A DNA stretch of 64,000 nt, taken from NCBI GenBank assembly GCA_965202585.1, contig OZ241831.1, positions 28,520,001 through 28,584,000 of the forward strand, read 5' to 3'. The position numbers were made by a program, and so were the translations under genes. Within the stretch, counting starts at the first letter, position 1, and each line of letters begins with the position of its first letter. Below are positions 1 to 64,000 of the stretch, piece after piece. A model generated the notes under the pieces. The model did not search any database. It worked only from the letters and a program-made list of their open reading frames with translations, and had not been told where the DNA came from. The stretch is from Thalia democratica. Its lineage: Eukaryota.

Positions 1-1327
1 TATCACAGCAAGGCGTAGAGCTTGAGCTTACAAAAAAAAGAGTATAGAATTTCAACTTTTACTAAAAATTATATCAGTTATGAATAAATTTAAAATATTA
101 TGCATATGCATATAAAAACAAAATTTTAAATTGTTTAACAACATTTAAAGTACATTTGGGTTTCAGAATTATACTGAAAAAAAAACTTGACTATTCTAAT
201 TTTTATTTTTTTGAGTAACGTGGATTTTATGTTGAAATGCTTGTATTACAACTATATTTATGATGAAACATAGATATTAGAGATAGTACACTGTAGTCGA
301 ATATACCGTAGAACAAGGATACATAAAGATTTCAAAAGATAGCATTGATAAGGTTTAAAAGTTTATACAAAATTTGGCAAAGTACACTATAACTAGTTAT
401 GTGTATACCGTTAGAATTGATTTGGAAACAATTAGCTTATTTTAACTGGCTTATAAACTAATTTACAAAAGTTTGAACGTTTTGTACAATAAAAATAGAT
501 ACAAAGAATGTACTTAAGAAATCCCTAGCAATAAATACGAAAGCTAATTACATTCAGCACTGTCACATAAAACTAAATACTTAAACTTATGCAAGAAACC
601 TTCAATTTTTTCACATGCCAAAAACACAAGGAATTTCAATACCTGTGATACTGTAATGTGTTGCAAGTTGTGAAAAGAACTTGACGTTAGTGGAAAAATA
701 TAAATCAAATGTTATCTTTATACGGACTCAAGCGCAAGTCGTACAACAGAATTTTTGATTTTTTATAATTTAAAGTTTTTAATCATGTCCTTGATAATTA
801 AAAAAAGCAGTATAATTTTAATTAGTTTAAGTAGTTTATACTTAGTAAATTAGTTCTAAAATGTGTGAAATTTTTGTTTTGTTAAATTAAGATTACATTA
901 GTAGGATCAAAGGGCAGTTTATTTTTTGTTTTTAACTTAACTTAAATAATTAATAAATCTTACAGATTTTAATTTTTTAGTACCATAGAAGTATGCCTGA
1001 TAAACTTTTTTATAAAACCTTTATCGTATTTTTAATCAGGATGAAATATAAGGCATGATTTTTATAAAAATCCTAAACTAAAAAAAAAACAAAACAGAAC
1101 TTGATAGTCAATACTAGCACACAAAAAAAGTAAGACAGCTTTAACACAAGTTTAGTGTAAAAAAAACACAGGAATCTCTCAAATAAACATGTATATATTT
1201 CATACATCTGAACGATTTTTAAACATGCAAAGTAATGCCTCAGCAATTCATAATTTGTAAAGCTAACATTACGTTTATAGAGCCAAATAACCTCGCAAAA
1301 ATCAGCAATCAATCAATTCTAGCTCAC

Positions 1328-1458
1328 CTATTATTGGAAGGCAGAACGTTGTTGGCGCTTTTTCTTTTGCTGCTAACGCAGGCTTCATTTTCAGGCGATG
1401 TTTTTGTCGCCTCGTTGCTGTCCGACGAATTTCTGCCTGTTCGTGTTACATGCTTCAT
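1328..1458 (-). CDS. Probable first coding exon of an unidentified spliced gene running off the left end of the window (MKHVTRTGRNSSDSNEATKTSPENEACVSSKRKSANNVLPSNN...)
   Basis: GC-richer island. On the minus strand an ATG at 1458 opens 43 codons plus 2 nt, ending at a strong AG|GTGAG donor (1327). The product is low-complexity and hydrophilic; no family recognised. Confidence 0.45.
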
Positions 1459-2980
1459 TAGTTGTTGTTTTCCTTTTGTCAACAATTTGTTTGTGTGCTT
1501 TTTTAACGGAGAGTAAAGAATTTGACAATGGTTTTTAACGATGAAAGAACTATATTTTTAAGGTTGTTTTTGTCAACGCTTTCACGGAAAATAAGTAGCG
1601 CTGCTTAGTTTTGTGTGCTTGTAAGAAATACCATGTAGTGAAATTCAGTAATAAAAATACAATGAATAGAAACATATTTAAACATTTTCTTAAACTGATT
1701 TAAAATGTTCATGTAAATGACAAATTAGTAGTTAAACAAGTTTTTTTTAAGTTTCAACAAGATAATCTTTAGAAATTTTAACATTTTAAAACTCAACAAC
1801 GCTTCTAAAATTTTACCTAGAAGAATATCGAACTTAAACACCACGTGAAGTGTTTAAATAAACAAAAAAGCAGTAATAAAATATTCAAGCATGGAATTTC
1901 CGAATGAAACTTAATATAAATATTTGATAAATTTCAAACATCTCAAACTTCTTTATTTAACTAAAACCATTTATACACTTACAGTCTTAAGTTCACCTAC
2001 TTTATAAACAAAATTGTAAAATTATGTTCAACTATATTGAGAGGAAAATTAAAAACATAAATAAACAAAACATTCACTTGTTTACAAACTACCAGGTATT
2101 GACAATTGTTTATTGTTACATCTACAACTTTGTAAAGATTTAAATCAAGTTTTTTCTATACTTATTTTTTTACTAAAATGTGTATACATTTACATTTCAA
2201 AAACTGAAATTAAAATTAGGTGATTTTGAAATAGTATATTATTAATACAAAATCAATATTATACAGTGATTATAATTCTTTTACCAACGATTACTTTTAA
2301 AAATTTTTTGAAATAGATTTTGATCGGTCTACTTCATTTTAATTCCAAAAATATGAAAATGATTAGTTTTGGTTAAAATATTTGTACTTAAACTGTTTTT
2401 AATTTTATGAGCAACTTTTTGAACGTACTGATTTACATTTATGTTGAAATTTAATCACAATAACTATGTTTTAATGGTTGTTTACAAAACAACATGTTTA
2501 ATATATTGACGTTTTTAATTATAGTTTTGTTAACTTAATAAACAAGTACAAAAACAACTTTAAATTGGGTTAAGTAAATGTATTAGTAACTAATAATAGA
2601 ATCATGTAATTTTCTAAGTATTTTGAACAATAAAACTTGCATCCAAAACATATTCTTTCAATAGTTAATTATCAGATATAATACAACAACAAAAAAATCC
2701 ATATGAATTAGACTAACTCATTTAAAATCTACTACTTTTTAGGAATAGAGTATTTAAATTTTTAATTCACAGAATGATAAGGAAAGTTTAATCACTTAAT
2801 TTTCCGAAAAAAAAATATTTTAAAGTTCTGAAAGACTAAATCAGCAACTTAATCAGAGTTAAAACAATAATCCAAATATAAGGAAAAAAAAGCAGTTTTG
2901 TAAATATAAAAGTATACGTCTTTATGGTTGATGAAAGAAGTCCTTAATTTTTAAAAGACAAAATATATATATTCAGAATA

Positions 2981-3065
2981 AGATGTAACGTTATAAGGCG
3001 TTAAATCCTGGAGATCCTGATAAGCTAAGCTTATCGGAATGTATATCACAGATTTTCTTGTGCTA
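2981..3065. repeat. Dispersed repeat terminus, reverse-complement copy of 41670-41752
   Basis: agatgtaacgttataaggcgttaaatcctggagatcctgataagctaagcttatcggaat matches the reverse complement of 41690-41750 with few mismatches. Confidence 0.7.
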
Positions 3066-4366
3066 TTTTTAATCAGTAAACATTTTTTAATTATCAGTAC
3101 TTATCTTATACAGTTCTAATAATTAACGAAAAACAAAGAAATTCTAAAAAGTACAAGTCCTTGGTGTTTTAATTTAAATTTATATCATTGATACTGAAAC
3201 ACAAAAGTTAAGGCTACTAAGGAAGTTAAATTTTCAGAATTTAAATGAGCAAATATACTATGAAAAATAGCATACTTTAACCTTCTAAATGTCCTCAATT
3301 TTGATTTGTTTACTTGTACCTAACATAAAATAACAAAGTATTTGTCCGTTATCAATCTTTGATCTTTCTGCAGTACAACATACTCCCTATAAAGAATGCC
3401 TCTTTAAAAGCATTCGAAAGATACACACTGTTATTTCATGCATTATTATTTTGGAAGCGTTTTATCAGCAAATAGATACACCTAAATTTTTAATTAAAAT
3501 TTTTACCGTTATTTAAATAAGATTACTTAATACATTAAACTTAATAACTTCTTAATAGAAGATGCAAAATAAGGTTTTACAGATTATTTTAGTTCAGGTG
3601 TTTCTTCTACTGTATTTTAAGGCAATAGTTCTAAACTGTATAAATGTTATTATTAAATACCCCTAAATCAACTACTTGCTAAAAAAAAAACTTTTTTTGT
3701 AAAGTTTTAACTTTTGTTTAAAAATTTCTAGTAAGTTTATAAACTTTTTTATATAAGAAACGCTTAAATTTTTTTAAAGTTTACATCAACAAATTTTAAC
3801 ATTGTTATTTTTTATAAAAGTTAAAGTATTTCTTTCAAAAAGTTATTTATAGTATATACCGTAGGCTTTGAAATAGTTTATTTTTATAGTATTTTTACTA
3901 ATATTATTATTATCTTAGTATAATTGGTCTGAAAAATTAAACATTAGAACATTTTTGACGACTAAATAAAATTGTAATAGTTAGAATTATAATTCAAACA
4001 AAGCTTTTTGAATACTTAAAATAAAAAGCTTTTATTAACATACAATGCTAAAATTAGTATACAGAAATGTATTCGCAACTAAACTATAGTGATAACATAG
4101 TCTTGCTAGAACTAAAGAGACCGTTTTTTTTACACTACTAAATTATTAAACCCTATTTTCATGTACATTGCAAACAAATTTATTTTCAGTTTATTTTAGT
4201 TAAGTCCATAAATAGTTTCAAAAATATTTTCTTGACAGTATCAAAAAATGCAAAAATTTTTCTCCAATGCAAAGCAACAACCATGCTACATTCATTTAAG
4301 CAGTAGACTTTGTTTAAGAAATTACTCTTATGTGTGCTCTAAAAGCTTTAACTTTTTGTTTTCAGA

Positions 4367-4870
4367 TAAATAAACAGGAGAGACCGTGATCCCACTGTTT
4401 ATCATTACAAAGTTAAGAAAACATAAACGCAGCAACACTATACACACAACAAATTTATTGTTTCAACAATGTTTCATTCAATCAATAAGACTAACGAGAT
4501 CCTCATTTATAATCAACGTTTTATCCGAACAGAATATACAAACAACAATAGTTGCCAAAAGTTTCGGCTTTTTTCAACATTTTTACACAACACAACTCTG
4601 TGTCGAGCTCTGACTTTCTTCACGCTTGACCGGCTGCGACATGTGTTTAGCAAAAACTTTTGGTTGCTTCGCGCTGATCTTTCTTCGCCGGACAACTTTC
4701 GCATCGAACTACTCAAAAAATTCGTGCGGAACAGCTAATCAATACAGCCAGCAATTGAACGGCTTCTCGCACTTTTTAAAACGTATCATATCTTACGCAG
4801 CCTTTAAATGTTATAATTGAACTTGTTGGCTGCAGCCGGGATGCAATAGCTGGGGCATTGTATGTCTGAT
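4367..4870. other. GC-rich, exon-like island of unresolved strand
   Basis: On +, a strong acceptor (tttaactttttgttttcag|4367) precedes an 89-aa ORF (4469-4738). On -, there is a splice-compatible pair (TYNAPAIASRLQPTSSIITFKGC|FDAKVVRRRK...TQSCVV*) followed by AATAAA. Confidence 0.3.
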
Positions 4871-7800
4871 TTAAAATAATTTATTTTTTTGTTGGTCTTT
4901 AATGAAGAAAAATTAAAAATTCAGTAACCTAAAATAAAAAGCTTTCGTAAGTTAAATGTAAAATACCTTTTAAGAAAACAAAAGCTTAAGCATAACCCTT
5001 AAATATGTGTATTAAAAAAAATATTGATATAAATGTATAATTAAAGTGCATTATAAAAAATAATAATGTAAATTTACCAATTTAAAAGCATATAAATTGC
5101 AGCTTGGTTATGACAGTAAAATTTTCAAACAAAAATTGCAAAATGTAAGAGTTTTTATTTAAGTAATTTTTAAACCAAAAAAACTTTTTTTTTGGTCGAA
5201 AATTTAGCTTTGATAAAAAACTTAAAAACCACAACGGAATTAAATCTCCGAGAGAAAACAAAACACACATTCAAAGAAATCGTTTTGATAAAGCTTATTA
5301 CACGAAAAGGGAGCAACGATGAACAATTTTTATCGAAAAGGTAAAATGTCAGAGTGCAGCAAAAATGAACGATCTACGTCAGCAAAATGTTCTCTCAAAA
5401 ATATTGATTCGCTACTAATGCATCTGTACATTATGAAGCTACTAGTTCAATATTTATTGCATGTTTATAATTGCAATCGGGTGAATATTTTTATAATTTT
5501 TTTGTAAAAACTTGCTTCATTGGAAGCGAAAATGCTATATTAAAACTAAAGTATTTTTTTGATTTCCGACAGTTCTAATTAAATTTTCATACAATAAAAT
5601 AATAACTTTGTCAATAAATTAATCCGTTAAAATATAAAAAAAAAGTAAACCTTTATATTTAAAATACAAAGCAATAGAATTCAAATTATGCATTAAAAAT
5701 AAATTAATTATGTTATCTAGAGACAATAACAACTAAAAAATATTTAAAGATAAACACAACATCAAAGTTTTGAAAGTTCAACTTTTTTTATTTAGTTAAA
5801 TCTTTAAATCTTATATAACACTTGAGTATCTATTAAAGTTGTTATTATAATTTTCATAATAACGTTTAATCTTTTTTGGATTTATTTAATTTAAAGTTAA
5901 GTTACATCTGTAAATAAGGTAAATATACTACTATATGTTTTAGTATTTTATAAATAATAGACTTTTATGATGTAAAGTAACTGTAACTATAATACTGTAA
6001 TGATACTAAATTTAAGAAATTTACTTTTATGTTACTATTAGTAAGAGAGCTATAATTTAAATTAAAAAAAAGTTTTACAACGACATTAAATATAAAAACA
6101 TAACAGCTATGATTCATTTTAGAACTTTAAAAATAATGTTTAAAACTATATACAAATTTGATCAATATTTTTTATTGTGACTGTTTTAAAGAACAAATTA
6201 AGAAGAAAAATTAATTGAAATAGTATTAAGTTCAAATAAAATTTTTACCTGAACACAAAAGGCCGGAATCTGAATTCGACTCACTGGCACTGCTTTTTCG
6301 TTGTGAATAATTTATGTCTTGATTTGCTGTTTTATCTGAAATCAAAAAAAAAATTGAATAACACAGTTAGAACGATTTACGTTATTACTAATACTTGAAA
6401 CAAAACTTAGTTTAATTTTTAATAACTTCATAGCAAAACATTTAAATACAACTTGTGATAAATTAACATCATTTATGCAATTAAACTAAATTAACTTAAT
6501 TAAAGTCGTAGTGAATGATACAGAAACTTTAAAACAAGTGCAGCGTCAAACCAAAAAATTCGTGAAAAACTAATTTGAAAGGTCTTGTAAATTTTCACGT
6601 ATGAAATTTTAACTAGTTCATTAAAATGTTCACTTGCTTTCACTCGCTCAACAATAATCCCAATACAAACTACTTGTCCGTGCTTAAGACAGAAAAATTG
6701 AATGCTCTTTATTACAGAATATTTTAATATTTACATTAGTTGTACAATCATTGTGCTATTAAGATATAACTAAACATGAATTTTTAAATATTGAAAACGA
6801 CAAGTAACCTACTTCAGTCAATAACTATTGATTTTATTGTTTTAGATACTCCTTGTTTCTACATAATCGCTTTTATAATTTTTTTGTTTAGATTAAATAA
6901 CAAAACAAAATAAGTTATTTTTTAACACTCAGTATAGCCAACTTCGGCTGATAGCGGGTCTAACAAAATAAATTTTACATTAACAATTAATTCATAGAAA
7001 AAGAAAACTTTAATTTTTGTTCTTACATTGAATTATTTATACTTAAAAATACATACTACTTTTAAACATATTTTATTAGCCAATTAACAAATAATTATCT
7101 TATTTTTATAGGCAAATGTTATTAAAGTCAATAAAATGTTTCTAAATTTTTATTTTTAATTCGTTCACTAAAGTTAAAGTCCTTTTAAGTTTTTTACAAA
7201 CTTACACAAAACCAACAACATATTAAACTTAATTTTTTAACAAGAATTAGAATTTTCAAGATGAATTTTTATAGAAAAAATGTAAATTGGTAAAACAGTT
7301 AGTGTGTCATTATAATATTTCACTCTAAACTAAAAAATTAATGATAAAGTTTAGATTTTTATAAAGTTTTACATTTTGAGCACCTAAAACAGCTATTAGG
7401 TTTCTTTATAAGTTCTGAATTATAATTAATTTATATAAACAAGAGTATTTTACACTGAAGTTAATCAAACCTAGTAAAAAATTCTAATTTTAATCTCGAC
7501 AAAATAAATTAAAGATTGGAAACACTTTTGGTCAATCATTTAAGTATAATTGTTTTCAATTCAGAAGCAAAAAAAAAAATTATTTTTTGAGTAAAAAAAG
7601 TAGAAAGATTCAGATGTTTATCTTTGTAAATTAAGATATTTTTTATTGAACAACTTTAAACCTATAAAATAAATGTACTCACTACTCTAATAAATTCTAA
7701 AATTTAATAAGTAGGTCTGCTCTTACACGATTTTTATGCTCAGTTGTATTGTATGTAAATTTATTGTTCAAACAGGCTGTAGCGCTTAAGTAAGGGGAAA

Positions 7801-9551
7801 AATTCCTGGGTGGAATTAAAGTTTTTTTTTACATATAAAAGCTTTATAGTTATGTAGATATTCTAAGTTACTTCAAGAGGAGGTTAAATATATCAATTAA
7901 CATTTTTAATTTAAACATTTATATAAACTTAAGTTATGGGTGTTTAATAAAATTCAGTTCACATCTTAAAAATTTATGTAAACATTTATAGACACTTTAT
8001 GAATGCAATATATAAATTTATTTTCAAATTTTTACAAAAATTCAGTTTTAATTGCATCAAGAAAATTAAAACTTTCACTAAAGCTAAAAAAAATTCACTA
8101 AGTTTAAAATATTACACCTTAATGTTTTGTTATAAAGATTTTTAAGTATGATTTTATGAAATATGAAAAAGAACTCTATTGGTTTAGAAATTTCTTTTTT
8201 ATTAGAATTTCATAATTATTTTTCGTGTAAACGTAAATAAATAAAAATTTCATTGAGACGTAGTGTTCAATTTGTATGGGCAAGACTCAGTAGACTTAGT
8301 TTATAATTAACAAATTAAAGTACTTGAATTACAAAAGGGTGCAAAACTATTCAAATTTGGACAACTTAATTTTTTTTGAAATGTTAAAAAAAGTAATATA
8401 TAGTTTATAAAATAAATAAAGCAGTTATAGACCTTACTAATACTTTTTTTTATTTTTTAACAAAAATTTTAAAAATGAGATATGACAAAAATAAATTTTT
8501 AAATAATTTTAATTATTTGAAGTTCTTTAACTTCTTATAAAAACTTTTTTTCAAAGTTTTCTTTCTATCATAATCTTGTTAATATCTTTGAGATATGACC
8601 TCTTAAACATCTTTTTAAGAAACTGATTTGTCCAAATTTGAATTGTCATGTAACCATTACAAAATACTTTACTATGTGTTTATTTTGTATTTACAAAAGC
8701 AAATAATCGCTGATACAGAAAGTAAGTTTTTATATAAAAAATACCTCTGTTCACGCCTTCATATACTTAGTTTAAATAATCTTAGATTAAAGATAACTAT
8801 GTAGCAGTATAATAGCTGTGTCAAATTGCAACCAAATTTGTCTTTTTTATATAACAAATTAAACACGAGCATTATTTGTGTACTATGAAATTGATAAAAA
8901 TAGGGAAAACTGTAACAATATGTTTGTTAATTACCAGAAACAACACACTGTTACCAAAATTTTTATTTAACTTTATTTTAGACATTGCAATACAAATGTA
9001 AGTAAACCATTTTTATATCATACATAAAAAAATAATTTATTAAAAACATAAATTAATTGAAACCATTTATGCAAAAATCACTTATAAAAATTAAGATATT
9101 TTTCTTTATCAGATAATAATAAAACACAAGTATATAACTTGTTTTTATTTATTTGACTCTTTTTTCTAAAATATTTTTAAAAAGTTTTAGCTTATAAAAC
9201 GAACTTTGATACTTTGATAGAGCATTGTAATCATTGACAGGATTTTTTACTTTATTTCTTTTCGCAACGACTTTAAAGGCAGTTGGTCTCAGCACAATTG
9301 AATCAAAAGGGTTCTGAAAGTTAATAAATTTATTTAAAACAAATCTATGTATGACACATATTACACAGTTATTTTTTTTACTATTAAAATACTTATTATT
9401 TATATTGCTTTGATACTAGTTTTTGTATATTAGTTTAATTTCAACAGACTTAAATTATATATATAGTTTAAAACAAGTAGAAAATAGGTCAGATTTTTTA
9501 AAATTAATTAAACAAAGTATACATTATAAGTACAAAACAAATTCTAGAAAC

Positions 9552-10299
9552 TTAAAAACTAGCTTGAGATAGATACATGCCAGATACAGGAGCGATTTTT
9601 GGTGGTTCGGAAGCAAGAACATTGAAGTTCTGTTTTTTCATTGGACTTCTACTTTTCGCTGACAAGTCAATTGAAGACGAGCTGCTGCCAACTTTGTTTT
9701 GGTTCGGCACAAGTTTGTTATTTTCGTGTGCTTTGTTCAATCTCTCAGCTTTTCCCGATGATGGCAAAACGTCCATTGACGACGAGCCTGCCACGTAAAA
9801 CACTGGCTGGTGATGCTTTGAAGACGCCTTGACCGGCTTGTATCGCGAAGGCTGCGCATTCTTGTCACGCAACGCGCTCCAACTTTCCTTTGCCCTGGTG
9901 ATTGCAGCCGCCCTGTTCAAGTCGGAGTAATCTGAACTGACGGTCAAGTAAGCCTCGTTGCTTTCTCTGCGCGATTTATTAGTTTTAACACTTTTCACCT
10001 GAGCTAGATTCTCACAAACTGTTCTTTTTTGTGTTTTTGACACATTGGCTGAAGGACTTGGATAATCCACAAAAGCCTCATCTGAGTTTTTATTTTCGAA
10101 ATTTTGTGAACAAGCAATGTTGCTAGAGTACTTCACTGCCTTTTTCTCCGACTTTAATTGATGTTTATCAATATTTTTAGTTGCCAAATTCTTATGTAAA
10201 TTGAACTTGTCTTTTTTCTTTTGCTTTGATGTAAAATTTTCATCACCCTCATTTTTTGCTTTGTGCTTCTTTTTAAAAATATGATCCTTGTCTGATTTC
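9552..10299 (-). CDS. Terminal coding exon of an unidentified spliced gene (long Ser/Lys-rich, probably disordered C-terminus ending ...MYLSQASF*)
   Basis: The ORF 9552-10187 extends upstream without stops to an acceptor (ttacttaaacag|10299). GC is well above the flanks. The phase matches the donor at 11411 (AA|G = Lys). Confidence 0.65.
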
Positions 10300-11411
10300 C
10301 TGTTTAAGTAAAGATACTTTGAAAATTACTAAAAAATCAGTTTTAAAACTGAGATTATAAACTCATTGTATAGCAAATACTTTAACATTTTTTGAATTCT
10401 ATTTAAATAAGCAGAATTAAAAATGTTACAAACAAAAGATCTTTTTCTAGTAGCTTTAGTTGTAAAATTTAAGACAGTCTTTTTAATAATCTTAAAAGCT
10501 TTTTTTTTCCTCTAGTTACTAGAGCCTAGTATTTAAAGTGATAAAATTAAATGAGTTTTGCATAAACAAATAATCAAACACTCTGTAAATCAATAAAATT
10601 GTTCATATAAACGTTTTAACAATATTTTATAATAAACTAAATGATTTTATCAACAGTACAAGTTTAGTAAAACTTCTTATATTTTTACGCAAAAATAAAT
10701 TATTATCTGATATATTAGTTGCTCTAAACAGTTGTTTAAGTTTTATTGTTAATTATTACTTTTTGTTCTATTAAATTATTACAAATAAAACAATAATCGA
10801 AAGCTGAATACATTATTTTCTTAATTACATGAAACTATAATAATCACAACAAAGAACAAAAATATGTAATTCAGTAATTTTTATATATCTAATAAATCAT
10901 ATCTTACTAAATATTTTTTTACATAGTGATTAATGTTTTAGGAACTAATTAGCTTCTACTGATGAAAAAACTATAAGGTAAAACACTTTATTTTCTAGCA
11001 TATAGTATTGTTACATTTTTAGTAATATTATACACGTCTTTAAATGTAAATATAAATTTACTCAAAAGTACAAAATGTGTATGATTTATTTTTCTAGTAA
11101 ACTTTTTACCTAATATTTAAGTAACTATTATTAAAAATAGCTTTTTTTTTCTAAATTTTATTGTCAATATATTATTAAAGTGTAAACATATGAATTTTAT
11201 AAACAAAGCCTTTTTTTTAACAAATTTACATTATGGACACTAAATACAAAAATTATCTATAGAAATTGTTTTTAAAACAACACAAAATTGTAAGTAGCTA
11301 ACTATTTTTGTCCATCAAAACTTTATTAAGATGATTTTTTTATTAAAAATTTTTAGAAAACATCATATTATTATTAGTATTATAATTTATTTGTAAAGAT
11401 AAAATACTTAC

Positions 11412-11730
11412 TTTTTTGGTGTGGAATGACCAATTCCTTGTTTAGCTTTATTTGAACATACTTTTTCAGAACTTCCCCAGATGAATGACTTAAAACTTAG
11501 TTTATCAAAAGACGAGCGCAAACGTTCTCGGACACTAATATGCTGCGTTGACCTGCTATTCACCGGTGCATTTTGCATTTCAAACCCCCCATTATCACTG
11601 TTGAAGCTTGAATGTCGCTGCTTCATAGACTTTGATTGTTTGCTTGCAATATTTCCGTGAGAGGCTGACATCTTAAAAGAAGACTTTTGAGTAGTACTAT
11701 CAGTTTTTAAATAGCTATTAACAGTATTGC
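11412..11730 (-). CDS. Penultimate coding exon of the same gene
   Basis: The 87-aa ORF ends at a GTAAG donor (11411) in phase 2, compatible with the exon starting at 10299. The 5' acceptor is either tttcatag|11730 or tcttttaag|11671 (uncertain). Confidence 0.6.
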
Positions 11731-14229
11731 CTATGAAACTATAAGAATATCAAGATTTAAAAAGTTTTATTGTGTTGCCAAAACACTCTTACTATGATCA
11801 AATTGAATGTAGTCAACAGGTCAGGAATCTAGGCCAAGTAAATTAATTTTGTTAAGAACTAATCATATACAGTTACTTTTTTGTAGAAAGTGAAATATAC
11901 TGATTAGTTATATTTGATTTTGGAAGGATGCTCTGTTCGAAAAAAGAACTGATGAGAACTATCACTAAAAAAGTGAAAATAATTGCTTGTTGAACTTATT
12001 TTAAAACTCAGTGGTACTTAAAGCTTTTTGTAAAAGAGCACTTGAAAAACAATAATAGATTAATTCCATTATCTTCAACAAAAGATGGATCTGTAAAAAA
12101 GTTAATAAGTATTAATGAACAATTAATTTATTTGCTAGTATATCAAATTAGTATATTTAACCATATTTTAGTAATATTTAAATGAATCACATATCTTTAT
12201 AGATTCCATTTAATACAAAAGCATGATATCTTTAGATTATATAATATAATGCTTAAATTTATATAAATATCTACAAGTGGAAATTTTTCAAAACTAATAA
12301 TTTTATTTTCAACTTTTATCAAAAAAAAAAAAACCTAGTTTACCTCTCAAGTTTTAACAAAAACCAAAAAATTAGTACAAAATCAATTAATCAAAAAAAA
12401 ATAGTTTGCTTGAGATAGTCTGGGTGTACAGAAACTCTGATAATAATATAATAATAAAGTTTTAAATACATGTTAATTTCCTAAATTCAATTGTTTATTT
12501 AATTCTATAATAACCTACCACTAACTAGTTCATAAGTGGTAGTTTGATTTTTTGTTCCAAAATTCTTTCAAACTTTTTTATAACTTTTTGTGTTTAAAAC
12601 CTGTAACATTTATTGTAAGAACTTCGAACAAAGGCTTTAAAGATATATTTCATGTAAAACTGAGAAAACTATCACTTAAGAAATACTAACAAATATAACA
12701 ATAATAATTTCAAAATTACAAATTAGTTATTAAAATGTATTTTATTTAATTTCAAAGACCCATTACTTTTAAAAATTTCTAGCACTGAAAATATACATAA
12801 ATAACATTTAATCCTAAAGCAGTCTTATACATCTAATCTAAAATAATATTGAATGATTACTTTAAGTTTTGGAATTATTTACAAAAAGAAACACTATTTT
12901 TTTTACATCTAATTATTTTTAATGTTGAATAAATAATACACATAACAATAAATTAATACTAGAATAAAGTATAAAATGTAAAACAAGCATATTTTAATAT
13001 ATTAAATATTTAAAATTTAATGATATTTACATTACAAAAGTATATAAATTAGATATTCCAAATAGTTAAAGTGAATCCAAACTTATTCTAAATATATTTA
13101 AATAAAAGAAAAATATTCAGAAAGACGATTAAGGTGCCTTCAGTAACAGTCTTTAGTAATGTGGTTAAAATTGGTAAAGGAAACGTGGCTCACAGCTTGA
13201 GGATTTTAATAAATATAAAATTTTGGAGAAATAAATGGACCAATAAATAATAAGGGAAATGGACCAGAACAAATTAATAGGAACACAAAAAACAATTTTT
13301 TGCATAAGAATCTAAAGAAGAAATGAAAATACATTTTAGAAACAGTTTTGTGAAGCTAAAAACTGCAACTCTTTAGAAAAAAAAACTATTTTTAATAATA
13401 GTTACTTAAATATTAGGTAAAAAGTTTACTAGAAAAATTGTTGTTTTTTTATTCTTCTGAAAATAAAACTCTAATAGATATATGGCATCTGTCTAAAGAA
13501 CTTGTTCCATTTAGTATAACAACACCTCAAAAAAAAAGCTTGAAAAATTGTTAATATTCAATATCAGAAAAACTATAATGGTACTAAAGTGCTAGACCAT
13601 TTATTACTGTAACTATTTTATTTTCACTATTTCAATAATTTTCTTCTTCTTGTATGTCTAACATACTTACAAAATGACTTAGTTCAGGTTAGTCTGAAAG
13701 ATCTAAAAAATGAAATTGAGAAGAGTTTGTGAAGCCTTTATCTTATTGTTTTATCAATTGTTTAATAAAACATCAGTTTTCTATAAAAAAGTAGTTGTTT
13801 TATTGAATATATTACAACAGAGTTGTCTATCATTGAGACAAAAAAGCCACCCTTAGTAACCAAAAACAAGCCTGAGTTACACTTCAAGCTAGCCTTAGTT
13901 TATGAGAAATTTGAAAAAATATGATTAAAAAAAAAGCACTGTTAAGCTTAGATACTTAGAATCATTAAAATAATAACAACGGATCTTACTAAAAACACGA
14001 CTAAAGAAAAAATGAGGTAAAAAAGTTAAAAAGACTTTTAAGATAAACAAACTAGCTTTAGATTTACAAAATAAAACTCAAACAAGTCCAAGTCAGTCAG
14101 ATTTATTTTAAAGATCAAACTGACTAGTTAGCATGAGTATCCTGTAATAATATATGTACTAAATGATAACAAAGATTCTAAAAGCTTTTGCTAAATCTAA
14201 GTCTAAATAATAAAAGTCTGAAAATGATG

Positions 14230-14340
14230 AGTATAAAAGAGTAAATGAAATTGTAAATTGCAAGTTTGTTGTTAAGGAATGTGCAGAGAGGGCAATCAAG
14301 TTATCTTCAAAGTTTCAAAGACTTCAAAAAGTTTTATTTT
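14230..14340 (+). pseudogene. Short DNA-transposase relic
   Basis: Translates VNCKFVVKECAERAIKLSSKF, resembling the VVND.AERAIKL motif at the C-terminus of a widespread invertebrate transposase group. Flanks are degraded. Confidence 0.3.
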
Positions 14341-16099
14341 ATTATTTTGCAAACTCTTTTAAAACTAATAATTACATTACAGGCTCCAGTTTGCCAACTT
14401 CATTAATAAAACTTGTAGTTTAAGGTAAAGGATTAATCATTGCGTCTGAAATAACTATTATTGTTTAAAGAAAGTTCCAAAGAGGCTTTTTTGATTTTCT
14501 GTAATTTTTAATTGCTTTTTATAAATAATATTTTTTAAATCTAGAAGTGACTCTGTAAATGTTTTTTACTGCCTTAAAATTTACACATATAGTTTTTATG
14601 ATAAATGTTACAAAGGGTTTCCACTCTTTGAGTCAAAAACTGTCCTGAGTGACCTTAAACTACCCTTAGTCATCCTGAGTACTTTCAAACCCTTAAAAAA
14701 AACTAACAACTTGTAGAAATTAATGAAAGTCACATTTTCAACAAATTGCTTATAAAATAACAACATATTTGAAACTAAAGCAACTAAATTCCATCCAAAA
14801 TCTATAGAAAAAATTATCCTGCAATTTTTATATGTTCTAAAACTATCGTGAGTTAGGCAACGCCTAATGCTGCGGACAAGGATTGCCATGATATCAAATA
14901 AATAGAATTTAGTAAATTTAATGCTTTGCTTTATAGAAGTTTAATTTTTATATTTTTATTACTAAGAAATAAAACACATGAAATCAAATATAGAACTAAT
15001 ACATTTGACACACTTTCATCTAAACAACCTGTTTGAAAACAAACTTAGTTGTGCTAATAAATTGTTACAACAATGGCAATAGCTAACTGTAACTTGAAGC
15101 TTACTACTTTTTTGTAAAAATAAACTTGAGGCTCTTTTGTTAGCTTCCTGCTTTATTTATTAACCAATGGGTTTTACCAAACCACTTGTTCATAAATCCT
15201 AGTCAGCACGAATTAAACAAAAAGTAAATTATTTGCAAGTTATTTTAAGGTACTTTGAAGGCATTTGATGATTACATCAGCACTTTAGCTCTTATTTTTA
15301 TTGTTTATTTGCATCACCCAGAATTTAAAGATTAGATTTTGTATAGAAAGACATGAACTAAGACAAGACTTAGTAAGAACTCCTAAAAATATTTGGTTCT
15401 AAGCTTTTGTTTGGTGACAAAAACTACAGAACCCTAAAAATTTAATTGTGATTAAAGATCACAATAAACACTGTCTTGCAGAAGTAGATCAAAACTCTTC
15501 TAATCTAGGAGTTAGAAGAAAGTAGTGAATGAATAGTAAAAAAAATATATATATATAAGTGTTTTTGTGCTGTTAAGTTTTTAATAACTTAGAATAGTGG
15601 TATGTAGGTATTTAATGACTAAAAACCAAGTTTTTTTTTTCAATTTGTAACAAATATTTATAAACTTTAATTCTGTTTGTTTTTAATAAAATATATATAC
15701 TAATAATAAAATCAACTAAATTTGTTAGTATTAACTTGTCATAAAACTCACAATATAAAATATAATAAACTTAAATTAACGTTATACTTTTACCCCTAAT
15801 TTGTAATTAAAAAAAAAATTAATAATAAAATGAATTATTGTTAGTCAAACACAGTAACAAAAAGATTAAAAACAAAATTAATTAATAAGAAATATAATAT
15901 ATTTTAATAAACTATAACAATCAATCTTTCATTAGCAACACAATTATAAAATAAAAGACCATCACAATATGCTGTCAATAAAAAAGGAATCAAATTTCAA
16001 CACAAATGCAACATATATACAGTTGTAGGTTAGATCTACTCTATGTAGTTGTTTAACAAAAAGTTTTCATAACTAAATTTAAAACAACCTTTATTTAAT

Positions 16100-17330
16100 T
16101 TTTTTTAAAGATTTAGGGAAACTTGACCAAAACTTTGAACCCAAGTACATAAAGCAGTTTAGGCCAACTCTTGTTCTAGGTCTTTCGATTACAAAATTCA
16201 TTTTCTTTGAAAACCTTGTGTTGTATAAGTGAACAGAAATAGCAAGTCTAATTCTATTGCGCTTCATCAAACCCTCTTATAGTAATACGCATCAACTTAG
16301 GAATTTGCAATTTGTACTCATCGTTTAATTTTAGCACACCAGTTTAAAAAAAAGGATTTGTTGTGGTTAAGGCAGGCACACAACAAAGATATCTGATTAC
16401 TCTTTTTTGCACACAAACAATTGGTTTTAAGTAACAGTCAGTAGCACCACCCCAAGCAGATATACAATATTGTATGTGCAGATAAAACCAACTATAATAA
16501 ACCATTTTCAGTGTAATTGTGTTAATAGAATATATCAATTTTGCCAAAACATAACAACTTCTAGAAAATTTGATTTCAGAGAACTCAAATGTCTCTTCCA
16601 AATCAGCTTATCATCCAAAACCAAACTTAAGTATTTTATACTATCACTCTGCTCAATAACAAAAACACTTATCTTAACAATAAATTCACAATTTTTTCAA
16701 GTTTTATTGAAAAGCAAAAATTTTGTTTTTGAATAATTAATAAAAAGTTTATAAGCATTTAACCATTTATTAACTTTAACAAATTCCTTATTAATAATTT
16801 ACTTTAAATACTCAGGATCACTATGTTGGTAACTTAAGCAGGCATCATCAGCAAACAATCTTATATTTATCTCAGTAGAGGAATAAATATCATTAATATA
16901 CACAAGAAACAACCATATACCCAAACAAGAACCTTGTGGTGTTCCAACACTCAAATTTCACTCTCAGACACAACATTATGTATAACAGTTGATTGGCTTC
17001 TATCTTATAAATAGTCTTTTAGCAAATTTAACCTTGAAACTTTTATAATACATTAACTCATCAACAATCTGATTCACAGTTAGTTCGATTGTAACATTTT
17101 CTCTAAAACCATATTATTTCTCATGAAGAACCTCATTCAGCAAAAAGAACTTTTTCAATCTCTCACACACTGTCACTTCAAACTGATTTTTTTTTTGAAA
17201 ATGGTGATAAAAGAGTAATAGGTCGGTAGTTATTAGTGTCATTTTTTAACCAGTATTTATAATTTGGGATTATCTCAGCAAATTTAAGAGACTCAGAAAA
17301 CACACTATCCATGGTTGCCACTGATCAAGC
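16100..17330 (-). mobile_element. Degraded CR1/L2-type LINE, RT and 3' coding region
   Basis: Minus-strand motifs NYRPIT (~17220), GTPQGSCLG (~16930), FADDA (~16845) and ...MVYYSWFYLHIQYCISAWGG. Many stops and frameshifts. Same family as 21700-22380. Confidence 0.85.
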
Positions 17331-18299
17331 TGAGAAAAATTTCCTGATTTTTTCCAAAATTTTCTTGACTTCTCTTAATCAAACTCTTAAATTAAACTTA
17401 TTCTAAAATACATATTCTAACACTTGAAACTATAAACAAAACAACATATAAGGAACTTTTATAATTAAAACCTTAAATCAATAAGGAACTTTCACAACTC
17501 AAACCTTAAAACAATAACGAACTTTTACAGTTTAAACATTAAAACAATAAAGAACTTAATCAAATACTGTTTTTTTAAATGGTGTACTGAAATTTATTTT
17601 CTACGTTTTTTTATTAGCACTTCAACATTAAATGGTTTTGTTCATCTGAACTGCATTCCGCTTCATTTTATTTGCAGTTAAAATTATTTGCCTCATTTTA
17701 TTTAAATCGCTCTCATCTACTGCCCCTACACTTGTTGAAGAGAATTTTTCTCTAAATCAAGCCACAACTTGTGGGCTTCATTTCTTTTCTTTTGGTACTC
17801 ATTTATTTTCACTTCATTTATAAAATATTTCCTCTTATCATCTACAATAAATTTTGTAACAAATAAATATACTCTTATTTACTTTAAAAACTTAAGTTAC
17901 TCTACAAAATATACAAATAATAAGTAAACCTTGGCATATACGTCTCTTATAACTTATTTTATAAGTTTAAACAACGTTGAAAAAATTATAAAGATGTAAA
18001 ATATACACATTAACTTGTTACATAAAATACTAAACTAACTGCTTAGTTATAATGAACTCAATTATTTACTTAAACAAAAAACACTTTGATTCTAAAATTA
18101 TGCTAGATAAACTTTTGTGTATATATCACAGTTTCACTATGGAAGTGTCCTTGCTACAGATCATCAATACTAAAAAGCTTACAAAATCTGATTGTTCAAG
18201 TAGGGTACTTGTTCAATAAGTTAGTAGAAAATTGTTGCAGTTTTGTAAAGGATATTTTACTAATTCATACCAGATGAAGGCATTGGAAATACAATTAAA

Positions 18300-18535
18300 T
18301 ATTTTGTAAATTTATAGGGAAATTTTGTAATTTTTTTCTGACTTTAAAGGACTTTTAATTAATTTTTACCATTTGAAGGGTTTGGAAAACAATAAATTTT
18401 GTAAATTTAATCTGATTTTTTTTTTTTATCATTTTTCCTGACTTTTTTTCAAAATCCCCCATTTTTTCCAGACTTTTGTCATTTTTAAAAATTTTTCCTG
18501 ACTTTTCCTGATTTCCTGATCGAGTGGCAGCCCTG
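18300..18535. mobile_element. Right end of a CAGGG(C/T)TGCCAC-type TIR element with ttcctgact subterminal repeats
   Basis: Ends ...cgagtggcagccctg and is preceded by several ttcctgac(t) repeats. No matching left end with a TSD was found. Confidence 0.5.
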
Positions 18536-19059
18536 ACTATCTCAGTGCATTTATCAAATAATTAAAGAATAAACGATGAACTTTACCGCAAGATCAACAA
18601 CAGGTAAGGAAAAAATATTTTAGCACTAAGCTTCACAAAACAAATACTAGGAACATTAGAACGCAAACTTTCATTTAGATTCATAGTTTTAATATTATTC
18701 TGAATCTCATTACCAGAAATTTTAATAAAAACAAAAAAAAATTTTGAGCCAGAACTTTACTCATCATTCTTTACATCAACAACATCTTTTCTCTCTCTTA
18801 CAACAATTTGTCAGCAATATTTTTTTTTTCATTAGATTGCTAACACATTTTGGGTCATTCACATTTTTACCACACTCATCAAGCACACCTTAAGTTCTAC
18901 AACTAATGATAGATTTAGTGGAAACAATGTTTTCAGAATTTTCTATAACTTTTTACTATTTTCTTTATTACTTTTAACTAGTTGTTTATAATAAAGTCTC
19001 TTGAAACATTATTTTACTCATTAAAACTATCAATTTCTTATTTATAACACCACTAATTA

Positions 19060-20083
19060 CAGTAGACTACCGCTTAAGTACGCACTTTTTTTGGTACGCA
19101 CCCCGCCTTAAGTAGCACTTATACAGAAAGACAAAATCGAGAATCCATTCTCATTTCTGCATTGAAAATCCTAAGAAGTTCCCTCATATTATCACGGGAG
19201 ACATATGTTGGCCTTAGTGGTGCAACTTTACCTTTATCCTTAAAATTGTTCCACAGAGTCATTTTCTGACGCTTACCATCCATTTTTATAAAATTTCTAA
19301 GTTTTTTTTATTTAAAAACTTTCAGAATATCTGCAAAAGAAAGGCTAATTTTAATGTGACATAATATAAAACTAGTTAACCACAAAAACTAGTTACAAAT
19401 TTTATAAAGTCAAAATAAACATATAAAAAGAAACAACAACAACAATAACAAAAAACTAAAGTTGAAAAAAAATTATGAGCATCTTATCATTGTGCACTTA
19501 TACTATAAATATTTCTACTGATATAAACTTTCTTACAAAAACATTCTTGAAACGTTTTTCTTTCAAATAAAAGAAAATTAAACACATTGACTTTCTAAGC
19601 TAATGGAAAATTATAATAAATGTATTACTATCTAAATTAGATGTTTAATAAAAGTCTCAGCTATAAAAAACAAAACTAGGTTTATTCTAAACCGAAACAA
19701 TTTAGCAAACAACAGAAAAATGGTTTTAAGTAACAAATAAAACTAAACTTAGCTTGACTAGCAATCTATTCAGAACAAAATAGACTGACATTGACTTTCT
19801 ATATTAAATGTATGTATTAATTATGTAAAAACTTTTTATAGAAGAAATGAATCATTTTAAAATCTATTAAAAAAATTTGCAGATTAGAATTATGTATTAA
19901 ATATTATTTAAAATAAAAAAAACTTGTTTATTTGGCTTAATTATTTAGAAGCTAGTTGTAAAAAAGAAAACAAACAACTAAATTTCATATTTTATTATGT
20001 TGTCAAAAAGTACGCACTACCCGTGCTAAGTACGCACTTTTTGGTCGGGTTCAATTTGCGTATACTTAAGCGGTAGTCTACTG
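19060..20083. mobile_element. Tc1/mariner (pogo/Tigger-like) non-autonomous element
   Basis: TIRs cagtagactaccgcttaagta ... tacttaagcggtagtctactg, TA flanking both ends, and repeated aagtacgcac subterminal motifs. Confidence 0.85.
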
Positions 20084-20265
20084 TATATCTTTTAATTTAA
20101 TAGTAATAATAAATTAAGGAAATATTCTTTAAAATTATCAAATGCAGAGCTTGTGTCTGTAAACATTAACAACTGTAAAAGATTTATTATTTTCAAGTTT
20201 AAAAGATACTTTATAAGTTTACTTTTTATTTTTTTTAATTACTTATGATGGTTATCACAAACAGA

Positions 20266-21240
20266 GGAGACGGTGTGGTGCCCATGGTAGACTATGGTTC
20301 TATAGTCAATATTGGCAGAAATGGGTATAAAAAAAGAGGACACAACAATTTTTTCTTTTTTTTAATAATTTTGTTTTGAGTTAATTTAGGCCATAGGGGT
20401 GGTAAGCCATGTTTTTTACAAGTTGATCTTATTTTATAGAGTTTTTAATAAGCTTCAAGTTGTGATTTACGGTTTTAAAAAGTTTAAATTATATTTTGAG
20501 ATACAATTGGTCAAAGTCGGCTGCATAATAGGTTCTTTATGGGAAGCAAAAACTAAAACAGCAAAAATAGACTGTTCTATTTAATATCTATCTCCTCCTA
20601 CATTTTTCAAGCAATCTTTTTAAATTTTTACAGTCTAATCTTTATATATTACAGAAAAAAGTTACTTCAGAATTAAAAAAATCTAAGTTAAAATATCTAT
20701 TTTTCGAGGAAAAAAGACATTTTTTTTTGTCAAATAGTTTATATTTTTTTAAATTAATAAAGTTAATAAGTAATTTTTTTCTAATAATTTAAGGAATATT
20801 TTCTGAAAATTTGAAGAAGATTGCTTTAAAAATGAAGAAGCAGATAAATTTTTAGTGAATTTTAAAACTTCCAAGAAAACTGAACCTGAAAATGTGTGGT
20901 CTATGGGTTTGTTTTGAAAGTTTTTTTACAAAATATAAATATCTCAAAATTTTAATGATTTTTTGAATTTTATAAAAACTGGCCTGTAGTTTGTACTTAA
21001 AGCTTTCATATAAAAGCCAAAGTTGATTTTTGTGAAAAAAAGAGTTTGACACCCCTATGGCCACAAGTGTTACTTAGGAAAAATAATATCAATTTATTTT
21101 ACATTGGTTTTAAGTTTCTTTTTTATTGTTTTAATTTAAGCTGCTCAAAAGTTTTATAAAATGTATGGTGTGAGTCTTGATGACCAAAAGGTCTTTTTCT
21201 ACACCAATCCATTAAAAATAGTTGTGAGCATTTACATTTT
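20266..21240 (+). mobile_element. SINE-like repeat (copy 1), interrupted by a TIR element
   Basis: The head ggagacggtgtggtgcccatggtaga...ggcagaaatgggt and the downstream structured motif (21166-21206) both recur, without the insertion, at 23507-23790. Confidence 0.55.
20389..21062. mobile_element. MITE with 13-bp TIR GGCCATAGGGGTG
   Basis: ggccataggggtg at 20389 and cacccctatggcc ending at 21062. Absent from the paralogous copy at 23507. No clean TSD. Confidence 0.6.
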
Positions 21241-21699
21241 TCTTTCTTTCTTTTTAATTGGTGTAGGTTGGTTTTATTATTTTTATTACTTTATTTTTTA
21301 TATAAACTTTTTTTATTTGTTTCTTGTATATAAAATTTAATAGTGTTGTTTTGTCCTCATTGACAGTGTGGTTAAACAAGTAGATGTATTATTTTTCATT
21401 TTTAATTCTATAATGTAGTTTTTTGATTACTAGATATTAAGTGTTTATTTGTTTCATATGGTAGAGATTCTAAATTTAGATGTAAAAACTTGATATTTTT
21501 TAGACATTCTGGTTATTTAATTTTATTTGTAAAAAAATAGTTTAGGTTTACTAACAGTTTTATAACTCAATTTAAATACTTTTATCATACCTTTTTTTTT
21601 CAGAATATTTGTTAAGTTTTATTTTGTTTTTTTAATTTAGCTGTTTAGTGTTAGGAGTGATTTTATTAACTATTCAAAAACTAAATTCTTGCTTTCAAC

Positions 21700-22990
21700 G
21701 ATACTTCTAAAAAATGTGATTTTAAAGTAAATATAAATGGAATTGCTCTTGAACAGACGGAAAGTATAAAATATTTAGGTGTGGTTTTGGATGAAAAACT
21801 GAATTGGAGGGCTCACTTAAGATCTCTTAAATCAAAGCTGTCTAAAAGTTGCTTTGTGTTGTCAAAATTCAGGTACTATTTGGATGTGAGTACACTTAAA
21901 ATGGTGTATTATAGTTTGTTTTATCCGCATATTCAATAATGTATATCTGCTTGGGGTGGTGCTGCTGACTGTTACTTAAAACCAATTGTTTGTATGCAAA
22001 AAAGAGTAATAAGGTATGTTTGCCATGTGCCTGCTTTGACTCCAACAAACCCACTGTTTGTGAAAACTGGTCTGCTGAAGTTGAATGATGTTTTTAAATT
22101 GCAAATTTGTAAATTGATGCAGAATAGTATGACTGGATTTGATGTTGAGCATAAAATTTTTACTCTTGCTAGTTCTCTTCACTCACACAATACAAGGTTT
22201 TCTAAAAAATTAAATTTCATAACTGAAAGACCTAGAACAAGACTTGGCCTAAACTCCATTAGGTATTTGGGTCCAAGGTTTTGGTCTAATGTCCCAGAAA
22301 ATTTAAAATATTAAAAAAAGATAAGTTTAAATGCGGTTATACAAATTTTCTATTAACTGGCTACAAAAAATGAAACTTGAGTGCTTATAATCATATGCCT
22401 GAGTACATTGTTTTATTGTCTTATTTTTTGTGCATAAACTAGATTAGTTGTATATTTCGTTTTCCCTGTTGATTTCTGTATAAATTTAAGTTTAAATATT
22501 TTATGTTATTTATATTATTTTTATTATATAAAGGAACATTTCTGTTGAGATGTTGTACTTATTCTAAAATAAGTTTGTTAAGAGAGAAATTATTTGTTAA
22601 GGTTTTAAGTACTGATCAAGGTTTATGTTAACTTAATGCTAGCAATAAATTACATTAGTTTTTCTTTTTCTTTTAGAAGTTTGTTGTTTTGTAGTTATTT
22701 TTTTTTAAATGATACTGCTTAATGGTGTATTGCTACTTAAATTTTCAACAGCTAATTGTAGAATCACTTGGTGGCAGTGATATCATAACTGGATTGTTGC
22801 TATTGTTTTTTTGTTCAGTACGTCCGCAGCACTTGCTTGGGGATTTGAGCTTCAGGATTTTCCCACACTATGTGGTTTTTAATGTTGAGATTTTAACCTT
22901 GTGAGTGTTTGCCAAACGACGTGTCACCAGGGTTTTTTTCAATCAAGGGTTAGGATTAGTTTTTTATTTTTATTTTGGTTAGTTAAAAGT
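21700..22990 (+). mobile_element. 5'-truncated CR1/L2-type LINE (RT C-terminus plus probable 3'UTR)
   Basis: IKYLGVVLDEKLNWRAH...MVYYSLFYPHIQ*CISAWGG...HSHNTR...YLGPRFWSNVPE; one stop near 21935. The extent of the 3'UTR is approximate. Confidence 0.85.
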
Positions 22991-23052
22991 TTTTTTGTTT
23001 GTAGATAGAATTAGTTTTATTTTTTTAAGTAAAAGGTAAAACTTTTTCTTAG

Positions 23053-23145
23053 CAAATCTAAAGATAGAGCATGTGGAATAACACGTGATGAGCTCAAACT
23101 CACTTGCTTGACCTTCAGAAAGCGTTTATTGTTGCAGAGGGGAGA
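23053..23145 (+). CDS. Candidate isolated 93-nt symmetric exon (xKSKDRACGITRDELKLTCLTFRKRLLLQRGx)
   Basis: Acceptor actttttcttag| and donor GA|GTGAGT, open in one frame, locally higher GC. Confidence 0.4.
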
Positions 23146-23506
23146 GTGAGTTTCTTCTAATGTTTTTCTACCTTAAAAAAACTAAGTAGTTTAAACAAAT
23201 TCAAATAATTATTAGTTCTAGATTTTATAGATTGTTTCTATCTATAAAGCAGTTTAACTCTTTTTTTTGCTCTAATTTTCATTTACCTACAAACACATAT
23301 ACTAGAAATTTAAAAACACTACTTTAAAATACATGGTGCTCTTACAGTTTTATGACATTACTAAATATTTTATGTATACTGACATTATCAACTCTCCCCA
23401 TTTATTAAATTTTGAGATATTTTTTGCATTTTTGTGGTTGCTGGTGTAGAGAGGGCAACAAGAAAAATATTAATGTACATGATCATAAAAATCAAAATTT
23501 AAGGGA

Positions 23507-23790
23507 GGAGACGGTGTGGAGCCCATGGTAGAATATGGTTTCTATGGTCAATATTGGCAGTAATGGGTTAAAAAATGGTGCTTACCATTTTTAAACTTAA
23601 GAAAAAATTAATTCATATTTAGTTATTTTTGAAGTTTTTTGTTTCTATTTTTTCATTATTGTTTTAAAGTTAGCTCAAAGTATTAGTTACAAGTAAATGG
23701 TGTGCAGCTCAATAACCTAAAGGTCTTTCTCCACGCCAATCCATTGACCTTAGTTGTAAGCGTTCACATTCTTTTTTCTTTCTTTAATTT
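23507..23790 (+). mobile_element. SINE-like repeat (copy 2, uninterrupted)
   Basis: Same head and structured motif as 20266-21240, separated by an AT-rich linker. Confidence 0.55.
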
Positions 23791-23916
23791 ATTAATATAG
23801 TATTTTGTGTTACTACCTTTAGGTTTTACTTTTGATTTCAAAAGAAAAACAGATCAAGATCATTATTACATTTTTAACATGGCATTGTTTAGCTAAAAAG
23901 TGCTACCATACAGGCA

Positions 23917-24239
23917 CAGGGTTGCCACTTAATTTTTTCAAAAAAAATTCCAGGTTTTCCAAATTTCTTCCAGGTTTTTAAAAGTATACATTTTTAGGTC
24001 TATTTATGGTTTAAGAGTTAAGTTAAAGGTAAGAAACTATGTTAAAAAGTACAAAAACATTGAAAAGATACTTTAAAGCTACTTTAAATATGTTTTTTAA
24101 TAAAAAAAAATGATGATGACAATTTTTTTTTATTTATATGATAAATTTTTTGAGTCACATTGAAATTTTACTACTAAACATGTGATAATTGTTAAAATTC
24201 CAGGTTTTTTCTCAAATTCCAGGTAAAGTGGCAACTCTG
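23917..24239. mobile_element. 323-bp MITE with 6-bp TSD CAGGCA
   Basis: TIRs cagggttgccactt ... aagtggcaactctg, internal ttccaggtttt repeats, caggca at 23911-23916 and 24240-24245. Confidence 0.85.
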
Positions 24240-27044
24240 CAGGCAGTACCAGTACATACCTAGATGGGAGGTTGCTGTAAATCACATTAAGAGTACATGT
24301 TAACTTTACATTACTAATGTTTACATTTCAAATAAAGCATTTAAAAATTTTTAAATTTTTAAAACGTAATATTACTTTCTTAGACTATTAACATTCATGT
24401 TTACTAGCTTTGCACAAGAAAGAAGAGCTATAGAAAGTTAAGATTTAAGACCTCGAAAGTTTAAGATTGAACAAAAACTTAAAACAAATTATAACAATAA
24501 AATTATTTACTTTTATAATTTAGATTTTTTTTTTTACTTTATTATGTACTACTTTTTAAATTTAAATGATTCGTAGTTTTAAGAAAAAAATAAAAAACAT
24601 ATACATTTTACTTATAAAAAACTGCTTGGTGATGAGACTTCTAACAAAAAAGATATCTATTAATCTTAACTTAACACTTTTTAAAATACTAAAAAAAGTT
24701 ATAGTTTAACTTTTTTCTAATGCCATCCGGCTAATTGCGATAGAAATGTCTTAATATAGGCTCCAAATGCTCTCTGATTTAAATATTTTGAATTTAGAAC
24801 CTAATGGCAACACATAATCAAAATAAATTGAGCTTTTTTTATTTAAAAAAATTATAGTATAAAAATCTATTTATATGTTTAAAAAGTTAATTAACTATTA
24901 ACAAATTAATTTTTATTATTCATAAGTGTTTTTTAGTTTTTTTTACGTAGTAAACTGATGGATTAGTAAAGAACGCTCTGTGTCTGTGCTATTCTGAACG
25001 GTTCTAACACGTCATTCATAATTCTTTTTATTATATTCATATTTTAAAATCGTCCTGCGTTTTGCTTTAAAACTACTAATTTTTAAGAGTTTAGCAACTC
25101 TGCATTAAAAATGAAGTCTCACTCAACCAAACAAACATAAAAATTTATGCTTTATAGTTAACATGCCATATTTAAAAAAAAAAACAATAAAAAAGAAGGG
25201 CATCCTAGTTTGAAGATCACTAGAAGCCACAATCTCTGGCTACTTAAAAACTTTTTTTAAATAAAGGCCAGCTTAGGTTAAAATGAATTTTTTTAAATTA
25301 CTTGTATTTTTAGATTTTTACAAAGCCTTTTCATTTGAGTAAAAAAAAGAAGTAATCTAAAGTAATGATGTAAGTAAAAACTAAATTTTTGTCTGAAACG
25401 ACATGACCAATTTCTAGCCAACATTGAAAATTGTAAGTTTGTAAAATTAAAGTCTCCAATGTTTTTTTTTTTAAATGTAATGCAACGGTTGTTTTTTTTT
25501 TACTTATAGTTTAATTGTTTTGAATGTCTTATGTGTAAAGTTAGCCACCAAAACGATTGCTTACGCAATTATAAGTTATAAGTTTGTTTAAAAGTCAAGA
25601 ATAGTATTCAACAGTAGCTCAAACTAAAACAATTTTAATTTAGTGACAATTTTAGTTGTTGATAAGATCTTACCTGAAGTCATAATTAAACCTATCTTGC
25701 ATGTTAACTTATTAATATTGTCTGTTTATTGATTTGCTATAAATATTTTTTTAATTTTCTTATCTTTCTAAACTATTGCTTGTTACATTTAAAGTTTTTA
25801 TAGTTCATACATTAGTTAAAGTTTTTAAAGTATTTTACTCTTCTAGTAATTATCACTTTAGGTGAGAGTATATAAAGTAGTTTTTATTTATATTTTAAAT
25901 ATTGTTGTTTTTAGTTTATAGATCTATAATTAACTCAGTTTGTTTCAAAACTTTATGGGTTCTCAAAAGTTCAGCATCGAAAAAAGAATAAAAAACTGTA
26001 TAATTAATTAAGCAATTTATCTATATACAAATGAAATTCACACTTGATTTTTACACTGTAACTATTGATAATGATGAGTTTCGCCAAATCAGTGTTTATT
26101 TTAAGTTGTCTAATCTCATATTTCATATTAAAAATCTTCGAAATTGCGATAAAATTTATTGTTCCTTATAGTGTAGATAAATGAAATTGTTTTAAATTTA
26201 TAACAAATTCATTAATTTTTCACCAAAAACAATACATAAATATAGGTAAATAAAATTATTATAATATTTATCTCATCTAAATTAACTACTGTGTTCTTCT
26301 TATTTCTATATGTAATATTAATTAGTTTTATTTCCCTACGCCTCCCCCCTAACAGAATTTTAATTTTATTTTATTAAATTTGTACAAATGTGTTAGTATG
26401 TTTTAAGTTATCGCCTTTTATATAAACCAAATAAGGTCAAATTTATTAATGAGTTTTTTTTTATAATTGTAATTTTAATAATTTTTTTTTGCTAAATATA
26501 AATGTATTTTATATTATTTTTGTTTTTCTAGTTGTGTGTCCTTTTTAAGTGACTCAGGTTTTGATGCCTGAGTCCAACATTGCACAATAAAAATATAATA
26601 ATGTTAAACTATATAGACGTTTTAAAACTTTACCAAGAGATAAATTTACTTAAAAATACAAAAAAAATTGAAAGAAAATAAAAATTATCAGTTGTATATT
26701 CAAATATTTTTTGAAAAAAAGTTTGGATAAATAAGCTATTTCTAGTTAGTTCTTTTAGTTACTTTTAGTCCAAAATTGAACAATTTTAGTTCTCAACTTA
26801 ATGGATAATTGAAGATTTTTTATTTATTATATATTTAGATTTAATTACAACTTTAAATACGACAAATTTGTATCCGAAGAGCCCAAGAGGGTAAAACGTT
26901 GCTTGTAAAATATGTGAATAATAAACTATTAACAAGTTTTCAAAATTCCTAGCTACTCGTTTGTTAATAAAGATCCTAGCGAAGCAAGTTCGTTGGAATA
27001 AGTAATAAAAACAGTTTTCGTAGTAATTTTCTTTATTGAACTGT

Positions 27045-27400
27045 CATATATTTCTGTGTGTTAAACGAGTTAACACACTTCAACGAAAATCTGTAAAAAA
27101 TATAAAGACTGCAAGAAAAGAATAAAACATAAAATAGGTGGTAATGTGTTTAGAAACTTTAATATGAAACTATTAGCTTGAATTGTTTAGTTTTAATACT
27201 GTCCCCATTACTTTCTTCGTTGTAAGTATTTAGAGGAACTTACTATGATATATGATGATACTAAGATTAAAAGCAGCATATTTTTACTTTTAGTAAATGC
27301 AAATACTTACCTACATTCTTTCCTTGTAGTATTTATTTTTTTACAAAACTCCATTGAACTGTGTATAACTCGTTTAGCACACAGAAAAATGTGTCAACTA
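27045..27400. mobile_element. MITE with ~90-bp imperfect TIRs containing a gtgtgttaa-acgag-ttaacacac hairpin; single-arm copy at ~58960-59060
   Basis: 27049-27130 aligns to the reverse complement of 27310-27400 and to 58960-59060. Confidence 0.55.
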
Positions 27401-27949
27401 AAAAAAAAGAACTGCACATAAAATTTCAATTTAATAAGATATCGAACGTTAGTTAAAACTAAGTAAGTATTTGCTATTTTTAAATAGCTAAAAGAGTAAT
27501 AATGTTTTCAAAACACATACGTTTTAAGTTTCACAAAGTATATACGTTTTATAATGCGTCTAATTTTATTGTTCTAGGCAGAAAAAATCTGTATTTAAAA
27601 AAAAAAAAACTATTTTGACGTTAGATTATTTTGAGTTTTATTTAATGTATATTTTTTTTATTATATACTGTTATGTCTTTTGTCATTGTAAATACTTTTT
27701 TTGCTTATCTCTTTTTCTTTACTAAAACTGATAAGCAAAAAAAAGCTTAACAAGTGGAGCTGGATCATTGAAAGATCTTACTTTAGAAATGGTTGTAATT
27801 AAATTAAGTTTGAAATTAATCTAGTTTCACAAATTAACTACTCAAAAGTTCTAAACTAGTTTAAATATTTTTTTTTTCTTGATTCTCATTTAAAAAGCAG
27901 AACAAAATTTCTTAAATGAAATAAATTTTTTCTAGTGCATAAATTATTA

Positions 27950-28420
27950 AAAAAATGTAACAAAACACATTTAATTTTTTCTTTAATTTGTTTGAGTACT
28001 TTTGAAGTAAGGTTTTTTTAAAATTGTATACTACTAATTTAAACTAAACTGAAACTGAAATAAAACTGTACTGTAGTTTAAATATTCGAAATATAAAATA
28101 ACGTACTAATCAAGTGTAAAAATTTACAAATTCCAAATACTAAAAACTTTAGTGTACTAATAAAACTTGTTAGATCTAGATAAAATTAAAATAAACCAGT
28201 TATAAAAAGAAAAGAAAAATATACTTTTTAAAATTTTGAGGAACTAACTACTTTAAAATTACTTAATATTGTTTATTGAACGAAAAAAAGAAGCGCTCAA
28301 AAAGTTTGGTCTAAGGACCTGGTGTACAAAGGAACCTTTCGGTTATCGAGTCGTACACCACATGCTTATAAAGTTTCTTATGAGCTATTACACAAAGTTT
28401 TTTTTAACATCTGAATATTT
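27950..28420 (-). repeat. Repeat sharing the PLE 3'UTR sequence (33040-33330, 34240-34545) joined to the structured two-stem motif
   Basis: The block taaactaaactgaaactgaaataaaactgtactgtag...aatcaagtgtaa recurs at 33100-33330 and inverted at 34260-34460. The motif lies at 28320-28360. Confidence 0.7.
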
Positions 28421-29029
28421 AAATTTTTACTAATAAACAATCATTTAAACGAAAGGAAAAATGAAAAAAAAAAAAACTAAACGAAAATTAACTGAATTTT
28501 TTTGTTTAATAATGTACTATGAATCTTGTTTAGTAACATATGAACTAAAAAATATACATATCACTTTACATTAACGTTTAAAAACTTGTTAATAAACAAC
28601 ACTAATAATAAACGTTGAATTATAGGTTACAACTTCTTTAATAAAAGTAAAATGTAATACGCTGAAAACTTCTAACAAATTTTTTTTTATATAAGTATTT
28701 TTGTTAAAAAGATATATATTTTTTCATTTAATAATTTCACTTGAACACTATAAAAAAATTTACATTTGAATAGTTAAATAAACTATTGTAATTCTTTTTT
28801 TTTTAAATTTTAGAGAAGTGATTTTTATAATAACTAAACTTAACTTTTCTAAAAAATTAAGATAAATACTGTAAAATTTATGCTTTTAGTAAAAGAAACA
28901 TAAAAAACTATAATAATTTTAACAGTAATGATATTACCAACAAGAGATTTTTTTTTCTATTTAAAATTTTCTTTTTATTCTCATTGTTTTGAATACTTGT
29001 CCAAGTCTAAAACTTTAATGATAGAAAGC

Positions 29030-30495
29030 AAGCAACATTTGCAAACAAAAAGAAGATTTTTTTTTAATTTCCTCAAAAAATAAAAAAACTTAAGTTTGCT
29101 TAGAACAGTTATCTTAGCTTACTATTTAAATACTTTATTTTCTGCTAAAGTAAAAACATCTATAACTATTTTTTTACCTTTGCATGCTAAAAAATAAAAA
29201 AAATTGTAAGCATAAGAGAAAACAAAAAGTTTTTAAGTATTCTGAACTTAATTCAAAATAGTAATCTTAAAGAATATTCTTAAGATACAACTAAAGATAG
29301 AAAATGGTAAAACCTAGACTAAACCAATGTTATTGTAACCAAACAAATCAACTTTCGAACAAAAAAAAAAAACAAAAATATAAAAAATTAATAAAATTAT
29401 GGATACTAAATGATAGATACTATTAACTCTTTAAACAAAGTAAATAGGCGAGTAGGAATGATCACTAATGACCTTGAGAATCACTATTTAAAAGATAACT
29501 TTTAAGTTCATTCTTGAACTTTCCAAAATGACTTATATTTTTTTAAACATAATGCTAGCTTAGTCCATAACTTAATACCTTGGAAGGATAGTGATTTTTG
29601 ACCTATTTTGCTATTGAATCTAGGTAGGAAAAAGTTTTTTTCTGAAGACCTGGTATGATAATTATGAACATTTTTTACACTTTTGTAGTATATTTTAAAT
29701 TTATCTGGTAACAAGTTATTGTTAAACTTAAACATTAAACAGACCTATATCATGTAGAAACTGACTTTTAACATTTAATATTTTTTTCTGAACTTTTAAT
29801 TCTTATACACTATCATCATATTTCTTATAATGTATCATCTAAGTGCTCTGTTTATGAGAACATTGATATCATTTACACATTTTTTATTTGCTCTTCCTCA
29901 GCAGAACAAGCCATATCTAACATTGCTGATAAATAAAGAATTAAAGACTAAGTATAATGCTTTTTCAATTATGAAGTGTACGGTTTTATATTATACACCT
30001 ATTTTTTTTTTGTAATTTTGTTTTTATAGCTTCTATGCGTTCTGTCCATTTTAAATTTTAGTCTAAAATTATTTCCAAATACTTATAGCTATCTGTGTTT
30101 GTTATATCTGTTTTACCTGTTTTAACATTAAATAACATATTTTTTCAAAAACTATGTTTTGATTGGTTTAGAATCCTGCTACTAGTTTTATTAAGGTTTA
30201 GTTTAAGTTTGTTTCTCATTAACAATTCTGATACCTTTTTTAGTTCTGTGTTAAAAAATTTACTGTCATTTAGGTATGTGTATTTTGTGAATGTTTTGTA
30301 TAACATTATATCATCTGCTAAGTTGAGGACTTTAAGATTAGTATTATTTTTTAAGTCATTTATGTGTATTAGGAATAACAACGGTCCTAATACTGAGCCT
30401 TGTGGTATCTCGACTTCACATTTTTCACAGGTTGAAACATATCCACCAGAGCTAACGAACTGTTTCCTTCCATCTAGATATGAACTATATATAAG
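29030..30495 (-). mobile_element. Degraded L2/CR1-type LINE (RT core to 3'UTR), truncated by the Penelope element
   Basis: SYLDGRKQ...EIPQGSVLGPLLFLIHINDL...LADD...; C-terminus MFKFNNNLLPDKF...HNYHTR. The 3'UTR is shared with 42600-43100. Confidence 0.85.
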
Positions 30496-30496
30496 G

Positions 30497-33330
30497 ATTT
30501 AAAAAGTCTAGTTTGGTATACGAACTTTTTCTGCTTACACAAACTGGGCCTTAAAGATTGAATGCATAAGGCTTCCAGAATATGTAGCTGAAAGGAGTTC
30601 TCCGCTCTCACTAAAACTGAAAAGTTCTCTTCTTTATAATTTCTGGCACACTCATAATTGTCTAACAAATGTTTTCCAATTGCAGAAAAATATTTTTTTG
30701 CAGGTTTATTCGAATGGTTATCAAACCAGCTTGTCAATATTTTTGGAACATGCTGGTCGATTTTTACGTGAAAACTTTGATATGGTTTTCCCACGTAGTC
30801 ACTACCATAGTCACAATTAAGTTTATAGATGATATTACTTTTTTCCTGGATGGGAGGAACGGTATACTATCGAAATTCACACGCGTTCAAAATCCACGCG
30901 ATTGTTTTATATATTTTCTTTATTTATTAATTAATTTTGTATATTTTTTGTATTTTATATCAATTTTTTATTTATTTTTCACTATCACTGTTACCCCTAA
31001 CTCTTAATCTCGATCGGTAAGCAATTCTCCAATTTGACTCGGTGAATTTTGAACGCAGGTGGATTTTGAATGTGTCCCGGGGGAAACATCATTTTAAATT
31101 CCACTTGTAGTATACGATCAGTATACAAAACTGTTCTTAAACGAACATAGTCAAAAATCTTGTTTCTTTCCTCAGAAATTTTCTTAGAAAACCTCTAAGA
31201 AATATTTCCAAGGTACGGAAGTTTTAAGTACACTGGACACTTCTGAGGGCCAATCTTTTTTAAAGCTGCTGAACTTCTTGCTTTTGTTATAACTTTCGAA
31301 GTATTTTGAAGTATTTTAAACTCGCCTTCAAGGTAGCAAGGAGAACAAAGTCTGGTGAAACGCTACACCAAACCCGTTAAAACTCCTAACTTTTGTTTGA
31401 CTGGACCAAAAGGCCACCGAACATATAATGCCTCTGAATTTAATTTACGATGGATTTTAGATGAAAGTTACCCATCAACTGATCGTTGAACACAAATATC
31501 CAAAAAGTTTAATAAATTGTTGTGTTCTTTTTCTTTTGTAACATAAGGTTTTTGTGAAGATTGTTTAGGTAATTTAGAAAGTCTAAACTTTCTTGTTTAT
31601 TTCCAAACATGACACAAGTGTCATCTACGTATTAAAGATATACAAGAGGACTTTTACAGTTCAAAAACAGCTCATTTTCTAAATAGCAAACAAAATTATT
31701 GGCGAAGATATGATTAAAGGTGAACCTATTGCAACCCCATCTATCCGTTTGTACATTTTACCATCAAAACTTAACTCAACACCCAAAACAGCCATGTGTA
31801 ACATTTCTTTGCACACGACTTCTAGCATCAGAGGGTGTTTTAAATCTGAAAGATTCAAATTTAAACAACTTTCACTACTAAAATATTAATGAACAAGATT
31901 TTGATATCATATGTAATCATATAGCTATTTTTGACTTTAGAAAGAGGAATTAGTTTTATTTTTTCTATAAAATGAAAAGAATTTTGGCAGAGTAGTATGA
32001 AAGTTTGTCTAAAACTGGTGCAAGTTGTTTGTCACTAAAAGTTTTGTCAAACCATTTTGTGGCGAACCTATCACTGATATAATTGGCCAAAAAGGGCAAC
32101 CGTTTTTATCTATTTTAGGAAGACCATACAGTTTTGTGCATTGAGAACCTACCTGTCTGATCGGGTTGTACGTAGTTTCACTAATGAATTTGTTTTTGTA
32201 CTAACTTACATTTTCCTTTGATACAAAAGCTCAATGCGTGTTATTAAATCAAAATATTTTACACAACCTATGTGTTTGAACTTCGTGCAATCGTTTAATA
32301 TACTTTCTATGTACTTACATAATCTCAAGAATTTAAAGTTACAACACCATAACATTTATCCGGTTTTGTGATAATGATGTTTTTATCGTTTTTAAGTTTT
32401 TTAAATTTTTTTATGCAACTCTTAATCATTCTGAAGTCACCTTGATCAGTTTGTATACCATTATAACTATGGGCAAAGTCACAAAATTTGGCATAAAAAC
32501 TGTTATGAGCTTCAATGCTTATTGGTTTATGATGATTCAACTGTGCTGACAAATATTCAAAATTACTAAAGACTACCTCACGACTTATGTGTTTTATTAG
32601 TACTGAAAACTTTAAACTCAATTTTAGAACATTAACTTCATTTGCATTAAGAGCTTAAGTATATAGGTTTATAATGTCGCCAATTTTATCATTAGTCACA
32701 CCAAATCTTTTCTTTTTTAAAAAAAGTAACGATTTATCATGTTTTTTTATATACTTTTTTTTTGTAGATTTATTCATTAAAAAAACTTTTCTATTTTGGT
32801 ACTTGATTTGAGTTTAGATTTATCTACTTTAAATTTAATGAAAGAAGGAATTGCCTTGTTTTGAATGCATTTGTTAAGAAAATAATTTTGAATAACTAGG
32901 TTTTAAATGTTCTTCTTTTTATTAGGAGATCATCTAATTCTTTAAGATGCTCCTTTGGATACCGGACTTTTAAATATTTAAATAACTTTTTTCCGGTGCA
33001 TAACTTGTTTGAAAAACAAAACATAATATATTTCATTTGTTCTTTAACTTATTTGAGTATCTTTGAAGGTAGACTTTTCAAAAACTGTCTTTTAATAAAA
33101 TAAACTAAATTGAAATTGAAATCAAACTGTACTGTAGTTGAAGTATTTAAAATATAAAATAAATTATTAATCAAGTGTAAAAATCAACTAAATTCTAATA
33201 GTAAGAACTTTGCTGTACTAATAAAACTTATTAGACTTAGATCAAATTAAAATAAGTCAGCGATAAAAAAAAAAAGTAAAACTACACTTAATTATTTTTT
33301 GAGGAGTTAATTACTTTTAAATTATTTATT
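30497..33330 (-). mobile_element. Near-full-length degraded Penelope-like element (RT plus C-terminal GIY-YIG) with 5' pseudo-LTR
   Basis: Candidate ATG ~33024; IIITKPDK (~32360), IDGVAIGSPL (~31730), YVDDT (~31625), NIIYKLNCDYGSDYVGK (GIY-YIG, ~30800), SAIGKHL...LEALCI...LCKQK. 33030-33330 is the element's own 3'UTR repeated upstream of the ORF. Confidence 0.85.
30859..31080. mobile_element. Small insertion inside the PLE GIY-YIG region, with inverted acgcgttcaaaatccac subterminal repeats
   Basis: Absent from the paralogous PLE copy at 33840-33890. The repeats at 30870-30900 are mirrored at 31040-31072. Confidence 0.55.
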
Positions 33331-33344
33331 AAAAAGACTAAAAA

Positions 33345-34545
33345 AGTCTAATTACCTAAATGAATTTCATAAAAACCTTAAGTTTACAAAAGAAGAAGAA
33401 CACAACAATTTATTAAACTTTTTAGATTTTTGTCTTCAACGATCAGTTGATGGGTAACTTTAATCTAAAATCCATCGTAAATTAAATTCAGAGGCATTAT
33501 ATGTTCGGTGATTTTTGGTACAGTGAAGCAGAAGTTAGGAGTTTTAACGGGTATGGTGAAGCGTTTCACCAGACTTTGTTCTCCTTGCTATCTTGAAGGC
33601 GAGTTGAAAAAACTTCAAAATACTTTCGTTTCTATTGTTTATCCAGGTAACTTAGTTTCGAAAGTTATAAAAAGAGCAAGAAGTTCAGCAGCTTTAAAAA
33701 TGATTAACCCCTTAGAATTGTCCAGTGTGCTTAAAACTTCCGTACCTTAGAAATATTTCTAAGAGATTTTCTAGGAAAATTTCTGAGGAAAGAAACAAGA
33801 TTTTCGACTTTGTTCGTTTAAGAACAGTGTTTTATGATAGACCTCTAAGTGGAATTTAAAAAGTTGTTTCTCCCATCTAGGAAAAAAGTAACATCATCTA
33901 TAATTTTAGTAGTCACTGTGATAGGACTACGTGGGAAAAACATCTCAAAAGTTTCACGTAAGAATCGATCGGCATATTCCAAAAATCTTAAAAAGCTTGT
34001 TTGATGGTCATTCGGATAAACCTGCAAAAAAATATTTCTCTGCAATTTGACAACATTTGTTAGACAATCATGAGTTGCGAGAAATAAAAAAGAAGAGAAC
34101 TTTCAGTTTTAGTGAGAGCGGAGAACTCTTTTTAGCTACATATTCTGGAAGCCTTATGCATTTAATCTTTAAGGCACAGTTTATGTAAGCAGAAAAAGTT
34201 CGTATATTAAACTAGATTTTTTTAATCCTTATATTAAATAATTTTAAAGTAATAAGTTTCTCAAAAAATTTCTTAAAAGTGCATTTTTATTTTCTTTGTG
34301 TTACTAGTTTATTTTAATTTGATCTTAATCTATCACGTTTTATTTGTACAGTAAAGTTCTTAATATTAGATTTTAGTTGATTCTTACACTTGATTATTAC
34401 GCTATTTTATATTTTAACTACAGTACAGTTTGATTTCAATTTCAGTTCAGTTTAGTAAGATAAAATTTTTGAAAAGCTCTACTTCGATAAAACTCAAAAA
34501 AATTAAAGAAAAAATGAAATGTGTTTGGTTATACTTTTTAATTAA
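33345..34545 (+). mobile_element. 5'-truncated inverted copy of the same PLE (thumb/linker, GIY-YIG, 3'UTR)
   Basis: Reverse complement of 30500-31560; reads NIIYNFS..DYVGKTSQKFHVRIDRH. Followed by the 3'UTR repeat 34240-34545. Confidence 0.85.
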
Positions 34546-34602
34546 ATATAATAATAAATAATGAACTTCACCACACGATCAACAACAACAGCATCCGAGA
34601 TA

Positions 34603-34641
34603 GTCTACGACCGGTTTCGTCCTATTATTCATTAGGCAGGC
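34603..34641 (-). ncRNA. Degenerate minimal type I hammerhead ribozyme
   Basis: Minus strand reads gcctgc CTAATGA ataata ggac GAAAC cg GTC gtagac. G5A core change and loss of the 5' strand of stem II. It lies in a ~220-bp repeat (34550-34770) homologous to 48980-49200. Confidence 0.7.
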
Positions 34642-34853
34642 ATAGTCGCGAGAAACCGCTGTCGTTATATTACCAAGCAGGCTTAAGTACAAAGTACTAA
34701 AACGACCGTTTGCGGGTAAAGTTGAAAAAATTGACATAGCTAAATCATTCACAGCTCAACGTCTTAGACTTTGTCAGCTTATTGTTAGATTATAGTCTGT
34801 GCTAGTTTGATCAGTTTTGACCAATGTTTATTTCGGCGATAATCAACAAAATT

Positions 34854-34897
34854 GACTTCCTGATAAGTCCTAATAAGGACGAAACCGGTCGTAGGTC
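34854..34897 (+). ncRNA. Degenerate minimal type I hammerhead ribozyme
   Basis: gacttc CTGATAA GTCC taataa GGAC GAAAC cg GTC gtaggtc. G8A core change, stem II intact, stem I imperfect. Confidence 0.75.
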
Positions 34898-36715
34898 TTT
34901 TCAGATGCTTTTGTTGTTGGTCGTGTAATGGAAATCATTATTTATTGTTGATGGCGCTAACATCTCAACTTTGTTGACGATGGCCGAAATAGAAATTGGT
35001 TAAACAAAATTAAAAAGATTTCAAACAAATAAATGCTCCTAAAGTTGAATGCAATTCTAATGTTGAAATTGTTTTTCGTACATATAATTAAATTAACTTT
35101 TGCACTCAACATTAAACAAGTCTGTTAAAATTATTTTGGTTTCGTTTTAATTTGAAAAGAATAATAATTTGTGTGAGAGGTTAATAAAGCTTTAGTAGTA
35201 TTAAGAAGCTGGTGTAAATTTTCAGCAAATTTATAGCGTAAACTAACGTCATTTAAAACTTAGCTCACATCATAACATAGAAAAAAACATCATTAAATTT
35301 TTAACTTGCAGAATATAAAAATGTAACTTGTTCGGTCTGTTTTTAATTTTTGATATGCAGTAATAAAGTTCAAAAATGTTTTAAATTTAAACGAATAAAA
35401 AATAGTTTCTGTTCTTTTCTTTTAGAAATTAAAAAGAAGACATCTTAACATGTGCTGAGATTTTTCAATATATTAAGTAAAGATAATAGGTTAATAAGAG
35501 TTGATTTGACTAATAGTATTCTAACTTTGGTTCAATTTTTAGATCAAGTTATACTAACCAATATAAAAGCAGATAAAACAGAGTTATCAATCCTTAAAAT
35601 AAAAGCAATCATTAATTACAAAATTGTTTTTGTTTAACTTCGTTTAATATTTATGACGACGTTGCTGAAAAATAGCTTTTCAGTTATAAATAATCTCGTT
35701 CAAATAACAACATAATTTGAACTATACAAGTTACTTTATTGTTCTTAAGTTGAATATGTGAAACTAACAGTATAATAATTGTTAAGCATTTTTTTTGAGT
35801 TTTTTTCTTCTAATTAAAATAATTCTTTGTTAATAAAAACTCATATTTGACTCTGAACTTGTAAACAACATGTTATATCACAACTAAGTTTTAATATGTA
35901 GAGGAGTTTTTTTCTCGAAAATATTTATATTGGCGTTATTTACAACCTTTTTTTGTGATCTAACAGTAAACTTTTGATAAAATTTTCCTTTAACGTTAAA
36001 GACACTTTTACATAATGTTATTAATAACGATATTAACTAGAGTTGGGCAACATACGGTCATAAAATATTTTTGCCTGTGGCTTGTTTTTGCTCAAAATAC
36101 TTGTACATGAGAGTTTGAATATTAAACTTGAATAAAATTAAGTAAGTAGGATAGCTTAGAATTATTTGATTTTTATTGATTCAAACAACAGTTCTGTAAA
36201 ATAGTCATGTCATAATGAATTCTGAATTAAAACGAAACTTTATAAAAACTTATCTCTTGATTAACCGATTATATCACTTAAACTAACTATTTAACTTCTC
36301 TTAATACATCAAAGTATTAAATTAGTAATGAGATATAAAGTACACTTTTGTGGCAATAGTTATAAACTTGATATGATAGTATTTGATTTATATTGATCAC
36401 TTTAAATATATGTTATATCTAAACTTGCATAAATATGTGCTAAAAACCAAAAAGTCAAAGACTACAACACTACATATTACAAAATAAACTTTTATTTCTT
36501 CTACTTTAATTTTGGTTTTATACGACTAAATCATGTCCCTATGTTTAAGTTTTTTAAAACTTATTATTTAAATAATTAATACATATACTTTGAAATAATT
36601 AAAAAAAAACAAATCTGTGTTTCATTAAAGTTTCATTAGATTACTGATTTATGTTACTTTTAACTACTTAATGTTTAAAATTATTCGTTGTCATATCATT
36701 TAAAAAACTTCTTAT

Positions 36716-38359
36716 TTATAGTTCAGTGTTCTCCTGGCGATTTTTTCTTTTACACTCTCTATCGAAGTTTTGTGCTGTTTCGTCGCTGCTAATTCCCTGC
36801 ATGCATTTTCTTACCCAACTTACATGGTCTTCTTCAATTGCGTAGTACTTTTTATATTGCATCTCTTTAACGATGCTGTACATGTGTATTTCCCCCGGCG
36901 TTTTGACGCCCAAAATTTTGTGTTGTTCGTCGTGCAAAATGCCGCCGAAAGGCAAAAAATCGTTGAACAATTTAAAAAAGATGTAGTGAGATTCAGAAGT
37001 TCCGTAAACTTGAGCTGAGGACGTCTTCAGTTCTGCGACGAACGGTAAAAAGTTGCCTTGGTAAAACTTTTCAATTTTATAGTCGTCCCCGTCGAGTTGC
37101 CAGTAGGTGAAAAAGATTCTTTGCGACTGCTGATGGTCTGGCAAGCGGCCAAAGATTTCTCTTTGGTTGTGTCCAAAATCAAACTCTGTGGTCAAGTATA
37201 TGAGTCCAACGTCGAACAGTTCTTTATTATTTTCAAAAAACTTATGCTTGAACCAATGAGTTGTAGTGCTAAATGCCCTGGAACTTCCCAATACAGTTAA
37301 AGGATCAGTACTCGTCACTGTTTTCAACCCAGCCACTGCCGTGATGCTGTGCAGTTTTCTCTCTTCGTAATCGTCAAAGCACCCGGCCGACGTGATCACC
37401 CAGTTTTTACTGATCAAGGCCCCGTGACACTTTAGCACGGTCTCATAGTGGTAGTTAGGGTCGAACGCGTAATGGAAGTACAGGAGGACCACAAAGTGAG
37501 GAGTTTGTCCGGAGTACATGGAACTGAGCTGTATCGGTTGAGACGGGGTCATCAGGTTCACCTGCGCAGCCATCCAGTCCAGGTAAGGAAAAATTTTAGT
37601 AGCCACTTCGTGTACCCCTGGTTTGCCGATGTCACTAAACGATTTCGGTCCGTGACTGATCAGTCCAACCACCAGCTGTTCGTTTCCAATGTCACAAATT
37701 AACGGACCCCCGGAGTCTCCCATGGTATGGCCCTTTTCGAGTTCTGTTTCAAATTGCCCAAACTCAACTGTAAAATTGTAATTGAAAATAATTTTAACCT
37801 CGGTCTTTGAAAGTCTAGGACTGTACTGTTCGTTTTCCTGTCTTTGACCCCATCCAAAGATTTGACAAAATGGGCGGTTAAAAAATTGATTAAAACTGTT
37901 TGAAATAAGGGCGGGCTGTACGAACTGATCAAAATTGAAACTTGTATCTACTTTTGCAAGGGCGATGTTATGAACAATTGAATCAATATTGGCATATTCA
38001 GGATGAATTACCCAATGTACGCAATATCTTTCCTGCCTACTTGGCTGTTCACTTTGATACGAAACATCACCTGCTATTACTTTTATTAAATTATACAAGT
38101 CCCTTCTATGAGGACCTGAAAAACCGTTTGACTCGAAGCAGTGAGCTGCAGTAAGAACCCAAAACTCATTTATTATAACACCGCCACAAAGTGAATGAAT
38201 ACTTCTTTCTGTGTGTTTTTCTATTGCGGCTCTTCTCAGAAAAACCAAGTGCTTTGGTTTTCGATCCAATTCAACTTCTGTTCCGTTTTTCACTTGTGCT
38301 TGGGCAGAGTACAGCAGCCCGAAAAAAACGCAAAAAGCAAGCAGAGTATGTTTGTTCAT
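36716..38359 (-). CDS. Intronless secreted S1 (chymotrypsin-fold) protease-like protein, two tandem domains, 547 aa; Asp102 position reads Asn
   Basis: Signal peptide MNKHTLLAFCVFFGLLYSAQA. Domain 1 has LCGG, WVLTAAHC, HNIAL (DIAL expected), IFGWG and GDSGGPL. Domain 2 has CHGALISKNWVITSAGC and DVGLI, with no His57 and no GDSGG. Confidence 0.92.
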   Translation of the reverse strand: MNKHTLLAFCVFFGLLYSAQAQVKNGTEVELDRKPKHLVFLRRAAIEKHTERSIHSLCGGVIINEFWVLTAAHCFESNGFSGPHRRDLYNLIKVIAGDVSYQSEQPSRQERYCVHWVIHPEYANIDSIVHNIALAKVDTSFNFDQFVQPALISNSFNQFFNRPFCQIFGWGQRQENEQYSPRLSKTEVKIIFNYNFTVEFGQFETELEKGHTMGDSGGPLICDIGNEQLVVGLISHGPKSFSDIGKPGVHEVATKIFPYLDWMAAQVNLMTPSQPIQLSSMYSGQTPHFVVLLYFHYAFDPNYHYETVLKCHGALISKNWVITSAGCFDDYEERKLHSITAVAGLKTVTSTDPLTVLGSSRAFSTTTHWFKHKFFENNKELFDVGLIYLTTEFDFGHNQREIFGRLPDHQQSQRIFFTYWQLDGDDYKIEKFYQGNFLPFVAELKTSSAQVYGTSESHYIFFKLFNDFLPFGGILHDEQHKILGVKTPGEIHMYSIVKEMQYKKYYAIEEDHVSWVRKCMQGISSDETAQNFDRECKRKNRQENTEL

Positions 38360-38703
38360 ATTTGTTTACTTTTTCAAAACTGTTTTGGATTTTAACTATT
38401 GAAAATCAACAGAAAAATTACAAATTCAATAAATAATTACGTAACAATTGATTAGAATAAAATTTACTTCGGCAGGACTTTTTTTAAATTTTTAAATACT
38501 ATTTCCTTTACAATCAATTAAAAACTTTAAAACAAAACTTAAATTTTTAAATTAGTTTAAATTCTATTGGAAAAAAAAAATCTTATCCAAAAAAAATTGT
38601 TAAAGAAAGGAAAAAATCAAAGTATCTATAAAACTAATAAAAAAAAAAACAATTATAAAATGTCTTAAATCATTGTATTTGATTGTAATTGACTAGTTTT
38701 AAA

Positions 38704-38743
38704 GTTCACTGATGAAGGACTGTTGTCCGAAATTAATTTGAAC
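38704..38743 (+). ncRNA. Minimal type I hammerhead ribozyme, second family (extra A after CUGAUGA)
   Basis: gttca CTGATGA A GGAC tgtt GTCC GAA ATTAAT T tgaac: 5-bp stem I, 4-bp stem II, palindromic stem III region, AUU site; followed by AATAAA. Confidence 0.7.
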
Positions 38744-39200
38744 AAAATGTTGCAATAAACTGGTAGATTTTTAAACCATCGTTTATTTATTTTTTGTAAC
38801 TACTGATGCAGGGAAAAAATTACTAGTAAAAACAATTGACTTGTGTCCTGGACCGATTTGCGAATTATTTATAAATCTTGAAATCATTGTATAGTAAACC
38901 ATTTAAAAAATAAATAAAAAACTATTAATAGATTAAACTAGTTTAATATTTCTTGCTATAGATTGCCTATAAAATATACTTATCATGTAAAATGTTCCAA
39001 ATTATCTTATATAACTTAAATCTTAACCAAAAAAAATATATAACAATTTACTATACAAACTTACCAAAATAAAAAAATTAAACGTCTTAATTTATCTAAA
39101 TGCATGTAAATTATAAACTTTTCTGCTCTAGACCAGTAAAAAGTATTCATTCCCATGTAATTTTTTCATATATATGAGATCAATTTGCCTTATATATAAA

Positions 39201-40893
39201 ACCAATATTTATTTTAACAGTTTATTACTAACAAAACAATGTTTCACTCCTATACTTGCATATAGAAGATCCTCAGTTGTTGTAAACAGGTCTGAAAAAA
39301 AATTTTTGAACAAAATAAATGGAAGTAAAACAAAAATAAAAACTAATGGTTTAAAAACAAAAATAAATCTTAAATATACTAAACTTGAGTAAAAATTTTT
39401 TTAGTTTATGTTACGCTTTTAAGAATTTTGTTGGTAAGATAGACTAGAAAAAAACTATAATGCTATATACGTTAAAATAGTAAAACATGACTCACATTGA
39501 AGTTAGTTGTCAGAAAAAAACACAAATAGAATACTAAACACAACATTTGCAATTGATAATGTTATAAACTGACTGTTGAAAATTAAATATCAAAGTTTCT
39601 AACTTAGATTTATGACGTAACTATATTGTTGTTTAAATTGGCGCACAATTTGAATTAATATATTTTAGCTACAAATTGAGAAAACTTTTTGTTAAATTAC
39701 CTTATTAAATAAAGACTATGTAATCAAAAGTTTTATTTTGGTATCGTGTTTTGGTGTAAATAAAAAAAAAAAGAAAGAAAACAGTTTTTACATGGGCGAT
39801 AAAAACTCTTTACAATTACAAATAATTTAACTTACTAATCAACGGGTGCTAGTTTAAGTTTTAAAGCAGAGCTTTTGGAAATGTGGACAGTTTGCAAATA
39901 GTTCGTACCTCTTATTTAAGTTGACTTTTTTCTTAGCATTGGCTATCTCTATTTTTTCTAAAATACAGGTTTTGAAGATGCTATGTATGCTTTTAATTTC
40001 CTCGATGTGGTGAAGGATGCTCCATTTTATGTCGTAGGTGATTTTTTTATGCTTCAAATGCCAAATGTATTTTGCTAGTTCGGTCCCGTTATCTTTATAA
40101 TTTTTGAAACTGTTGTTGTGGTTGTACCATCTATTTTTAAAAGTGTTTCCGGTCGAGCCAATATAATATTTTATTTCCTTTGGAGATGTTATCGTAGCTT
40201 TGTAAATTACATTTTATATTAAACAATTGTTATCCAAGGGGCATGAGTTTTTTGATCGGCAGTTGCAGGATGGGGTATTAGTGGTGACGTTTTGTTCTTC
40301 GGTTTTGTTGGTTTTATTTAGAGTTTTTTTGTTATGTTTTTGTACTATTACCTTAATATTGCTCATACAGCTGTAAGACAGTTTACAGTTATTTTTGTTT
40401 AATAATTTATATAGTGTTTCGTTTTGCTTGCAGTGTTTATTAGTTATCTCGAAAAATGCTTTGCCGATATTAGTTTTTACGGATTGGCAGAACGGGGGAT
40501 TAAAGTAAATGATTTTCCTTGGTCGGTTTGTTTTCTTTTTAGATTGGGTCTTTACACTTTCTGTATATTTTAGCTTATGTTTGAAGTTGGCATTGTTTAA
40601 AGCATTTTGGTATGTGGCTACGTAGTTGTTAAATATTTGTTCATTTTTGGAAAGTTTATTAATTCTCCTCTCAATAATCGCTGGGAGGTTCCTTTTTATA
40701 ATTTTAGGATGATTTGATTTGTTATTTATATATCTTACTTCCGAACTTTCTTTGCGGTATGGTTTACATATATTGTTAGTCAGGTTTAAAGTTGTATCTA
40801 AGAAATTACTAAAACAACTGAGGATCTCCTATATGCAAGTATAGGAGTGAAACATTGTTTTGTTAGTAATAAACTGTTAAAACAAATATTGGA
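39201..40893 (-). mobile_element. 5'-truncated Penelope-like element of a second family (Cys-rich linker type) with an inverted terminal duplication
   Basis: Minus frame 40810-39854 reads NFLDTTLNL...PYRK...SNHP...RKIIYFNPPF..SVKTNIGK...CNCRSKNSCPLDNNCL(*)..VIYKA...YYIGSTGNTFKNRWYNH...LAKYIWHLK...LNKRYEL..CPH. 39201-39283 is inverted at 40811-40893. Confidence 0.85.
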
Positions 40894-41514
40894 TATAAAT
40901 CTCCTTGAAGACATTTAAGTCGAGAACTTTAAATTGTTTAATTTAAAACAAGTTACATTATTATTATTATATATAAAACTTAAAATTGCAACTAAATTAA
41001 AAATAATTTAAAAAAAAACCAAAACTATAGTTTTGAATAATAAAATAATTCAATTAAAAAATTAAATAATTGATACAAATTTCTATAACTTAATACATTG
41101 TTTATTGAACGATAAAATAAAAGCGCTCTAAGAGTATAGTTTTTGAACTTGTGTACGGAAGAACCTTTTGGTTATTAAGTCGTACACCACATTCTTTTGT
41201 ATTCTATTAGAGCTTATATAAATAATTCATAGAATAAAAAGTTTTGTATTTGAAAAATAAAACTAATGAAAAAAAGAAAGAAAAGGTACTTAAGAAGCTT
41301 GAAGAAAAGAAAGTCATACAAGATACGGTTTGCTGTGATGAGTAGATCTTATAAAACTAAAGTTTTTTTAAGTCTACGTATTCATAAACAAAACACTTAG
41401 TGGTATTCAGGATAAAATGTACTACGAAAGTATATGTAACTTTAAAATAACAAAAAATTATAAATATTTAAATTATTTGAAAAAAAATAATCATAATATA
41501 TTAAAACATGTAAA

Positions 41515-41752
41515 AAATATATTACCACAGATGTTGTTTTTGTGTCAAAACTTTATTCCGACTAACGGCGTTTCACAGCTCTCAAATAAACTTAAGAACA
41601 GATCTACGGAGTCTCAAAAAAGCTCTAAGAATAGAAATATTACGCCGTTAGTCGGAATAAAATTTGACACAAAAACTTTTGTGGTATATATTCCGATAAG
41701 CTTAGCATATCAGGATCTCCAGGAATTAACGCCTTTTAACGTTGCATCTTAA
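41515..41752. repeat. Palindromic MITE-like element
   Basis: Arms tgtgtcaaaactttattccgactaacggcgt (41541-41571) and acgccgttagtcggaataaaatttgacaca (41642-41671). The right terminus is shared with 2981-3065. Confidence 0.7.
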
Positions 41753-42039
41753 AAAATATATTGTGTTATTTGAAAATTATGAATTAAGTACATAGCTATT
41801 TAACAAAGTTCTCTAAAACAACCTTTTTCTCAACAAAATTTAATAATAAGTATGGTCATAAACCTAGGTATCAAGATAGTAAGCTATGGATAGAGCTACC
41901 TGTAAATTTAAAAGACTAAAGCAATCTTGGAAGTTTTGAAAACTTTTATGGTATATTAACAAAAAATAAATAAATAAAAAGGTCATAAAAATATATTTGA
42001 TTATTTCGTACGTCTGACTAAAGATTAAAATAGTTCTAG

Positions 42040-43100
42040 CTCTATTTTAGCAAAGAGCAGTCAATGAAATTTACAGTGTTTAATACAAGCTTATATCTTA
42101 TATAAAACCAGACACTTCTTAAATGCAAAAGCATTGTATTTGATCTTTCGTTTTTTGCTTATTAGCAATGTTAGATATGGCTTGTTGTGCTGGGGAAGAG
42201 CAAATAAAAAATTTATAAATGATATTAATATTCTCATAAACAGAGCACTTAGATGCATACATTATAAGAAATATGATGACAGTGTAAGAGAATTAAAAAC
42301 TCAGAAAAAAATATTAGATGTTGAGAGTCTGTATCTATATGAATTAGGTCTGTTTATGTTTAAATTTAACAACAATTTGTTACCAGATAACTTTATAAAA
42401 TGTCCATAATTATCATACCAGGTCTTCAGAAACAAATTTTTTCCTACTTAGATTCAACAGCAAAGTAGGTCATACATCACTATCCTTTCAAGGTAGTAAG
42501 TTATGGACTAAGTTACCATTAAGTTTAGAAAATATAAGTCATTTTGGAAAGTTCCAGCATGAAATTAAAAGTTATCTTTTAAATAGTGATTCTCAAGGTC
42601 ATTAGTGATCATTCCTACTCGCCTATTTTTTTTAAGGAGTTAATAGTATTTGTCATTTAATATTCAAATTTTTATTAATTTATTTTTGTCCGAAAGTTGA
42701 TTTGTTTGGTCAAAGTAACATTGGTTTAGTCTAGATTTTAGCATTTTCTATCTAATTATTTCTAAGATTGTAGTTTAAGATTACTTTTTAATTATTCATC
42801 TAATATCCAAATTTTTGTTTATTTTTTTATGTTTTTGTTGGAAAATAGATTTGTTTGGTTACATTAACATTGGTTAGTCGAGATTTTAGCATTTTCTGTC
42901 CAGTTATTTTTAGAATTATTCTTTAAAATTACTTTTTTGAATTAAGTTCAGAATACTTACAAACATTTTTTTTTGCTTGCAAACTTTTTTTTTATATATT
43001 TTATTATTATAATTTTTATTTTTATTGCATGCAAATGTAAAAAGAAAAGTTATAGATGTTTATATTTTAGCAGAAAATAAAGTATTTAAAAAGCAGGCTG
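42040..43100 (+). mobile_element. 5'-truncated L2/CR1-type LINE 3' end
   Basis: ...LLISNVRYGLLCWGRANK...LGLFMFKFNNNLLPDNF; same family and 3'UTR as 29030-30495. Confidence 0.8.
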
Positions 43101-44199
43101 AGATAACTGCTTCAAGCAAATTTATGTTAAAAAATCTCTTTTTGAGCAAAGCAAAGAAAAATTCTTCTTTTTTATGTTTGCAAATGATGTTTTTTTTTCT
43201 ATTATTACAGTTAAGACTTAGACAAGTGTTCAAAAAAGAGAAAAGAGTTTTTTTTTTGATTGATTTAATGGATAGAAATTTGTCGTTGTTAATAACATTG
43301 TTGTTAAAATTATTATTGTTTTTTTTACGTAATACGTTTCTTCATATTTTTATTTAAAAAAATTAAGTTCAGTTATTGTAAAAATCACTTATTTAAAATT
43401 CTTAAAAAATTTTTAAATAGTTTTTTAAACTATTTATATGTGAAATATTCTTATTTTTCAACTTAAATTATCAAACAAAAAAAATACCTTTTTAGCACAA
43501 AATACTTAATTAAAATGATATATTTATACTATACTTTTTATTTAGTTTAGGCAAATTTTTTTTATGGATACAGCTTTATTTTACTTTTTTTTTTGAATAT
43601 TGCAGCTTTACTTTTTTTTTCAATGTTATAGCTTTATTTTACTGTTACTTATTTTTTTATAAGTTAAAATAAGTTGGTAGTAGAGTCGAAATTCTTAAAC
43701 ACACATAAAAAAAAACTTAAAAATATATTTTTTTAAATCATTTAAAAGGGTAATTTATTTGCAAAGTTCTGGATGAATTTTAAAATTAAAACTTCAGATA
43801 AAAACTTAACTTTTTAACGTAAAGTTAGATATATATTTTATGTGTATATAATGTTAGATATATGTGTGTGTAAAATTATTTAGTTTTTTTTTTTTAATTT
43901 TTTAATTTTTTATTTTTTAGAAAAATATTTAATGTTATAAAGTTTAATAGTGTCATTTTTCATAGAGCTTTTCGTTTTAGAGTTTAAATTTTCTTTTTTT
44001 TTCATTTTAGCTCATTATAATTTTGATTAAGTTTGGGATTGCAACTCGATGACCGAGAGGTCTTTTTGCTATCCAGGTAATTGAACCAAAAAATTTTTGA
44101 GCAAAAGTTTTTTTTTTTGGCTTTTGTTCAATAAACTATTATATCCAATTACAAGCTTCCAAAGATATTTCAAGCTTTTGAGTAAATGCAGCTTACTGA

Positions 44200-44520
44200 G
44201 CTTAATGAAAAACTTTCTCCTGCCTGCGTAAACCAAAGACTGAGTTAAAAAACGCTGTTTATAAATATTTCTTTTTTATCTTTTCTTTTCTTTATTTCAA
44301 AGGCTCTTTTTCTACTTATTACATCTAGTGAAGTTTCAAATTTGTCTGCATTGTACCTAAAACTTTTTTTGTTGCTCTTCGTAGCTAACCTTAGAATATC
44401 TAGGTTTCAAAGTTCTTGTAAAATAAGTCTAAGTACTCTCTAAGGCCCCTTTATACCACCTGACTTTCTAAGATGACCATTTTCGAAATCCTGATATAAA
44501 CAGTATAAATTATAGTTCCG
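44200..44520 (-). mobile_element. Short degraded LINE 3' fragment
   Basis: Reads LEST*TYFTRTLKPRYSKVSYEE, resembling the LE.VQ..FTR...SY.ER motif of CR1-group C-termini. Confidence 0.35.
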
Positions 44521-46796
44521 AGATTTATATTAAAAAATATTCCCCAAGTACTTTACAATAATACTTTGATATTAACATTACATATAATATATAATATATT
44601 ATTTTATTTTTTCAACAAATACTTACCATGTCATTATATCAACTCGACCACGACATTAATGTAGTGACTTTTCAACTTTTTCTTTAGTTATTTTTTACTA
44701 AAAGTCTTTTATGTTTCTCCATCATATAATGTCACTAACCATTTTAAATTTAAAGTTGCAATCAAATTTCAACTCAGATAAAGTTAAGATAAGAGGATTG
44801 CACAGCAGTTGTTTAAAAGTAAAAGCTGGTTGACAGTTTGTATTGTCAGGGAAAAAAAAAACTTTTTTGCTTCCCTTGTCTATGAATAAAAGTTGATACT
44901 TATTAGTTAGTTTTCTTAATGTATGCTATTATTTACACTACAATTCAAAAATATTAATGCTTAATACTAGAAATTTACTCCATTTTCTAAAGCGTTTGTT
45001 GAAAACTACTTCAGAAAACACTTTACTATTAGAAAAAAATAGCTTACTTTAAAAGTTCTAGACCTTCCACAACTGTGGGACCCCCGTACTAACATTAAAT
45101 AAAACCGTAGAATTCACTTTAAACACGTTTCGTTTTGTGTTAAAGGTATATTGATTTGCATGAGTGTAAAATATTTAATTTTGATCGTTGTTAGAGGTTG
45201 GTTCAAACTATCTGCAAACTTGTGGCACTTTTTACCAAGAATTTTGTTATGTTTGAGTAAGACCTAGCTCACATCAAAACATGGGTAAAAACATCACTAA
45301 GCTCTCAGAAATTTGTTAAACAAGCAGGATTAAATTTAAATAGCTTAATTAAATGTTTTTATAAACTTATAATTTATAAATTAAAACCGAAAAAATTTCA
45401 TCTATGTTAAAATAAATTTAGTCTTTAAACAGTTTTTTACTTGTTAAAATAAAAAGATAGAAAAAATCGACACTTTGGCTGAAAATAATTAAAACTTCTT
45501 TTTTCACCGATTATATAAAAATAAACGAACAAAAAAAGAGTTTCTATGATATTTTTTGAAGAATTAAAAGCTATAACTATCATATTGAAATTATCTAAAA
45601 TATCAAAACCTATGTTTATAAGTCAAGTTAAACTAATACAAGTTATAGTAGAATAAAAAAAAAAATTATAGTACAATATTAATTGCTATTCCAAAGATTA
45701 TTACAATTATTTTAGTTTTTAGTTTTGTTTTATAAAAACAACAAGTTTAATTGTTTATAAAACTCATTTTTGAATTAAACCTTGTAAAATTGTTATTAAA
45801 ACTAAATTAAAACATGTTAAGAACAGTTTTGGGCTTAAATAGATTTAGATTTAAGGTTGTTTACAAGCTTTTTTTATTATATAGCAACAAACTTGAAATA
45901 TAAATGTACCTTTAACAGTAGAGACACCTGTACACAGCATTTTATATACGAAATTAAACAGAGTCGGGCAACATACGGTCCTAAATACAAACTATTTTAA
46001 CCTTTAGGCTTTTTTTATTCAAAACACTTGTACATAAGAACCTAAACTTAAGACTGAAATATAAAAAAAGTATGCATAATAGCCTGAAACTATTTGATTC
46101 AAACAACAGTTCTGTAAAAAGATCATGTAAAATATAAATGAACAATTAAAAAAATAACCTATATAAACAAAATTAACTTCTTGAGGAATTTATTTGATTT
46201 ACTCAATTTATTATTAAAACTTCTCTTAATGCATCAAAATAATACTGAGATGTAAACTGTAATTTGGACTAAAAAATTATTTTAGTTTAATATATTAGTA
46301 TTTAATAAACTATTTTAACATAGATTACATTAACTGTAATTATTTTCAGAATTTGATTATTATGAAATATAAAAATTTAAAGGCTATACAAATTTAAAGG
46401 CTTATAAATAAACATATTAATTTTTCTACTTTTGCTTTGGTCTTATACGACTTAAGTATTTTTTTAAAATATAACTTCATTCCTTAAATAAGTTTTACAT
46501 ACTTTTATAATAAAACAAGTTAACATTTTAGTAACTATACAACTGAAAAAGAGTTTAACAAAAGGGTTGATCATACTCTATAGTTAAACCAACACTTTTG
46601 TCAAACTTTAGCTTGTCTCACGACATACGAAAGCCGAGGCTTCTGCTCTGCAGACTTTCATCGATGTTTTTTGTCAACTGAAAAAAAAAACATGTTTGTA
46701 TTGTCTTAAGGTTTTATTAGATTATTTATTTCATGTTTCTTATAAATATTTCGTGTTTAAAATTATTTGTTGTTATTACATCAAAAAACTTCTGAT

Positions 46797-48437
46797 TTAT
46801 TCATCGCTGCGCAGTGGACGATTTTTTCTTTCGCACTCTTCATCGAAGCTCTCAGCCGTTTTGTCGCTAACAATTATGCGCATGCATTCTTTAGCCCACT
46901 TTACGTGTTGGCTTCGAATTTTATAGTACTTTTTAGTTTGCTGCGAGGAAGCGATGCTGAAAGTGTCTGCCGGGGTCTTGACGCCGATGACCTCATTGTG
47001 CTGGTTGTGCAAAATTCCGCCAATCGATGGAAAATCGTTTTTCAATTGAAAGCTTACGTAGGCGGAATCCTTAGAGCTGTCCAAAACAGTAGCCGACGAC
47101 GTCTTCAGTTCTGCGACGTTCGGTAAAAAGTTTCCTTGGTAAAACTTTTCGACTTTATAGTCGTCCCCGTCGAGTTGCCAGTAGGTGAACTTTAAAAGCG
47201 GTTGTTGTGACTGCTGATGCTCTGGCAACCTGCCTAACAATTTTCGATTGCCTTGGATTACGTACGCTGACAAATCAAAATTTCTGGGAAAGTATATGAG
47301 TCCAACGTCGTAATTGTTGTTTTCATCGAGCTTATGCTTGAACCAGTGAGTTGAAGTGTGCGATGTCTTGGAACTGCTTAATACATCTGAAGGGTCAGTA
47401 CTCGTCACTGTTTTCAATCCGACAACTGCCGTGATGCTGTGCAGTTTTCTCTTTTCGTAATCGTCAAAGCACCCGGCCGACGTGATCACCCAGTTTTTAC
47501 TGATCAAGGCCCCGTGGCACTTTAGAACAGTTGCAGAGTGATCGTTTGGGTCGAACGCGTAATGGAAGTACAGGAGGACCACAAAGTGAGGAGTTTGTCC
47601 GGGGTACATGGGACTGAGCTGTATTGGCTGAGACGGGGTCATCAGGTTCACCTGCGCAGCCATCCAGTCCAGGTAAGGATAAAGTTTAGTAGCCCCTTCG
47701 TGTTCCCCTGGTTTGCCGATGTCACTAAACGATCTTGGTCCGTAACTGATCAGTCCAATCACCAACGGCTTGTTGTCAAGTTCACAAATCAACGGACCCC
47801 CGGAGTCTCCCCCGGTTGACCCCTGATCTGTTGTGCTGTTTGCAAGTTGCCCGAACACAATTTTGTTTGCAGTTTCATTAATAACTGTAACTTTGCCCAT
47901 TAACAAAATAGTACTTTTATCTTCATTCTCATTTTTAGGACCCCAGCCATAGACTTTGCAGGAATGGGTTGCGTCGAATTCATTGCGATAGTTGGAAATA
48001 AGAGCGGGCTGTACGTACTTATCGAAATTGAACTTATCTAGTACTTTTACAAGACCGATATCATTAACTAGTGAGTTAGGATGAATAACCCAATGCTGGC
48101 AACGTCTTTCCTGCCTACTTGTCTGATTACTTTTATACAAAACATCACCTGCTATCACTGATGTTACTTCATGTATGTCAGTTCTGCGCGGCCCTCTAAA
48201 GTTGTTCGGCCAGAAGCAGTGAGCTGCAGTAGCAACCCAAAACTCATTTATTATAATTCCACCACAATTTCCTATAAAAGTTTGTTTGTCGTGTTTTTGT
48301 ATACGGTATGTTCTCACCATAACTGTGTGCTTTGGTTTTTGTTCCAATAAAACTTCCTCTCCGTGTTTCACCTGTGCTTGGGCAGAGTACAGCAGCCCGA
48401 ACAAAACGCAAAAACCAAGCAGAATACGTTTGTTCAT
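46797..48437 (-). CDS. Intronless secreted S1 protease, two tandem domains, 546 aa; catalytic triad intact in domain 1
   Basis: Signal peptide MNKRILLGFCVLFGLLYSAQA. Domain 1 has NCGG, WVATAAHC, NDIGL and GDSGGPL. Domain 2 is catalytically dead (TSAGC). Paralog of 36716-38359. Confidence 0.93.
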   Translation of the reverse strand: MNKRILLGFCVLFGLLYSAQAQVKHGEEVLLEQKPKHTVMVRTYRIQKHDKQTFIGNCGGIIINEFWVATAAHCFWPNNFRGPRRTDIHEVTSVIAGDVLYKSNQTSRQERRCQHWVIHPNSLVNDIGLVKVLDKFNFDKYVQPALISNYRNEFDATHSCKVYGWGPKNENEDKSTILLMGKVTVINETANKIVFGQLANSTTDQGSTGGDSGGPLICELDNKPLVIGLISYGPRSFSDIGKPGEHEGATKLYPYLDWMAAQVNLMTPSQPIQLSPMYPGQTPHFVVLLYFHYAFDPNDHSATVLKCHGALISKNWVITSAGCFDDYEKRKLHSITAVVGLKTVTSTDPSDVLSSSKTSHTSTHWFKHKLDENNNYDVGLIYFPRNFDLSAYVIQGNRKLLGRLPEHQQSQQPLLKFTYWQLDGDDYKVEKFYQGNFLPNVAELKTSSATVLDSSKDSAYVSFQLKNDFPSIGGILHNQHNEVIGVKTPADTFSIASSQQTKKYYKIRSQHVKWAKECMRIIVSDKTAESFDEECERKNRPLRSDE

Positions 48438-49096
48438 TTCTGTTTAGTTTTTAAAAACTGTGTAGGTTTTTAAATAAACACAAAATAAAAATTCCATAAG
48501 TTCAATACATGACGCAACAATGGATTAGAACAAGATTTACTTTTTGGCAGGATTTTTTTAATTTAGAAAATACTTTGCAATCAAGCACAAAACTTGAAAA
48601 ACGAAACCTTCTGTTAATCTAATAGTACTAATTCAAGCTAACTATTATTAACAAATCATACCCATCGAAAATTCAGAAGATTTTAAAACAATTAAAATCT
48701 ATAAAAGACTTAAATTAAGTAAAAACTCACAAAATGTTTTACACCTTATTATAACCATTTGAAAACTAAAAAAAAACTTATAATCTAATTTAAACTAGTT
48801 TAATTTTTTCTAAGTTGGATAAAACTAACCTTTAAAATATTTAGAATAATAATAGAATCCCATAATTTACATTTAACTTTATTTTTTCTGTTTGAATAAG
48901 ACTTGTAAGTAAATATTAACATTGAAACTTTCATATTATCATGTCAACTAAGATGACAAATGCAAAGCTTATCAAAATAATGAGACGTTGGGCTGTAAAT
49001 TATTTGCTGTGTCAGATTTTTCAACTTTGATCACAAACGGTCGCTTCAGTACTTTGTACTTAAGTCCGCTTGTAAAAATCTCATAAGCCTGACTGT

Positions 49097-49139
49097 GCCT
49101 GCCTGATGAGTCCCTATAAGGACGAAACCGGTCGTAGGC
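49097..49139 (+). ncRNA. Minimal type I hammerhead ribozyme with intact core, in a ~280-bp pLTR-like repeat (48980-49250)
   Basis: GCCTGC CTGATGA GTCC ctataa GGAC GAA ACCGGT C GTAGGC: 6-bp stem I (one G-U), 4-bp stem II, palindromic ACCGGT stem III; GUC cleavage predicted after 49133. Confidence 0.9.
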
Positions 49140-50737
49140 TGTCTCGGATGCTGTTGTTGCTGGTCGTGAGATAATATTAATTAATTATTGTTGATGCAGT
49201 GAGCATCTCAACTTTGTTGATGATAGCCGAAATGATTATTGGTTAAAGAAGATAAAATAAACTAAAACTCGAATGCGGACAAATTTGAATTCTTTCTTCA
49301 TCGAATAAAGAAAGTAAATGTACAACCAATTGACATCTAGTAAAGTGTGGTTTGAAGCTTAAATGATCAACTTAAAAAGGTAAATTAACATGAAGCAATT
49401 AAAAAAGTATAGTTTAACTTAAGCTTGTAAATAAGGAGCTAACCAAAAGTTTAGTAGTAGTTAAAAAAAGAGGAAAAGATTCAGATATTAACTTTAACAT
49501 TATATAGAATTCTTTTCTAGGAAATAACTCAGAGAATACTTACAATTTTTTTTTTTATTTTTTAGCTAGCCCATGTAAAACTTAGTTATAAATGTAATAG
49601 TTTTACAAATAAATCAGTTTTCAAATGATAGGCTGAGATAACTGTTTCTAGTAAACTTGTAATAACTTAATCTACTAATTAAACAAAACCTTTTTTTTTG
49701 TTTGCAAGTATTGTTTGCTTTTTTATAGTTACATTTTTTGGTTTACAAAAGTATTTAGATATAAGAAATTAAATTTTAAATAAGTAGGATATTTCTTGTT
49801 ATTTTTGTTATTCATAACTACGATATTTTTCTTTTTAAGTGTATACTGATGTAAGTGTTACAGTACTTACTTTTTTTTTACTTGTTTATATAAAAAGTTA
49901 AGTTTATCGTTAAATTTACAACTTTAATAAGTAATCTTTTTTTTTTCTTATCATATAGATTTCGATCACATTATTACACAAAAAATGTATAGAATAAAAT
50001 AACTGATAGAATTTAATTTGAAAATAATTCAGCTTATTTCAATTTTACCTTCTTTAAAGAAGTTGAAACTCATCTTTTAAGTATTTTCATGTTTGCTATT
50101 AGGGTTGTTTATTTTGTTTCATAAGTTAAGTTTAAATTATTATTATTATGTATACAAAGTTTTTTACTATTACTTTTATATTTTCAAAGTTTTAAGCTTA
50201 GACTCTATTATTATTTATATATTATTAGACAAGTTTTCGAGTAAATCTTGCCAAATCTTTTAAAAGAAAGTATATTTCTTAGTTTATTTTCGTTAAATTT
50301 TCTTTACTTTCTTTTTATCGTTTATTTATTTGTTAAGGTTTTAAGCTTTATACTTTAGCGTTAAATCTTTATTAACTCGTAATAGATTGCAAAAGTATGT
50401 GATGTACGACTCAATAACTGCAAGGTTCTTTCGTAAGTTAAATTACTTTTTAAACTTATATTAACTTTTTGAGCGTTTTTCTTTTATCCTTAAATAAACA
50501 AAAAAATATAAAAACAGACATAATTTAAAATTTATCAAAAAAACTATTTTACAAACAGAAACAATAGTTTTATTCTTCATTTGTTGACTGCTTATGTAAA
50601 AGGCAAATACATTAAAATGTTTGATCAAAGCTAGTATTTAAAGTATTTTTGTTTACATCGCTGTCAATAAACATATTCCTAGACGTAAAGTCCTGTCTAA
50701 ACTTAAAACTGAATTTAGTTGAGCAGAACATGTGACC

Positions 50738-51426
50738 ATGTCAACAAACTGGCCCTCTGTGATTAGAACAAACAATGATCATATTTTGTTGAGTGGTTGT
50801 GAAGAAAAGGCAAATAAACGATGGTAAGTTGTTATCAACATCCACTAATGTATATTAAATATTTTAACAAACTGTTTTTTTTTTTCAATTGCAAAAATTC
50901 ATTGAGTGTCTGTCTTAAAATATAATTTGAAAATTAACAAAGAAGCAGACTGCATTGTTCTAACATTGCAGAAGAATTTAGAAAAGTCAAACAACAGATC
51001 TGATAAAGTTGATCTGATTAAAAGAGTCAGTTTTGTGTAGTATTTGTAAGTTATAAGAACAGTTAATACATCTGAAAGAAAATTCTTAAGGAAATATATT
51101 TATTACACGTTTTAATTCATTTATGTGTAAAAATATCTTTAGTAACAAGTTTTACTTATTTTTAAATAATGTAATACTTCATTTTTATTTGAAGTTTTTG
51201 ATCTGTATGTTTATTTTTGTAATATATAATGTTAAGTTAAACTACCAATTCAAAAAAAAAACAATATTATACAATGCAATTGTTTAGATTATTTTTTAAT
51301 AACTTTAAAAACTTATGGAAACTCAATAAAGTTAACTGGCTATTGTATATTTTACATAAGAATGAATTTTACAGGATTTGTGAATTGAATGACCCAAATC
51401 GTATTAAACTGGTTTTAGGAAACTAA
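50738..51426 (+). CDS. Candidate two-exon small ORF (50738-50823 plus 51375-51426): MSTNWPSVIRTNNDHILLSGCEEKANKRW-ICELNDPNRIKLVLGN*
   Basis: TG|GTAAG donor and ttttacag|G acceptor are phase-compatible. No family recognised; may be fragments of a larger gene. Confidence 0.25.
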
Positions 51427-53599
51427 ACATTGTATGAAGGCTATTTTTGTGAATCTTTTCAAAATTTCAATTTAAATTTAGCTCGAACATTATCTATAAC
51501 AATTAAAATATTAAGCTAAAAGAAAAAAAGTTTTCAACCTTAAAATAGTTGCTTTCTAGTGTGTTTTTTATTTATTGTTTTTAATGTCAAAATATAGGTT
51601 TGTTTTGACTTTAGTATGAGGAATTTTGAGTATTTTCTGTTGTAACATGTTGTAAATATTTTGTTGATGTTTAATATATATTCTTGATGAAAAAAAAAAC
51701 ACGTTCTACTGAAATTATTCAACGAAGACTTCAAACATCTAGTATAGTCCGTTTTTACTATTAAAGTACAAATTAAAAGCAATTTATATTAAAACTATTT
51801 TTTTAACTTAATAAAAAACTACAATACTATACAATAACATTAGAAACAAAGAGCACTTTATATAATTTTTAAGCATTAAGTACTGTTTTTTTGAAGCTAG
51901 TCCGACCAAATGAACTTAATTAATATGAACAGTAAGCTGTATCAAAAAACAAATTCAATTTTTATAGGTTTGTTTTTTTACAAATTTCATTCTGTTTTAT
52001 GAAAAATTTATTTGATGTATCTATCTTACTTTTGCGTTTATACTGTGTTATTATTGTTTACTAGTGGTTTGATAAAAAGTACTTAAAATTTTAAGAACAA
52101 AAATACTTTATACAAAATATTTAAGTATAGAATAACATGTGTAACTTTTTTATTTAAAAATATTTGTTACTTATTTAACACTATATGAAAATCCCCAGCT
52201 CAATTAAGATAGTTTACAATAAATTAGTAAATTTCCGACTAACTTTTTTATAAGTAGGATTAACAAAGTTGTATTATTAAAAGTTATAATTCGTTGATAC
52301 TTAACTTTTTTTGGTACGATAAAGTTTACAACTTTAATTTCAAATCATTATAATGAATTACAATCGAGCAAGTAAATGAAGCAATAAAATCAAAATTGAC
52401 ATGATTTTTATTATAATATAATGATACTTGAAATAAAACGCTACTAAATGATTTAATGGTTTTAAAAGTATTTTACTATTTAGTACTTTCATTAAAACTT
52501 TTTTTAGACAAGTAGCTGTTTTAAACAAATAGTATTAAACAACTAATTCATCTGTTTAAGTATGTAGTTTGAGTTTTCTAATTTACCTAAATACCACAGG
52601 CCTTCTTATGGTTAATTAAAACTAATTAAATAAATATTACAAACTTGTAAAAAACTTAGTTTTTTTAAATAGAAGACTTAGTCAATCTACTAGCTAAATA
52701 TTTAAAAAGACAATAAATACCAAAAAAACTATCCTAACCGTTTATACATTAAGTTACACTTAGTAAATAGATAATTAAGTCATAGTTATTTTGTAGAAAT
52801 AACACAATATTAAATATATTTATCGACTTTATTACAAAAGTAAAATCTAGAACCAACTTTTTGTACGCAAGTTTTTTATCAATTAATAACTATGTCTTTT
52901 GAAGGCGTACAATAACTTTTATACAGGCAAAATAATAAATATGCTTAGAAATGTATATTAAAATCATTAAAAGCTTCAAGTATAATTTAAAAAACTTGAC
53001 TTCCGTGTCAAGTGAGTTAAAAATTTTAAAAGTATTTTTAGAAACACTTTTAATATGTAACAAACAGGAGATCTGAGAGGACTCAAATCTAAGGCTGCTA
53101 TTTAGTATTAATAAACCTAAACTATTTTAATAGTTTAACTTAACTACTTTTATATCACTTAGTCAAAAAAAAATTACTTTTAAATTGGTTGTCTTAAAGA
53201 ATCTAACTTATAAAAAACACATTACAATATATACACATGTATTAAAACCAGAAACATAGCTAATCAACAATCCAAACTAACAAAGAAATGGTAGAAACGA
53301 AACAGTACTGACGCTAAAGCTCCCATACAAACTGAATCAATTTGTTTTGATCACCTGTATTGTTACTATAAAAAACGAGAGAGGCAGAAAAAAGAAAGAC
53401 AACTAGCGGAGAGTTTAAAAGTGATTAAAACGTTTTGAAACCAATAAGTCAGGGCTTAGAAAAACCTGATCTTAATACAAATAAACAGGAAAGTAGATTA
53501 CGAAAGGTTATAGAATTTTATAATAGTATACGAAGTTTTTGAAGACAATCCAAACATCAAATGTTACAGTGAAAAAGCTTAATTTTATTTCATGCTGAA

Positions 53600-53790
53600 A
53601 TTTATGCGAAAGGAATATTGCAAAAAATATTTGAAAACTCTGAAAGCGTAGATCCGGAAACGGTGACTGATTGTTTTCGATTAAATGTGACTCGACCGAG
53701 GCAAATGACTAAAATAGACCAATAGTATACGAGTTTGGGTTGTTGATAAACTTTTGGGAATTTTAAAGCAGTCAACATTATAAACATGCT
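53600..53790 (-). pseudogene. LINE RT fragment
   Basis: Reads NRKQSVTVSGSTLSEFSNIFCNIP, like the RKQ.V.....S....I..GVPQG segment of RT. Confidence 0.4.
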
Positions 53791-56534
53791 AAAGTATAAA
53801 GTGTTTTATGACATCATTTTTCAAATAGTAAAGATCTCTTATGATTTATAAACATATTTATTTTATGCTAGCTACATTAAAGTTATAATATAATTACATA
53901 TAATACTGTAGTTAATTTTACAGTAAATCTTTACATGGCAACATAAACAATTTTAAGTAGTCAAATTACTACTAATTCTATTTAGTTTTTATCTTATGTT
54001 AAGCTAACTATCATCTTAATCATCTTTTTTTTAAATTAAAGTCCACAAAAATGTTTAGTTCAAAAGTATAGTGTTGCTTAAGTGTTTGCTTTAAGCTCTC
54101 AAATTCTGTTCTATTATTCATGCACGTACTTAATCGGTCAATACATTATTTATGTACTAAAGTACTTTCATACCAGATTCTTCTTTTTGAATTAAATATT
54201 TTTTTTTTTTGATTTCATAATTTTTGTAGTAAACTGTAGTTATTATGTGTATCCAATCACTATTAAACAAAAAAAAAATATATTAAACAATATGAAGAAT
54301 ATCATAGGATAAAGTTAAATTACAGTTATCAGTTGTTTTTATTTAAACTAAACTTTTGACAAAACATACAATTTTGTTTTTAAACTTTTAAAATATGTAT
54401 TTCATTTTATGCAAGCTTTTTTTTCTAGCAAGTTTATAACTTTACAAACACACTTGAAAAACATTTAAACGTAGAGAGTGAGACTAACAAGCTCACAAGA
54501 AAATACTTATAAGTTTTTGGTATAGTCAGAATCGACAGAAAAAGTCTATTGTACTGAATTAAAAAGCAAGACAAACAAAAAGATCAAAAGTTAATAGTTC
54601 TTTACCTAAATTTATATAGTTTTCATTATATTAATTTTCTTTTTTCAAATAATTTTTCTGTATTTAACCTTTATTTAACACAAAAATAAAGTCAAGTTAA
54701 AGTAAAAAGCAAAATTAATTACTTTAAACTTTTTCATACTTATTTTAGTTAAAAATTAAAAAAAAAAATTTTGAAAGTTTTAATAGATTTCGAGGCATTA
54801 AAAAAGTAGTTTACTGAAACAAAGTTAATTTTAATTGCATATAAAATAAAATTTAATTTATAAATAACAGCTTTATACAAAAACTACGCGCAAATGCTTA
54901 TAAGATTTTATATGATATGCATATTAGGGTGCATCTGTTGCCCCAACTTTAGAGTTAAGCCTAGTTTAACTTTTAGTGCCCTATGCGAGTTTTAATGGAC
55001 CTTAAAAGTTCGACCTTCAAGTGTTTGGCTTAAGTTTTTTGTACATGTAGCATTTATCACAAAAGCACATTCGACGCGTTTTAACACGATTTTAAACAAA
55101 ATCTATAAATATTTTTTTTTTATTCTGTTCTTTTTTTCATTTTTTTTTATTTAAAGTTTTATAGAGAAAATCCAGGAATAGCTCCATGAAACTTTTTTCA
55201 GATTTTTTAAAAACGAGGAGAGGGTGTTTTTGTAACAATTGCTTCATGTCCAAAATTTAAGCTAAAAACGTAAAAATTAAATTTTCAGGTCCCATTATTT
55301 TTACATAAAGATTGTTTTCAGAAAAATGTAAATAGCGCGACGGTGGTAAAAACAAGAAACAAACTTTTTATTCGTGGTCCTTTTATGTAAATTACCACGT
55401 ATGAAAAGTTAAACTAAGCTCTACTGCAAATTTTTTTTCTTCAACTGATGAACTCTATTGCATTACTACGAAACTATGTGCCAAGATATGCAGACTACAG
55501 AGAATGCCCCTCTTTTTAATCAAAATGTACAAAATCATAAGAAACATTTTGTACTAAGAAACTTAACGTTGCGTTTTTTAGTTCATTGATATAACAGAAA
55601 GTGTTTATATAGAACATTTTAAATTAAAACAAAAACTAAAGTTCTTTAACAGATCTTGTCCTGAGACCAAATATTTTAGAGTTTTTCTTTTGTAGTATAA
55701 TAAACTAACAGTAACTTTTTTAAAGAGTCTTTAACGTATGAGATTATTAATTTTTTGCTTTATAAAAACTAAACCAAAGTTCATACAAGTATAAGTTTTT
55801 ATTCTTTTTATTTCTTTATGGTCATTGAAGAATAACTCCTTGTTGTATTAAATGAACTTAATAAGAATGTAAAATATCTGAAATAAGTATAAACATATAA
55901 ACTAAAATGAGCTAAAGGTTAATACTTTTACATCCCCTTCAACTTATTTAAGGAAAAATAAACTTAAAGTAAAACAAAGTTCAAATGAGGGAATCTAGAT
56001 AAGTATAAAATGCATTAAATAAAAATTTAAATAAATTGGATACACTGATAAAATACAATTCGCTTTAACCAAAGAAAACGTTTAAAAAAAAGGATTTTTT
56101 TAAATAAAGCAAACAAATAATATAATTTTCATACATCAACAAATAACAATACAATTAAATTCTACACAATTAAATATATCCAATTAAGGTGAATCCCTTC
56201 TGGCTTTGTTAATATTATCAATTTGCACCTGGGGCATTGAAGTATTTTAACCTAAGCAGAGCAAGAGGTACTTTCTTTTCTTTTGAAACCATAAAAGCAG
56301 TAGTTTGCTCATCCTCAACATACTTATGATCCCCATCAGCTTCATTTGTCTCACCAGTTCTGGCATCGTTCAAACCATCTGAAAACATTGAAGGCGAACA
56401 AGGATATTGATGACTTACATTGTCCTTCTGTGAGCTAGGTTGATCTCGACGCTAACCATGGAATGCCTTTGTATCGATACTTGTTGAGATTAAGCCATTG
56501 CCTTGTTAAAATATTGTTGAGAAAGGATCTTTAA

Positions 56535-56950
56535 GATCCCTTCTCCACTGACGCCCTGATGGGCTTCAGCGTACGCAACATGGCGGAACAAATTTTTTAA
56601 GTCCTGGACGACACATTCTCAACATTTAAGCTGTACTTGTTCCTTGAGGCAGACCGTATTTTAACCGCCTCCGTGGCCCACGTATCTGTCACCTCCTCTG
56701 TCATTGAGTTTCTTGACCGGGGAGTTCCCTTGGCATGCGCAACAGTGATTCTCCCACTACATAGTGACTGGTTTTTCATCTCATAGACTGCATTGTTGGT
56801 GTCACTGGCATCGTCATATTTCTCAAACCCGTACCACTGCTTAAGATTGATGTCACGGATTTTCCCGAATCCCTTGAAGAAGAGCCCCACGTCAAACTCT
56901 TTTGCTTTGGGAGAAAGCCCACCATGAAAACGCGTGTGCCGTTGCTTGAT
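56535..56950 (-). pseudogene. SRSF4/5/6-like: Intronless, decayed SRSF4/5/6 (SRp55/B52-like) fragment: RRM1, linker and start of RRM2
   Basis: Across frameshifts reads TRVF.GGLSPKAKEFDVGLFFKGFGKIRDINLKQWYGFEKYDDASDTNNAVYEM...RITVAHAKG, then YSLNVENVSSR..QDLKNLFRH..VAYAEAHQGVSGEGI. Confidence 0.85.
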
Positions 56951-56999
56951 GAAATTTCTCTATCATTTAAGTTTGCAACAACTTTAGAATGCTGAGGAG

Positions 57000-57440
57000 G
57001 CAGCTGAGAACCAAAAGTGGGAAAATCTCTATTTTTGATTAAAAGTTTGTCCATCGTTTCATACGAGAGAAAAAAATCCAGTCACTGAGTCACTGACACT
57101 GTTGCAGCTGGCTACATCATTCTTTGGAGACATTCCACTAACAGTAGCTCTGAAAGCGCTTAAAATACTTATTGGAATTTTGTTAGCAGCCGGAATTGTG
57201 ATTGATACAGGAAGTAAGTTATTTTTACTAAAACCAGCATCTTGAAAGTCTTCCATACCTTAAGATTTGACTTTGCACCAGTATCAGCTAACGCACTAAC
57301 CATAACAAACTTATTTATGCCGCTTTTAGTGATTTTAACTGATGCACGTGGGTTGTCAAATGTCTTGGCTCTACGCAAATTTCTTTTGTCAAAAATAATG
57401 TTGGTCAACAGAATTCGTTTATTAGCGTGTAATGACATTA
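57000..57440 (-). pseudogene. Gypsy aspartyl protease relic
   Basis: VSALADTGAKSNL (D-T-G motif), then across frameshifts FQDAGFSKNNLLPVSITIPAANKIPISIL. Confidence 0.75.
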
Positions 57441-57571
57441 CTTGTATATTCTGGTGGGTAAAACATCATCATGGATTTGAAAAGCATTAACCTTCTTTAA
57501 CTGGCTACGCCATCAAGAAAAATAATAATAAAGAAATAAGAAAGGTTTTACATTCTGAGTTTCTTTCCCTT

Positions 57572-57934
57572 TCAATGGATAAAACAAATTTTTACAGCGC
57601 TGGCAAGGTACATATTGGGAATTTTCCACTTCATTAAAAGTTTGTCATGAGCACATTGAAACAGTTGTATGCTTGCATTCTGGCTGCTTATGTTTGAATT
57701 AACTTTGAATGCCTTCCACCTGCGAATGTAGGCAAGCCATGTGTCTTGGCTGATCCCACGGTCCTTTTTTGGCCGAATCAGTTGAGGTTCATTTGGCATT
57801 AATACACTTTTTGAGGAATCAGAGTTCTTTTCATGCTCAATTTTATGCAGGTTCAGAAGCCTGTAAACTAACTTACATGAATCATCTGAGGTTTGGTAGC
57901 TGCATTCTTGAAATGGGCATTGTATCACAACCAT
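57572..57934 (-). pseudogene. Gypsy gag N-terminal relic
   Basis: CPFQECSYQT...LLNLHKIEH...PQLIRP...GISQDTWLAYIRRWKAFK...QLFQC, a pattern typical of invertebrate Gypsy gag. Confidence 0.7.
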
Positions 57935-60749
57935 ATTAAGATATTTTACATGAAGAATAACTCCTTGTTGAATTAAGTGAACTTAATAATAATGTAAAAT
58001 ATCTGAAACAAGTATAAACTTATGAACTAAAATGAGCTTAAGCTTAATACTTCTACAGTCATACTTATTTGTTAAACTTTGGGCTATAAAATTAAGTATA
58101 CTTGACTTATATTATATAAGTACTGTGTGCGTTTTTTTTTTTATTACTTATATAACACTTAATTGTGAGTATAGGAAATATAAGTCACAAAAATAATAAA
58201 TTTGTATAGAAATGTCAATTTATTTTGTTCGAAAATCACATAGAATTTCTACGAAGTAAGGTAACTAAACAAAAAAATCTTGAAGATAGTGCGTCTACCT
58301 GACAATATATCAACAACATAAGATTTGATCGGCTAAAAGTATTTAGATTTTAGAATGATAGGAAACTTTACACCAGTTACCAAAAATAAAGGGTTTTTAT
58401 GACAAATAAACACTGAATACTTAATAAGTGTTTTTTTCTTCTAGCTTAAAATATAGTGTTCGAGTAATTATTGTAAAACAAGATGGTTTATCAATATTAT
58501 TGCGTTTGCTCTCTGTTTTAAGGTTAAAACTTAATGTTAGCAAATGAGTATCTCATTGTTGAACCTATTTTTTAATTGGTTAAATTATTAAACTACATAG
58601 TTTTTAAATTTAAACACTGTTTAAGAAAGCATAATTTAAAAAAAAACAAAAATTTTGTAAACAACAAAAAAAGTAAAAGTATTTTGGTTTTTAGCTTATA
58701 GTTAGCCTATAGCTGGGTGTAAGTAAATGAAATAGTAAAAATGTTATTGTTTTTAGTTTAAGTTGTCACAGTTTTATTAACTTACTATGTTTTCTACAGT
58801 TTCAAAAATAAAAAACCTATATTGTTTTTTTTTTAAGTGGTAAAATACTTTAGTGTTTAAAATATAAATTTAAGAGTTTGTTAACAAAAAATCCTAGTAA
58901 AACAAGTTCACTGGAATATATAATAAAAACAAATTATACAGTATCCTTCTTTTTTTGTACCGACATATGTTTCTGTGTGTTAACGGATTAACACACTTCA
59001 ACTGGGTTCTGTAAAAAACAAATACTGTAAGAAAAAGAATAGAAGCTAAGGTAGGTGTATACATGTGTTCATTAAAATAAAAATAATTTCTACAGATTTT
59101 TAGAGGTTAATGGTTAATACTATGTAAAATACTTATTGTTGAATCCGAATGTTATAAAACTATATAATATTTGTAATTATTAAGTCCAAATTAAGTAAAG
59201 TAAACTAAAATACACAATAAAATAACAGATCATAATATAAACTACTTAGATGAGTTGAAGGAAGGACTAATTCAAATCCATTCACCGGTTGCTAACGATT
59301 GAACAAAATATACCTGATAATTACGTCACAATATATATGAACATTAGGATTAGCTATTTAATTTGTATTATAAAGTTAGACAATTTATTCTTTATGTTTG
59401 GAAAAACATTAAAGCGCTTTAATATGAAAAGTAATATGTAATCTATTGTGAATAAAAAATAAAACAACAAACATTAATTATTAGATCAATAAATTTAACA
59501 ACGGTAAAGACCATAAAAGTCACAGGAACTTGATATAATGTATATATTATTTATTAAATTTCAATAATGATTAAATATAAATTATAACAAAATCAAATTT
59601 AGATGCAGTTAAGAAGCAGATTTAGTTCAAATTTAAAAATTGAAAATTTAAGAAAACAAAGCACAAAAAAAAACTTGTTATTAAGCTTACAAAGCACTGA
59701 CCAATGATTAAGTTACGGCGACATACATAAAACAACAATGATTAAAATTGCATATATATTGTATATAATTATTAAAATATTGAAATAACTATTTATTGTT
59801 TTATAAAGAAGTCAAGTTTTTTAATTAAAGATCTTATACAGATATTATAAATATTAAATAATTAAGCTGTGTTATAAATTACACTTTGTGTTTAATACGA
59901 AAGTTAAAATGTAAAACATAAAACAACAAGGTAGTTATATGCTAAGTATAAACCTGCAGTAAAAAGCCTCTAGCCGTTCTATTGGGCGTAGTAGGTAAAA
60001 AAGCACGGTTTATCTGTGATTTGAATACAGGTTTCCAATTAAACTTAGAACTTATCACATAAAGATATGAAGAATTATATTCGGATGGTAAAATGAATTT
60101 ATAAAATGTCAGAGAATAGAAAGTGACATGTGTGAAACAAATATATAAATAATAAAAATATAATTTACTTAGGATATGTAATTAATAATTATATTAATAT
60201 ATGTTAAGTGAATGTGTGTGTTTATGTAAAAGGTAAATGAAAGGTGAGAAAACGCCAAGATGTTATTTGAAGAAGAACCGTCGGTTGTGTACACAGTTTT
60301 TTGAAATATCACGTCTTTTATTTAGTAATTGTTTATTATCTTCTGCTAAAATTGCTTTTCTTTCAAGGTTGCATATTTGAAAGATCTTGCTCGCGCTTTT
60401 TTATATTTTAACTATTTTTATGACTGTATAAAATCTCTGGCTTTTAAATACCTTCAGTTGCTAACTTTTGATATTTATGTTTGATTACTAAATATTAGTC
60501 ATGTTCAAGATGTTAAAAGGCATTTAAGTGGTATGCGAGTCGATAACCGAAAGGTTTTTTCGTGCACTAGTAGATCCTAGGATCAACTATCTAAAGGGAT
60601 TTTTTCGTTGTTCCATAAACAATATTATTAAAATATTGTTATTAAAACTTACAGAATTTTTAAACAGTAAGAATACATACATTTATAGCTTTTATATCGC
60701 ATAAATAAATTGTCATTAGATAAAAAAAGATTTCAAATAACAATTTTTG

Positions 60750-61792
60750 ACGAGCGTGAACGTAGTTTGAGAGCGTTTTTTAGGAATTTTATAAAAACGT
60801 CAAACTTAAGACCCAATTATTTTCCTTATCTTAATAGCTAATTTAAAACTTTTTTTTCTAAAGAACGGTCCTTTGTCTTTATCCTTTATCCTATCTTTAA
60901 TAAATCCAATGAATTGGGGCTTGACATTTTGAGTGAGGCCCATTTAAAAATTTTGTGTTTTTTTTTTATTTATACAATCTTTTCTCCAAAAATTATATTT
61001 TTTTTTCAAATTTTTTTAAAAACATAATTATTAATATGAGTTTAATGATGTTTTAAATTTTTTTTCAATTTTTTTTTATACCATAAGCCTGAATTAACTT
61101 TTCAGCAAAATTCCAATTTTGCACGATTTTTGTTTTTCAGATATACAACTTTTTATACAAATATATTTTTTTTTAGTAACTTTTATCTTTAACATATTTG
61201 TATAGTTATGTTTAATGATGTTGTAATACTTTTTTCCCAGTTTATTATTGCTTTTAAAATATATGACCCATACAAGTTTTACCTAAACTCTTAGCACTTG
61301 AGCAAGAAATCCCTCAAATAGCGTTGCTAAGAATTTAGGTAAAACTTGTATGGGTCATAGATTTTAAAAGCAATGATAAACTGGGAAAAAAGTATCTTAA
61401 CATCATTAAACATAACTATACAAACCTGTTAAAAGTAAAAAATACTAAAATTTTTTTTATTTTTGCATAAAAAGTTGTGTAACTGAAAAACGAAAATCGT
61501 GCAAAATTGGAATCTTCTGAAAAGTTAATTCAGGCTTACTTATGGAATAAAAAAAAATTGAAATAGAAATTATTGTTTTTGTAGAAAAGATTGTTTAAAA
61601 AAAAAACACAAAATTTTTAAATGGGCCCCACTCAAAAAGTCAAACCCCAATTCATAGGATTTAAAAAAAAATAAAGACAAAGGACCATTCTTTAGAAAAA
61701 AGTTTTTAATTATCTAGGAAAAAAATTGGGCTTAAGTTTGGACATTTTTATAAAATTCCTAAAAAACGCTCTCAAGCTAAGTTCACGCTCGT
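60750..61792. mobile_element. 1043-bp foldback element (MULE/FB-like) with 9-bp TSD
   Basis: Ends acgagcgtgaac ... gttcacgctcgt; caatttttg at 60741-60749 and 61793-61801. The arms are mutually inverted almost to the centre (~61310). Confidence 0.88.
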
Positions 61793-64000
61793 CAATTTTT
61801 GTTTGTAATTTTAGATTTGTTAAAGTAAAATTTAAAAAAGAGTAGCTTTTGAATAATATTTGTAATCTGATAAACAAAAAGTTTTTTTTTTAACTATCGA
61901 AATTTTGTTTTTGAAAACTAGTGTATTTGTACTAAGTAAGCTAGAAAAGTAAGTTTAGATTCGTATAGTAATATATAACGAATTAAAAAAAAATATTTCG
62001 AAATAGTTGATTTGATATATATCACATTTTGAAACAAATTTTATGACATGAATAAATTTTATAAACATATAAAAATACTTTAAATTTTTTATTACGCAAT
62101 TATAAAAATAAAACAAAATATCTAAAATAAATCAATCTCGATCAATTTTTTTTTAAATGAATGCGAAACTGAAGCTGGTAAAGTTCTAATTGGTTTAAAT
62201 TGAAAGAAACTTTTAAACTGTGTAATTGATAACAGCCTAATGTACCTTAACACTGTTTGTATATTATTGCTACTTCATAACTAACATAAATAACATAGCC
62301 ATTCCACATACTAATTCAGGATACATAAAATTATTTAGGCTTGAATTTGTATTAAAATAAGGAAAAAACTATTATTTTCAAAATGTAGTGTAATTTATCA
62401 TTGAAAAGAACTGTAAATAGTTTACTAAAGTATAATGTTTAGCCATATTTTTATAGGCTAGAAAACCCTACTTAAAAGTTAATGTTGAGTATAAGTTTAA
62501 GTTCTTAATTAAATAAAGTTTAAGTATACTAAATAAAAATTTCTGTTTTAATTTTGTTTAAAAGCAAAAAGTTATAATAATAGAATTTGTTATAGCAAAT
62601 AATTTTTTTTGAATAATTTTAAATTTTTATAGATTTAGCATTTGAATATATTCTTTACTCAAACTATTCAACTATTTAGCTATAAAGTTTAATATCTTTA
62701 TTCTTTAGTTAAAAAAATATTTGGAGCTACTGAGATAGTATTATAATTTTGTGTGCCCCAATTGGTGTATACTTTTTTTTCCTATCAGTTAATGCAGGAT
62801 ATTTGCCACTCACTCAGGATACTTTAGTTTACTCATTCAAGTTAAAAAAATTTATAGGTATTTAAAAAAAAACTCAGGTTTAGTTTAATGCAAAAAAAAT
62901 AACTTTTTACCTCTTCCTTTTAAAAATTTACTGAAAGTTTAAAGTAAGAATAAATATTTTAAAGTGCACTTAACTTTTTTTTTCTTTAACATAATATGTT
63001 TTTTTTTAATTTGATTGCCTATGACATTGTTTAAGAACTCCATTGGGACTGTAACTGTACTTAATTCTTTTTTCTAATAAAGTTAAAACATTAAAAAGTG
63101 AATGAAATTGAAAAAAATTTCAGGATAAAATAAATAAACATATATATATATATATATGTACATTAAGTCTTAGTGTGACTTTTAATGACTTAAGGTGATG
63201 AAGTGCTTGCTAACAAGAACAATCTTTAATAAATAGTGTGCAGGAAGAAAATAAAGTTAAGTTTAAAAGACTTCATTCAAGTGATTCTTTTTGTTTTAAC
63301 TAAGTAAATCACTTTATTTATTTGGCTGTATTTAAGCAAACTCTGCACATTTTTAAGCTACAAATGTTGAGTTATACTATTTCTTTATTTAGTTGTTTTA
63401 AACTATTTTAGTATGTTTACTAGAAAATAAAATTTAACATTTTATAATTAATTAAAGCTTTCTTAACAGATTAAATTCATTTATTTTTATAACAAAACAT
63501 TTTTTTACTAAAATAACATTGGATCTTATATGAAAGCTTTGAGTACAAACCACAAGCCAGTTTTTATAGAATTAAAAAATATTATTTAACTTGTGAGATA
63601 TTGTAATTTTTATAAAAAGTTTACGATTCAAAAGTATTGACCACAAATTTTTCAGGGTCAATTTTTTCAGAAATTTAAAAAATCACTATAAACCTATCTT
63701 CTCTTTCATTTTTTTAGATAAAGACCTCAAATTTTCAGAAAAGGTTCCTTAAATAGTTTAAAAGACTTCGAATGTTGAAATTTTAGAAATATTAAAATAT
63801 AAAAATTTCAGATTAAAAAAAAAATCCTGCATTCAATCTTTTTTAAATTAAATAATACACTTTTTGTGAATATTTGAAGAAGATTGCTTAAAAAATGAAG
63901 GAGGATATAGATTTTTACTGAAATGGTCTTTTTTTTTTGTTTTTAGTTTGCGCTTTCCTTTAGATTTCCACCAACTTTGACTGCTCATGTCTTAAAAAAA

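What the first reader, a model, noticed from the sequence alone, without database searches (positions are those of the whole stretch)
55826..58057. LTR retrotransposon whose pol is replaced by a captured SRSF4/5/6 splicing-factor cDNA
Seen: both LTRs (9 mismatches in 107 bp), the PPT and the GTCAT TSD are intact. After gag and protease the element switches into an intronless, GC-rich SR-protein sequence (RRM1 to mid-RRM2, 56950-56535). Established: LTR elements can capture co-packaged host mRNA by template switching. Inference: the chimera integrated as one unit, so capture preceded this insertion and sibling copies may exist. A transposon carrying RRM-only SR sequence without the RS domain could once have produced a dominant-negative protein or antisense/small RNAs against a core splicing regulator. 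This copy is now frameshifted.
Basis: partly seen in the sequence, partly recalled or inferred. Interest (0 to 1): 0.78.

Follow-up and report, generated by a model that had tools for sequence, protein, structure and literature searches.

The report
Retrotransposon carrying a captured splicing-factor fragment
This is a dead, helper-dependent jumping gene whose copying-enzyme genes were replaced by part of a host splicing-factor gene; about twenty copies carry the same fragment, which makes it a clear new example of an already described capture process.

Summary
Window 55826-58057 (minus strand) is an LTR element with 107-nt TG..CA LTRs (98/107 identical), a GTCAT target duplication and a polypurine tract.

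Its interior runs from gag and a protease-like region into about 460 bp of an SRSF4/5/6-type gene. Pol-bearing relatives (RT, RNase H, integrase: Ty3/gypsy order) have about 2.5-3.3 kb of pol at that position.

About 22 loci in this genome (roughly 17 independent insertions) carry the same cargo with identical junctions. So there was one capture, then amplification in trans. Every copy examined is broken.

The parent is an intact, transcribed 238-codon gene on the same chromosome. The cargo covers its codons 1-191, with short sequence similarity at both junctions, and both junctions keep the reading frame.

The window copy has three later deletions, one of which removed the true 3' junction.

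The parent coding sequence has no introns, so cDNA origin cannot be proven. RNA template switching (LTR-mediated retroposition, Tan et al. 2016) is the likeliest route. Nothing supports a dominant-negative or small-RNA role.

The scan had not noted this cargo family before. It had noted separate Gag-Y-box elements in this genome.

Verdict: a new member of a known kind, of moderate interest.

The parts
55821..55825 (.). Target-site duplication GTCAT, left copy
   Evidence: Read directly; identical to 58058-58062.
55826..55932 (-). 3' LTR of the element (107 nt, TG..CA)
   Evidence: Direct repeat D1; 98/107 identical to the other LTR.
55933..55944 (-). Polypurine tract AGTTGAAGGGGA next to the 3' LTR
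   Evidence: Siblings carry AGCTGAAGGGGA at the same place.
55945..56491 (-). 3' internal region shared with pol-bearing relatives (rest of the integrase C-terminal coding region, then AT-rich non-coding sequence)
   Evidence: Element positions 1567-2125 match both autonomous and cargo copies at 77-86%.
56491..56495 (-). Breakpoint of a secondary deletion of about 217 bp. It removed the end of the cargo, the true cargo/integrase junction and about 200 bp of integrase C-terminal coding sequence.
   Evidence: Siblings have 217 bp here (L002 positions 2734-2952; sequences).
56495..56956 (-). Captured SRSF4/5/6-type cargo: parent nt -1 to +553 (RRM1, Gly-rich linker, most of RRM2). The start codon is mutated to ATT (56955-56953). 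There are nine deletions, including about 64 bp lost from the Gly-rich linker around 56661/56662.
   Evidence: 85% identical to parent L032:1425-1981; RRM_1; deletions listed.
56957..56959 (-). 5' junction microhomology AGA, shared by the element and the parent 5' UTR
   Evidence: Junction comparison of 15 cargo copies, 12 pol-bearing copies and the parent.
56960..57330 (-). Protease-like region and the start of the pol frame (ALADTGA motif inside ORF 57169-57438)
   Evidence: Motifs read. No profile hit.
57331..57934 (-). Gag remnant. About 459 bp are deleted at about 57641, between 7-nt repeats.
   Evidence: Siblings have about 459 bp between element positions 404-420 and 414. A gag piece of a relative resembles Retrotrans_gag by atlas features.
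57939..57950 (-). Primer-binding-site position: TGTAAAATATCT, complementary to AGATATTTTACA inside the LTR (57993-58004)
   Evidence: Inverted repeat I3; 12-nt complement, and the motif is conserved after the 5' LTR in most copies.
57951..58057 (-). 5' LTR of the element
58058..58062 (.). Target-site duplication GTCAT, right copy

Best explanation
The window holds one decayed copy of a non-autonomous Ty3/gypsy-type LTR retrotransposon subfamily. The subfamily arose once, when about 578 bp of a host SRSF4/5/6-type gene replaced most of pol: RT, RNase H, and the integrase zinc finger and core. The captured piece runs from 2-4 nt before the start codon to codon 191 and is in sense orientation. 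The most likely route is inferred, not shown. During minus-strand DNA synthesis in a virus-like particle, reverse transcriptase left the element RNA in the integrase C-terminal region. It jumped there at a patch of 14/18 similarity onto a co-packaged SR mRNA, and returned to the element RNA just after protease at a 3-nt match. The chimera kept its LTRs, polypurine tract, gag and protease-like region, and both junctions preserved the polyprotein frame. Enzymes of pol-bearing relatives then mobilised it in trans to about 17 or more new sites, in the same burst that spread those relatives. All copies examined are now broken. The window copy has the least diverged LTR pair among those measured and has lost three further internal segments. 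It most probably does nothing today.
For: Structure: LTRs, target duplication and polypurine tract. Replacement of pol: pol-bearing copies match element positions 1-1101 and 1567-2232, with 2.7-3.5 kb between them that carries RVT_1, RT_RNaseH_2, Integrase_H2C2 and rve. Parent gene: intact 238-aa ORF at L032:1429-2145, with two RRM_1 domains, best PDB match human SRSF6, and covered by RNA-derived contigs. Single capture: the same 5' junction in 15 copies and the same 3' junction in 11 copies. Copy number: about 22 cargo loci, of which three pairs are segmental duplicates while L002 and L003 share only the element. Microsimilarity: AGA at the 5' junction; a 1-nt overlap plus the 9-nt identity AGGAAGTTG close by at the 3' junction. 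Orientation and frame: sense, and in frame at both junctions. Timing: a star-like tree mixes cargo and pol-bearing copies, and LTR K2P values are 0.09-0.21. Older allele: cargo copies carry C where the reference parent has T at L032:1446 and 1452, as contigs from other samples do. The mechanism matches published LTR-mediated retroposition (PMC5131818).
Against: The parent coding sequence has no intron, so an RNA intermediate is not demonstrated, and DNA-level capture would give the same product. A 3-nt and a 1-nt overlap are short compared with the 6-bp median reported by Tan et al.. The protease has no profile support. No tRNA-type primer-binding site was recognised. Transcription of the chimeric copies was not tested. 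Exact junction strings were absent from public metagenome contigs.
Confidence: 0.75

Rival explanations
1. Capture happened at the DNA level. A genomic element copy suffered a break or deletion in pol and was repaired with a piece of the SR gene as filler (microhomology-mediated end joining or synthesis-dependent copying). The repaired copy was then transcribed and amplified like any non-autonomous element.
For: The parent is intronless over the captured part, so nothing marks an RNA intermediate. Junction overlaps are only 3 nt and 1 nt, which also suits end joining. The parent lies on the same chromosome, C7.
Against: Sense orientation, exact replacement of element sequence and a switch inside an 18-nt patch of 78% similarity are what template switching predicts. 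The family also produces many other internally deleted derivatives. No parent flanking DNA was co-captured.
Confidence: 0.2
2. The cargo was useful to the element or acted on the host. The in-frame Gag-protease-RRM1-RRM2 polyprotein gave the element an extra RNA-binding module or interfered with splicing, and selection kept it. It would be one of several acquisitions of host RNA-binding domains by retroelements of this genome.
For: Both junctions are in frame (about 1 in 9 by chance), and the cargo starts 2-4 nt before the ATG, avoiding the in-frame UTR stop 24 nt upstream of the ATG. Most breaks in the cargo are private to single copies. The genome holds at least 150 cold-shock-domain loci, most with open frames of several hundred codons (commonly about 611), which earlier notes ascribe to Gag-Y-box elements.
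Against: Every copy examined is broken; the longest open frame through the cargo is 189 aa. The phylogeny is a single burst, leaving no time for selection to be seen. Several breaks are shared by independent copies: a stop at codon 191 in L008, L010 and L030, a stop at codon 144 in L003, L005/L006 and L008, and a 1-nt deletion at about nt 455-456 in L002, L004 and L010. That suggests transposition continued after the frame was broken. The family has only about 22 loci, against hundreds for the cold-shock family. The 3rd-codon-position excess (280/225/632) is confounded by GC3 decay and by the parent's own evolution.
Confidence: 0.1
3. The 5' junction was made by splicing: a read-through transcript from an element upstream of the SR gene was spliced to an acceptor just before the ATG, as in oncogene capture by retroviruses.
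For: The parent reads ...ttttcaaccacag|aaATG, which looks like an acceptor, and the junction falls within -2 to +1 nt of it.
Against: A contig from a transcript-like run is colinear with the genome from L032:1300 through this site into the coding sequence, at the same depth as single-allele contigs of the coding sequence. A related species' 254-aa product extends upstream with residues resembling the in-frame translation of this genome's upstream DNA. The element has no GT donor at the junction.
Confidence: 0.04
4. An ordinary processed pseudogene of the SR gene inserted later into a pre-existing element.
For: None beyond the presence of intronless gene sequence inside an element.
Against: The cargo has no poly(A) tail and no separate target duplication. 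Pol is replaced rather than interrupted. Only codons 1-191 are present. The same junctions occur in about 22 loci with different flanks.
Confidence: 0.01

Closest known systems
LTR-mediated retroposition: chimeric retrocopies inside LTR retrotransposons (Tan et al. 2016, Genome Res, PMC5131818)
   Same: Part of the element's internal ORF is replaced by a partial host gene copy in sense orientation. There is short microsimilarity at both switch points. The chimera behaves as a non-autonomous element and undergoes secondary retroposition.
   Different: Here the parent has no introns, so RNA origin is unproven. Amplification is larger (about 22 loci against one or a few insertion sites). Both junctions keep the polyprotein frame. 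The host appears to be a marine planktonic animal, a pelagic tunicate according to an earlier unchecked scan note.
Bs1 of maize (Jin and Bennetzen 1994; Elrouby and Bureau 2001, 2010; reviewed in PMC13317346)
   Same: An LTR retroelement that lacks pol, carries fragments of host genes fused into a hybrid ORF, and is mobilised in trans.
   Different: Bs1 carries pieces of three genes and is expressed as a new chimeric gene. This element carries one fragment, and every copy seen is broken.
Acute transforming retroviruses (v-onc transduction; Swain and Coffin 1992, cited)
   Same: Replication genes are replaced by an in-frame host coding segment, the element depends on a helper, and the 3' junction forms by non-homologous recombination at a short similarity.
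   Different: There is no sign of a splicing-made 5' junction and no evidence of any effect on the host. This element is endogenous and dead.
Gag-Y-box (cold-shock domain) LTR elements noted earlier in this same genome (s1-311108, s1-311113)
   Same: LTR retroelements of the same genome carrying an in-frame host RNA-binding domain, with pol-less derivatives. I confirmed at least 150 cold-shock-domain loci, many with open frames near 611 codons.
   Different: That family is young, intact and very numerous, and its domain sits at the nucleocapsid position of Gag. The SR cargo sits after protease in place of pol, and its family is small and decayed.

Membership tests
LTR retrotransposon, Ty3/gypsy type (non-autonomous derivative) | Two direct LTRs with TG..CA ends, flanked by a short target-site duplication | tested here: met
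   107-nt LTRs, 98/107 identical, with a 5-bp GTCAT duplication. Perfect 5-bp duplications also flank L059, L060 and L063.
LTR retrotransposon, Ty3/gypsy type (non-autonomous derivative) | Polypurine tract directly upstream of the 3' LTR | tested here: met
   AGTTGAAGGGGA in the window; AGCTGAAGGGGA is conserved in siblings.
LTR retrotransposon, Ty3/gypsy type (non-autonomous derivative) | Primer-binding site directly downstream of the 5' LTR | tested here: inconclusive
   By eye there is no TGG-start tRNA-type site; no tRNA comparison was run. Instead a conserved 12-nt motif complements an LTR-internal segment, as in Tf1-type self-priming. Priming itself was not tested.
LTR retrotransposon, Ty3/gypsy type (non-autonomous derivative) | Pol domain order RT - RNase H - integrase in the autonomous relatives | tested here: met
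   RVT_1 (1.4e-6), RT_RNaseH_2 (0.007, weak), Integrase_H2C2 (6.6e-9) and rve (3.7e-5) occur in that order along L059 and L055. All these copies are fragmented.
LTR retrotransposon, Ty3/gypsy type (non-autonomous derivative) | Gag and aspartic protease upstream of pol | tested here: inconclusive
   Gag: atlas features 0.91-0.92 to Retrotrans_gag clusters, with no Pfam hit. Protease: only the DTGA and ILG motifs, with no Pfam or PDB hit.
LTR-mediated (template-switch) chimeric retrocopy | Host sequence replaces element sequence, lies in sense orientation, and has microsimilarity at both junctions | tested here: met
   AGA at the 5' junction; a 1-nt overlap inside a 14/18 similar patch at the 3' junction.
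LTR-mediated (template-switch) chimeric retrocopy | The copy lacks the parent's introns (RNA intermediate) | tested here: inconclusive
   The parent coding sequence is itself uninterrupted and colinear with RNA contigs, so the test has no power.
LTR-mediated (template-switch) chimeric retrocopy | Secondary retroposition of the chimera | tested here: met
   About 22 loci share the junctions. L002 and L003 have unrelated flanks and separate target duplications.
SRSF4/5/6-type SR protein (parent gene and cargo) | RRM1, a pseudo-RRM with the SWQDLKD-type motif, and a C-terminal RS domain | tested here: met
   This holds for the parent: two RRM_1 stretches (1.9e-27), GWQDLKD and an RS tail, and best PDB matches SRSF6 RRM2 (7e-30) and RRM1 (1e-25).
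SRSF4/5/6-type SR protein (parent gene and cargo) | The cargo itself encodes a complete SR protein | tested here: not met
   The cargo ends after codon 191 of 238. The end of RRM2 and the whole RS domain are absent.
LINE-type processed pseudogene | Poly(A) tail and its own target-site duplication around the gene copy | tested here: not met
   Neither is present at the cargo borders in any copy.

The most novel reading that the evidence does not exclude
The in-frame RRM1-RRM2 cargo was not a passive passenger. As part of a Gag-protease-RRM polyprotein it served the element as an extra RNA-binding or packaging module, or disturbed host splicing. On this reading it is one case of a lineage-wide habit of LTR retroelements in this marine animal of acquiring host RNA-binding domains: a cold-shock domain, a KH domain according to earlier notes, and here RRMs.
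Probability: 0.1. Interest if true: 0.7.

Novelty: new member of a known kind. Interest (0 to 1): 0.38.

Why it matters
This is a clean natural example in an animal of an LTR retrotransposon that swapped its pol for part of a host gene and then multiplied about twenty-fold as a helper-dependent chimera. Both junctions are preserved in sibling copies and the intact parent gene is still identifiable. It shows how RNA-binding domains can be shuffled into retroelement polyproteins. Together with the much larger Gag-cold-shock family in the same genome, it suggests that such captures recur in this lineage. It does not reveal a new mechanism, and the copy in the window is inert.

Tried and rejected
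1. Splice or trans-splice acceptor idea for the 5' junction. The parent reads cag|aaATG, but a transcript-like contig is colinear from L032:1300 into the coding sequence, and a related species' longer product fits a colinear UTR. Rejected.

2. Proof of cDNA origin through exon junctions. This is impossible because the parent coding sequence is intronless.

3. Profile support for the protease and gag. Pfam and PDB searches found nothing for either; gag has only lead-level atlas support.

4. Monophyly of cargo copies from a tree of the gag and protease-like region. The tree is star-like and unresolved. Labels cluster (3 changes against 10.3 when shuffled), but a single clade is neither shown nor excluded. 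The identical junctions are the real evidence for one capture.

5. Selection on the cargo. Codon-position counts are confounded, and a few shared stops or frameshifts argue against a need for the frame. Inconclusive.

6. Chimeric junction strings in public metagenome contigs: no exact match in two scans. This is uninformative.

So three cargo loci (C6:65.7 Mb, C4:37.2 Mb, C2:56.8 Mb) and the cold-shock elements could not be read. Reads were laid on the parent gene, so expression and small RNAs of the chimeric copies were not examined.

8. Organism identity was not established here. An earlier unchecked note says pelagic tunicate. I can add only that the parent gene occurs in marine metatranscriptome runs.
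Full report
**What is in the window**

The element lies on the minus strand, at window 55826-58057.
- Two 107-nt direct repeats (55826-55932 and 57951-58057) begin with TG and end with CA. They differ at 9 positions (K2P 0.089).
- They are flanked by GTCAT on both sides (55821-55825 and 58058-58062).
- A purine run, AGTTGAAGGGGA, abuts the 3' LTR.
- Reading the minus strand gives a Cys/His-rich gag-like ORF, then a stretch with ALADTGA and ILG motifs, then an RRM-containing sequence in shifting frames.
- GC rises to 0.44-0.49 in the cargo, against 0.20-0.27 in the DNA flanking the element.

The cargo is a little longer than reported, running from about 56956 down to about 56495.

**The family**

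A search of the window's own 802-Mb assembly with the element gave 91 matches from only 40 scored of 655 candidates. Mapping them shows two kinds of copies.

- The first kind matches element positions 1-1101 and 1567-2232, with 2.7-3.5 kb in between. That interval carries RVT_1, a weak RT_RNaseH_2 match, Integrase_H2C2 and the integrase core rve, in that order. This is the Ty3/gypsy arrangement. All such copies are fragmented into short open frames.
- The second kind matches the window copy through the SR-like segment as well.

A search with the cargo of sibling L002 found about 22 cargo-bearing loci plus one other locus, the parent gene.

**The parent gene**

The best hit outside the elements is an uninterrupted 238-codon ORF at G000:C7:1807480-1808196 (L032:1429-2145), 26.8 Mb away on the same chromosome.
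- It has two RRM_1 domains, a glycine-rich linker, the GWQDLKD motif of the pseudo-RRM and a short RS tail.
- Its best matches among solved structures are human SRSF6 RRM2 (7e-30) and RRM1 (1e-25).
- Thirteen proteins at 90% identity or more exist in public collections.
- Contigs from marine metatranscriptomes and from a transcript-like run of the organism are colinear with the coding sequence.

It is therefore a real, expressed, intronless gene.

**The junctions**

I compared 15 cargo copies, 12 pol-bearing copies and the parent at the 5' junction, and 11 cargo copies (12 with the window, whose junction is deleted), 13 pol-bearing copies and the parent at the 3' junction. All cargo copies that retain a junction share the same one.

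- 5' junction: element ...AATGATAAAGA is joined to AATGTCATCAAAC... of the parent. The trinucleotide AGA is common to both partners. The cargo therefore starts 2-4 nt before the ATG.
- 3' junction: parent ...GGAACYGAAC is joined to element ACAAAGCTAGGAAGTTGCGACC.... There is a 1-nt overlap, and the two partners are 14/18 identical over the adjoining stretch, including nine identical bases (AGGAAGTTG).
- The 3' junction falls after coding nucleotide 574, that is codon 191 of 238.

The cargo thus comprises RRM1, the linker and RRM2 without its end, and lacks the RS domain. It has no poly(A) tail and no target duplication of its own.

Both junctions keep the reading frame. Upstream, the pol frame runs ...NLNDKE into MSSNNGTRVF. 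Downstream...DELDGTE runs into HKARKLRPLYVGS..., the integrase C-terminal region.

**What happened to the window copy**

Relative to siblings such as L002 (2,988 bp), the window copy (2,232 bp) has lost three segments:
- about 459 bp of gag, at about 57641;
- about 64 bp of the glycine-rich linker, near 56661;
- about 217 bp at 56491-56495.

The last deletion removed the true 3' junction. What looks like the end of the cargo in this copy is therefore secondary. The cargo also has six frameshifting deletions.

**History**

- A maximum-likelihood tree of the shared gag and protease-like region is star-like, with terminal branches of 0.02-0.13. Cargo and pol-bearing copies are intermingled, but the labels cluster (3 changes against 10.3 when shuffled).
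- LTR pairs differ by K2P 0.09 (window, the lowest measured) to 0.20 in cargo copies, and by 0.11-0.21 in pol-bearing copies.
- Three pairs of cargo loci are segmental duplicates with homologous flanks. L002 and L003 share only the element. That leaves roughly 17 independent insertions.
- Cargo copies are 77-88% identical to the parent. Changes are strongly biased from G/C to A/T, and there is an excess at third codon positions (280/225/632). GC3 decay and the parent's own evolution confound that excess.
- At L032:1446 and 1452 the cargo copies carry C, as do contigs from other samples, whereas the reference parent has T. The capture therefore drew on an older allele.

**Mechanism**

The pattern is the one described for LTR-mediated retroposition (Tan et al. 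2016, PMC5131818). Element sequence is replaced rather than interrupted. The cargo is a partial gene copy in sense orientation. Short similarity sits at both switch points. The chimera was then retroposed again. The same pattern is seen in Bs1 of maize.

I therefore favour two template switches during minus-strand synthesis in a particle that had co-packaged the SR mRNA, followed by mobilisation in trans. This step is inferred. Because the parent has no introns, a DNA-level repair event cannot be excluded; I give it about 0.2.

I considered a splicing-made 5' junction, because the parent reads cag|aaATG. A transcript-like contig runs colinear from L032:1300 through that site, at the same depth as single-allele contigs of the coding sequence. 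A related species' longer product also fits a colinear UTR. I reject that idea.

**Function**

Nothing indicates a present function.
- Every copy examined is broken, and the longest open frame through a cargo is 189 codons.
- Most breaks are private to single copies or to segmental-duplicate pairs, which fits a rapid burst from an open-frame master.
- A stop at codon 191 is shared by L008, L010 and L030.
- A stop at codon 144 is shared by L003, L005/L006 and L008.
- A 1-nt deletion near nt 455-456 is shared by L002, L004 and L010.
- These shared breaks suggest that copies kept moving after the frame was interrupted.

The double in-frame fusion (about 1 in 9 by chance) and the start just before the ATG leave a small chance that the RRMs were used by the element.

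**Context in the same genome**

Earlier scan notes describe LTR elements whose Gag is fused to a host Y-box cold-shock domain, with relatives carrying a KH domain. I confirmed independently that the genome holds at least 150 cold-shock-domain loci (519 candidates), many with open frames of about 611 codons. I could not fetch them for comparison. The scan had not recorded the SR-cargo family before.

**Limits**

- Two exact-match scans of metagenome contigs for the junctions found nothing.

**Verdict**

This is a new member of a known kind (a chimeric, non-autonomous LTR retrotransposon made by gene capture). It is well documented here by its siblings, its parent gene and both junctions. Interest is moderate.

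Noticed in passing
window 57939-57950 and 57993-58004 (also L063, L055, L060 and others): The 12 nt directly after the 5' LTR (TGTAAAATATCT) are the exact complement of an LTR-internal segment (AGATATTTTACA). The post-LTR motif is conserved in most copies of the family. No TGG-start tRNA-type primer-binding site was recognised by eye. This resembles Tf1/Tj1-type self-priming of reverse transcription (PMC4600332).
   Followed up: partly
own genome, e.g. G000:C5:64694042-64709425 and at least 150 other loci: Cold-shock domains (PF00313) occur at 150 or more loci (519 candidates), most inside stop-free frames, many of about 607-611 or 688-699 codons. One tandem run of five lies 3.8 kb apart. This fits the Gag-Y-box retroelement family of earlier notes. 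The sequences could not be fetched.
   Followed up: partly
L059, L060, L061, L063 and window 55821-55825: Readable 5-bp target duplications of this family are often GTTAT or GTCAT (the window's reads GTCAT on the plus strand, ATGAC in element orientation), which hints at a target-site preference.
   Followed up: no
L005/L006 (C1:32.32 and 32.33 Mb), L036/L039 (first about 35 kb of contigs C9 and C10), L041/L043 (C1:41.9 and 93.2 Mb): Three pairs of cargo-bearing copies sit in segmental duplications with homologous flanks (87-93% identity). One pair lies at the starts of two large contigs, possibly subtelomeric.
   Followed up: partly
L016, L058/L022, L062, L066: The same LTR family has several other internally deleted derivatives, with pol partly removed at different breakpoints. 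Deletion or recombination within pol is therefore frequent in this family.
   Followed up: no
L032:1-107 (G000:C7:1806052-1806158): A short stretch 1.3 kb upstream of the parent gene has enormous depth in a genomic run (about 1.2 million against about 100 elsewhere). It is a very high-copy repeat.
   Followed up: no
L032:1429-2145: The parent gene shows many differences between the reference and contigs of other samples, mostly at third codon positions, and two alleles in one run. This points to high polymorphism or a closely related species in the data.
   Followed up: no
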